Assembly (NCBI RefSeq): GCF_964213995.1
Contig: NC_135830.1
Span: 13,640,001-13,704,000, forward strand
Length of the DNA: 64,000 bases
Direction: 5' to 3'
Source of the DNA: Mustelus asterias
Lineage: Eukaryota
A model generated the notes under the pieces. It did not search any database and was not told the DNA's origin. It was given only the letters and a program-made list of their open reading frames with translations. Below are positions 1 through 64,000 of the stretch, piece after piece. Numbering within the stretch: the first letter of the stretch is position 1; every line of letters begins with the position of its first letter. The position numbers and the translations under genes were made by a program.

Positions 1-682
1 CTCAAAATGTTAACTCTCTGAACAGATGCAGCCGGACCTGCCGGGTTTTTCTGCTTTTCTCCCTGTTTTTCCTTCTATAATCAATCAGAAACTCTCCCTG
101 ATTTTGAACATCTCGATTAAATAGGAACACACAGAGCCTGAGAAAGATACAGAGGAAGGGAGAGACAGAAAGACTGAGAGAAAAATTGAGAAAGATTTTA
201 AAAAGCAGAAAGATGAGGTGGCCAAAAATAAAAGTTGAGAAACAGAAGAAACAAGCAATACAGAGGCCCACACTTCGCGGACACGCCCTCAAACCACCCC
301 GGCAGACGCCCCCCCCCCCCCCCCCCGGGTTCGGATCCCTGGGAGGCAGCCCCGCCCCCTCCCCCATCGGACCCCTCTGGCAGGCAGGTCCCCCGGCAGA
401 GCACACCCCTAACCTACCTCGATCGTGGTCTCCCTCCACCATCCTTCCCGCTCGCCTTCAGTCCTTCGACAGCCTGCAGCACGTTCCTGGACACTAACTT
501 CGAGCCACGGCTGTAGTGAACGGGCTTCACACAGGTCCGCTGGCGTCTGCCGGAGGAGGGGGGGGCGGGCCCATTTGGAACCCTGGTGGGGAGGGTGGGA
601 TGAGGAGAGGGAGTGGGATGAGGAGAGGCCCACGTCGCCCTCTTGGGCGGGGGGGGGGGGGGGGGCTGGTGGGAGTGGAGGC

Positions 683-1540
683 GGTGTGACGTCTCATCCC
701 CTGGGTGGTTGGGGGGGGAGGAGGTGTGACGTCTCATCCTCTTGTGGGGGGGGAAGTAGGAGGGGGTGCGATGTCTCATCCTCTGGGTGGTGGGTGGGAG
801 GGGGTGTGACGTCTCATCCTCTCGGGGGGGAGGTGGGAGGGGAGGGGGTGTGAAGTCTCATCATCTGGGTGTTGGGGGGAGTGGATGTGGCGTCTCATCC
901 TCTGGGGGGGTGGGAGGGGAGGGGGTGTGACGTCTCATCCTCTGGGTGGTGGGGGTGGAGGGGATGTGACGTATCATCCCCAGGGGGTGTGGAGTGGGGG
1001 TGTGACGTATCATCCTCTGGTCGGGGCGGGGGGAGGGGGGGGGGCGGCCGATCCCTCCTGGCACCATCACTGGTAGACTACCAGCCACAGCCATTTCTCC
1101 CGCTCTCTCGCACCTGCAGGGAAGAGTAATCTGTGGCTGGTAGTGCACCAGTGATAGTGCCAGGAGGGATCGGCTGCAGACAGGCAGCGGAGCACCCCCC
1201 CCCCCCCCCACCCCGCCCGCGACCAGAGGATGATACGTCACACCTCCCCCCCCCCCCCCCCCCCAGGGGATCGTACGTCACACCCCCTCCCCTCCCAATC
1301 CCCAGGGGATGATAAGTCATACTCCCTCCCCTCCCACCCCACCAGAGGATCAGACGTCACACACCCCCTCCCCTCCCCCCCCGCACCCCAGGGAATGAGA
1401 CGTCACACCCCCTCCCCTCCCACCACCCCAGGGGATGATGTCACACCCCCTCCCCTCCCGCCCTCCCCATTGGATGATACTTCACACCCCCTCCCCGCCT
1501 CCCCTCCTACCCCCCCCCCCCCGCCCCACCAGAGGATGAA
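683..1540. repeat. G/C-rich ~38-bp minisatellite arranged as a large imperfect inverted repeat around a central hairpin
   Basis: About 9 units of GGTGTGACGT(C/A)TCATCCTCTGG+G-runs (683-1030) and about 8 reverse-complement units (1211-1540). Central arms 1047-1090 and 1131-1174 pair at 41/44. Confidence 0.9.
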
Positions 1541-1704
1541 CGGCAGAGAGGCTCTCACCATCTCTGCATTTTCTTCGCGCCCAGGCGCGTTCTGTCAGAT
1601 TTTTCCGAACTGCGCAAGCGCCTATCGTTCCGGCGGTGCTAATCCCCGCCCACTGGACCGGCGCCGGAAAAATGCGCATGGGCGCGCTGGAGCGCGGTCT
1701 CCGG

Positions 1705-2023
1705 GCTCGGGTTTATTTGACGCTTGCACCCGGCACTTCGTCTATAAATGGTGAGATCGGGCCCAATGTCTTTAATGCTAGTTCCAAGCCACTCTACTGC
1801 ACCTCTGCGTCTTGGACACCGCCGGGCTCAAAAGGCCGGGAGGTCATATCGATTGGCCGGAGCAGTGTGGAATCGGTCAAAAAAAGAGAACATGTATTTT
1901 CTTTGCGTATCAAGAATCTAAAAGTTGAAGACAGTGGCGCGCGTTGCTGCAGACCGTGTACAAATTCATGGCTCATGAACCCCGAGCACTGTGGAGGTGG
2001 CACCTTGTTGATTGTGATTAATG
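1705..2023 (+). pseudogene. Degenerate, pre-joined (V-D-J fused) IgNAR/NAR-TCR-type V domain exon
   Basis: Translation ARV...PLYCTS..TPPGSKGREVISIGRSSVESVKKREHVFSLRIKNLKVEDSGARCC-RPCTNSWLMNPEH-CGGGTLLIVIN follows the VNAR framework (short strand lacking CDR2, FSLRI.DL.VEDSG..C, GGGT J motif). A phase-1 donor G|GTAATT follows at 2024. The first Cys and the conserved Trp are lost. Confidence 0.75.
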
Positions 2024-2745
2024 GTAATTGAACTATTTTGTTACGGTTTAGCTCATGTGTTATCCGCACAAGATTGTTCATGATTAGTCTTTTCCATAAT
2101 CTTGCTTTTATTTGCTAAACCCGAAGGTTGGTTTGCTGAAGGACATTTAATTTAAAATTCTCAGAAAGTGGAATATTAAAGTCTGAGGAAATTTCAGCAA
2201 ATTTCACCACAATCGCATTGCAGACGATGCAACAAATGATGCTCCTGGCGTCATTGCATCAGCCCAAGGAACAATTGCTCAATAATACAAAGCGCTCAGA
2301 GGCAGAGAGCCCAGAGATGGAAGGGAGTCCACCAACTGGTGTCATTCACTCACTCATCTGTCCCACTTTAAACAAGAGTTGGGACAGCGGGAATACAGTG
2401 TGAACCGTTGCACCATAGAACTGACAGCACTCTAACCTAAGACATTATACCTTTCCCCACAACAAAACACACGTACACAACTGCTCGATAATTGCCAGCC
2501 TCCAGTCGAATAGTTGTTGTTTTGTGACAACAACTTCTCCCTTCTTTCAAAAGGGGAGTTAAAGAGTAGCGACAAGCTGAAGAAAAGCATTGATGTTGCA
2601 AGGATCTGTCGCCAGAGGCTCAGCAATGTGAATTGTAATAGCAGTTGAACTGGCTGAAAGATTGTCCTCCCGATTCGTACTCTGTGAGCAATGTAAACAA
2701 AATGTCCTTCAACAAATCAATCCTCAGCAAAAGCAAGAAAAAGCA

Positions 2746-2810
2746 AGGATCTGCCTAAATTTAAACTCGGTTCGCTGGGTTCAGAGAGCTCATCATTCGA
2801 CCAAAGAACC
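2746..2810 (-). pseudogene. tRNA-Gln pseudogene
   Basis: Degenerate match to the reverse complement of vertebrate tRNA-Gln, with an internal deletion. Confidence 0.65.
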
Positions 2811-2916
2811 TGGAACATAGCAACCACCTGCAAATGGTCACACAAATCAATTGACTCACTTGTTGTTGCTGCCACATTGAATGAAAGAGATCACATGCAT
2901 TGGCTGCAGTGTTCTT

Positions 2917-2988
2917 TGTTCTGTGGTGTAATGGTGAGCACTCGGGAATCCGAATCCTATGCTCGAAGTTCAGATCTCAGTGAAACAT
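2917..2988 (+). pseudogene. tRNA-Gln pseudogene
   Basis: TGGTGTAATGGTGAGCACTC...GTTCAGATCTCAGTGAAAC; stems and anticodon mutated. Confidence 0.75.
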
Positions 2989-3142
2989 TTTATTTTCCTT
3001 GTTAAAGCTGATGATTGATTTGCTGAAGGCCATTTATGTAAAATTCTCAGGAAGTGGAATTTTAAACTGAGGAAATTTCAGCAAATTCCACTCCAATAAC
3101 ATTGCAGACGATGCAGCGAATGACTCTCCTGGCGTTATTTCT

Positions 3143-3700
3143 TCCGGGTGCTCCGGTTTCCTCCCACAGTCCAAAGATCATAGAAGAAATCATAGAAACC
3201 CTACAGTGCAGAAGGAGGCCATTCGGCCCATCGAGTCTGCACCGACCACAATCCCACCCTGGCCCTACTCCCATGTTCCTACACATATTACCCGCTAATC
3301 CCTCTAACCTATGCATCTCAGGACACTAAGGGGCAATTTTTTAGCATGGCCAATCAACCTAACCCGCACATCTTTGGACTGTGGGAGGAAACCGGAGCAC
3401 CCGGAGGAAACCCACGCAGACACGAGGAGAATGTGCAAACTCCACACAGACAGTGACCCGAGCCGGGAATCGAACCCGGGAACCTGGAGCTGTGAAGCAG
3501 CAGTGCTAACCACTGTGCTACCGTGCCGCCCACAGTGTGCGGGTTAGGTTGATTTGCCATTCTAAAATTGCCCCTTAGTGTCCTGAGATGCGTAGGTTAG
3601 AGGGGTTAGTGGGTAAATTTATGGGGGTCGGGCCTGGGTGGGATTGTGGTCGGTGCAGACTCGATGGGCCAAATGGCCTCTTCCTGCACTGTACGGTTCT
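3143..3700. mobile_element. HE1-type tRNA-derived SINE (minus, 3179-3530) nested inside a plus-strand copy of the same SINE
   Basis: Full reverse-complement copy of the SINE seen at 36170-36510, flanked by the two halves of a plus-strand copy (3143-3178 and 3531-3700). Confidence 0.85.
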
Positions 3701-3981
3701 GGAGGATGATTGCTCAAGAATAAAAGAGCTCCACGGCAGAGAAACCACAGAGAGCAGGGGTCCCCTACTGGTGTCCCAATCTCAATAAGCGATGGAACGA
3801 TGAGGATAGTGGTTTCACCCGAAACCAGAATTGAACCGCGGTGCCTGACACTGTGAGGCAGCAATGCTAACCATTGTGCCACAATGCCAGAAAAGCTAGA
3901 GAGGGTGGGAGTTGACCCTACTGGTGTCATTCACTGAGTCACATTTCCCAATTTAAACACGAGTTGGGACGATAATAACCC

Positions 3982-4053
3982 TAGTTCCACCGAGATTCAA
4001 ACTCGGATTGCTGGATACAAAGTGCAGAGTGCTAACCGTCACAGAATGGAATC
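3982..4053 (-). pseudogene. tRNA-Gln(TTG) pseudogene
   Basis: Full-length degenerate match with a TTG anticodon. Confidence 0.8.
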
Positions 4054-4098
4054 GACATGGCCCGTGCCTAAACCACGAGGCATTTCTCCCAAAACATG

Positions 4099-4131
<33 letters not shown>

Positions 4132-4395
4132 TTGCTCAATTATAGCCAGGCTCCTGTCGAGTGGTTGTTGTTGTTTGACACCAACTGCTTCTTTCTTTCA
4201 ACAGAGGGGTTAACGTGTAGTGAAAAGTTGGAGAATCATTGATATTGCAGTTATCTGGCACCAGAGGCTCAGCAATGTAAATTGTAAAGGCAATTGAACT
4301 GGCTGACAAATTGTCCTCTCTATTTGTACTGTGTGAGAAAATTTGACGAAATCTTCATCAGCAAATCAGACATCAACATTGGCAAAAAAAAAACA

Positions 4396-4467
4396 AGGTT
4401 CCGCGGAGACTTAAACACGGATCACTAGATTCAAAGTTCAGAATGCTCACAGTTACATCACAGAACC
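4396..4467 (-). pseudogene. tRNA-Gln(TTG) pseudogene
   Basis: Full-length degenerate match followed by a T-run terminator on the minus strand. Confidence 0.75.
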
Positions 4468-5050
4468 CAACAGCAAATGACCACTCAAAGCATTTTACCT
4501 CTTTCATTCAATGTGGCAGAAACAGTAAGTGTGACAACATTGATGGATCCCAAGAATTTTGCTATGATTGATCCTAAATTGGTTGAGTGACAGGGAACAG
4601 AGGGTGATATTCCAGGGCAGTTTTTCAGACTGGAAGCCAATGTCCAGATGGTCACAAAGGGATGACTGCTGGGGCCCTTGCATCTGTGAGTTATATGAAT
4701 GGTTTAGATTTTTATTGTAGGAGGCTTCATCAGTAAGTTTGCAGATGATACAAATATTGGCGAGCTGGTTGCTTGGCCGGTGCAGACGCGAAGGGCCGAT
4801 GGGCCGCATCTGTATGACACTAATGCAGGGCATTTGACCCTTTGAGACATGGCTATTTCTTCTGATATCTCCCGATACGGCTTGGGAAGAAATGTTTTGC
4901 TGTGGATTTGGGGGGCAGTTTCTTGAGAGTTTTTTGCGCATGTCAATGGTGGCGCATAACAACATGTTGCCGCACTTGCTGTTGCTGCAACATTGAATGA
5001 AAGAGGTCAAATTGTTTGATTCCCCATTTCCAGCTGACTCCTGCGTTTTG

Positions 5051-5122
5051 GGTTCTGCGGTGAATTGGTAAGCAGTCTTACCTCGGAATCCAACGATCCG
5101 ACTTCAAATTCCCATTCAACTT
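5051..5122 (+). pseudogene. tRNA-Gln pseudogene
   Basis: Paralog of 2917-2988 in a duplicated cassette; heavily mutated. Confidence 0.6.
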
Positions 5123-5307
5123 TGGTTTTCTTTGCTAAATTTGTTTGCTAAAGGTTTTTTTTAATCCTCAGAAAGTAGAAATATAAGCACTCAGGAAACT
5201 TCAGGAAATTCCTCTATTGTTCGTCATTTATCGAAATGACATAGATGACTATGTGATGTGGTCGGGGGGGCGGGGGGGGGGGGGGGGGGGGACAGCGGTA
5301 CGCGTAG

Positions 5308-6253
5308 AATCAGTCGGTTTGCCGATTACAGAAAGATTTGGCCAGTGATTAACAGTGTGTTTGAGTGTCTTGAGTTACAGGAAGATATAGACGAGGTGGT
5401 CAAATGCTCAGATAAGTGGAAGATGGAATTTAACACTGAAAAGTGTAAGGTGATATACTTTGGGAGGAGTGATTTGACAAGGAAGTATGCTATGAAAGAA
5501 ATGCCGCCAGGGAGTTCGGAAGAACAAAGGGACCTTGGCGTGTTTGTCCATAGATCTCTGAAGGCAGAAAGGCAGGTTAATAGGTGGCGAAAAAGTAGGA
5601 GACACACTCGCCTTTATCAGTCGGGGTTTCGATTACAAAAGCAGAGAGGTCATGATGGAGTTGTATAGAGCTTTGGCGAGGCCACATCTGGAGTACCATC
5701 TGCTGTTCTGGTCGCTACATTATACGAAGGACGTGAACGCACTGGAAGGTGTGCAGTAGATTCACCAGAATGTTGTCTGGGATGGAACATTTAAGTTCAA
5801 AAGAAGGTCGGATCGGTTTGGATTGTTTTCAGTGGAGCAGAGAATATGGGCGACCTGATTGGGATGTTCACGATTATGAGGGGCATGGGCAGGATGGATA
5901 GGGAGCAGCTGTTCCCCTTTGTTGAAGGGTCAGTAATGAGGGGATACAATCTAAAAGTGAGGAGCGGGAGGTTTGGGGGGAGGGATGTGAGGAAAAACAT
6001 TTTTTTAATTCAGAGTGTGGTAACAGTGTGGAATGCACTGCCTGGGAGGGTGGTAGAGGTGGGATCCCTCACATCCTTTAAAAAGAGCTGGATTTTTTTT
6101 TTCTTGGCAAGCCAAAACATCCAAGTCTATGGGACAATTGCTGGCAAATGGGATTAGGTGGGCAGGTCAGGGCCTTTCATGCGTCGCTGCAGACTCGATG
6201 AGCCGAAAGGCCACTTCGACACTGTAATACTCTGTGATTCCGTGAATCTGTGA
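5308..6253 (+). mobile_element. 5'-truncated CR1 LINE (RT C-terminal part), degenerate
   Basis: W.MEFN..KC.V..FGR and QRDLGV motifs; short-repeat 3' tail. Confidence 0.9.
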
Positions 6254-7816
6254 ATCACATTGCAGGCGATGCAGCTAATGACTCTCCTGGCATCTCTGCA
6301 TCAGCCCAAGAGGACAATGGCTAATTCGTTAAAAATGCTCAGAGGTAGAGAAGCCACAGATGGCAGTGGGTCCTCTTACAGCTGTCTTTCAATCACTCGT
6401 CTATTCCAATTTAAACAAGAGGTGCGAAGACGAGAACAACACTGCCTGCAATCAATGTGCAGCGATCTCACCGTTACATCATGGAACTGATGGAGGTCAG
6501 GAACAGGGCAACAAGATCTTTCTCGCAAAATACATCCATACATACAAACACACATTGGCTCAATAATCGCCAGACCCGAGGCCCGCGTTCGATTCCCAGT
6601 CAGGGACTAACAATTGACTGCTCTCATGCAGCACAGGAATTTAGAAGAGCTGGAATTACATCCGATCGATACCAGGAGAGATCTTTGTGCTAGTTTGAAC
6701 AGCAGGGAGAAAAGTTAGCCCCATTTCTCAATTACCCACAGCAATTCATATTGCTATTGTCCTTGTTGCTTCCTCCTTTCAAAATAAGTATGTTGCCTTC
6801 TGCTGCATTAACTGTAACTGGAGCTGACCATATTCAAGGAGCAATGTTAGCATCAACCTGTTGGAAAGCTTATTGTGATGCATCTGTTGAACAACATTAG
6901 ATTTTCACTTCTCTGTTTTCGTCACACTGGACGTAATGTCAAAAGATGAACAAGATCAAATTGTAACAACGTGCACAAGACTGGAAGGAGTGTGTGATTG
7001 TGTATAATTGGCACTGTGCACGTTCCTGTAATCAGTGTCTTGGAGAATCAGGAAGATGAGATTCTGCTGGTCTAATGATTAGGGTTCAGTGCTTTCAGGG
7101 TCAAAGATTGGCTTCGATATACTAAGATTTAATGTTTTGGATAACCTGTTAATCAAAAGTGAATTGGTTCCTGAGTGAAAACAGCTCTGCCCGAATCAGT
7201 GATGTGAGATTTGTAGTTCTGTGTCTGAGTGGCATTTCGCCACTTGGGACACAGGTCATTAACAAGCAGGGAAAGAGAAGGACAGTTATAGACTTCAAAA
7301 AGCTGATGGTAAAGATGGTAATGCTTGGAAAAATCTGGGTGGCAATGGTGCAAACTCACAAATAGAGAGGGTGGTGGTTGTCTGGAACTTGCCACCGGGG
7401 GAGGTAGCGGAAGCAGATACGCTAGTGACTTTTAAGGGATGCCTTGACAAACACATGAATAGCATGGGAATAGAGGGATATGTTCCCCAGAAGGGCAGGG
7501 GGCTTTAGTTCAGACGGGCAGCATTGTTGGTAGGCTTGAAAGGCCGAAGAGACTGTTCCTGTCCTCTAGTTTTCTTTGTTCTTCCTTAAATATCACCTTG
7601 TTCTTCCTTAATTATCACCTAGATGTGGATTCAAGTCTCAGCCAAATGATAAGAAAACTTCTCGGTGAATGAAACACTAAACTCTCCGACTCCATAGAGA
7701 AACCAGTAATTGTGAGAGAATGCGGGATAGAAACTATCCCCTCGAGCTTCCTCCACGGTGGACCAAGAACATGACGGACCTAAGCGCAGACTGCTAACTG
7801 AGGGGCCTTAGACTCT

Positions 7817-8622
7817 TAACTAAGAGCCCAGTGGTCGAACATCTGACTGACGATCAAGCGATCCCCGTTTGGTAATGGTAATGGTAACATACTTGGTAGT
7901 GTGGATGAACAGAGGGAGCTGGGTGTCCACGTGCATAGATCCCTGAAAGTTGGCACCCAGGTTGATAGGGTTGTTAAGAAGGCGTACGGTGTGTTAGCTT
8001 TTATTGGTAGAGGGATTGAGTTTCGGAGCCAGGAGCGCATGCTGCAACTGTACAAAACTTTGGTGCGGCCGCTTTTGGAGTATTGCATACAGTTCTGATC
8101 GCCGTATTATAGGAAAGATGTGGAAGTGTTGGAAAGGGTGCAGAAGAGATTTACCAGGATGTTGCCTGGTATGGTGGGAAGATCGTATGAGGAAAGGCTG
8201 AGGGGCTTGAGGTTGTTTTCGTTAGAGAGAAGAAGGTTAAGAGGTGACTTAATGGAGGCATACAAGATGATCAAAGGATTAGATAGGGTGGATAGTGAGA
8301 GCCTTTTTCCTCGGATGGTGTTCGCTAGCACGAGGGGACATAGCTTTAAATTGAGGGGTGAGAGATATAGGACAGATGTTAGAGGTAGGTTCTTTACTCA
8401 GACAGTAGTAAGGGCGTGGAATGCCCTGCCTGCAGCAGTGGTGGACTCGTCAACTTTGAGAGCGTTCAAGTGGTTATTGGATAAACATATGGATGATATT
8501 GGAATAGTGTAGATTAGAGGGGCTTTAGATTGGTACCACTGGTCGGCGCAACATCGAGGGCCGAAGGGCCTGTACTGCGCTGTAATGTTCGATGTTCTAT
8601 GTTTCAAATCCGCATGACCCAT
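7817..8622 (+). pseudogene. tRNA-Cys pseudogene split by a CR1 insertion (5' part 7817-7870, 3' part 8605-8622)
   Basis: AGCCCAGTGGTCGAACATCTGACTGACGATCAAGCGATCCCCGTTT | CAAATCCGCATGACCC. The downstream flank is the inverted paralog of the flank of tRNA-Cys at 61798-61869. Confidence 0.7.
7871..8600 (+). mobile_element. 5'-truncated CR1 LINE
   Basis: QRELGVHVHRSLK..LERVQKRFTRMLPG motifs, GTTCTAT tail, candidate TSD GTTT. Confidence 0.93.
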
Positions 8623-9016
8623 TCATTCATTTATTGCCACTTTTTTCCCACGTTTTCGTTCCTTTCGTTGCCTGGAAAGCGCGTTGTGACGTACAATGAT
8701 TGGGAAAAGCGCTATGTAAATGGAAGTCAGTCTTTCTTTAACGATCTTCAATCCCAATCTTCGGTTATTGACTTCAGTCAGTGGAAAGAGTTTGTCCCTA
8801 TCTGCCCGATCAAATGGTCTTTTTTTCCATATTAGGAGAAGGGGAATAACCACGACACCACAGCAAAATTGTGGTGGTGCAATAGGCAAAGGAGCTTATT
8901 TAGATTTTGTGTAGTCATGCGGGAGTTCTGGATTATGTTTTACGAGAAGAGAATAGGCGCTGGATATAAACAGCACCCGCTGATACGCTGATATAGGGTG
9001 GGTTCGAGTTATGTTA

Positions 9017-9090
9017 TTCTCTGTGGCCTAATTTGTCAGTGCGTTTGGCTGTTCACCGAAAAAGTGGTCGTTCAAAACCATCCACACAAG
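9017..9090 (+). pseudogene. tRNA-Asn(GTT) pseudogene
   Basis: TCTCTGTGGCCTAAT..GCGTTTGGCTGTTCACCGAAA..GTTCAAAACCA. Confidence 0.7.
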
Positions 9091-9974
9091 GCGTTTCACT
9101 TTTTAAAAACAATTACCGTTGATTGTCGCACAGTTTCGCTTGGGTCCTTGGGCAACAATAAAAATGTTTCTCAAGTGTTACCGGCTCGACTGATATCTGG
9201 TCTTACCAACATTATTTAGCTAATGAATATTCATTCATACATATTACATGCAATAATATGTTTATTTCAAATATGCTGTTAATGTTAAGAAATCCAATCA
9301 AATAAGAACGTTGGCTGAATGTGGTTGTGTGTCAGTCCTCCGAGGGGGTCCTCATCCTGAGATTGGACCCCAGTCTTTTAGATTTCCCGACCAGTGGAAA
9401 CAATACCTGAGAATACTGCTGGTTTCAGTGAGATCGCCTCTCATTTTTATTAACTCCAGGGAATTTCAGCCCAATTTACACAGCCTCCAATCCCAGGAGA
9501 AAACTCTCATCCCAGGGACCAATTTTGACATAGACAACCGAGTATCACAGTAATCACAAGCAATCGACATTCAGTAAGAGTTACGAGGTCGCTCGTGGAA
9601 AGAAAGATAACCACAAACTTTGCATGGTCGCAGGACACTTGATTGATGAAGTAGAACAGAAGTGGAGTTGACGCTATAATGTTATTAGCGGGAGAACTCA
9701 AAGCTGAAATTCCTGGACAGTGACGGTAAAATTGAAACTGACCTGCCAGCAAATGATACTACTTAATTCATAGTCACATTAAGGACAGCTGTCATTATAT
9801 TGGGATGTTTGTAACATGGGTACGAGGAAGAGACCCATCAGAAAATTGGGATAGTTGGAACTAAAGTAAAGGACGAATAGTCTTCAACGTGGAAGGCTAG
9901 CCTCATTAATAGAAGAAGGACACTTGTTAGAGACTTGGGGTCCTTATACCTATGTTATAAAAAAGAAACTTGTG

Positions 9975-10190
9975 GGCACAGTAAGAATTCTCACAACACC
10001 AGGTTAACGTAGAACATGATTATTTGGTAGCACGAGCTTTCGGAGCACTGCTCCTTCATCAGCCTCTCACCTGTTGAAGGATCAGAGCTCCGAAACCTCG
10101 TGCAAACAAAAGATCTGTTGGACTTTAAGCTGGTGTTGTGAGAGTTCTTACTGTGCCCACCCCAGTCCAACGACAACATCTCCACATCAA
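9975..10190. mobile_element. Fold-back pair of Penelope-type terminal repeats with hammerhead-like cores
   Basis: Inverted arms CACAGTAAGAATTCTCACAACACCAG / CTGGTGTTGTGAGAGTTCTTACTGTG. Related copies at 28180-28300 and 49525-49690. Confidence 0.6.
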
Positions 10191-10360
10191 GAAACTTGCG
10201 ATCACCTGATGAACTTTGAAAGGTTGTGATTACATTAGAGATAATAATTCTCAGACATTGACATGAATTAGAGAGTATCCATTTTTATTTTCAAGCCTGT
10301 GCTGTTAAGAGGTGAAACAATTGACTAATTTTAGTAAAGAATTATAACTATTGGACTGCA

Positions 10361-11271
10361 TTATTTTCTCGGAATAGTTAGTTTACTAATTCGGTTCAGT
10401 GGACATTGGAGAGCATTTTTCAATTCTTCTCTGAATTTCTTCTGGATGGCTGCGTAAATAAAGGTGTTGGTGCAGGAACTAAGAAGCTGCAGCATGTTCC
10501 CAGATTCCTGGAGAATGAATTTGGGATCACTGAAGCTTTTAATGTTATAATCGTTTGTGATTCGCACATTCAAGAACTGTATAACATATGTCATCCACAA
10601 CAGGATGAAACTGCCAGAGATTGTGAAGAGTAAAATGATGGACTTTCTCCGGCTCTCCATCTCAGGGTCAGTCTGATTCTTTCCGTCATTGTCTGTACGA
10701 AGTCTCCTCCTGGCTCTACTGGCTGCTAGAATATGTCTGACGGTCAGAGCGTTGAACAGGAGAATTAGAAGGAACGGAGCACACGGGGTCAATATACAAT
10801 CAAACCAGTCATATGCTGTCCATAGCAGTGAAGTATACCGGATATCCTTCAGTTTGCAATACCAGGGCACATTGTCAACCATGTAAATAGGCTCGTGAAT
10901 AAAGTACCAGGGGATATTGGTTAAAAAGCCCAGGGCACAGACTGTTCCTATCACAACAGCCGCAGTTTTCTCGGTGCAGTATTTTATTTTCAATTTCTGG
11001 CAGCATATTGCCACAAAGCGATCAAAGGTAAACGTGACTGTTAACCAGACAGCACTCACTCTGGCTGCGTAAGTTACGACTGTGCTCACACTACACAGCG
11101 GGGTGATGGACAAGAAGCTGCCTGGAAAATAAATGGCACTGATACGATTTAATATCACAGCGGTGATAATGACCAGTAGATCTGTCACATTCATGGAGAT
11201 AAGGTATCGAGTGATACATCTCGAAAGACCACATTTTCCTCTTGACAGGATCACAATCGCCACTAAATTAG
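10361..11271 (-). CDS. GPR139/GPR142-like class A GPCR, coding exon 2
   Basis: Open frame with hydrophobic TM segments, DRF and NTFIY motifs. Acceptor ...TTTAATGCAG|CT at 11272/11271. Confidence 0.9.
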
Positions 11272-11749
11272 CTGCATTAAACAGAAGGAGAATTAACTTA
11301 CATGCAAAAACCACAATAATATCATCACATTGACCAAAATGCATGGACTCTTATTTTCTGCATCTGAAGCGATTTTCTGGGTCTGAAGAAACAACAGCTG
11401 ATTTAATAATATGAAGATGGACGTTAGATGGAGGCAGACATCACGGATGGAAGAAGTATATTCTTAATCATCAAAATGGATTATCTGTTTATCAAGCATT
11501 GACTTCTCAATTACCATTACATTTTACCGTGCACGGTAATGAATTAATAAAGTTTCTATTTCCGAAATCAACCAATTAGTGGAGTCTGATGACATTTCAA
11601 CGGGTATGGAAAATATTGGTGTTGATGTTTCCATGAATGGAGTAATTCGCTTACGAGGGTTGATTGGAGAAACGTGTCGAAATATTTGTCAAATGTCAAA
11701 AATTCATTCGGGTTCTTCGGAGAGACGATCGGGAGAAAACTGCTCACGA

Positions 11750-25135: not shown

Positions 25136-27993
25136 GGTAGCGTGGCCGAGCGGTCTAAGGCGCTGGATTAAGAACAAAGAACAAAGAACAACACAGCACA
25201 GGAACAGGCCCTTCGGCCCTCCAAGCCCGCGCCGCTCCCCGGTCCAGGATTGAATCCTGAATCCAGGATCCCCACCCAATTTTCCAGCCTATCTACATAC
25301 CAATATCCTATCCACCGAGCTGTCCCTCACAGCTACGATGCTTTGTTCATTACAACCTATTAACTTACCCCCACCCCCCCATTCCAGACCATGTGATCTC
25401 CAGGGAGAGGCGAAAACCCAGAGTGAAAAACCCCAGGGCCAATATGGGGAAAAAAAAATCTGGGAAATTCCTCTCCGACCCCCTGAGGCGATCGAAACGA
25501 GTCCAGGAGATCACAATGGCCCCGATCGGAAAATGCTTCCCAACCCTAGTCATTTCCACTCCCACGAACACCATATGAATCCCCTGCCCCCGAGACAGGT
25601 TCCCAACTATCCGCAGTCTCACTCTGTACTGGCACCAGCAAGATGATCGTAGAATGAAGCCTTGAAACGAGAAACCAGGAACAATTAGCCCGCGCCGCTC
25701 CCTGGTCCAAACTAGATCACTCTTTTGTATCCCTCCATTCCCACTCCATTCATATAGCTGTCTAGATAAGTCTTAAACGTTCCCAGTGTGTCCGCCTCCA
25801 CCACCTTGCCCGGCAACACATTCCAGGCCCCCACGACCCTCTGTGTGAAATATGTCCTTCTGATATCTGTGTTAAACCTCCCCCCCTTCACCTTGAACCT
25901 ATGACCCCTCGTGAACGTCACCACCGACCCGGGGAAAAGCTTCCCACCGTTCACCCTATCTATGCCTTTCATAATTTTATACACCTCTATTAAGTCTCCC
26001 CTCATCCTCCGTCTTTCCAAGGAGAACAACCCCAGTTTCCCCAATCTCTCCTCATAACCAAGCCCCTCCATACCAGGCAACATCCTGGTAAACCTCCTCT
26101 GTACTCTCTCCAAAGCCTCCACGTCCTTCTGGTAGTGTGGCGACCAGAACTGGACGCAGTATTCCAAATGCGGCCGAACCAACGTTCTATACATCTGCAA
26201 CATCAGACCCCAACTTTTATACTCTATGCCCCGTCCTATAAAGGCAAGCATGCCATATGCCTTCTTCACCACCTTCTCCACCTGTGACGTCACCTTCAAA
26301 GATCTGTGGACTTGCACACCCAGGTCCCTCTGCGTCTCTACACCCTTTATGGTTCTTCCATTTATCGTGTAGCTCCTCCCTACATTATTCCCACCAAAAT
26401 GCATCACTTCGCATTTATCAGGATTGAACTCCATCTGCCATTTCCTTGCCCAAATTTCCAGCCTATCTATATCCTTCTGTAGCCTCTGACAATGTTCCTC
26501 ACTATCTGCAAGTCCTGCCAGTTTTGTGTCGTCCGCAAACTTACTGATCACCCCAGTTACTCCTTCTTCCAGATCATTTATATAAATCACAAACAGCAGA
26601 GGTCCCAATACAGAGCCCTGCGGTACACCACTAGTCACAGGCCTCCAGCCGGAAAAAGACCCTTCCACTACCACCCTCTGTCTTCTATGACCAAGCCAGT
26701 TCTCCACCCATCTAGCCACCTCCCCCTTTATCCCATGGGATCCAACCTTTTTCACTAGCCTACCATGAGGGACTTTGTCAAACGCTTTACTAAAGTCCAT
26801 ATAGACAACATCCACGGCCCTTCCTTCGTCAACCATTTTGGTCACTTCTTCATAAAACACCACCAGGTTCGTGAGGCATGACCTCCCTCTCACAAAACCA
26901 TGTTGACTATCGTTAATGAGTTTATTCCTTTCTAAATGCGCATACATCCTATCTTTAAGAATCTTCTCCAACAACTTCCCCACCACGGACGTCAAGCTCA
27001 CCGGCCTATAATTACTCGGGTTATCCTTCCTACCCTTCTTAAATAACGGGACCACATTGGCTATCCTCCAATCCTCTGGGACCTCACCTGTGTCCAGTGA
27101 CGAGACAAAGATTTGCGTCAGAGGCCCAACTATTTCACCTCTCGTCTCCCTGAGCAGCCTTGGATAGATTCCATCAGGCCCTGGGGATTTGTCAGTCTTT
27201 ATATTCTCTAACAAACCTAACACTTCCTCCTTTGTAATGGAGATTTTCTCCAACGGTTCAACACTCCCCTCCGAGACACTCCCAGTCAACACATCCCTCT
27301 CCTTAGTGAATACCGACGCAAAGTATTCATTTAGGATCTCCCCTACCTCTTTGGGCTCCAAGCATAAGTCCCCACTTTTGTCCCTGAGAGGTCCGATTTT
27401 TTCCCTTACAACCCTTTTGTTCCTAACGTATGAATAAAATGCCTTGGGATTCTCCTTAATCCTGTCTGCCAAGAACATTTCGTGACCCCTTTTTGCTCTT
27501 CTAATTCCCCGTTTGAGTATTTTCCTACTTTCATTATACTCTTCCAGAGCTCCCTCCGTTTTTAGCTGCTTGGACCTAACATACGCCTCTCTTTTCCTTT
27601 TGACCAGTCCCTCAATTTCCCTGGTTATCCACGGTTCTCTAATCCTACCCTTCCTATCCTTCTTTTTTACAGGCACATGCTTGTCCTGTAGCCCTAACAA
27701 CCATTCCTTAAAAGACTGCCACATACCAGATGTGGATTTACCCTCAAACAGCCTCTCCCAATCAAGAGCTGCCAATTTCTGCCTGATCCCAATAAAGTTA
27801 GCCTTCCCCCAATCCAACACCTTACCCTTGGGACACCACTCATCCTTTTCCATCACTATCCTAAAGCTAACAGAATTGTGGTCACTATTTGCCACATGTT
27901 CCCCGACCAAAACTTTGAAGACCTGACCGGGTTCATTCCCCAGCACCAGGTCCAGTCTCTGCGGAGGCGTGGGTTCGAATCCAACCGCTGCCA
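25136..27993 (+). pseudogene. tRNA-Leu(AAG) split by a CR1 LINE (5' half 25136-25172, 3' half 27951-27993)
   Basis: GGTAGCGTGGCCGAGCGGTCTAAGGCGCTGGATTAAG | TCCAGTCTCTGCGGAGGCGTGGGTTCGAATCCAACCGCTGCCA. Confidence 0.95.
25173..27950 (-). mobile_element. Young 5'-truncated CR1 LINE with uninterrupted ORF2 (EN end + RT) and ~540-bp 3' UTR
   Basis: ORF 25712-27950 has no stops and carries QHGF, DFSKAFD, GVPQGSVLGP and FADD motifs; (GTTCTTT)n tail. Confidence 0.97.
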
Positions 27994-29524
27994 AAATACA
28001 TTTGAGTTTTGGTCTAACAGCTCAGATTAAGTGCAGGAGTGCGTGCGGTGTCGTTTTCGTCATGAACAATGAGCAGGGACATTGCCAACTTAAAACGTTG
28101 TTGGGGTAAAGCAGCGTGTGTGCAAGTGGCTCCTTTCGAGAGCGCACACACAGGCTGAATTTCTGACTGCCGAGTTGAACAACCTGATGAAGGAGCAGTT
28201 CTCCTGAAAGTTCGCAATTCCAAATAAGCTTGTTGGACTTTTAACTGGTGAGAATTCTTATTGTACCCACTCCAGTCCAACGCAAGCATCTTTGCATCAT
28301 GATATAAATAACAGGATTACAAACAGTGAGACTGTATTCCCTGCCCAGGAATTAAGGTGATGGACTTGAATTTTCTAACTGAAGTTCAAATCCTATCATG
28401 TACACTTCCCATCATTCCTCGTTCTAACCAGATATTTTCAGAATTAACCTGGCTCTTGTGATAACCACCGAACTACAGAAACACGGTGATGACCTCGGGG
28501 CAAGCAGATCCGGTTTACTGAAGAAACAACTAGACTGGCTCCAGAAGCCCATCTTTTGCCCACAGCAATTGATATTACATTGTCTCTGCTGATTTTTCCT
28601 GTCAAAATGAATAACGATACTTCCTACTGCATTAAAGTTTCGTAATAACATGTTCGAGAAAAAGTATTCATGACGTGTAAAGCAAATCAACTGAACACCT
28701 GAAATTTGCGGCATTTGATCACTTTCCCCCACAAATGCTGCTGCCTCGAATTCAATGCCTCAGAACACTCATCAACGCTTTTAACAGAGGTTATCCCTAT
28801 CAGATCTGGTGCTGCAGGGAACGTAATTAGTGGAGTAGGATTGGCTCACATGTCCCATGGAGTCTCCTCCGGAATTTAAGGAGATCATGACGAATCCCAG
28901 GAATCAACATCAATTTCCAAACGTATCCTGATGGCCCTTCATTCCCTTAGATTCCAAAAATATCTCCCCCTGAAACTTCAATATTCTCATTAAAAGAGGA
29001 TCTACAGACCTCTGGCGAAGGGTCACCCAGACTCGAATCGTTGACTCTATTCTCTCTCCGTAGATGCTGCCAGACCTGCTGAGATGTTCCAGCATTGTCT
29101 GTTTTTGTTTCAGATTCCAGCATCCGCAGTATTTTGCTTTTACCGCCACCATTTACATTCCCTTTGATTTATTTTCCATCACAACTTTGTCAACTCTTCC
29201 CCACGGCTCCCACCCTCACACAACATATCCCACACTTAAAGTATCAATCTTGTCCTCTTTTCCTGTCTTCGGCTTTGATGACTGACCATACAGATTTGAA
29301 ATGTTGGCTCTATTCTCTCTCCAGAGATGCCGTCATGCCTGTTGAGATTTTCGAGCATTTTAAGTTTTTCTTTTAAGTTCCAGAATCTGCAGTAATTGGC
29401 TGTTGACTGAAGGAGTCATTCGTGTTCAATCTAAACATGAGGTTGTTTTTTCCCGACAAACCTTTCTCGAGTATTTGAAAAACGCTGCAATGTATTGGTC
29501 AGATTAAAATGCTAATTTGTATCT

Positions 29525-29596
29525 TCCCTGGTGGTCTAGTGGTTAGGATTTGGCGCTTTCACCGCCGCGGCCCGGGTTCGATTCCCGGTCAGGGAA
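29525..29596 (+). tRNA. tRNA-Glu(TTC), apparently intact
   Basis: 72-nt canonical sequence with one U-G pair in the anticodon stem; TTTT terminator at 29603. Confidence 0.93.
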
Positions 29597-30603
29597 TGTA
29601 GATTTTATAGCTGCCGACCAGCACATGATTTAGGAGGGGCTGAAATTACTTCCCGATCGATAACAGGAATGATCATTGTGCCAGTTTGAGCTCCCTGGAG
29701 AAACAAAATAATCCCATTTGCACAATCCCGTCAATTGTCTCCGGCAATTTTTCATTACATTCCCCTTGCTGCTTCCTCCTGTCAAAATGAATAATAACGC
29801 ATTCTGCTCCACTAAATTTCACTGTAGCTCACCACATTCACAGATCATTCGTAACCTCTGCGTCTTCTGTAGCTTCTTGTGGTAAATCTGCTGAACAACA
29901 TCAGAGATTTGTATCTCATTGATCATCATTACTGTCTCCATTGCTTCATTCCAGGTCACGGTCGCTACAGACATAGTCACACAGTCATTCTACCTTCTGC
30001 AGCAAATGATATACTCTTCCTTTGCTATCAGATACTTTCACCTCCAGAAACTGATTACATGATAAGTAAAATGTTCTGTTTCGTTGACAGTTTATCATCA
30101 ATCCCGGGCCTTGGAGGTGAATGGATTGACTCTGAACGACTTGACCACCTGGCCTCCAGCATCACCAGCTAAATGTTGCCTTATCCATCACTCCTTGTTT
30201 CATTGAATCATCCTCCCTAGCTTTATATCACCGAACATCCGTTTTGTTCTTTTCTCAGGTTGATTCATGGCGTTACCATCAGAAAATGTTGGAAATACTC
30301 GGCAGGTCAGTTAATGTTTCGTGGCAAATGCGTGATTATTTCTGAAAGTTGAATTACCCTGAAATTGAAAACATTTGGAAATTTTTCAGTAAAGGTGAAA
30401 TACTGCTCATGCTGGAACCTGAAACACAAAAAAAAGTACTTGAAAATCTCAGCAGGTCTGGCAGCATCTGTGAAGAGAGAACAGAGCCAATGTGTCGAAT
30501 CAGGAAATCTGATGAAGGGTCATCCAGATTTGAAACGTTTGTTTCCTCACAGATTTTTGTCAATCCTGCTGAGATTTTCCACCATTTTCTATTCCTGTTT
30601 AAT

Positions 30604-30676
30604 AAGTTTCTGCTCAGGATTGAACCAGAAATTTGCATGTGTACGGCGCCCGTGATAAGTACCACACTGCAGAAAG
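30604..30676 (-). pseudogene. tRNA-Val pseudogene
   Basis: Degenerate match; paralog at 57643-57715. Confidence 0.6.
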
Positions 30677-30829
30677 GCTGCGATGCAATGATGTAAGGAA
30701 ACTGGCTCCACAAACACGTCAATTACCTACAGCAATTTATATTTGCATTGTGTCTGCTGGTACCTCCTGTTAAAATGTTTAACGATACAATCTACTGCGT
30801 AGAATTCGTGTGATAACATGCACGACCTA

Positions 30830-31187
30830 CCGTGCATTAAATTGATCGTTCTCTACACCCAAACTATGACTGTAACAGTACATTCTGCACTCTCTCGTTT
30901 CCTTCTCGATGAATGATATGCTTTGGCTGTGTAGCGCGCAAGAAAAATACTTTCCGCTGAATGCATGTGACAATAATAAATCAAATCAAAGTTACTCCAT
31001 GAAGTTAATTAATTGAACATAATACCTTGCATTAAATTGATCTTTCTCTACACCCAAGCTATGACTGTAACAATACGTTCAGCACTCTCTTGTTTCCTTC
31101 TCGATGAATGATATGCTTTGGCTGTGTAGCGCGAAAAAAAAAATGCTTTCCACTGTATGCTAATGCATGTGACAATAATAAATCAAA
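30830..31187 (+). mobile_element. Two tandem 3'-tail fragments of the Rex1-type LINE
   Basis: Match 14445-14620; each ends in CAATAATAAATCAAA. Confidence 0.8.
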
Positions 31188-31999
31188 GTTACTCTATGAA
31201 GTTAATTAATTGAACATTTAGCAGTGAAGGGCTTCGATCACGCACCGTAACCAACGCTACTACCTTGAATTCAGGACCTGAGACTTCAATGCTGTCAGCA
31301 GAATCCATTGGTACTGGATCTGATATTGACAGTGAACAGAACCAATGAAAGAAAACTGGATTACATGTCCCATTGAGCCTCCTCCACGACAGAAACAAGG
31401 CAGATCCGCAACCTCAACCCCAATTTCCCAGCTTATCCCAATAGGTCTTCATTCCCTTAGATTCCAAAATCACTCGAACTCAAACTTCAATATCCTCAGC
31501 GACTGAGGATCCACGCACCTCTGGGCAGCTGCAGAATACTAAAGATACACAAGCGTTTGGGAGAAGAAATGTCTCCTTACATCAGTCATAAATGGCTGGC
31601 ACCTGACCCAGAGAATGTAGGTCCAGAGTGCCTGACCGAGACACTTGTCGCCATCCTTACCCACTTACCCTCACACATTTACCATGGCTCATCCATCTGA
31701 CCGACATCAGCTGCACCGTGAGTGAGAGAGTGAAAGCAGAAATATGACTGTGGCGATTTTACTGAGCGCATTTTCTTTTTTGGAAAAAAACATATTTTGT
31801 TGGATCCATATTCAGTTCATATTCAACAACGAAATACAATCTGGGAACTTTCAAGCAGTAAATTTCGATCGTGTTCGACCCTGTTTCGCATCGGAGAGCC
31901 TATCCTATCTGATAAGCCTCACACTATAGAAACTCTGCTCATGACCAATGTGACCGGCCTAGGATATCAAACCGTGCAGTCTGATTGCAATTTAGAACC

Positions 32000-33260
32000 T
32001 TGCGTGGGTCCTTAATTATGCTGGCTGCTTTGCCGAGGCAGCGGGAAGAGCCAATGGATGGGAGGCAAGTTTGCGTGATGATCTGAGCTACGTTCACGAC
32101 CCTTTGTAGTTCCTTGCGGTCCAGGGCAGAGCAGGAGCCATACCAAGATGTGATACAACCAGAAAGAATGCTTTCTATGGTGCATCTGCAAACGTAGGTG
32201 AGAGTCGTAGCTGACATGCCAAATTTCCTTAGTCTTCTGAGAAAGTAGAGGCGTTGGTTGGCTTTCTTAACTATAGTGTCAGCATGGGGCGACCAGGACA
32301 GGTTGTTAGTGATCTGGAGACCTAAAAACCTGAAGCTCTCGACCCTTTCTACTTCGTCTCCGTTGATGTAGACAGGGGCAATTTCTCCTCTACGCTTCCT
32401 GAGGTCGATGACAATCTCATTCGTTTTGTTGACATTGAGGGAGAGATTATTGTCGCCGCGCCAATTTCATCAGATTCTCTATCTCATTCTTGTACTCTGT
32501 CTCGTCATTGTTTGAGATCAGACCCCCTACGGTGGTGTCGCCAGCAAACTGGAAAATCGAATTGGAGGGGAATTTGGCCACACAGTCATGGATATATCAG
32601 GAGTGTAGTAGGGGGCTGAGAACACAGCCTTGTGGGGCACCGGTGTTGAGGATGACCGTGGAGGAGGTGCTGTTGCCTTTCCTTACTGATTGTGTCCTGT
32701 GGGTTAGGAAGTTGAGGATCCAGTCGCAGAGGAAGGAGCCGAGGTCCAGGCCATGGAGTTTGGAGGTGAGTTTCGTCGGAATAAGGCTGAGCTGTCGTCA
32801 ATAAATAGAAGTCTGACATAGGCGTCTTTGTTATCTAGGTATGCCAGAGTTGAGTGCAGGGCCAGGGAGATGGTGCCTGCTGTGGACCTGTTGCGGCGGT
32901 AGACGAACTGTAGTGGATCCAGGCAGTCCTGGAGGCTGGAATTGATTCGTGCTATGACTAGCCTTTCGAAGCACTTCATAATGATGGAAGTCAGAGCCAC
33001 CAGACGGTATTGATTAAGGCACGCTGCTTGGATTTTCTTTGGTACTGGGATGATGGTTGTCTTCTTGAAACAGAAGTAAAGAGAGGTTGAAGATGTCTGC
33101 GAATACCCCCGCCAGCTGATCCACGCAGGATCTGAGTTCACGTCCGGGTACCCCATCCGGGACAGTCGCCCGTTGGGTTGAACTTCGAGAAAGCTGGTCC
33201 GACATCTGCAATGATGACCTCAGATACAGTTTCATCCAAGGCTCCCAGGGTGGAGGGAAC
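32000..33260 (-). mobile_element. Rex1/Babar-type LINE RT fragment
   Basis: [18 protein letters not shown] and CTIESILSGCIT motifs. Confidence 0.88.
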
Positions 33261-33965
33261 GCATCGTTTCTGTCATGTAGTGATTACACATTCACCTAAT
33301 CAAAGGTTCCCTGTTGGAAAGCGGGCGGAAGTATATTTTTAACCTCAGAGTGAGGAAACGTGCAATAATTCACGTTTATTGTTCAATATTAACTGAATAC
33401 TGTATCTTATACTGTGTTACACTTCCCCTTCCCCTTCACAGTTCTGTATTCAAACCCGACAGAACATTTTTCGCAGACTCTCCTTTCCAATCTGAATGTT
33501 CAGAAAGCTTCCCTCAAACCTCCACAGTCCGGCTGATTGCTGTTGATTTGTTTGTGATTATTAAAGGCTCCTGCAGCACCACTTCGGTGAATAACAGTCA
33601 CGCGAAGCCACGTTTCAGACGGGGAAACAAACCCAACAATGATTCTCTATTCTCCGGCTCCACATTGAGTGAGACAGGGACAAGCAGCAGGATTTTAACC
33701 CGCAGTCTCCAATCACCCGCTGACAGCAGAAAGGCGCGACTGCAGATGCACCTGTACGTTGTTTTAAACTCAGAGTGAGAATTTATTGTTGAAAATTAAC
33801 TCAACAGAGTATTTTACACTGCATGTTACATTTCCCCATCCATCTGTACACACACAAATGCAATATTTTTCACTGACTCCCGTTTCCAGCTCTGACGGTT
33901 CAGAAAGCTTCTCTCAAACCTGCACATTCCGGCTCTTCCTTTCGTTCGTTGAACAGAAGCACCGC

Positions 33966-34240
33966 TGATCAGCATTTATTGCCCATCCCCAGATGAGGGG
34001 CAACCACTTTGCTGTGGCTCTGGAGTCATGTGTTGGCCAGACCATCTCACAACAGCAGATTTCCTTCCACGACGGACATTAGTGAATCATGATTTTTTAG
34101 CAACAATGGATGTTGTTTCATGGTCATCAGTGGATTTTTATTCCAATCTTATTTATTGTATTCAAACTCCACCAGCTGTCCTGGCGGTCACCAGAATATT
34201 AGCTGGTCGAGGGATCACACCACTGGACGATCGTCTCACC
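33966..34240 (-). mobile_element. tRNA-derived SINE (SacSINE-like), related to 55772-56120
   Basis: Shared body and GGGCAATAAATGCTG tail. Confidence 0.6.
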
Positions 34241-34249
34241 TAAAACAAC

Positions 34250-34344
34250 TGCTCCAGGTGAGGCTCGAACTCACAACCTCGGCATAGCCCGCTGGCTGCA
34301 CTGCTGTATAAGTACCGCGCGCTAACCGATTGCGCCACTGGAGC
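34250..34344 (-). tRNA. tRNA-Ile(TAT) with a 21-nt intron (34286-34306), intact
   Basis: Canonical exons GCTCCAGTGGCGCAATCGGTTAGCGCGCGGTACTTATA / ATGCCGAGGTTGTGAGTTCGAGCCTCACCTGGAGCA; TTTT terminator. Confidence 0.96.
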
Positions 34345-35052
34345 ACTGCGTTCTGCTCATTTGTGACAGATTATTAAAGGCTGCAGCAGCGTTACCTCCG
34401 TTAATAACAGTTATTCGAGGCCACATTTCAGACAGGGAAACAAATCCATCGCTGATTTTTTCCCCCCGGCTCCACAGTGAGTGAGACAGGGAGAAGCAGC
34501 AGGATTATATCCCGCAGTCTCCAATCGCCAGCAGAAAGCGGCGATTGCAGCTTCAATCAGCGGGTTCCTGCCCATTCCTGGGACACAAGATCCAATTCCG
34601 TTCAAACCTCCCCATAGACAGAACACAAGCTCAGCAAAACGCAGATAGATCATGTCCGGCTCACTGAACCTTCGAGTAGCATTTACACAACACCTGAGTG
34701 ATTCACAAACAAAATTCACACCAACTTTCCAAAACCTTTCAGTGATAAATTCCTCCATTTGGTTGAAAAACTGAGTGTTGTGAATCTGGAAATGAGCACC
34801 ATGGGATTTGTATTACCCAGTGACTTGTTTCCCATGGTTCGCCTTCAGGTTTGCAATTCCATTTGTGTTGTATATTGAAGCGAATCTTAGATCAAAATTA
34901 GGAGAAAACAAGGGAAATATTAAATCTTGGATCAAATCGTGAGGGAAATGGATCACAATATTTGGAAGGAGGTGCAGCTGTGAATGGTGTTATTGATGAT
35001 TGAGTGGAAAGTATTGGATCGTTGGGCTACTGGTGGTCAGTTGCCTGTCACA

Positions 35053-35126
35053 GTTTATGTGGCGCAATTGATCAGCGCGTTCGGCTGTTAACTGAAAGGC
35101 GGGTTGTCCGAGACCACCCAGGGACG
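35053..35126 (+). pseudogene. tRNA-Asn(GTT) pseudogene
   Basis: Full length with mutated A and B boxes. Confidence 0.85.
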
Positions 35127-36169
35127 GCGGTTTTACTATTTTCTCACCATCAGCATTCATAGGTGAACAGTTGCGGGTTGGCAATGTGTCCGTGGGCGTC
35201 AATAAAAAATAACTCTCAATTATTATCGGCTGTACTGTTATCTGGTGTTACCAACATTATTTAATGATGATTGACTTCAAACATATTGCATGTACATGCT
35301 TCCATTGTACCATTAAATTTAACAATTCCAATCGAAACATGAATTTGTGGCTGAGCATTTATTCCAATTCCATATCCCTGCTTCCGTTCATTCCTGGATA
35401 GGTCATACATCTGTCGAAGCCAGACTGAAATGTGTTCAATGATGGAGCATCTACAGCCCTCTGGCACAGAGAATTCCCAAAATTCACTACACTTTGAGTG
35501 AAGAAATTTCTCCTCATCTCAGTCCTAAATCATCAGCGCCTTATCCTGAGATTGTGCTCCGTGCTTTAGATTCCCGGACTAGGGAAAATAATGTCTCAGC
35601 ATCCACCCTATCAAACCCATAGAATCATATAATCCCTGCAGTTTTTCAATGCTATCTGTTCTTTCTCGTTAAAGCTGTTGAGATTTTCCAGCATTTTCTG
35701 CTTGTGATTCAGGTTTCAGCATCCTCAGTATTTTGCTTTTATTCTGTCTAAAATGCGGAGATCCAAACTGCACACACTATTACAGATGTGGTCTCAACAA
35801 AACGGTGAGTAACTGTGGCAAGACTTCAAACACTTCAAAACTTAACTCCGTGGTCAAGGCTAGAAGGAAAGTGTGACAGTGGATAATTCGCATTGTGTAC
35901 ATTCCTGCAATCAGTAAGTGGGTCAGGATGATGAGATATCTTTGTCTCTTTCCACTGTCATCTCTAAACTCCATCTCCTCTCAATGCCGTGTGTCATACA
36001 TTCGCTTTCCCTACTTTCCAGGTAAATCTCGGGTTCACCAATTGTCTGTTTTTGTATCAAGCAGCGAATTGGCCCTGGGAGCTTGACAGCCAGAAGGAGC
36101 TGGAAGAAAGGCAGCGACAGAAACAGAAAGAGAAGCGACATGATAGAGTTTCGTAAATGATTTGTGTCA

Positions 36170-36510
36170 GGGCGGCACGGTAGCACAGTGGTTAGCACTG
36201 CTGCTTCACAGCTCCAGGGACCTGGGTTCGATTCCCGGCTTGGGTCACTGCCTGTGTGGAGTTTGCACATTCTCCTCGTGTCTGCGTGGGTTTCCTCCGG
36301 GTGCTCCGGTTTCCTCCCACAGTCCAAAGATGTGCGGGTTAGGGTGGATTGGCCATGCTAAAATTGCCCTTAGTGTCCTGGGATGCGTAGGTTAGAGGGA
36401 TTAATGGGTAAATATGTGGGGGTAGGGCCTGGGTGGGATTGTGGTCGGTGCAGACTCGATGGGCCGAATGGCCTCGTTCTGTGCTGTAGGGTTTCTAAGA
36501 AGATTCTAAG
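36170..36510 (+). mobile_element. Full-length HE1-type SINE
   Basis: tRNA-like head with A/B boxes, central core, and a CR1-like 3' tail. Confidence 0.9.
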
Positions 36511-36604
36511 TTGCTCTCCGTGGTGAATACCTGCCGTGTGTTATCTTGTAAGTTTCACAAAAGCCACAGTAATGACTTTGGTGGGTTTTGGAAATTGAAA
36601 TGGA

Positions 36605-38455
36605 AGATAGCAGCAGGAGGAGGCCATTTGGCCCGTCCAGCCTGCTCCACCATTCAATAAGATCATGGCTGATCTTTACGTGGACTCAGCTCCACTTACC
36701 CACCCGCTCAACATCATCCTTAATTCCTTTACTGTTCAAAAATCTATCTCCCTTTGCCTTAAAGACATTCAATGAGGTAACCTCAACTGCTTCACTGGGC
36801 AGGGATTTCCACAGATTCACAACCCTATTGGTGAAGAAGTTCCTCCTCAACTTAGTCCTAAATCTGCTGCCCCTTATTTTGAGGCTAAGTGCCCTAGTAG
36901 GATGGGGTAGGGCAGTGGGTCTTGTCTACGTGGACTTCAGTAAGGCCTTTGACAAGGTCCCTCATGGCAGACTGGTGCAGAAGGTGAAGTCGCATGGGAT
37001 CAGAGATGAGCTGGCAATTTGGATACAGAACTGGCTCGGTCATAGAAAGCAGAGGGTAGCAGTAGAAGAGTGTGTTTCTGAATGGAGGGCTGTGACAAGT
37101 GGCGTTCCTCAGGGATCAGTGCTGGGACCTTTGTTGTTTGCAATAAATATAAATGATTTGGAGGAAAATGTAACTGGTTTAATTAGTAAGTTTGCAGACG
37201 ACACAAAGGTTGGTGGATTTGCAGATAGTGATGAGTACGATCAGAGGATACAGCAGGATATAGATTGGTTGGAGACTTGGGCAGAGAGATGGTAGATGGA
37301 GTTTAATCCGGACAAATGTGAAGTAATACATTTTGGAAGATCGAACACAGATAGGAAATGTACAGCAAATGGCAGATCCCTAAAGAGTATTGACAGGCAG
37401 AGGGATCTGGGTGTACAGGTACACAGGTCATTGAAAGTGGCAACGCAGATGGAGAAGGTAGTCAAGAAGGTACACGGCATGCTTGCCTTCATCAGCTTGA
37501 GTTTTAAAATTGGCAAGTCATGTTGCAGCTTTATACAATCTTAGTTAGGCCACACTTGGAATATAGTGTTCAATTCTGGTCGCCACACTACCAAAAGCAT
37601 GTGGAGGCTTTGGAGAGGGCACAGAAAAGATTTACCAGGATGTTGCCTGGTCTGGAGGGCATTAGCTGTGAGGAGAGGTTGGAGAAACTTGGTTTGTTCT
37701 CACTGGAACAACAGAGGTTGAGGGGCGACCTGATGGAAGTCTACAAGATTATGGACAGAGTGGATAGTTTGAAGCTTTTTCCCAGGGCGGAAGAGTCAAT
37801 TACTTGGGGGCTTTGGTTTATGGTGCGAGGGGCGAGGTTTAAAGGAGATGTACGAGGCAAGTTTCTTACACAGAGGGTGGTGGGTGCCTGGAACACGCTG
37901 CCGGGAGAGGTAGTGGAAGCTGATACGATAGTGACATTTAAGGGGCATCTTGACAAATACATGAATAAGATGGGAATAAAGGGATATGGTGCCCGGAAGG
38001 GAAAGGGTTTTAGTTCAGTCGGGCAGCATGGTCGGTGCAGGCTTGGAGGGCCAAGGGCCTGTTCCTGTGCTGTAATTTTCCTTGTTCTTTGTTCTTAGTT
38101 CTGGTTTTACCCGCCAGTGAAAACAACATCCCTGCTTCTATCGTATCTATTCCCTTCATAATCTTATATGTTTCTGTAAGATCCCCCTCATTTTTCTAAA
38201 TGACGATGAGTATAGTCCCAGTCTACTTTTTAAGGCAACCCACCTTTACCACCCTCCCAGGCAGCACATACCGTCACCACCCTCTGGGTAAGGACGTTTT
38301 TCTTCAGATCCCCCCATAACCTCATGCCCCTCACCTTGAACCTCTGTCCCCTCATGACTGACCCTTCAACGAAGGGGAAGAACTGCTCCTTATCCACTCT
38401 ATCCATGTCCCTCATAATCTTGAACACCTCAATCAGGTCGCCCCTCAGTCTTCGG
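36605..38455. mobile_element. Plus-strand CR1 (36900-38097) nested in an older minus-strand CR1 3' fragment, followed by another minus fragment
   Basis: RT motifs in the ORF track; the host element resumes at TAGTTCTGG after the tail. Confidence 0.88.
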
Positions 38456-39482
38456 ATCTCAATGTGAAGTTTAAAGGTCATATTCACTTTTGTTAACTTT
38501 CAAATGAATTCTCCTGTAAAATATTCTGAGTTTTTAAAAATAAATATTGAATGCAAAATTAACCAACTCTGACTTTGCTTAATTCCGTTCTCCAAAGCCC
38601 ATAGACACCACGCCAGTTTCCCGATTTCACGGTTTTCCCCCTTTCCCAGGCAGGTATTTCCCAAGTCCTGTCTGGAATGTGTTTGAACTCAAGGCCCTTC
38701 ATTGAGTCACTGCGCCACTCAGTGACACATTTGTGTAAATACAGTTTCATCTCTGCCTTTTCAATGATAAACTCCAGAGACAGAATGATTGAACAGCTTG
38801 AGAACCCGGTTATAAACTGATCTGTCACGATAATATGTCAGTTAACTCTGAAACTCCAAAGGCTCTGCTTCATCCGAGGCCGGTACAGCGCAGTATATGG
38901 GAGAAGAAAACTTCTTTTTACTGCCCCGCCTAACACTACACAGGTTGCTGCGGCGTTGGGTATCAGAGTAAATCTCTCTCCCTATTGTCTGATTAAGTAA
39001 TTCCAAGGCTGGCACGCCACAGGCTAGATATAAAACACGGAGAGAACAGTGGGGTAAAGACCATGGAGTGAGACTGAGTGACTGGAACATTATTCACACA
39101 AGCGTATAATCGAGTACACATTCCCAAATAATAACTAGAATTTGGGCCTGTGAGATATACTCGGGGAGGGGTGGGGGGGCTGAGGGACGGAAACGTGGAA
39201 ATTCCCAGACGCCATGTCCATCCAAACAACAAGTAAGCAGAAATCAAGGGAAAAGCTCCCAGATAATGGAGCTCATTCTCATAAAAAGACACACATTTTC
39301 TCTTTGACACACCAACAGATGTTCTCTCCCCCCTGTCTGTTAGACATACACACGCTCCACTTTCTGGTGAACACACACTGACTCTCTGCTTCAAGCTTTA
39401 TTTTTGTACCAATTAACAATGTCCCCGACTCCTTTTACAATTACACATTATCCCTAATAAGGTCCATTCCCTCAGACCATCT

Positions 39483-39722
39483 CTGTGAACTCACTGAACA
39501 TCACCCAAAGGATCCTTCTCCCTGCTCCATCCCCTCTAACAACATCGCTCTGAAATCATTGAACATCACCCAAAGGATCCTCTCTCCCTGCTCCATGCCC
39601 TCTGACTCCATCCCCCTGAACTCACTGAGCATCACCCCAGGGATCCTCTCTCCCTGCTCCATTCCCTCTGACTCCATCCCCCTGAACTCATTGAGCATCA
39701 CCCCAGGGATACTCTCTCCCCA
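39483..39722. repeat. 60-bp minisatellite, ~4 copies
   Basis: TGAACTCA(C/T)TGA(A/G)CATCACCC..GGATCCTCTCTCCCTGCTCCAT repeated at a 60-bp period. Confidence 0.92.
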
Positions 39723-39996
39723 GTAATCAACAGAGCACCTTTAAACAGGCCCTTTATTGTAATGAGTTCGTATTATTTCCGTGCATATGTCCATCTGAAT
39801 TTAAGTATATTATAATAAGAATAATAGGGACAAGAAAAACTGCAGCACCATAATCCTGCAACAAGATCCTCCAGTAACCTGAGAATTCACTGATCTCCCA
39901 GGCAGAGGCCATTTACCTCACGTCACCACCAGAGGGAGGTCCCTCACCGTGTTTTTGTGTTCTCTGTATCAGGAGCGGGTTCCGTTACACACTGAT

Positions 39997-41887
39997 ATAG
40001 AACATAGAACATAGAACAGTACAGCACAGAACAGGCCCTTCGGCCCACGATGTTGTGCCGAGCTTTGTCTGAAACCCAGATCAAGCTATTTCCTCCCTAT
40101 CATCCCGAAGTACTCCATGTGCCGATCCAATAGCTTTTAAAATGTTCCTAAAGTTTCTGACTCCACTATCCCTGCAGGCACTCCATTCCACACCCCAACC
40201 ACTCTCTGAGTAAAGAACCTACCTCGGATATCCTTCCTATATCTCCCACCATGAACCCTATAATTATGCCCCCTAGTTACCGCTCCATTCACCCGAGGAA
40301 ATAATCTTTGAACGTTCACTCTATCTATCCCCCTCATCATCTTATAAACCTCTATCAAGTCTCCTCTCAACCTCCTCCGCTCCAAAGAGAAAAGCCCAAG
40401 TTCCCTCAACCTTTCCTCATAAGACCTACCCTCCAAACCAGGCAGCATCCTGGTAAATCTCCTTTGCACTCTTTCCAGTGTCTCCACATCCCTCTTGTAG
40501 TGAGGTGACCAGAACTGCACACAATATTCCAAATGTGGTCTCACCAAGGTCCTGTACAGTTGCAGCATAACCCGACGGCTCTTAAACTCAAACCCCGTGT
40601 TAATGAACGCCAACACACTATAGACCTTCTTCACGGCTCTATCCACTTGAGTGGCAACCTTCAGAGATCTATGGATATGAACCCCAAGATCTCTCTGTAC
40701 CTCCACATTCTTCAGAACCCTACCTTTGACCCTGTAATCCACATTTAAATTTGTCCTACCAAAATGAATCACCTCACATTTATCAGGGTTAAACTCCATT
40801 TGCCATTTTTCAGCCCAGCTCTGCATCCTATCTATATCTGTTTGCAGTCTACAACAGCCCTCCACCTCATCCACTACTCTACCAATCTTGGTGTCATCAG
40901 CAAATTTACTGATCCACCCTTCAGCCCCCTCCTCCAAGTCATTTATAAAAATCACAAATACCAGAGGACCAAGCACTGATCCCTGTGGCACTCCGCTGGT
41001 AACCGGTTTCCAGTCGGAAAATTTTCCATCCACCACCACCCTCTGTCTTCTGTTAGATAGCCAGTTACCTATCCAATCGGCCAAACTTCCCTCAATCCCA
41101 CACATCCTTACTTTCTTCATAAGCCGACCGTGGGGGACTTTATCAAACGCCTTACTAAAATCCATGTATATGACATCAACTGCCCTACCTTCATGTACAC
41201 ACTTAGTTACCTCCTCAAAAAATTCTATCAAATTTGTGAGGCAAGACTTGCCCTTCACAAATCCGTGCTGACTATCCCGGATTAAGCTGCATCTTTCTAA
41301 ATGGTCGTAAATCCTATCCCTAAGGACCATTTCCATCAACTTACCGACCACCGAAGTAAGACTAAGCGGCCTATAGTTACCAGGGTCATTTCTATTCCCT
41401 TTCGTAAACAGAGGAACCACATTCGCCACTCTCCAGTCCTCTGGCACCACCCCCGGGGACAGTGAGGACGCAAAGATCAATGCCAAAGGCTCTGCTATTT
41501 CATCCCTTGCCTCCCAAAGAATCCTAGGATATATTTCATCAGGCCCAGAGGACTTATCAACTTTCAGTTTATTCATAATTGCTAGTACATCTTCCCTCCG
41601 AACATCTACTTCCTCCAGCCTATTAGCCTGTGACACCTTCTCTTCCTCAAAAACATGGCCCCTCTCCTTGGTGAACACCGAAGAAAAGTATTCATTCATC
41701 ACCTCTCCTATCTCTTCTGACTCCATGCACAAATTCCCACTGCCGTCCTTGACCGGCCCCAGCCTCACCCTGGTCATTCTTTTATTCCTCACATCAGAGT
41801 AAAAAGCCTTGGGGTTTTCCTTAATCCGACCCGCCAAGGACTTCTCATGCCCCCTCCTAGCTCTCCTAAGCCCCTTTTTCAGCTCAT
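39997..41887 (-). mobile_element. 5'-truncated CR1 LINE with a long open RT frame
   Basis: 587-aa ORF with full RT motifs; (GTTCTAT)n tail. Confidence 0.96.
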
Positions 41888-42189
41888 TATAGGGAGACAT
41901 AAATCAGGAGAATTGGATTAATTGTTGGATTACACAGTGAACTCCTTAACAGTGATAGTGCTGGACCTTTTCTTCTGGTGCACATGTACTGTAAACCATC
42001 CACCAGCTCTTTCATCTCTGAATGTGGAGAAAGGGTAACCAGGAGCTCGATTGAAGAACTGTCTGTACAAAACTAGAAACTTGGTAGAGGCGATGGTGAT
42101 GTGGTGATGAAGCAAAATGCTTTCTCCATCTGTTCCTTGAATAATCAAGATCTGTAATCCCTCCAGGTGACAACGCAAAGCTGACAAAT
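41888..42189 (-). pseudogene. Degenerate TCR-like V segment relic
   Basis: Acceptor TTGCAG|AT, then ..IQGTDGESILLH..LVLYRQFFNRAP..FTVHV..KKRSSTITVKE with V-set spacing. Cys and Trp lost; stop codons present. Confidence 0.5.
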
Positions 42190-42361
42190 CTGCAATGAAG
42201 CAGGCAGAATTATATATGGAAGTAAAGCGCTTGAGAATACAGGAAGAATAAAGTAATCAATTCATATGTCCATCTATCTAATATTTCCTCTGCTAATCGG
42301 CCTATCCATATAATTTCACTCTATCAATCTTCTGCTCACCAGTCAGGTCACTATTAGTAAC

Positions 42362-43452
42362 ACATAAGAACATAAGAAATAGGAGCAGGAGTAGGCCATC
42401 GAGCCCCTCGAGCCTGCCCCGCCATTCAATAAGATCATGGCTGATCTGACGTGGATCAGTACCACTTACCCGCCTGATCCCCATAACCCTTAATTCCCTT
42501 ACCGATCAGGAATCCATCCATCCGCGCTTTAAACATATTCAGCGAGGTAGCCTCCACCACCTCAGTGGGCAGAGAATTCCAGAGATTCACCACCCTCTGG
42601 GAGAAGAAGTTCCTCCTCAACTCTGTCTTAAACCGACCCCCCTTTATTTCGAGGCTGTGTCCTCTAGTTTTAACTTCCTTACTAAGTGGAAAGAATCTCT
42701 CCGCCTCCACCCTATCCAGCCCCCGCATTATCTTATAAGTCTCGATAAGATCCCCCCTCATCCTTCTAAACTCCAACGAGTACAAACCCAATCTCCTCAG
42801 CCTCTCCTCATAATCCAAACCCCTCATCTCCGGTATCAACCTGGTGAACCTTCTCTGCACTCCCTCCAATGCCAATATATCCTTCCTCATATAAGGGGAC
42901 CAATACTGCACACAGTATTCCAGCTGCGGCCTCACCAATGCCCTGTACAGGTGCATCAAGACATCCCTGCTTTTATATTCTATCCCCTTCGCAATATAGG
43001 CCAACATCCCATTTGCCTTCTTGATCACCTGTTGTACCTGCAGACTGGGCTTTTGCGTCTCATGCACAAGGACCCCCAGGTCCCTTTGCACGGTAGCATG
43101 TTTTAATTTGTTTCCATTGAGATAGTAATCCCATTTGTTATTATTTCCTCCAAAGTGTATAACCTCGCATTTCTCAACGTTATACTCCATTTGCCATATC
43201 CTCGCCCACTCACTCAGCCTGTCCAAATCTCTCTGCAGATCTTCTCCGTCCTCCACACGATTCACTTTTCCACTTATCTTTGTGTCGTCTGCAAACTTCG
43301 TTACCCTACACTCCGTCCCCTCCTCCAGATCATCTATATAAATGGTAAATAGTTGGCCCGAGTACCGATCCCTGCGGCACGCCACTAGTTACCTTCCTCC
43401 AACCGGAAAAACACCCATTTATTCCGACTCTTTGCTTCCTGTCGGATGGCCA
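42362..43452 (-). mobile_element. 5'-truncated CR1 LINE
   Basis: 309-aa open RT C-terminus (FADDTK..) and CR1 tail. Confidence 0.95.
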
Positions 43453-45917
43453 TATTCCTATTCCTACGACATGGGTTCACATTGCACTCGATTTGAACCA
43501 TTTGTTCCTCCACCGCACTCACCTCTTCGAACTGGGATATCCCAAGTGGGGCCACTGTTGACACAAGAGAAACATGGGGCAGTCTCGAAAGCTTTTTGAT
43601 CCAACACGATCTTCTGAACTCACGAGAACCAGACAGAAATAAAACAGGTCCAACTCAATTGGCACCTCAATTGGATGAACCTCAGGAGATTTGTTTGAAA
43701 TGGCAGGAATATCAGTTGTCCAGAGATCCAACTGTATCGTTAGTAAATACGGTAATGAGCTTTAAATTTAAGGATGACCGTACATTTGCTCATAAGTATC
43801 CAACATTCACGATGCTGGCTGTTTCTCACCCACACGCCTGGTATTGCTGCTGGTTGGATGCTCAAAGGCGACTCGAGTCAATTTACTCTGATGCGTGTGA
43901 TCATGGCTAGCCAAGTGTGGCAGGCAATTGTTCCATGCTATGTTATTGAATGTTTACCCCAGATGAATATGAATAATGGGTCGATGAACAGGGTTTCAAG
44001 CCGATTACCCTGGACAGTGGAAAAATGCAGTAATAAATTAGGAATGTCATGCCAAAACGTCGGAAGAGGCATGGGATAAATTAACAGTTGATGAGAAACT
44101 GCTCAGTTTTGTTTCACGATTGAGTGCAGGCGGACACTCAGCTTATGCATCAAGGGGAATCTCATTCACCTCTACAGGTACATTGTGTAACATTGCTTGT
44201 TATTCGTTGTTTTGAATTTTACTATTTCATAACTTTCCATGTTTTAACGTAAGCTTTTTTTTCCGTTTGCCCATTTCACCTGATGTTATTTCGGTATCTT
44301 TTCGCCTCAGTCTCTTTGCAATTCCATGATTTCCGATATCTCGGTTTCCTTGTAACAGTGAGCAGTTCTCAGGTTGTACGTGCGTCTTTGAGTTTCATTA
44401 AGTTTCACTCTTCCATGCTGTGTATCAGTGTAGACCACTGTCATCCAGGCTTTGCTTTAATGAGCGGATTAGCTTATGAGGAAATGTTGGTGAGGCTAAG
44501 TTTGCATCCGCTGGAGTTTGGAATAAAGGTAGGCTACTTGATTGAAATGTATAATATACTGAGGGATTTGACAATGTGTTGTAGTGAGGATAGCTCCTCT
44601 TGCGCGAAAATCTAGAGCTATCTAGAACTATGCCACTGTTTCAAAATAAGGGTTCACCCATTCAAAATACCATTCTACCACGGCCTCTTCAAATGTATGT
44701 CTCTATTTATATATACACATCTGCAGTAACGTCCTTCATTGGGGTCGCTCTTTATCATTTACTGCTCTCAGTCTCACATTCATCCTTGTCCCTCAGTTGG
44801 ATTCTCTCTTTATTAATCCGCTCAATGTCTATGTCAATGACTTTTATAACTCTCTCAAAATTTGCAGGTGGATTGGGTGATATACGTCCTGTAACGCTTC
44901 GGGAGTGAGCGTTTACTTGCCTGCATAGCATTCTTGATGAGTTCTTTAAACACGGGATGTTAGCAGGCACTAAGCTGGTGCACTGGTGATCCCATTCAGC
45001 CACCTGACCTTGAGATTGCTCAAGTATTCAGCATTGAGACCAGACAGTGAAAGGCCTGATCCACTGAAGGATGCCTCAATCAGCTCCGTGCCAAAAGTCT
45101 CAGGTTCCAAAGCGTTGAATCTAGACAGTCACTAGCTGATGCACAGACTGGCTCACGCTCACCTGCATAGGTACATTGCTCAGATTTTTGACAGTCAGTA
45201 TGTACGTGGATAGGAAAACATACATTTCAGTTGCACCAATTTGCACTGGTATATTGCTCAGATCTCCTTTTATTTAGTCACATTCTTTGTAACGCTGCAT
45301 CATTTTTACTTTGTTTGTTTTTTTCTTCTCAGCTTGGACTGTTTTTAACTCTATATTTTTTCCCATAAGTTCTACATTTTGGTTGCTCCTTCAATCTCAT
45401 TTCCGTCACTCCCCATCTGGAGGATCCCTACAACTCCCCCCCCGCCACCCCCCCCCCCCCCCCCCCGACCAACCACCATCCCCGTCACCACCACAACTAG
45501 TCCCATTCAATTTTGTTATTCCCTGGTTACATCTCGCAAGCTGTATTATATGAGGTGCTGCCGGACAGTTTTGAAGCCTTTTTTAAGTCTGAGCAACCTA
45601 TATTTGGTGAAGCTGATCTTCCCGGCCAAGCTTGAATTGAAGGAAATAACAATTCGAAAGGAAGCAGGAACTGTTTAACTGGTAGCTGCTCTCTCTCTCT
45701 CTCTCTGATCAATCTTTCAGTCTGATGGGATTCTGCTGTTTGCTTTCTCAGCCGATCCTGGATTCAGTTGGGTGACAGTTTGATCCGAGGTCAATGTGGT
45801 TTCCTCTGGTTGTGTGTTGGAGCGGCTGACAGCGCCGCTGCTCAATATGGCTGTAACTTTCTGCGATTCTCTACAAAAATCTCAACAGACTGGAGCACCC
45901 AATGATAGCTGGAAGGC

Positions 45918-45956
45918 AGTTTTTGCACGGGGGTGAGACTGCTTTCTATCACTGTG
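45918..45956 (-). other. Recombination signal sequence, 23-bp spacer
   Basis: CACAGTG (45956-45950), 23 nt, GCAAAAACT (45926-45918). Confidence 0.93.
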
Positions 45957-46263
45957 AGACTGAAAGCGCAGTAATAGCGGCCAGCGTCAGCCAGCTGCAG
46001 ACTCGAAATGGTTAAAGTGGTTAATTTAGCCAAGACCTGGAGTTCAGCAGAGAAACGGGGTCCAAAACCTTCCCCTCTCTCTTCGTGTGTACCCCAGGAC
46101 AATTTCAATGCAATGAACTGCAAATCCGTCTGTGGCTGCTGTCTGTACCAATATAAGACATAGTGGCTTGCTGTAGTGCTGTAGGTACATCGGATAGTCA
46201 CCGTTTCACCTTCTCTCCTCTCTAAAGACGGCGGCTGAGAAACAGAATCTCCATCAGCCGGAT
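45957..46263 (-). CDS. TCR alpha/delta-type V segment exon, apparently functional
   Basis: DSVSQ..GETVTIRCTYST..LYWYRQ..RFS..LTISSLQLADAGRYYCAF; acceptor TTACAG|; RSS follows directly. Confidence 0.93.
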
Positions 46264-46467
46264 CTGTAACATGTGTTGAAGAAGAGGACAAAGGTAAGTA
46301 TTGGGTGTGCTGCTGAAATAATATTAATAATTTACATACACTGGAGTTATGAAACAAAAACTAATAATGGCCGAAATACTCAGCAGCGTCAGGAAGCATT
46401 TTTCGAGGCCAGGAGAATTACAGTTTCTGATCGAGATAACATTTTACCAGATTGGAGTCATCCTTAC

Positions 46468-46513
46468 CGATAAGAAAGAGCCCGAACACAATGCAGACGG
46501 TGAGGAAATGCAT
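46468..46513 (-). CDS. Leader exon of the V segment (MHFLTVCIVFGLFLI)
   Basis: GCCGCCATG Kozak context, hydrophobic signal peptide, phase-1 donor G|GTAAGG in frame with the V exon. Confidence 0.9.
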
Positions 46514-46582
46514 GGCGGCTGCAGAGCCCGGAGCTGTGGCTATCTTTAAAATTCCAAGCACTGCTGGAACAAAATCTGTTTT

Positions 46583-46592
46583 TAACGTCACT
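46583..46592 (-). promoter_or_regulatory. CRE-like decamer AGTGACGTTA in the V promoter
   Basis: 70 bp upstream of the leader ATG; resembles the AGTGA(C/T)(G/A)TCA element of TCR V promoters. Confidence 0.5.
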
Positions 46593-48026
46593 TTCTGAAC
46601 TCAAACCTCCCGTCCAATCAAACAATCTGCAATCTACCCGTCATAGATTGAGGTAACATTTAAATGAGTTTCAGTGATCAGCTGAAGCTCTTTGACCAAC
46701 AGTATTAAATATCACAGAATGGAGTCAGTGACTGAGTGAGTACAGTGCATGGTGTGAGGGAAGAATCAGCATTGCTGACAAGACCATAAGATATAGAAGC
46801 AGAATTAGACCATTCGGCCCACCGTGTCCGCTCCGCCATTCAGTCATGCTGAAAAGTTTCTCAACTCCATTCTTCTCCCCTTTTCCCAGTAACCTTTGAT
46901 CCCCTTACCAATCAAGAACCTATCTATCACAGTCTTAAAAACACCCAATGACCTGGCCTCCACAGCCTTCTATGGCAATGAATTCCACACATTCACCACC
47001 CTCTGGCTGAAGAAATTGCTCTCATCTCGATTCTAAAGGGCTGTCCCTTTATTCCGAGGTTGTGCGCTCGGATCCGAGATTCTCCGACGAACGGAAACAT
47101 CTTCCCCACGGCCACCCTATCGAGGTCTTTCAATATTGTGTAAGTTTCTATAACATCCCCCCTCCGCCTCCCCCCCTCCCCCCCCCGCCCCCCCAAACTC
47201 CATCGAGTTCAGACCCAGGGTCCTCAGATATCTGCAGTTTTATTTGATCGGCTTCAGTCGCTCATGTTTGTTGTTGTTTATTTTAAGGTCGGTTTGGGAT
47301 GACTTCTCAAGACCATTAATCGCATTGCCATGTGTCTGACCTGTTTACATTGAACTCTTCGTTCTGAACCGTTAATTTCCTGGTGTTGCGATTGTAAATG
47401 AAACGGATTGTACAGCAGCGGATTGAGAAGTAGATCCAGTGCGAGAAACAGATGCAGCAACACAGAAACCTTCAAGCTAAGAAACGGAGATAAACAAATG
47501 GAAAGACAGAGGTTGAATCCGAGGCCGAGGCCGTAATAGAAGTAAAGTTCGGAGAAACAGACGGAGCTGCAGAGGGATAAAAACGAGAAAAGTGAATGGT
47601 AGAAATGAGGGAGAAGCTGAGAGATAAGTAGTGGGGCAGACAGTGAGATAAATGGAGGAAAGAGGGAGGTAGGAAGGGAAAATAGATGAAGATACGGTGA
47701 AGGAACCGTGAAGGGAAAGAATGCATATATTTGGAGATAATACCGACGGAGACACAAAGAGAGACAAACGAATAGAGAACAAGAGAAGCAGAGAAATAGG
47801 CAGTGAGATAAACAAAGGAGTTCACTGAAAAAAGCAATGGCCCAAATGCAACCAGGAAAGAAAGGGAAAAAAGGGAAAGAAAAATAGTATAATATAGCGT
47901 ATAACGTGATACCGACAGGGTGATTTCCAAGAACCTCTTGACACCCTGAGTAACCAGACCAGTAGTACCATCACATTGCTTTCCTTCCCGTACCCACTGC
48001 AGTAAATACACAAACATGGTGAGGCA

Positions 48027-48040
48027 TCGCCATCTGGCGG
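48027..48040 (-). promoter_or_regulatory. Candidate CTCF site CCGCCAGATGGCGA
   Basis: Close match to the CTCF core; lies between the divergent V genes. Confidence 0.55.
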
Positions 48041-48908
48041 CGGTCTGCGGTAAATGGTCATTCCCTGGAAAATCATCGAATTCTCAAATTACAGAAGATT
48101 GTTGCTGCGTGATTATATTACATTACTCTTGTTCATCCTTTTGCTGTTACAATGTAATTAAATGCAGTTGAACGTATACATGAGGGATAATCCCAACTTT
48201 ATTTAATTGCTGGCGATTCGCTTTATTCAATTAATAGTGGTTAAAAAGCTAATTTTAAACAAAATCAACCCATCAATATTCCGATAGGTGCCTCCTCTAA
48301 AATACCAACACAAGATCTAAATATGACCCTGGATTCACACTCATTTCCTATGTCCTTTAGTTATTTTCATTTAAATCTTCTCATCATAATGTTACTCCTT
48401 AAGTTATTATATTTTATTATACTTTATTTAATATAAATAGTATCTAATCTAAGAGTATCTTTATCTAATATAACGAGCAATTTGGTGGACTTGTTGAAAT
48501 GGGAGACTGGGAGAAATCGTATTGTCTAAACTCTGGAATTCAGGAAAAGGGCAGAAAGAGAAGAACGTGGAGTAAATGTGAAGGTCAGCAGTAGGGCAAG
48601 GGAGGTAGATACAGAGTGGCGGAATGACAGAGCGAGATAGACAGGTCTCAAACGAAGGGAGAGTCGGAGAACCTGAGAAATACAGGGAGAAAGAGAACCT
48701 CAGATTTCATTAGTCCAGAGCGAACACTGATAGGTGCCCGACGACCATAAGTTCAGAGAGAGCAGCCAATCCTGTCGCTTGGAAACGCCCCTCAGTTTCT
48801 AAGTAAATGAAGTTTCTGCTGATATGAATTTCCAATTTAATATCAGAACAGAAACGTCAACACATTTCAAATATTGTCTCATTTCTGCCGAATCCTAAAC
48901 CAGACACC

Positions 48909-49422
48909 ATGTGCTCCTCATTTTGGTTGCTGATAATAATGGTCTTGCCATTATGTCATCCTGACACGAAACGTTATCTCTGTTCTCCCTCTCACACATG
49001 TTGTCAGATCTGCTGAAGACTTCCAGCGTTTTCTTTGAGCCAATGTTTAAATGATCAGCGTCTGCCCCATGGACTATGTTCGCTCCCAGATTTTGAAGAA
49101 CATCTGTGTTTTATTACAGGGACAAATGCTGAAGATTCAGTGTTTCAAGATCGATCTGAATTATCGGTTCTGGAAGGACAGAACATAACATTGGACTGTA
49201 AATACTCAACAGCTGCTCTTCGAACCCTGTTCTGGTACACCCAGTATCCCGGCAAGCTCCAAGGCAGCTGATGAAGATTTTTAGCACGGACGATACCGAT
49301 AAGTCTCCGGATTTCCCAGATAGGTTCTCGGCTGCTTTACAGAAAGGAAACAACACTGTTCCTTTAAATATCGCCAGCACTCTTCTCTCTGACACCGCCG
49401 TGTATTTCTGTGCCATGGAGCA
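48909..49422 (+). pseudogene. TCR alpha/delta-type V pseudogene (leader from 48909; V exon 49120-49422) with a 1-nt frameshift
   Basis: EDSVFQ..EGQNITLDCKYST..LFWYTQYPGK / LMKIFS..DRFSAALQK..LSDTAVYFCAME. One base is missing near 49255 (expected GKAPRQL). Confidence 0.9.
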
Positions 49423-49462
49423 CACACTGGTTCAGAGATATGGCGAAACCTGTGCAAAAGTC
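49423..49462 (+). other. Variant 23-type RSS
   Basis: CACACTG, 24 nt, GCAAAAGTC. Confidence 0.7.
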
Positions 49463-49618
49463 CCAGGCTGGGAGTTCTAGATAGTGGTCCGCAGAGGGCG
49501 CGCTCACACTGATAAACAGAAACAAGATGTGGAGATGCCGGCTTTGGACTGGGGTGAACACAGTAAGAAGTCTCACAACACCAGGTTAAAGTCCAACAGG
49601 TTTATTTGGTAGCAAATA

Positions 49619-49655
49619 CCATAAGCTTTCGGAGCACTGCTCCTTCGTCAGATGG
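49619..49655 (-). ncRNA. Minimal hammerhead-ribozyme motif in a Penelope-type terminal repeat
   Basis: CCAU-CUGACGA-A-GGAGC-AGU-GCUCC-GAAA-GC-UU-AUGG. Confidence 0.65.
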
Positions 49656-51119
49656 AGTGGAAATGTGCTCTCAAACAGTGCAAACAGACAAAATCAGAAA
49701 CAATTCCGTCCTGTCTATCCACAGGACTGACACAGGACTATCCACAGAAACAATTCAGTCTCAACAGTGAGTGTCACCGGATCATAAACAGAATAACAAA
49801 ACAAAACACAACGCTCAACATGAAAAGCTGAGCCGCAGTTGGTTTTAACTTGCAACTATGCTAAAAATGCATTTATTGTTAGTTAACTCACACTTACTCT
49901 TTTGCTAATATTTCCTTGGATATGTGAATTATGTACCATCTTCACTCTTCGTTTTGTGGTCGGTTTGATCAAAGGGTCTATTTGATCGGAGTATTGTGCT
50001 CGCTAAGGGATCAGTTATATAACATGTGCATTTCACAAGCTTGACACAGAACCATTTAAACAATCCCTGGGAGCAAGGTACAATCAATGTCCAGTCTCAT
50101 TTTCAATGTTTTTTGACATAATTCGCAACTTTATAATAACCGGACCAGCGACTTTAATCCCACCCCTGTCCCTAACAATAGAACGATATTCCTAATAAGC
50201 GCATTGAATGTAACCCAGCTTGGGATATTTCTGCTCACTGAAAACCATGTATCCATCCACAGGACTAAAAACATGACAGGGGACACACGAAAGTGAGGTG
50301 CGAGGATCCGATCACATTATAGCAGATTAATAAGAGTGTGGATTGGAACGAGAGTTTTCTTGCGTCAACTTACCCTTCTACAGAGCGGCCAGCGACAATG
50401 TGTAAGGCAGCAACTGGTTGTATGGGGGCGGGGAGGGGGGGATTTCGGACAGATAATTGTGAAATATACACATTTAATCTGTTTTCCAAATCATGTTGGA
50501 GAGTTTAAAGCACTCCAATATGATTAGTTCAGATTTTAATATACATTTCAGATCTGAGTCATGGAAATTCTGTCAGTTAGTTACTGTCCTCAAATGATAC
50601 GACAGAAGGAGAAGTGTTTTTCGAAAGTTTCACCTATGATACTACATGGAGTGATTTGGTTTTATTCTGGCATTGTCCAATCCCGATGAACTGCACTCAC
50701 AGGAAGTCTTACTCATGTCTGCAGACAAGCGGTGAGACAAACAAAAGCAACAGCACCGTTCAGGCATCCAAACCTCTCTCAATTTCATTGTGGAGAAATT
50801 GGACTCTGCAGAGTTGATCAGAAGAAGGGCTCACGTACGGAGTTCATGATGAATCATAGAATCATAGAAAAATAATCCTTACAGGTCAGAAGGGGGCATT
50901 CGGCCCATCGAGTCTGCACCTGCTACAATCTCACTCAGGCCCAATTCCCGTCACCCCACACATTTACCCTGCTCATCCCCCTGACACAAAGGTCAATTTG
51001 GCATGGCTAATCAATCTAACCCGCACATCTTTGGACGGAAAGCAGTCCCATCCGTGCACTCTGCATTATCTCCGGGAGCTCCTGTCTGCTGGCTTTTCAA
51101 TTTTGTGATTCATTTCTTA

Positions 51120-51325
51120 AAGTTACAAAGTCAATACGCATTACGGAGAGACCAATCAAGAATCAATCTCCACACTTGCCCCGACACCAATTCAAATTCA
51201 AATTCAACCCAATTGATGATCCTCGCAGGATATATGAGCAAGATCCAAGCTGACAAGGTAAGGCATTGCACGTGGACTTGGGCTTTATCTGACGCTTAGT
51301 CTTAGCCAAAAACCCGAGAAGTTTG
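51120..51325 (-). pseudogene. Divergent U2 snRNA-derived sequence
   Basis: Minus strand reads CTTCTCGGGTTTTTGGCTAAGACTAAGCGT versus U2 CTTCTCGGCCTTTTGGCTAAGATCAAGTGT; only weaker similarity downstream. Confidence 0.65.
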
Positions 51326-51469
51326 AAGAGGTTAGACTCGTGGACAGTTGCAGCCACAATGGGGACCGGCGCTGTCAGCCGCTCAAACATACACCGAGAC
51401 TAAATCAAATTAGCATTCTATCAAACTGTCACGCACCAGTTTCAGCAGCGGCCGAGAAAACAGGGAGCA

Positions 51470-53970
51470 GAATTGCTAAGCAGATTATGGATAGGTGTGG
51501 GAGTCACAGGGTAGTTGTCATGGGAGACTTTAACTTTCCAAATATTGATTGGAACCTTTGTAGGTCGAATAGTTCGGATGGGGCAGTTTATGTGCAGTGT
51601 GTGCGGGAGGGTTTCCTGACACAATATTTGGATAGGCCGAAGAGGTGGGGCCACATTGGATTTGGTACTGGGAAATGAACCGGGGCGAGTGTTAGATTTG
51701 GTTGTGGGAGAGCAATTTGGAGATAGTAACCACAATTTGGTGTCTTTTGTTATTGCAATGGAGAGGGATAGGGCCCGATGGCAGGGCAAGGTTTATAATT
51801 GGGGGAGTGGTAATTATGATGCGATTAGGCAAGAATTAGGGGGCATAAGATGGGAACAGAAACTGTCAGGGAAAGGCACTAATGAAAAGTGTAACTTTTT
51901 CAAGGAACAAATACTATGTGTCCTTGATAGGTACGTCCCTGTCAGGCAGGGAGGAAATGGCCAAGTGAGGCAACCATGGTTCAAAAAAGAGGTGGAATGT
52001 CTTGTAAAAAGGAAGAGGGAAGCTTGTGTAGGGATGAGGAAACAAGGTTCAGATGGCTTGATTGAGGGTTACAAATTAGCAAGGAATTAGCTGAAAAGGG
52101 GGCTCAGGAGAGTTAGGAGAGGGCATGAGAGGTCCTTGGCGGGTTGGATCAAGGAAAACCCCAAGGCATTTTACTCTTATGTGAGAAGTAAAAGAATGAC
52201 CAGGGTGGGGATAGGGCCGGCCAAGGATAGTAGTGGGAACTCGTGTATGGAGTCAGTAGAGATAGGAGAGGTGATGAATGAATAGTTTTCTTCAGTGTTC
52301 ACCAAGGAGAGAGGCCATGTGTTTGAGGAAGAGAAGGTGTTACAGGCTAATAGGCTGGAGGAAGTAGATGTTCGGAGGGAGGATGTACGAGCAGTTTTGA
52401 ATAAAGTGAACGTCGGTAAGTCCCCTGGGCCTGATGAAATGTATCCCAGGATTCTTTGGGAGGCAACGGATGAGATTGCAGAGAGCCTTTGGCTTTGATG
52501 TTTGGGTCCTCATTGTCCACGGGGGTGGTGCCAGAGGACTGGAGAGTGGCGAATGTTGTTCCTCTGTTTAACAAAGGGAATAGAAATGACCCTGGTAATT
52601 ATAGGCCGGTTAGTCTTACTTCTGTGGTTCCTAAGTTGATGGAAAAGGTCCTTAGGGATGGGATTTACGAACATTTAGAAAGATGCGGATTAATCCGGGA
52701 TAGTCAGCACGGATTCGTGAAGGGCAAGTCGTGCCTCATAAATTTGATAGAATTTTTTGAGGAGGTAACTAAGTGTGTTGATGAAGGTAGGGCAGTTGAT
52801 GTCATATACATGGATTTTAGTAAGGTGTTTGGTAAGGTCCCCCATGGTCGGCGTATGATGAAAGTAAGGAGGTGTGGGATAGAAGGAAAGTTGGCCGATT
52901 GGATAGGTAACTGGCTGTCTGATCGAAGACAGAGGGTGGTGGTGGATGCAAAATTTTCGGACTGGAGGTAGGTTGCTAGCGGAGTGCCACAGGGATCAGT
53001 GCTTGGTCCTCTGCTATTTGTGATTTTTATTAATGACTTAGAGGAGGGGGCTGAAGGGTGAATCAGTAAATTTGCTGATGACACCAAGATTGGTGGAGTA
53101 GTGGTGAGGTGGAGGGCTGTTGTAGACTGCAAAGAGACATAGATGGGATGCAAAGCTGGGCTGAAAAATGGCAGATGGAGTTTAACCCTGATGAATGTGA
53201 GGTGATTCATTTTGGTAGGACAAATTTAAATGTGGATTACAGGGTCAAAGGTAGGGTTCTGAAGACTGTGGAGGAACAGAGAGATCTTGGGGTCCATATC
53301 TACTGATCTCTAAAGGTTGCCACTCAAGTGGATAGAGCTGTGAAGAAGGCCTATAGTGTGTTAGCATTAATTAACAGGGGGTTGGAGTTTAAGAGCCGTG
53401 GGGTTATGCTGCAACTGTACAGGACCTTGGTGAGACCACATTTGGAATACTGTGTGCAGTTCTGGTCACCTCACTATAAGAAGGATGTGGAAGCGCTGGA
53501 AAGAGTGCAAAGGAGATTTACCAGGATGCTGCCTGGTTTGGAGGGTAGGTCGTATGAGGAAAGGTTGAGAGAGCTAGGGCTGTTCTCTCTGGAGCGGAGG
53601 AGGTTGAGGGGAGACTTAATAGAGGTTTATAAAATGATGAAGGTGATAGATAGAGTGAACGTTCAAAGACTATTTTCTCGGGTGGATGGAGCTATTACAA
53701 GGGGGTATGACTGTAGGGTTCATGGTGGGAGATATAGGACGGATGTCCGAGGTAGGTTCCTTACTCAGAGAGTGGTTGGGGTATGGAATGGACTGCCTGC
53801 AGTGATAGTGGAGTCAGACACTTTAGGAACATTTAAGTGGTTATTGGATAGGCCCATGATGCACACCAGGATGATAGGGAGTGGGATAGCTTGATCTTGG
53901 TTTCAGATAAAGCTCGGCACAACATCGTGGGCCGAAGGGCCTGTTCTGTGCTGTGCTGTTCTATGTTCTA
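51470..53970 (+). mobile_element. CR1 LINE (EN end + RT), several stops and frameshifts
   Basis: VVVMGDFNFP, DLVLGNEPG and RT motifs; same subfamily as 39997-41887. Confidence 0.96.
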
Positions 53971-54021
53971 AGTTCTGTAGAATATGATCAGACCGACAGT
54001 TCCATCATCAAATCAGCCTAC

Positions 54022-54335
54022 AGATAGAAAACATAGAATCCCTACCGTGCAGAAGGGGACCATTCGGCCCATCGATCCTCTACGAACAACACTCACACCC
54101 AGGCCCACTCTCAGAACTCCATTCATTTACCCTAGCTGTTCTCCTGACGTTAAGGGCAGCTTACCATGGCCAAACGCGCACATCGTTGGACTATGGCAGG
54201 AAAGAAGAGCACCCAGAAGAAAACCACGCAGATACGGGGAGAACGTGTAAACTCCACACAGACAGTGAGCCAGTTCCGGGATTGCACCCGTTTCCTTGGC
54301 ACTGAGAGGCAGCAGTGCTAACTACTGTGCGACCA
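54022..54335 (-). mobile_element. HE1-type SINE, degenerate
   Basis: Reverse complement of the SINE head, core and tail. Confidence 0.8.
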
Positions 54336-54397
54336 CGAGGCCATAAAGAAATGAAATCATGCAGTCTTCTCTCACCGAACTCAGAAAGTTTTAATAA

Positions 54398-54465
54398 TGT
54401 TTCTGCCCGGTTTCGAAACGGGGACTTTTCGTATGTGAGGCGAATGTGATGACCACTACAGAAGC
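54398..54465 (-). pseudogene. tRNA-Val(CAC) pseudogene
   Basis: Near-canonical with a 5-nt deletion near the 5' end. Confidence 0.85.
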
Positions 54466-54506
54466 TGTTAAAACAGAGAGTTTGCCAACTGCCATTAAGC
54501 TTACAT

Positions 54507-54567
54507 CGAGCTCGCCTGCAATCTTCTGATTCATAGTCAGACGCGTTATCCATTGCAACTCTGGCCC
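54507..54567 (-). pseudogene. tRNA-Arg(ACG)-derived pseudogene
   Basis: GGATAACGCGTCTGACTATGAATCAGAAGATT; T arm partly deleted. Confidence 0.8.
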
Positions 54568-54746
54568 ACATTGAACAAGTCACCTCCCTGCTTCTGATCG
54601 GATGTTAATTCCATAACCTTAGAGCTGGATATTCCGATAAGGTCCACGAGAGATGTTTCTGATCAGCTGTTAATTCCCATGAACTCAGGGCTGAATATTC
54701 AGATGAACTCCGGGCAAGATGTTTCTGACCATCAGACACGGCCCAC

Positions 54747-54843
54747 GGACGTCACTTGGACTTCACAGTGACGTCACATGGCCTGCAGTGTGACGTCACA
54801 TATGCCAGCTTTCTGACGTCACAATACACGATGCTCTGACGTT
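54747..54843. promoter_or_regulatory. Phased array of CRE palindromes
   Basis: TGACGTCA at 54769, 54791 and 54814; near-matches at 54747 and 54837. Confidence 0.6.
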
Positions 54844-54844
54844 G

Positions 54845-55102
54845 GGCGGCACAGTGGTTAGCACTTCTGCCTCACAACGCCAGGGACACGGATTCAATTC
54901 CAGCCTTGGATCACTTCTGTGTGGAGTTTGCACATTCTGCCCGTGTCTGCGTGGGTTCCCTCCGAATGCTTCGGTTTCCTCCCACACTCCAAAGATGTGC
55001 AGGTTAGGTTGATTGGCCATGGTGAATTGTCCCCTCGTACCAGGGGGATTAGCGGGGTAAATATGTGAGGTTACGGGGAGAGGGCCTGGGTGGGACTGTT
55101 GT
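54845..55102 (+). mobile_element. HE1-type SINE, 3'-truncated
   Basis: GGGCGGCACAGTGGTTAGCAC head and core. Confidence 0.85.
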
Positions 55103-55771
55103 CCCACCCGGGTGGTGGTTGTACTATTATTTTCCCCGTTAGCATTCATTGTCGCGCAGTTCCGGCTTGTGAACCGAGGCAACAATGAAAATAGTTCTCA
55201 AGTGTTCCCACTCGACTGTTGTCAGGTGATGTCAACATTATTTATTTAATGAATATTCATGCCATACATATGACGTGGTATAATACATATTCATTTCAAA
55301 TCTGCAATTAAATTTAAGAATTAGAGTTTTGGTTGCATGTGTTTGTGTGTGAGTTCTCCGATGAGTCCTCATTTGAAACTGGGGAACAATCTCTCAGTAT
55401 TCTGTATGTTTCAATACGATTGCCTCACAGTATTCTAAACTGCAGGGACTTTCAGCCAAATTTACACAGCTTCTCATTCCAGGAGATATCTCTCATCACA
55501 GGAACCTACCAAGTGGAGCGTTTCCAATAGAAGGGTCGCCATTTTAAAAAAAACATTGTGGATATCAGAACTGCACCGAATATTTCACACGTGCTCCCAA
55601 CAAAATCCTGTATAAATATAAGTTAGCGTTTTTATTCTTATACAGCAATCTGCTGAAAATAAAGACCAAAATGTCATTTCCCTTCCTATTGTTTGCGGCA
55701 CCACCACGCTATCTTCCTGCGTTCCTTGTACAAACACACCCAAGTCTCTTTCAACTTAAACGCTGATAGCA

Positions 55772-56475
55772 AGGAAAGACGATGAGCTGGTGGTATTATC
55801 GCGAGACTATTAATCCAGAATCTCAACCAATTTTATGGGGCCCCGGTTTTGAATCCTGCCACGGCACGTTGTGGAATTTGTATTCAATAAAAATATCCGG
55901 AATTAAGAATCTACTGAAACCATTGCCGATTGTCGGGAAAAAAAAACATGGAGTTGTGTAATGTGCTTTCGGGAAGGAAATTTGCAGTCCCTTGTCCGGC
56001 CTGGCCGACATTGACTCCAGAGCTGCAGCAAAGTGGTTGACTGTCAACTGTCCAAGGGCAACCAGGATGGGCAATAAATGCTGGCCAGCCAGCGACACAC
56101 ATTTCTAATGAATTAAAAAAGAACTAGGTCACCTTTTCAAACATTGCCTGCTCTTTCTCCGTTTATGAACTAGAGAATATCTTCTTGGGCAACATGATGG
56201 CACTGCTGCCTCACAGCGCCAGGGACCTGGATTCAATTCGTGGCATGGGTCACTGTCTGTCGGAGTCTCCATGTTTTCCCCATGTTCCGTGACTTTCCTG
56301 CGGGTGCTCCTTCTTCCTTCCACAGAGTGAAAGTTGTGCTGGTAGGTGCATTGGCCATGCTAAATTCTCTGTCAATGTACCGAACAGGTGCTGGTCCTGC
56401 CGACGAGGGAATTGTCACAAAAACTTCATTGCGGTGTTAATGTAAGCCTAATTGTGGCACTAATAAATAAACTTT
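55772..56475 (+). mobile_element. Two adjacent SINEs (55772-56120 SacSINE-like; 56187-56475 HE1-related)
   Basis: Similarity to the other copies in the window. Confidence 0.7.
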
Positions 56476-56861
56476 AAATTGTCCAACATTACACTCGACC
56501 TGCTCGAACCACTGAGCTATGGATCCAATTTCTGCGCCAAGTGAGGAGATAGTGTATCATCATCAGTGGGCGTGGAAGAGGTTGAATTTTCAGGTGGGTG
56601 ATATTTGGGTGATATGGAAATATCCGAGATGGAGAACAAGGAGTTAATCGATGCAATTTGAAAGAGGAACAATTTGACATGTTTGTCAGTTGCTTTTGTG
56701 ATAAATGTCTGCCGTGTCATTCTTCTGCAGAATTTATTGCTGTTGTTACATCTCTGATTTTTCCAGCTCTGATACAAATCATCCAGCTGAGGATTACTCT
56801 TATTTCTCCCTTAACAGACACTGTGAGGCGTGTTTCCATTTAATGAAGATTTAAATCATAA

Positions 56862-56930
56862 ATTATTCACAACTTGCCTGGGACTCCAGCGCGGGACATG
56901 GCGCCGAATCCTAACTACGTTACGCCAGGA
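56862..56930 (-). pseudogene. tRNA-Glu remnant
   Basis: GGCGCCGAATCCTAAC..CCAGG. Confidence 0.5.
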
Positions 56931-57642
56931 AAGCTGATATCAGCGATTTGAAATACGTTGACAACCTCTCTGTCTCCGCGGCTTCAGTTCAGGTCACTTT
57001 CGCTACTGATATTGTCAGAGTCATTCTAACATCTTTTCACCAACTGAAGCAAATTATGTCTTCTTCCTTTATGTTCAGATGCGTACAACTCCAGAAACTC
57101 AGTACGTGCTGAGCAAAGTGCTCTGTTTAGTTAACTGTCTGTCACCAATTCCGGGCCATAGCGGTGGAACCACTCGACCACCAGGCTCCACTATCACTGG
57201 CTCAATATTGCCTTGTCCACCATTCCTGATGTCATGTGATCCATTCAGCTTTGTGCTCTATCACAGATGTTATTTGTGTTCCTTCTGCTGAGTGATTCCT
57301 GACTTTGCAATCAGAAAATACTGGGAATACTCATCAGGTCAATTAATGTTGTGACAAACGCGCAAATAATTCCAATTTCAGAATCCCTCTGAAATTAAAA
57401 GCATTTGGAAATGTTTCTGTGAAGGCAAAATACTGTGGATGCTGGAACATGAAACAGAAACAGAAAAATGTTGGAAAAAACTCATCAGGTCTGACCGCAT
57501 CTGTAGAGAGAGATTATAGCCAAAGTTTCGAGTCCGGAGCTCTGACGAAGGGTCATTCAGACTTGAAACGTTGACTCTATTCTCTCAACACATATGCTGT
57601 CAGGTCAGTTCAGATTTTCCAGCATTTTCTGTTTATGATGAA

Positions 57643-57715
57643 AGTATTTATGCCGGGATCGAACCAAAGATTTTCGTGTGTAAAGCGAATGTAAAAGCCA
57701 CTGCACCACAGAAAA
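57643..57715 (-). pseudogene. tRNA-Val pseudogene
   Basis: Paralog of 30604-30676 inside a duplicated block (about 29850-31995 vs 56980-58850). Confidence 0.6.
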
Positions 57716-59627
57716 ATTGTGATACAATTATTCAAGGGTATTTCGTAAAATTAATTCACTGGGCATTTAACGGTGATAAGATTCGATCACATGCTTCACC
57801 TAATATTACTGGATGAATTCACCAATGCTACCAGCATAACTGTTTTGTTGCTGTATCTGGTGTTGCCAGTGAACAGGATGAATGGGGTAGAATTCGGTCA
57901 CATGTTCCATTGAGCCTCCTTCACGATTGAGTCAAGGCAGACCCACAGCCTCAACCTCAATTGCCCAGCTTATCCCGATAGCCCTTCATTCACTTAGATT
58001 CCAACAACTCTCCACCTCAACCTTCAATGTCCTCATCAACTGAAGATCCACAGACCTCTGTGCGGCTACAGAATTGGTGCAAGATGGCGCCGGAGCAAGG
58101 CGACTTCTTGCAAGCTTTGCCCAGCATACCTTCTAACTCCATCTTTTACTCTTGTTCTATGCTTCTACAACTTCATTCCAACTCTTTTGAACTATCTAAC
58201 AATGCTTTAATACAATTTCTCACATCCCAGCTATGACTGTAACACTTTATTCTGCGCTCTCTCCTTTCCTTTCTATGAACGGTATGCTTTGTCTGTGCAG
58301 CGCGCACGAAACAATACTTTTCACTGTATGCTAATATATGTGACAATAATAAGTCAAAGAATTCCAAAGATTCAAAAGCCTTTGAATGAAGAAATGCCTC
58401 CATACCTCAGTCATAAATGGCTGAAACACTATCCAGAAAATGGGAGTCCAGGGTACGTTACTGAGGCACTTTGTGCCACCGTATAACCGTAACATCACTC
58501 ATTTGCCATGCCTAATCCATTTAACCTACATCAGCTGCACCGTGAGTGTGACAGTGGAAGCAGAAAAGCAACAATATGCCAGTGGCGACTTTGCTGAGGG
58601 CATGTTTTCAATAAATAGTGAAGAACAAATTAACATTTTGTCTACTCCAATCCAGTGCATACGCAACAACAATCTCGAATCGGGGAAAATTTAAAAAAAT
58701 ATTAATTTCGATTATGTTTCAACCTTATTTTGAATCGGGTTGCCCATCGTATCCGAAATGAACATGTTAACTCCTACAATCCAGAAACTCTGCTCATGAC
58801 CAATGTGACCGGCCTAGAATATCAAACAGTGCAGTCTGATGGCAATTTAAATCTTTGTTTTGCAGAATTATAATTATGTTGAAAACCTTAGCCATGTGGC
58901 AGAGTCATTGATCTCCGTACGATTCAGAAAATAACATTTGTCCCAAATTTTATCTCTTTCTCAATGACTGCAGTTGCAGAATATTATTCAAGCATTGGGA
59001 AGTGTAAATCCCACATGGCTGTGAGATAATGTGATTCCTTAATATTTAATAACACTTCGAGATGGGACTGCTGCTTTGACAAGGTTTTGTCAGTTTTTTT
59101 GAACACAATAATCAGTGTACCTCAGGAACACAGGTGACACATGGAAGTGTTTAGAATTTGATGCGTGTCCACAGATTCAGCCAAACCTGCTGCGAATTTC
59201 CCCAATCTAATGCTTGTATTATAAATACAGGTTTATTCAGAACACAAAACATACCGCAAGACGGCAGCGATAAATGAAATAGTCCCACAAGCTCGTGTAA
59301 TTTTCAATTTCCAAAAATCACCAAATCACATCATTGTTGAGCCTGTGAAACTTACCTTGTAAAACACGGCAGGCATTCATCTCTCAAAGAACTGAAACGC
59401 CTTAAATGTGAACTATCTGCTCTCAATCTCAGAAATTTCCAATTATAAGAACAGCATTCTGGTGCAAGTTTAACTCAGTCGTCATTCGACTGATCTTTGC
59501 CGACTTGCTGTATATTTACCTCATTGAAAACATTTCAGGTTGGGACAAACAGATTCCTGATCCATCTGAGAAAGAAGAGGAATGGGCAGGAAAATGGAAA
59601 CCCAAGGTCAAACATGGATTAAAGTTT

Positions 59628-61272
59628 CATAGAAACATAGTAAAACTACAGCACAATACCAGCCCTTCAGCCCACAAAGTTGTGCCGAACATGTCCCTAC
59701 CTTAGCGATTACTCGGCTTACCTATAACCCTCTATCTTACTAAGTTCCATGTGCTTATCTAAAAGTCTCTTTAAATACCCTATCGAATCCGCCTCCACCA
59801 CCGTTGCTGGCAGCCCATTCCACGCACCCATCACCCTCTGGGTGAAAAACGTACCTACGAGGGGATCTCTGTACCTACTCCCCAGCACCTTAAACCTGTG
59901 TCCTCTTGTGGCAAACATTTCAGCCCCAGGAAAAGCCTCTGACTGTCCACTCGATCGATACCTCTCAACATCTTATACACCGTTATCAGGTTACCCCTCA
60001 TCCTTTGTCTCTCCAAGGAGAAAAGGCCGAGCTCACTCAACGTATCCTCATAAGGCATGCCCCCAACCCAGGCAACATTGTTGTAAATCTCCTCTGCACC
60101 CTTTCTATGGCTTCCACAAACTTCCTGTAATGAGGCGACCAGAACTGAGTATAGTACTCCAAGTGGTGTCTGACCAGGGTCCTATATAGCTGCAACATTA
60201 TCTCACGACTCCTAAATTCAATTCCTCGATTCATGAAGGCCAGTACACCATACGCCTTCTTCACCACAGCCTCAACCTGCACAGCTGCTTTGAGCGTCCT
60301 ATGTACTCGGACCCCAAGATCCTTCTGATCTTCCACTCTGGCAAGAGTCCAACCATTAATATTATATTCCGCCATCCTATTTGATCTGCCAAAATGAACC
60401 ACCTCACACTTATCTGGGTTGAACTCCATCTGCCATTTCTCTGCCCAGTCTTGCATCCTATCAATGTCTCGCTGCAACTTCTGACATCCCTCCATACTAT
60501 CCACAACACCTCCAACCTTTGTGTCAGCAGCAAACTTACCAACCCATCCCTCCACTTCCTCATCCAGGTCATTTATAAAAATCACAAAGAGGAAGGGTCC
60601 TAGAACAGATCTTTGGGGCATTCCACTGGTGACCGACCTCCATGCAGAATATGACCCATCTATAACTACTCTTTGCCTTCTGTGGGCAAGCCAGTTCTGG
60701 ATCCACAAAGCAATGTCCCCTTGGATTCCATGCCCCCTCACTTTCTCAATAAGCCTTGCGTGGGGCACCTTATCAAATGCCACGCTGAAGTCCATATATA
60801 CTACATCTACTGCTCTTCCTTCATCAATGTTATTAGTCACATCCTCAAAAAATTCAATCAGGCTCGTAAGGCATGATCTGCCTTTGATAAAGCCATGCTG
60901 ACTATTCTTAATCATATTATACCGCTACAAATGTTCATAAATCCTGCCTCTCAGGATCTTCTCCATCAGCTTGCCAACCACTGAGGTTAGACTCTCTGGT
61001 CTATAATTTCCAGGGCAATCTCTACTCCCTTTCTTGAATAAAAGAACAAAATCCGCAATCTTTTCTGCAACCGTGACACTATCTCTGATCAACAGTGCCA
61101 CTCCCGCACCTCTTTTGTCTCCTTCCCTGTCCCTTCTGAAACATTTGAAACCCGGCACTTGAAGTAAACAGTCCTGTCCCTGAGTCATCCAAGTCTCTGT
61201 AATGGCCACCACATCATATTTCCAAGTAGTGATCCACGCTCTAAGCTCATCCATTTTGTTCACAACACTCCT
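59628..61272 (-). mobile_element. CR1 LINE with a large internal deletion (EN N-terminus joined to RT)
   Basis: YDVVAITETW..GVALLIR fused to LFKKG..NYRP; RT motifs; tail. Confidence 0.93.
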
Positions 61273-61320
61273 AAAGTGTTAGATACATACTAAACAATTC
61301 TAAAGTGAACGCCCCGTCCC

Positions 61321-61417
61321 CGTCCCTGGATGGCCTCTTTCTGTGCTGTAGGGTTTCTATGAACCACCAACTTTTCGGTTAACAGCCCAACGCGCTGACC
61401 AATTGCGCCACAGAGAC
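61321..61417 (-). pseudogene. tRNA-Asn(GTT) pseudogene with a 23-nt retro-tail insert in the T loop
   Basis: Near-canonical Asn sequence interrupted at 61338-61360. Confidence 0.88.
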
Positions 61418-61797
61418 TGACACAACTGCAGCCCACATGCCATCCTAAATCAGGGTGTCAGGGTATTGGCTATCAATTCGACGCCAATTCAATCTTCATC
61501 AAACCCGACACAGAAAGACCGTTTACAAATCTAAACATGTATATTTAACTATTTTACCCCACATTGCTGCTGCGGTGTCATGGTTAATCCGTTCTCCTAA
61601 CATGGGAGAAGGGCCGTTTGATAGAGCAGGGAGGGACAGACTGTTCCCACTGACTGGGCTCAGTAACAGAGCACTGGGATTGAAGATCATGAAATGTTTG
61701 CATTTATATAGAACCTATCCCGACCAGTGGACGTCAGAAAGCGCTTTCCAGTCAATGAAGAGCAGTTTTTATTGAAAAAAACTCAATTAAGCGCGGA

Positions 61798-61869
61798 AGG
61801 AGGAATCCGATTTGAATGCAGAAACTTCTTGACCTGCAGTCAAATGATCCACCACTAAGCTGTATTCCC
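61798..61869 (-). pseudogene. tRNA-Cys(GCA) pseudogene
   Basis: AGCTTAGTGGTGGATCATTTGACTGCAGGTCAAG..TTCAAATCGG. Confidence 0.8.
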
Positions 61870-62973
61870 TCAATACCAAACCTCCGTTTTGTCGCCCCTT
61901 TGTCCTCTGCCTCGCGTGGTCTATGCTTATGTTTGCTCCTCTGTTGTTCCGTATCCGAAGAGCGTGAACACGTTTTTTTTAACCATCAAAAGCTCTATTC
62001 ACTTTCTTTATAAACCTTCATGATAAATGTACAGAAGATGGCAAAGGCTTAAAGATGCGAGATGAAATTAACCCTTTCTGTTATTTCTGAGTGGAGAATG
62101 CCTATTGACTGAGTTCCCGTACGTTCCATTGTGAAAGATGATGAAAAATTTTCTTTGATCAACATTTAACCAGACAGCGGATTCACTCGGTGTGATGGTG
62201 GGTTCCAGTTGTATATCTGCGATCACAACATCAATTCATGTCACTCACTCTGAACCGAATATTTCTAATGGGTTGGAAGCCCCAATATTTCTAATACATT
62301 CGATGTTTAATCTAATTTACTTCATTTGATATTTCATTATTTTCATATCAGATCTATTTCCACCAGAGGCAAGTCTTTCTTTCAAAATGTTCTGTTCAGG
62401 TAGAACGTAAGTGACTCCGTCATCCAACGGCAACAAAGATTCCTGTTCGCTGCAGTATGAAAGCGGCAATGAGGTGAAATAGTCACACAAGCTGCTCATG
62501 TGTTACTTTCAATTTGCAAAATCTACCAATTTCATCACTGCGGCTCCTGTGTAATCACTATACAGTACACCCCGTGTTGCCTATTATCCAGCACACGTGT
62601 CTTCTTCAAAGATCTTGTGAATGGTCTCATTCTGTGGTATAAACATTATGTGATATTCTGCTTTCCTCACGCGCAGGCCATGGACAGCAAAGTGCAGACT
62701 CATTTCTCTTTCCTGAATTGTATCCTATCACAGCTGTTTCCTGTTATTATGTTTCCTAGCTCCTGGATTTCACTTGTTTAAAACTTCCTACATTTCCAAA
62801 CATTATCCGTTTAAATGAAAGGTTATGGAGGAGTAAGAAGGGAATCTGTTCCCTCTGCGCACCTGCTGCCTGGCTTCCTGAGTGTTTCCAGCGCTTTCAA
62901 CTTTCACTGCAGCCGGCTGATCAGGCTTAGGTGACAATATCAGTATCTGTCTTTGACTAACGCTCGCAACAGC

Positions 62974-63063
62974 GGCTTGTTGGTCTAGGGGTATGATTCG
63001 GAGTTTCGGTGTCGTGATTTTCAAGGCTGCGAGAGGTCCCGGGTTCAAATTCTGGGTGAACCC
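62974..63063 (+). pseudogene. tRNA-Pro-derived pseudogene with an 18-nt intron-like insert (63010-63027)
   Basis: GGCTTGTTGGTCTAGGGGTATGATT..G[18 nt]TGCGAGAGGTCCCGGGTTCAAAT. Confidence 0.85.
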
Positions 63064-63479
63064 CATTGTTGTTGTTGTTTGTGAAGGCCAAGTCTTGTTC
63101 ATTTCTTTGTCGTGCACACGGCAGGGTGAGTTTACCCGCAGTTTGATTTGAGAACCTGACAATGCAGGGAATCCAACAACACAACGCACTCACAACTAAT
63201 TCAAGACGTTTTCAAAAGTTGACTATGCATGTGGGCATTCTATTTATTCCAAGTAAACGATTCAGAGGGCCCAATGCTTGTGGGTTCCGGACCCTGGTTG
63301 TGCTTACGTTGTTATTAATTCGTATGTTATGGCTGACTACTCAACTCTCCCTCTATGTCTGTCTTCCCTTGCTTCTGTCTATCGACCTCAGTCTCTTTCA
63401 CTCTCTCAATCTCTCTGTGCCTCTATCTCCTTTCCCTATTTTGCTCGTCTTTCCCTCTAAGCTCTCGCTGTCTGTGTAA

Positions 63480-64000
63480 CCAAGGTTCACCGGATTGATT
63501 GCTGTGATGAGGCAGTTGCCCTTGGATGAGGGATTCCGTGAGATGACCCTGTTCACTCTTGGGTTTGGAATAATGAGAAGTGATCTCATTGAAAAGACTG
63601 GAACGGCGAGAGAGTTCGGCAGTGTACATGCTTAGAGATTGCACCCCCCACCGCCCCCCCCCCAACCCCCCAACTCCCCGCCCCCCACCCACCGGCTGGA
63701 GTGTCGAGAACAGGACTTACATTTTCCGAATGGTGTCAGACATTTAGGACGGAGGTGAGGAGCCATTTCGTCGCTTGTGAATCTTTGGAATTATGTTGCC
63801 CAGAGGTCTGTGGATCCTCAACCAATGAGAATGTTGAAGGCTGAGATGGCGAAATTTTTGAAATCTAAGGAAATACAGTGATGACGGGATTAGATGGGAA
63901 ATTGGTGTTGAGCTGTCGATCCAACATGAGGTTATTATAGAACATAGAAAAGCTACAGAACAAACAGGCCCTTCGGGCCACACGTTGCGCCGAACATGTC
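63480..64000. mobile_element. Degenerate plus-strand CR1 3' fragment, then the tail of a minus-strand CR1 running off the window
   Basis: GTGAATCTTTGGAATT motif; ATAGAAC tail at ~63937. Confidence 0.7.

Follow-up and report, generated by a model that had tools for sequence, protein, structure and literature searches.

The stretch of DNA analyzed here (64,000 nucleotides from Mustelus asterias, hereafter the window; contig C71 of genome G000, positions 13,640,001-13,704,000) raises the question of how an exon of the shark NAR family came to have its V, junction, and J parts fused in the germline, and whether it still contributes to a receptor. The first-pass annotation had described a germline-joined V(D)J exon and had raised the possibility of a pre-joined V of the NAR-TCR type. 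The germline-joined NAR-family exon is confirmed, carrying an inherited join without an RSS, and the NAR-TCR assignment is not supported. Taken together, the results make it very probable that the exon is a dead, non-coding, transposon-truncated duplicate of a germline-fused IgNAR V(D)J exon that likely goes back to a single old RAG event in a germ cell.

The frame of 106 codons without a stop is present as described (1705-2022) but the VNAR framework assigned to it holds only for codons 22-106, where a framework lacking CDR2 is found; the first 20 codons (1705-1764, forward strand) match an interspersed repeat and are not V sequence. The V(D)J part is thus limited to 1768-2023 (85 codons), since 1520-1764 is repeat and DNA identity to an intact relative (described below) begins only at 1767. 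On the forward strand it consists of a VNAR remnant that begins with the last part of FR1, includes CDR1, HV2, and HV4, and ends at the second Cys (1768-1950, Cys at 1948-1950; defined by PDB matches and by alignment to the intact V), a CDR3-like germline junction of 13 codons (1951-1989) that shares 29 out of 39 nucleotides with the junction of the intact gene, and a J/FR4 segment (1990-2023) that follows directly as C-G-G-G-T-L-L-I-V, with Cys in place of the Phe of F-G-x-G. The J splice donor is retained in phase 1 (G/GTAATT at 2023/2024), and together with the GT about 27 nt of the J intron can be aligned to the intact gene (2024-2050). No RSS was detected within positions 1-6000 with up to four mismatches allowed, and a scan of the window gave no signal beside the exon (matches at 12052 and 28488 have no adjoining V). 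The profile comparison singled out in advance as decisive gave a divided result: the Pfam V-set score of the window peptide remains below threshold (17 bits, cut-off 26), whereas all 30 matches at E≤0.01 in a PDB sequence search are shark VNARs (best match 4hgk, E=1e-9), with the top-scoring stretches beginning at residue 22 or beyond. The first Cys and the Trp are both gone, as had been noted, but Cys22 was removed by an insertion and not by a point change. The position equivalent to Trp36 reads GCG (Ala, 1807-1809), and the Tyr-Tyr-Cys motif has become Arg-Cys-Cys with both Tyr residues replaced, leaving the exon without Trp36 and without the canonical Cys22-Cys83 pair.

The sequence in front of the remnant is a GC-rich interspersed repeat with a deleted left end (263-1764, forward strand) that replaces the leader, the intron, and FR1 of the V, and that contains inverted arrays of units of about 40 bp (661-1039 and 1200-1513). 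A genome search with 1520-1764 returned 1873 candidates, and 38 of the 40 that were scored show 82-89% identity and lie on 17 other contigs. The repeat belongs to a dispersed family that is abundant across G000. The peptide that had been taken for FR1 is read in the same frame in all four other repeat copies examined, each of which carries a stop at a codon within 1705-1764 that is TCG in all six copies fused to V sequence. In two of the four other copies the repeat ends in GGGCCC followed by TTA or TAA, an arrangement that we take to recall PIF/Harbinger elements. The break point lies at the Cys22 codon (1765-1767, forward strand), where two leftover bases match the tail of a LINE; we infer that they derive from the LINE that occupies this codon in sister copies.

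When G000 was searched with the window peptide, 18 matches were obtained; they include six near-identical fused copies (86-100%, the window copy among them), four copies that a 1.8-kb LINE interrupts between FR3 and the junction, one copy with a short repeat inside J, an intact exon, and a single IgNAR V that is not rearranged. Another broken copy, the twelfth, is located on C650 and lacks the junction end. All 12 broken copies in G000 break at the Cys22 codon, and in six of them a 5' FR1 piece is found about 1 kb upstream of the break. Comparison of three copies showed that the gap is filled by a LINE fragment with a common starting base and 79-85% identity from copy to copy; with the LINE copies diverged to this extent the decay is old, and the suggestion that the open frame reflects recent decay is not borne out. 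Three broken copies lie on C71 and the other nine on small contigs that are possibly alternative haplotypes (haplotigs). The window copy is part of a segmental duplication that begins about 14.6 kb before the window and covers positions 1-28750 (forward strand), collinear with C71 11.76-11.80 Mb at 94-99.7% identity; the same block matches C166 at 98% over 18 kb. Three out of four subfamilies of broken copies contain stops, frameshifts, or extra insertions and one is open. The J donor is mutated in one of six sister copies (L006) and kept in five. Also within the duplicated block is a single-exon GPCR frame of the rhodopsin family (10364-11350, reverse strand, 329 codons; Pfam 7tm_1, E=1e-20). 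A LINE reverse-transcriptase frame of 769 codons (25715-28021, reverse strand; Pfam RVT_1) and many shorter LINE fragments account for several other frames in the window.

The intact exon belongs to a germline-joined IgNAR gene at C71 ~2,913,000-2,930,000 (reverse strand, L025 and L026, V exon at L026:9467-9798), 10.7 Mb from the window exon. Its order is leader, a 128-nt intron, joined VNAR exon, C2 pseudo-exon, C3, C4, C5, and Tm; C1 was not found in this gene. The V exon keeps Cys22, Trp36, and Cys83, its junction of 13 codons equals that of the window exon in length, and its predicted fold matches VNAR 4hgk (TM 0.94). All splice sites that were read are canonical, with phase 1 throughout from leader to C5, and C5 carries a secretory tail ending in Cys, followed by a polyA signal and the Tm exon. 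C2 is dead (it contains three stops, and its 3' part a LINE) and retains an AG acceptor that could trap splicing. The C3-C5 exons are 75-79% identical to those of a rearranging IgNAR cluster, at dS values of 0.4-1.1 between the two genes. The corresponding dN/dS ratios (V 0.29, C3 0.52, C4 0.27, C5 0.16, Tm 0.47) partly record the distant past, since a value of 0.29 is obtained for the dead C2 too; what counts is the contrast between three stops in 62 C2 codons and none in the 437 other codons. Codons 48-107 of the intact V, compared with run X13 from another organism, show 7.5 synonymous and 24.5 replacement changes and no signal of purifying selection. Upstream of the leader (at the start of L027) lies an octamer with one mismatch, compared with a perfect octamer in the rearranging cluster, followed by a TATA-like box. 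Protein database searches with the intact V and C4 returned conventional IgNAR/VNAR records only (three, five, and two matches) and no orthologue, in a database that holds few shark proteins. From its exon structure and splice phases the gene is predicted to make a heavy-chain-only V-C3-C4-C5 antibody with a fixed CDR3, and the prospects that it is a working antibody appear roughly even.

The claim that the join is germline and not somatic is upheld, as the join is carried by 11 broken copies and one intact copy, by other samples, and by other organisms. Contigs of two other samples of organism A (records 23 and 17, both from the same study as the best-matching sample, with tissue and individual not on record) bridge the junction of this family with 6 and 7 other letters, respectively. 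In runs X21 and X13 the window V is hardly covered at 85% identity. The comparison across organisms was made on the intact exon with four of the 16 listed runs not labelled organism A, and the leader and the joined exon are found at equal length in contigs of all four other organisms so compared. In X13, X9, and X16 one contig each extends from the leader through the J donor at about 85% identity to the intact exon, and in X14 a single contig covers both sides with a middle part that is diverged but of the same length. Identity of these contigs to the intact gene stops one base before the ATG. Of the 11 indels recorded, eight fall within the 128-nt intron and one within the J intron; the remaining two lie in the X13 exon and compensate each other. 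The X13 junction has the same 13 codons and shares eight residues with the intact gene, seven with the window exon, and nine with the LINE-split copies; no stop is present in the X13 exon among the 40 out of 117 differences listed. An equal-length joined exon in all these organisms points to one old joining event. If the assembly had captured a somatic rearrangement from a lymphocyte, a reading for which nothing speaks beyond the general risk with blood-derived DNA, this would have to explain an identical join in so many copies, several of them interrupted by old transposons, as well as its presence in two other samples; the reading was rejected on the cross-organism contigs and its probability is negligible.

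A pre-joined NAR-TCR V of the TCR-delta locus, the unusual case considered by the first-pass annotation, would fit the position of the exon in a part of C71 that also contains TCR V segments and NAR-TCR cassettes. However, proximity to TCR V segments says little, as linkage of IgNAR to TCR alpha/delta has been described (PMC12227049, section 6, available text) and such a neighborhood is therefore expected. The intact V shows 47-61% identity with IgNAR V and 35-42% with the NAR-TCR-like V of G000, which carry RSS and whose NAR-TCR label rests on layout. The phylogeny that had been proposed as a check (19 rows, including six of the 21 NAR-TCR-like loci) unites the window copy with two sisters and with the intact V in one clade (100/98), separate from the six NAR-TCR-like rows, whose clade (100/100) has a branch of 0.94. 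An AU test does not reject a grouping of the joined V with NAR-TCR V (p=0.14), so that the tree does not fix the exact branching point. The layout differs as well: both NAR-TCR cassettes examined have a supporting V downstream, at 2.8 and 6.2 kb, whereas the first same-strand V downstream of the window exon is a frameshifted TCR-type pseudogene 47 kb away (48909-49460, forward strand) and no supporting V-delta is found. The nearest TCR-type V, 44 kb away (45918-46510), is oriented divergently to this pseudogene and apparently intact (leader, open V exon, 23-RSS; Pfam V-set confirmed) but is no supporting V for the exon because of its opposite (reverse) strand and its distance. With a separate V clade, IgNAR constant exons in the intact relative, and no supporting V, the NAR-TCR reading was rejected and is considered extremely improbable. 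G000 contains at least 21 NAR-TCR-like V loci (L054-L074), in many of which a 12-RSS faces a 23-RSS J directly with no free D. Two further V segments lie 2 and 4 kb past the end of the window.

An IgNAR origin leaves the nature of the joining event to be considered. It had been argued from the retained donor that RAG joining, rather than a retrocopy, produced the exon; a processed retrocopy is rejected, as a leader intron and a J donor are still present in the intact relative, and the action of RAG itself is likely from architecture and precedent. This indirect route is taken because no D segment is recognizable in the junction above chance (the longest match of 5 nt is reached by 57-68% of shuffles). 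The alternative, in which the exon goes back to a V-J exon that had always been contiguous, or else to a retroposed transcript, could draw on this lack of a D footprint, on a J that reads F-G-x-G where IgNAR and NAR-TCR J segments of G000 read D-G-x-G, on the age of the lineage implied by its dS to the rearranging clusters, and on a placement between IgNAR and NAR-TCR V that the AU test does not reject. It is nevertheless very improbable: the V is nearer to IgNAR V than to NAR-TCR V, both of which are RSS-split, the intact gene is part of an IgNAR cluster in which leader and J introns are present and the C exons are separate, a J ending in G-G-G-T is found in other VNARs as well, and germ-cell joining is documented for shark light chains in the text available from PMC2193156. 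Two IgNAR clusters that are still RSS-split and rearranging lie on the same contig at 0.735 and 1.00 Mb (C71 735,000-760,000, forward strand, and 982,000-1,001,300, reverse strand); they have five C exons and are near the IgNAR of Triakis scyllium, and their RSS layout suggests four D-like segments, the first two in tandem duplication.

RAG joining of V, D, and J thus probably formed the ancestral exon, and the remaining question is whether its open remnant in the window has been put to a new use. A reading in which the repeat supplies a start codon (or an acceptor) to a new fusion exon that retains the V stump and its J donor finds some encouragement in an open frame of 163 codons (1540-2028), in the replacement of the repeat's own in-frame stop by TCG in every fused copy, and in the retention of an ATG at 1672 in all six of them. 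Yet the six copies with an open frame differ by 6 synonymous and 12 replacement changes, in keeping with neutrality (24-29% synonymous expected, p=0.25-0.42, a test with little power at only 18 changes), and dN/dS against the intact gene is 0.9-1.3. Residues of the Ig core are missing, only two of the six copies have AG at the end of the acceptor-like site, and one copy has lost the donor. AlphaFold models the window peptide at pLDDT 67.5, compared with 88.7 for the intact V, at similarly shallow alignments (5-6 rows). Stops and frameshifts are absent from all six open copies, and one subfamily has an in-frame 3-nt deletion. An open frame of such length is common by chance, since in simulations 85 codons remain stop-free with a probability of 0.38-0.44 at 8-10% divergence and of 0.16-0.23 with indels, so that repurposing is not needed to account for it. 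The leader and C exons that might have been expected nearby are also missing from the 164 kb searched (C71 13.58-13.744 Mb, queried with IgNAR C1-C5, joined V, NAR-TCR V, and TCR V): no leader or FR1 was found in the 60 kb upstream, no constant exon in the 60 kb upstream or the 102 kb downstream, and no Ig or TCR partner exon, the only matches being four TCR-type V segments 44-67 kb from the exon. A DNA search of G000 with the C3 exon identified three places, the intact gene and the two rearranging clusters, none of them near a broken copy. Repurposing of the window exon is therefore unlikely, and the dead duplicate remains the preferred reading.

The following course of events would account for these observations. 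In a single IgNAR cluster, RAG would have brought V, D, and J together in one event that preceded the split of this shark from organisms C, D, E, and F; one such gene is still intact at C71 ~2.913-2.930 Mb. A V-only duplicate received a LINE at the Cys22 codon; the break is seen in every broken copy and probably had a single origin. Segmental duplication carried the broken copy to at least 12 places. In the window subfamily, probably as a later step, a second repeat inserted at the end of the LINE and a deletion took everything to the left of this repeat, which would have left a stump of 85 codons in frame with repeat sequence. The stump presumably drifts neutrally, with no antibody made from it.

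The window exon itself is an ordinary pseudogene and its value lies in the gene that it exposes. The sharks of this group may have an invariant IgNAR not described so far, in which a fully germline-joined VNAR is combined with C3-C4-C5 in secreted and membrane-bound forms and which is kept in at least five organisms; on the evidence of gene structure the case for such an antibody, a natural nanobody of fixed specificity and the IgNAR counterpart of IgM1gj with the window exon as one fossil duplicate, is evenly balanced. A joined IgNAR that is old, single-copy, and in no need of a partner chain would have its whole binding site in a single inherited domain, open to expression and ligand screening, and the ligand question for germline-joined shark antibodies would for this reason become directly testable.

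Compared with known systems, the window exon and its intact relative share the V framework without CDR2 of IgNAR V (VNAR; PDB 4hgk; IgNAR of Heterodontus francisci and Triakis scyllium), and the intact relative has two canonical Cys only, a pattern called type IV in the accessible part of PMC12907318. Unlike in conventional IgNAR, V, D, and J are fused in the genome; in addition, the window copy has no leader, FR1, Cys22, Trp36, or C exons, and in the intact gene C1 is missing and C2 is dead. NAR-TCR, as described in the available portions of PMC12227049 and PMC4279169, likewise has a NAR-family V in the same antigen-receptor region but differs in its V clade, its J motif, and its supporting V-delta. 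Neither a fully joined IgNAR nor an IgNAR without C1-C2 was found in the literature searched (mostly non-subscription text without figures or supplements); the fully joined examples in the printed text available are IgM and light chains, and for IgNAR only pre-joined D segments. According to the text available from two sources (PMC4279169, PMC5192425), IgM1gj of the nurse shark is a fully germline-joined IgM without C2 that dominates in neonates, and reviews hold that germline-joined Ig clusters may protect neonates. The intact gene resembles IgM1gj, as far as those sources describe it, in its germline-joined VDJ and in a heavy chain that is predicted to be cut to three C domains, but IgM1gj is an IgM that pairs with a light chain whereas the intact gene is of the IgNAR lineage with the C exons C3-C5. 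Loss of C1 and C2 would also give a second IgG-sized shark heavy chain by a route other than that of IgM1gj. Among IgNAR loci, the consulted sections of two reports describe pre-joined D segments in IgNAR2, 5, and 6 of the bamboo shark together with three incomplete clusters (PMC8692893), and short IgNAR as a locus-encoded form without C2-C3 and as spliced forms without C4-C5 (PMC11641339). Germline joining and the loss of two C domains are common to these loci and the intact gene, but the bamboo shark and short IgNAR loci, as described there, still need somatic rearrangement and keep C1, whereas the intact gene is fully joined and has lost both C1 and C2.

Follow-up and report, generated by a model that had tools for sequence, protein, structure and literature searches.

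The locus considered here raises the question of whether a tRNA gene that is split at its anticodon by a retrotransposon was sought out by that element or was hit by chance. The window (the whole 64,000-nucleotide stretch of Mustelus asterias DNA that was analysed) contains a tRNA-Leu(AAG) gene that is interrupted just 3' of the anticodon by an antisense, 5'-truncated CR1 element at 25170-27956 (Table 1). The gene was missed by default ARAGORN and Rfam scans of the window. When long introns were allowed, ARAGORN called a single tRNA-Leu(aag) at 25135-27994 with an interruption of 2,776 nt. The split by a young antisense CR1, which the initial annotation had read from the letters, is borne out with all of its features in place. 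The same annotation counted two substitutions in the 3' half. One of them, a C>A change at 27983 that leaves G51 and A63 mismatched in the T stem, is found in none of the 41 distinct cassette paralogs and is private to this copy; the other, a G in the variable loop, is the usual state of the gene family in this genome. A spliced tRNA intron would be short, follow base 37 and leave both exons whole. This reading was considered and rejected, since what follows base 36 is a 2.8-kb LINE, and the anticodon loop, having lost bases 37-38, would not be regained by excision. We propose with considerable confidence that a young, high-copy, 5'-truncated CR1 interrupts one of dozens of duplicate tRNA-Leu(AAG) genes, likely by chance and through ordinary target-primed reverse transcription.

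Table 1. Positions in the window of the tRNA gene parts, the CR1 element and their junctions.
Feature	Position	Strand	Support or remark
Segmentally duplicated tRNA cassette (Gln-like, Lys, Leu and Glu genes and pseudogenes) containing the target gene	20251..31751		97-99% identical to two other contigs over the fetched stretches
tRNA-Leu(AAG) 5' half: acceptor 5' strand, D arm, A box (25143-25153), anticodon (25170-25172)	25136..25172	+	45 exact copies genome-wide; ARAGORN
3-nt microhomology between anticodon and CR1 tail repeat; 3' junction of the element	25170..25172
CR1 3' tail, three 7-nt tandem units	25170..25190	-	Siblings with the same tail
CR1 3' UTR, long type	25191..25711	-
441-nt 3' UTR segment, between 22-nt near-identical direct repeats (25225-25246 and 25688-25709)	25247..25687	-
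Predicted long branched hairpin in the 3' UTR segment	25385..25520	-	-58.8 kcal/mol, z -4.69, 0/200 shuffles as stable
5'-truncated CR1 ORF2: last ~26 aa of the endonuclease domain, intact RT; stop at 25712-25714	25712..27956	-
6-nt microhomology TCCAGT at the 5' truncation point, common to ORF2 and the 3' strand of the tRNA anticodon stem	27951..27956
tRNA-Leu(AAG) 3' half: variable arm, T arm/B box, acceptor 3' strand	27951..27993	+
ORF2 frame extension through the antisense tRNA half and flank; stop-free, ATG-free, incidental	27957..28021	-
T4 run 3' of tRNA-Leu(AAG), likely Pol III terminator	28007..28010	+	Common to most paralogs

The architecture of the element, its tandem-repeat tail and its motifs fit the CR1 clade, to which it was assigned on these grounds. 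Its siblings end in a tandem tail of 7-nt units rather than poly(A), and their 5' truncation points vary. The window copy lacks ORF1 and the 5' UTR, and a domain search with its ORF2 frame returned RVT_1 as the only hit (E 1.4e-37). A more complete sibling (L261) has a 982-aa ORF2 frame that contains an Exo_endo_phos domain at residues 57-261 (E 1.4e-12) followed by RVT_1 at residues 545-773, and its upstream frame is an esterase-type ORF1 (Lipase_GDSL_2, E 5.9e-09, above the cut-off). An esterase (GDSL/SGNH) domain in ORF1 is a feature of CR1-like elements. The window fragment is identical to this sibling at 745 of 747 residues and starts at its residue 236, so most of the endonuclease is missing; with neither ORF1 nor most of the endonuclease, the window copy would not move on its own. 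The 441-nt segment of the 3' UTR is carried by 13 of the 30 siblings sampled, which are of the same long-UTR type as the window copy, and is absent from the remaining 17, an older short-UTR type with 92-96% identity. Possibly the segment was captured as a 3' UTR module and identifies the most recent expansion of the subfamily. The window copy is young: compared with the majority state of its best siblings, it has four private differences over 2,787 nt. Elsewhere in the window lie two CR1 copies that belong to another subfamily (39996-41888 and 52085-53979); they are mutually inverted and share 90.8% identity over 1.9 kb. Near the start of the window there are also a G-rich and a C-rich array (661-1039 and 1200-1513) of ~40-nt units, again mutually inverted, with a TGACGTCA-type palindrome in each unit.

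The state of the site before insertion can be read from the paralogs of the cassette. Searches with each flank listed 40 paralogous places at 90-99% identity, and the two nearest paralogous cassettes (10 kb fetched) are co-linear with the window on both sides. One (L122) is 97.3% identical to the window over 4.9 kb upstream and 98.5% downstream, and the other (L123) 97.7% upstream and 98.9% downstream. Both have exactly two bases between the tRNA halves and therefore establish that the target lost 2 nt (bases 37-38) and that there is no target-site duplication (TSD), in agreement with what had been deduced from the window itself. Since these empty paralogs show the pre-insertion site, the locus provides a clean example of a CR1 junction. 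An attempt to deduce empty sites from the sibling pool was usable in 14 of 68 siblings, at least two of them mis-paired, and no deletion rate was taken from it. The paralogs also bear on whether the structure is an assembly artefact that joins two repeats. Multicopy partners in a segmentally duplicated region speak for such an artefact, but the probability that we give to it is negligible because two empty paralogs match the flanks co-linearly on either side, the four private differences are spread along the LINE copy, and the junctions have the form expected of retrotransposition. Among the other cassette copies, one (L042, on G000:C71 near 13735000; also L225) has a 13-nt internal tandem duplication across the anticodon of its tRNA-Leu(AAG). 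An old CR1 insertion in non-tRNA DNA (L317-L320, four places fetched, and ~27 listed places on C71 and smaller contigs) has been multiplied together with the cassette and would be useful to order the segmental duplications.

Microhomology had been proposed at both ends of the insertion and is present at both. At the tail it is 3 nt (AAG) as described, while the match on the 5' side of the LINE is 6 nt (TCCAGT) rather than 5, because all 29 of the 29 longer siblings match the window through 27956 and diverge beyond it. These junctions suggest the following sequence of events. The ORF2 of an active sibling would have cut one strand at the anticodon, the one opposite the tRNA, and three target bases would have paired with the 7-nt tail repeat and primed cDNA synthesis. 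Reverse transcription would have ended after ~2.8 kb, with the cDNA end annealing to the 6-nt match two bases further on. Trimming and joining would then have removed bases 37-38, of which the outcome is observed, leaving a short target-site truncation and no short TSD.

Published CR1 and L2 junctions, cited here from excerpts of the reports concerned, provide a frame for this outcome. TSD lengths peak at 3-5 bp for CR1 and L2 (PMC4245944, citing Ichiyanagi and Okada 2008), six short truncations are given among 30 inserts of ZfL2-1 in HeLa-RC cells (PMC4245944), and genomic ZfL2-2 copies have microhomology at ~50% of 5' junctions and ~80% of 3' junctions (PMC2666801). An annealing pathway of 5' joining, and a range of 2-6 bp for microhomology-mediated joining, are described in PMC4760211. 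Within the CR1 family itself, TSDs of at least 5 nt were found in 11 of the 59 siblings for which both flanks were available, versus 5.5% in shuffled pairs (p 3e-4), sibling TSDs shorter than 5 nt being indistinguishable from chance. Since short TSDs, not deletions, are the detectable signature of the family, the window copy represents a minority outcome. A missing TSD and a small deletion would also be expected if the element had been captured at a pre-existing double-strand break, or if the 2 nt had been lost in later repair, without the use of its own endonuclease, and the 6-nt match equals the upper limit of the 2-6 bp given for such joining (PMC4760211). However, the complete 3' tail sits flush on a 3-nt match, as expected of priming by the tail, a T precedes it in the window copy as in 37 of 59 siblings, and short truncations are a published outcome of normal integration by elements of the CR1/L2 type (PMC4245944). 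Capture at a break is thus very improbable.

A rival reading is that the element is sequence-specific, for which its antisense position in the anticodon arm and the multicopy target would speak. Insertion at this arm in this orientation is described for the Dada families in the excerpted parts of PMC8869645, and a CR1 that targets the tRNA anticodon, in the manner of Dada-tL or of the target-specific non-LTR elements, would have been new. The family as a whole argues against it. The 47-nt CR1 3' end has 13,079 exact copies in the 3.68-Gb genome, and a 22-nt anchor of the wider family has 32,185; the 40 best matches, which lie on many large contigs, show ~100% identity over 521 nt. A tRNA gene at the tail junction was found in none of 59 siblings taken irrespective of their flanks, namely 29 of the best 3' UTR matches and the first 30 exact copies of the 3' end, and an Rfam scan of 20 of them gave no hits. 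Several of these siblings lie in tRNA-derived SINEs, which are very abundant in the genome. The tRNA-CR1 junction of the window occurs once genome-wide, and 44 of the 45 exact tRNA-Leu 5' halves continue into an uninterrupted 3' half. The enrichment of tRNA genes in the subfamily flanks, which the initial annotation had named beforehand as the check on targeting, is therefore lacking.

Genome-wide scans for further events used an A-box or B-box consensus joined to the CR1 anchor; they demand an exact anchor and a consensus box, and they reach a portion of each tRNA body and a subset of isotypes. The A-box scans gave 64 matches and 118 matches (100 of the latter among the matches listed), and the B-box scan gave 18. 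From the 164 A-box matches listed, 21 were fetched as longer stretches (14 of 64 and 7 of 100) and the remainder were judged from the printed sequence; among those fetched, a tRNA was present at L202 and L203 only. The B-box matches were rejected as tRNA insertions: 14 of the 18 directly show the head of a tRNA-derived SINE, and the six fetched at greater length proved to be four SINEs and two stretches of unrelated sequence. Among the matches listed, the junction scans thus contain one other case of a CR1 within a tRNA, in a different tRNA and at a different position. It involves an older short-UTR sibling that directly follows the D arm in a decayed tRNA, in antisense orientation, found at G000:C16:82918933 (L202) and G000:C100:1452104 (L203), which count as a single event because their junctions are identical on the two contigs. 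We take this decayed tRNA to be Gly-like. An element specific for a target would have most of its copies at one position of one multicopy gene, and what was found is two events among ~32,000 screened 3' ends. Strict tRNA targeting by this CR1 family is excluded by these genome-wide counts. With only one of 45 identical targets hit, a junction that is unique, at least 13,079 copies elsewhere and an ORF2 fragment nearly identical to that of a sibling at a non-tRNA site (L261), a sequence-specific preference for the anticodon is exceedingly improbable.

A weaker bias, by which a regional or chromatin preference would lead the CR1 family to favour Pol III loci or tRNA clusters a few-fold and of which the window insertion would be one product, must be measured against the number of hits expected by chance. 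In tRNA-cluster DNA (five samples, 854 kb in all) ARAGORN found 35-69 tRNA genes per Mb, and in 292 kb of sibling-flank DNA it found one. A rough extrapolation from the 854 kb of samples puts the genome total at ~2,500 tRNA genes, or ~4,000 when decayed copies are included; an Rfam tRNA family search of the genome returned 897,371 rough candidates, 63 of them scored, and gave no usable total. With 2,000-4,000 tRNA-like genes, random insertion would place 1.3-2.6 family members in tRNA bodies and 0.54-1.08 in the positions screened. Two independent tRNA-body events were seen, an excess that is not significant (P for two or more 0.10-0.30) and that includes the event of the window, which prompted the search. 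When only the 45 exact Leu(AAG) genes are counted, the chance expectation falls to 0.03, a low value that speaks against chance, although this isoacceptor was chosen after the fact among many tRNA types. Both insertions are antisense, as a bias might produce, yet they differ in isotype, position and element subtype. The density of the family is likewise higher in the tRNA-cluster samples than genome-wide (12.7 versus 8.7 per Mb), but again not significantly so (P 0.16), and the cluster value is inflated because one old insertion was multiplied by cluster duplication. A weak preference is accordingly unlikely, and random insertion remains the preferred reading.

The initial annotation regarded the locus as a live tRNA gene killed by the insertion, a view that may be judged from the cassette family. 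At least 41 duplicated copies of the cassette exist, the target among them, and private mutations are accumulating in these copies. Over the history of the family the tRNA body has been conserved, with pairwise differences of 2.6% versus 8-14% in the flanks, but singleton changes are not depleted in the tRNA body (0.32 per site versus 0.13-0.23 in the flanks), and the modal tRNA body is kept in only 15 of the 41 distinct copies. The interrupted gene has an A box, a B box and a T4 run, and ARAGORN accepts its body, with the one private mismatch in the T stem. In the window lineage, the flank (7,326 nt compared) has acquired 39 private changes since the cassette duplication, versus four in 2,787 nt of LINE, which places the insertion in about the last 27% of that branch. 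On such a neutral clock the mismatch at 27983 probably predates the insertion (probability ~73%), and the gene may have begun to change before it was split, although a single T-stem mismatch need not abolish tRNA function. The interrupted gene would no longer make a tRNA, as Pol III transcription of it is expected to have been lost with the A box and B box now 2.8 kb apart. With at least 44 uninterrupted copies remaining, the loss of this tRNA-Leu(AAG) copy was likely neutral.

Other tRNA genes were noted in and beyond the window. An intron-containing tRNA lies at 34250-34344 of the window, called Ile-TAT with a 21-nt intron when ARAGORN was allowed introns and Tyr-ATA in an intron-less run, and decayed Gln, Lys and Asn tRNA copies lie near it. 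On G000:C16, at ~97.26-98.64 Mb (L269), near-identical tandem tRNA arrays with ~1.8-kb spacing, containing Lys-TTT and Thr-AGT in the sample, differ from the dispersed type of cassette around the window.

Two products of the interrupted locus were considered. The LINE reading frame had been noted to continue into the antisense tRNA, and this frame is real, being 769 aa from stop to stop; its continuation is incidental. The 22 codons that lie outside the LINE contain no ATG, and the probability of finding no stop in 22 codons is 0.35, or one in three, so that a meaningful tRNA-LINE fusion ORF was rejected. A putative Pol III chimera, consisting of the tRNA 5' half and the LINE tail, is unlikely because the B box has been shifted 2.8 kb from the A box. 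A B-box look-alike is present in the LINE 3' UTR at 25247-25257, 94 nt past the A box, and is followed by a T4 run at 25280-25283. The B box has an invariant C, which is absent from the look-alike. Were the look-alike used, a 148-nt chimeric Pol III RNA would end at 25280-25283, and as a tRNA 5' half joined to an antisense LINE tail it could act in antisense silencing of the active CR1 family. The combined proposal, that the family weakly prefers Pol III genes or tRNA clusters in antisense orientation and that the gene also makes this RNA, is highly unlikely.

By itself, the loss of a single redundant tRNA copy to a random LINE insertion matters little; if the insertion varies between individuals, it could serve as a presence/absence marker. 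The literature search found neither a tRNA-targeting CR1 nor any account, for genomes of this kind, of tRNA genes interrupted by LINEs. As to the identity of the element, the window CR1 and its flanking SINEs presumably resemble HER1 and HE1. HER1-type CR1s and the present family would have in common an esterase-type ORF1, an ORF2 with endonuclease and RT, a short tandem-repeat tail and a very high copy number. The window subfamily may differ in its structured 441-nt segment of the 3' UTR, which is absent in older siblings. HER1 and HE1, a CR1-clade LINE of cartilaginous fish and its SINE partner, are both named in a table of PMC3747384.

The insertion is real and is likely ordinary genome wear rather than the work of a tRNA-seeking element. 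Like Dada-tL, -tA, -tD and -tV, the window copy runs opposite to a multicopy tRNA gene and sits in its anticodon arm. In the excerpts cited, Dada elements are DNA transposons with a DDE-like transposase that insert antisense in the anticodon arm with TSDs of 6-7 bp and have family-specific RNA gene targets (PMC3706591, PMC8869645), whereas the present element is a LINE with no TSD, and only one of its thousands of copies lies in this tRNA. The resemblance is one of place only and fails on recurrence at one site. R1 and R2 in 28S rDNA, Utopia in U2 and TRE5-A near tRNA genes (the last from an excerpt of PMC3706591) are similarly non-LTR elements associated with multicopy RNA genes, but these concentrate at one site or distance, while the CR1 family is dispersed and has no detectable site preference. 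The closest parallels are zebrafish ZfL2-1 (CR1-1_DR) and ZfL2-2 (CR1-2_DR), for which the data come from the fish genome or from cultured cells. Their commonest outcome is a TSD of 3-5 bp, unlike the 2-nt loss in the window. According to the excerpts of PMC2666801, PMC4245944 and PMC4760211, however, they share with the window copy 5' truncation, microhomology at both junctions, short target alterations that include truncation, and insertion without a sequence-specific target.
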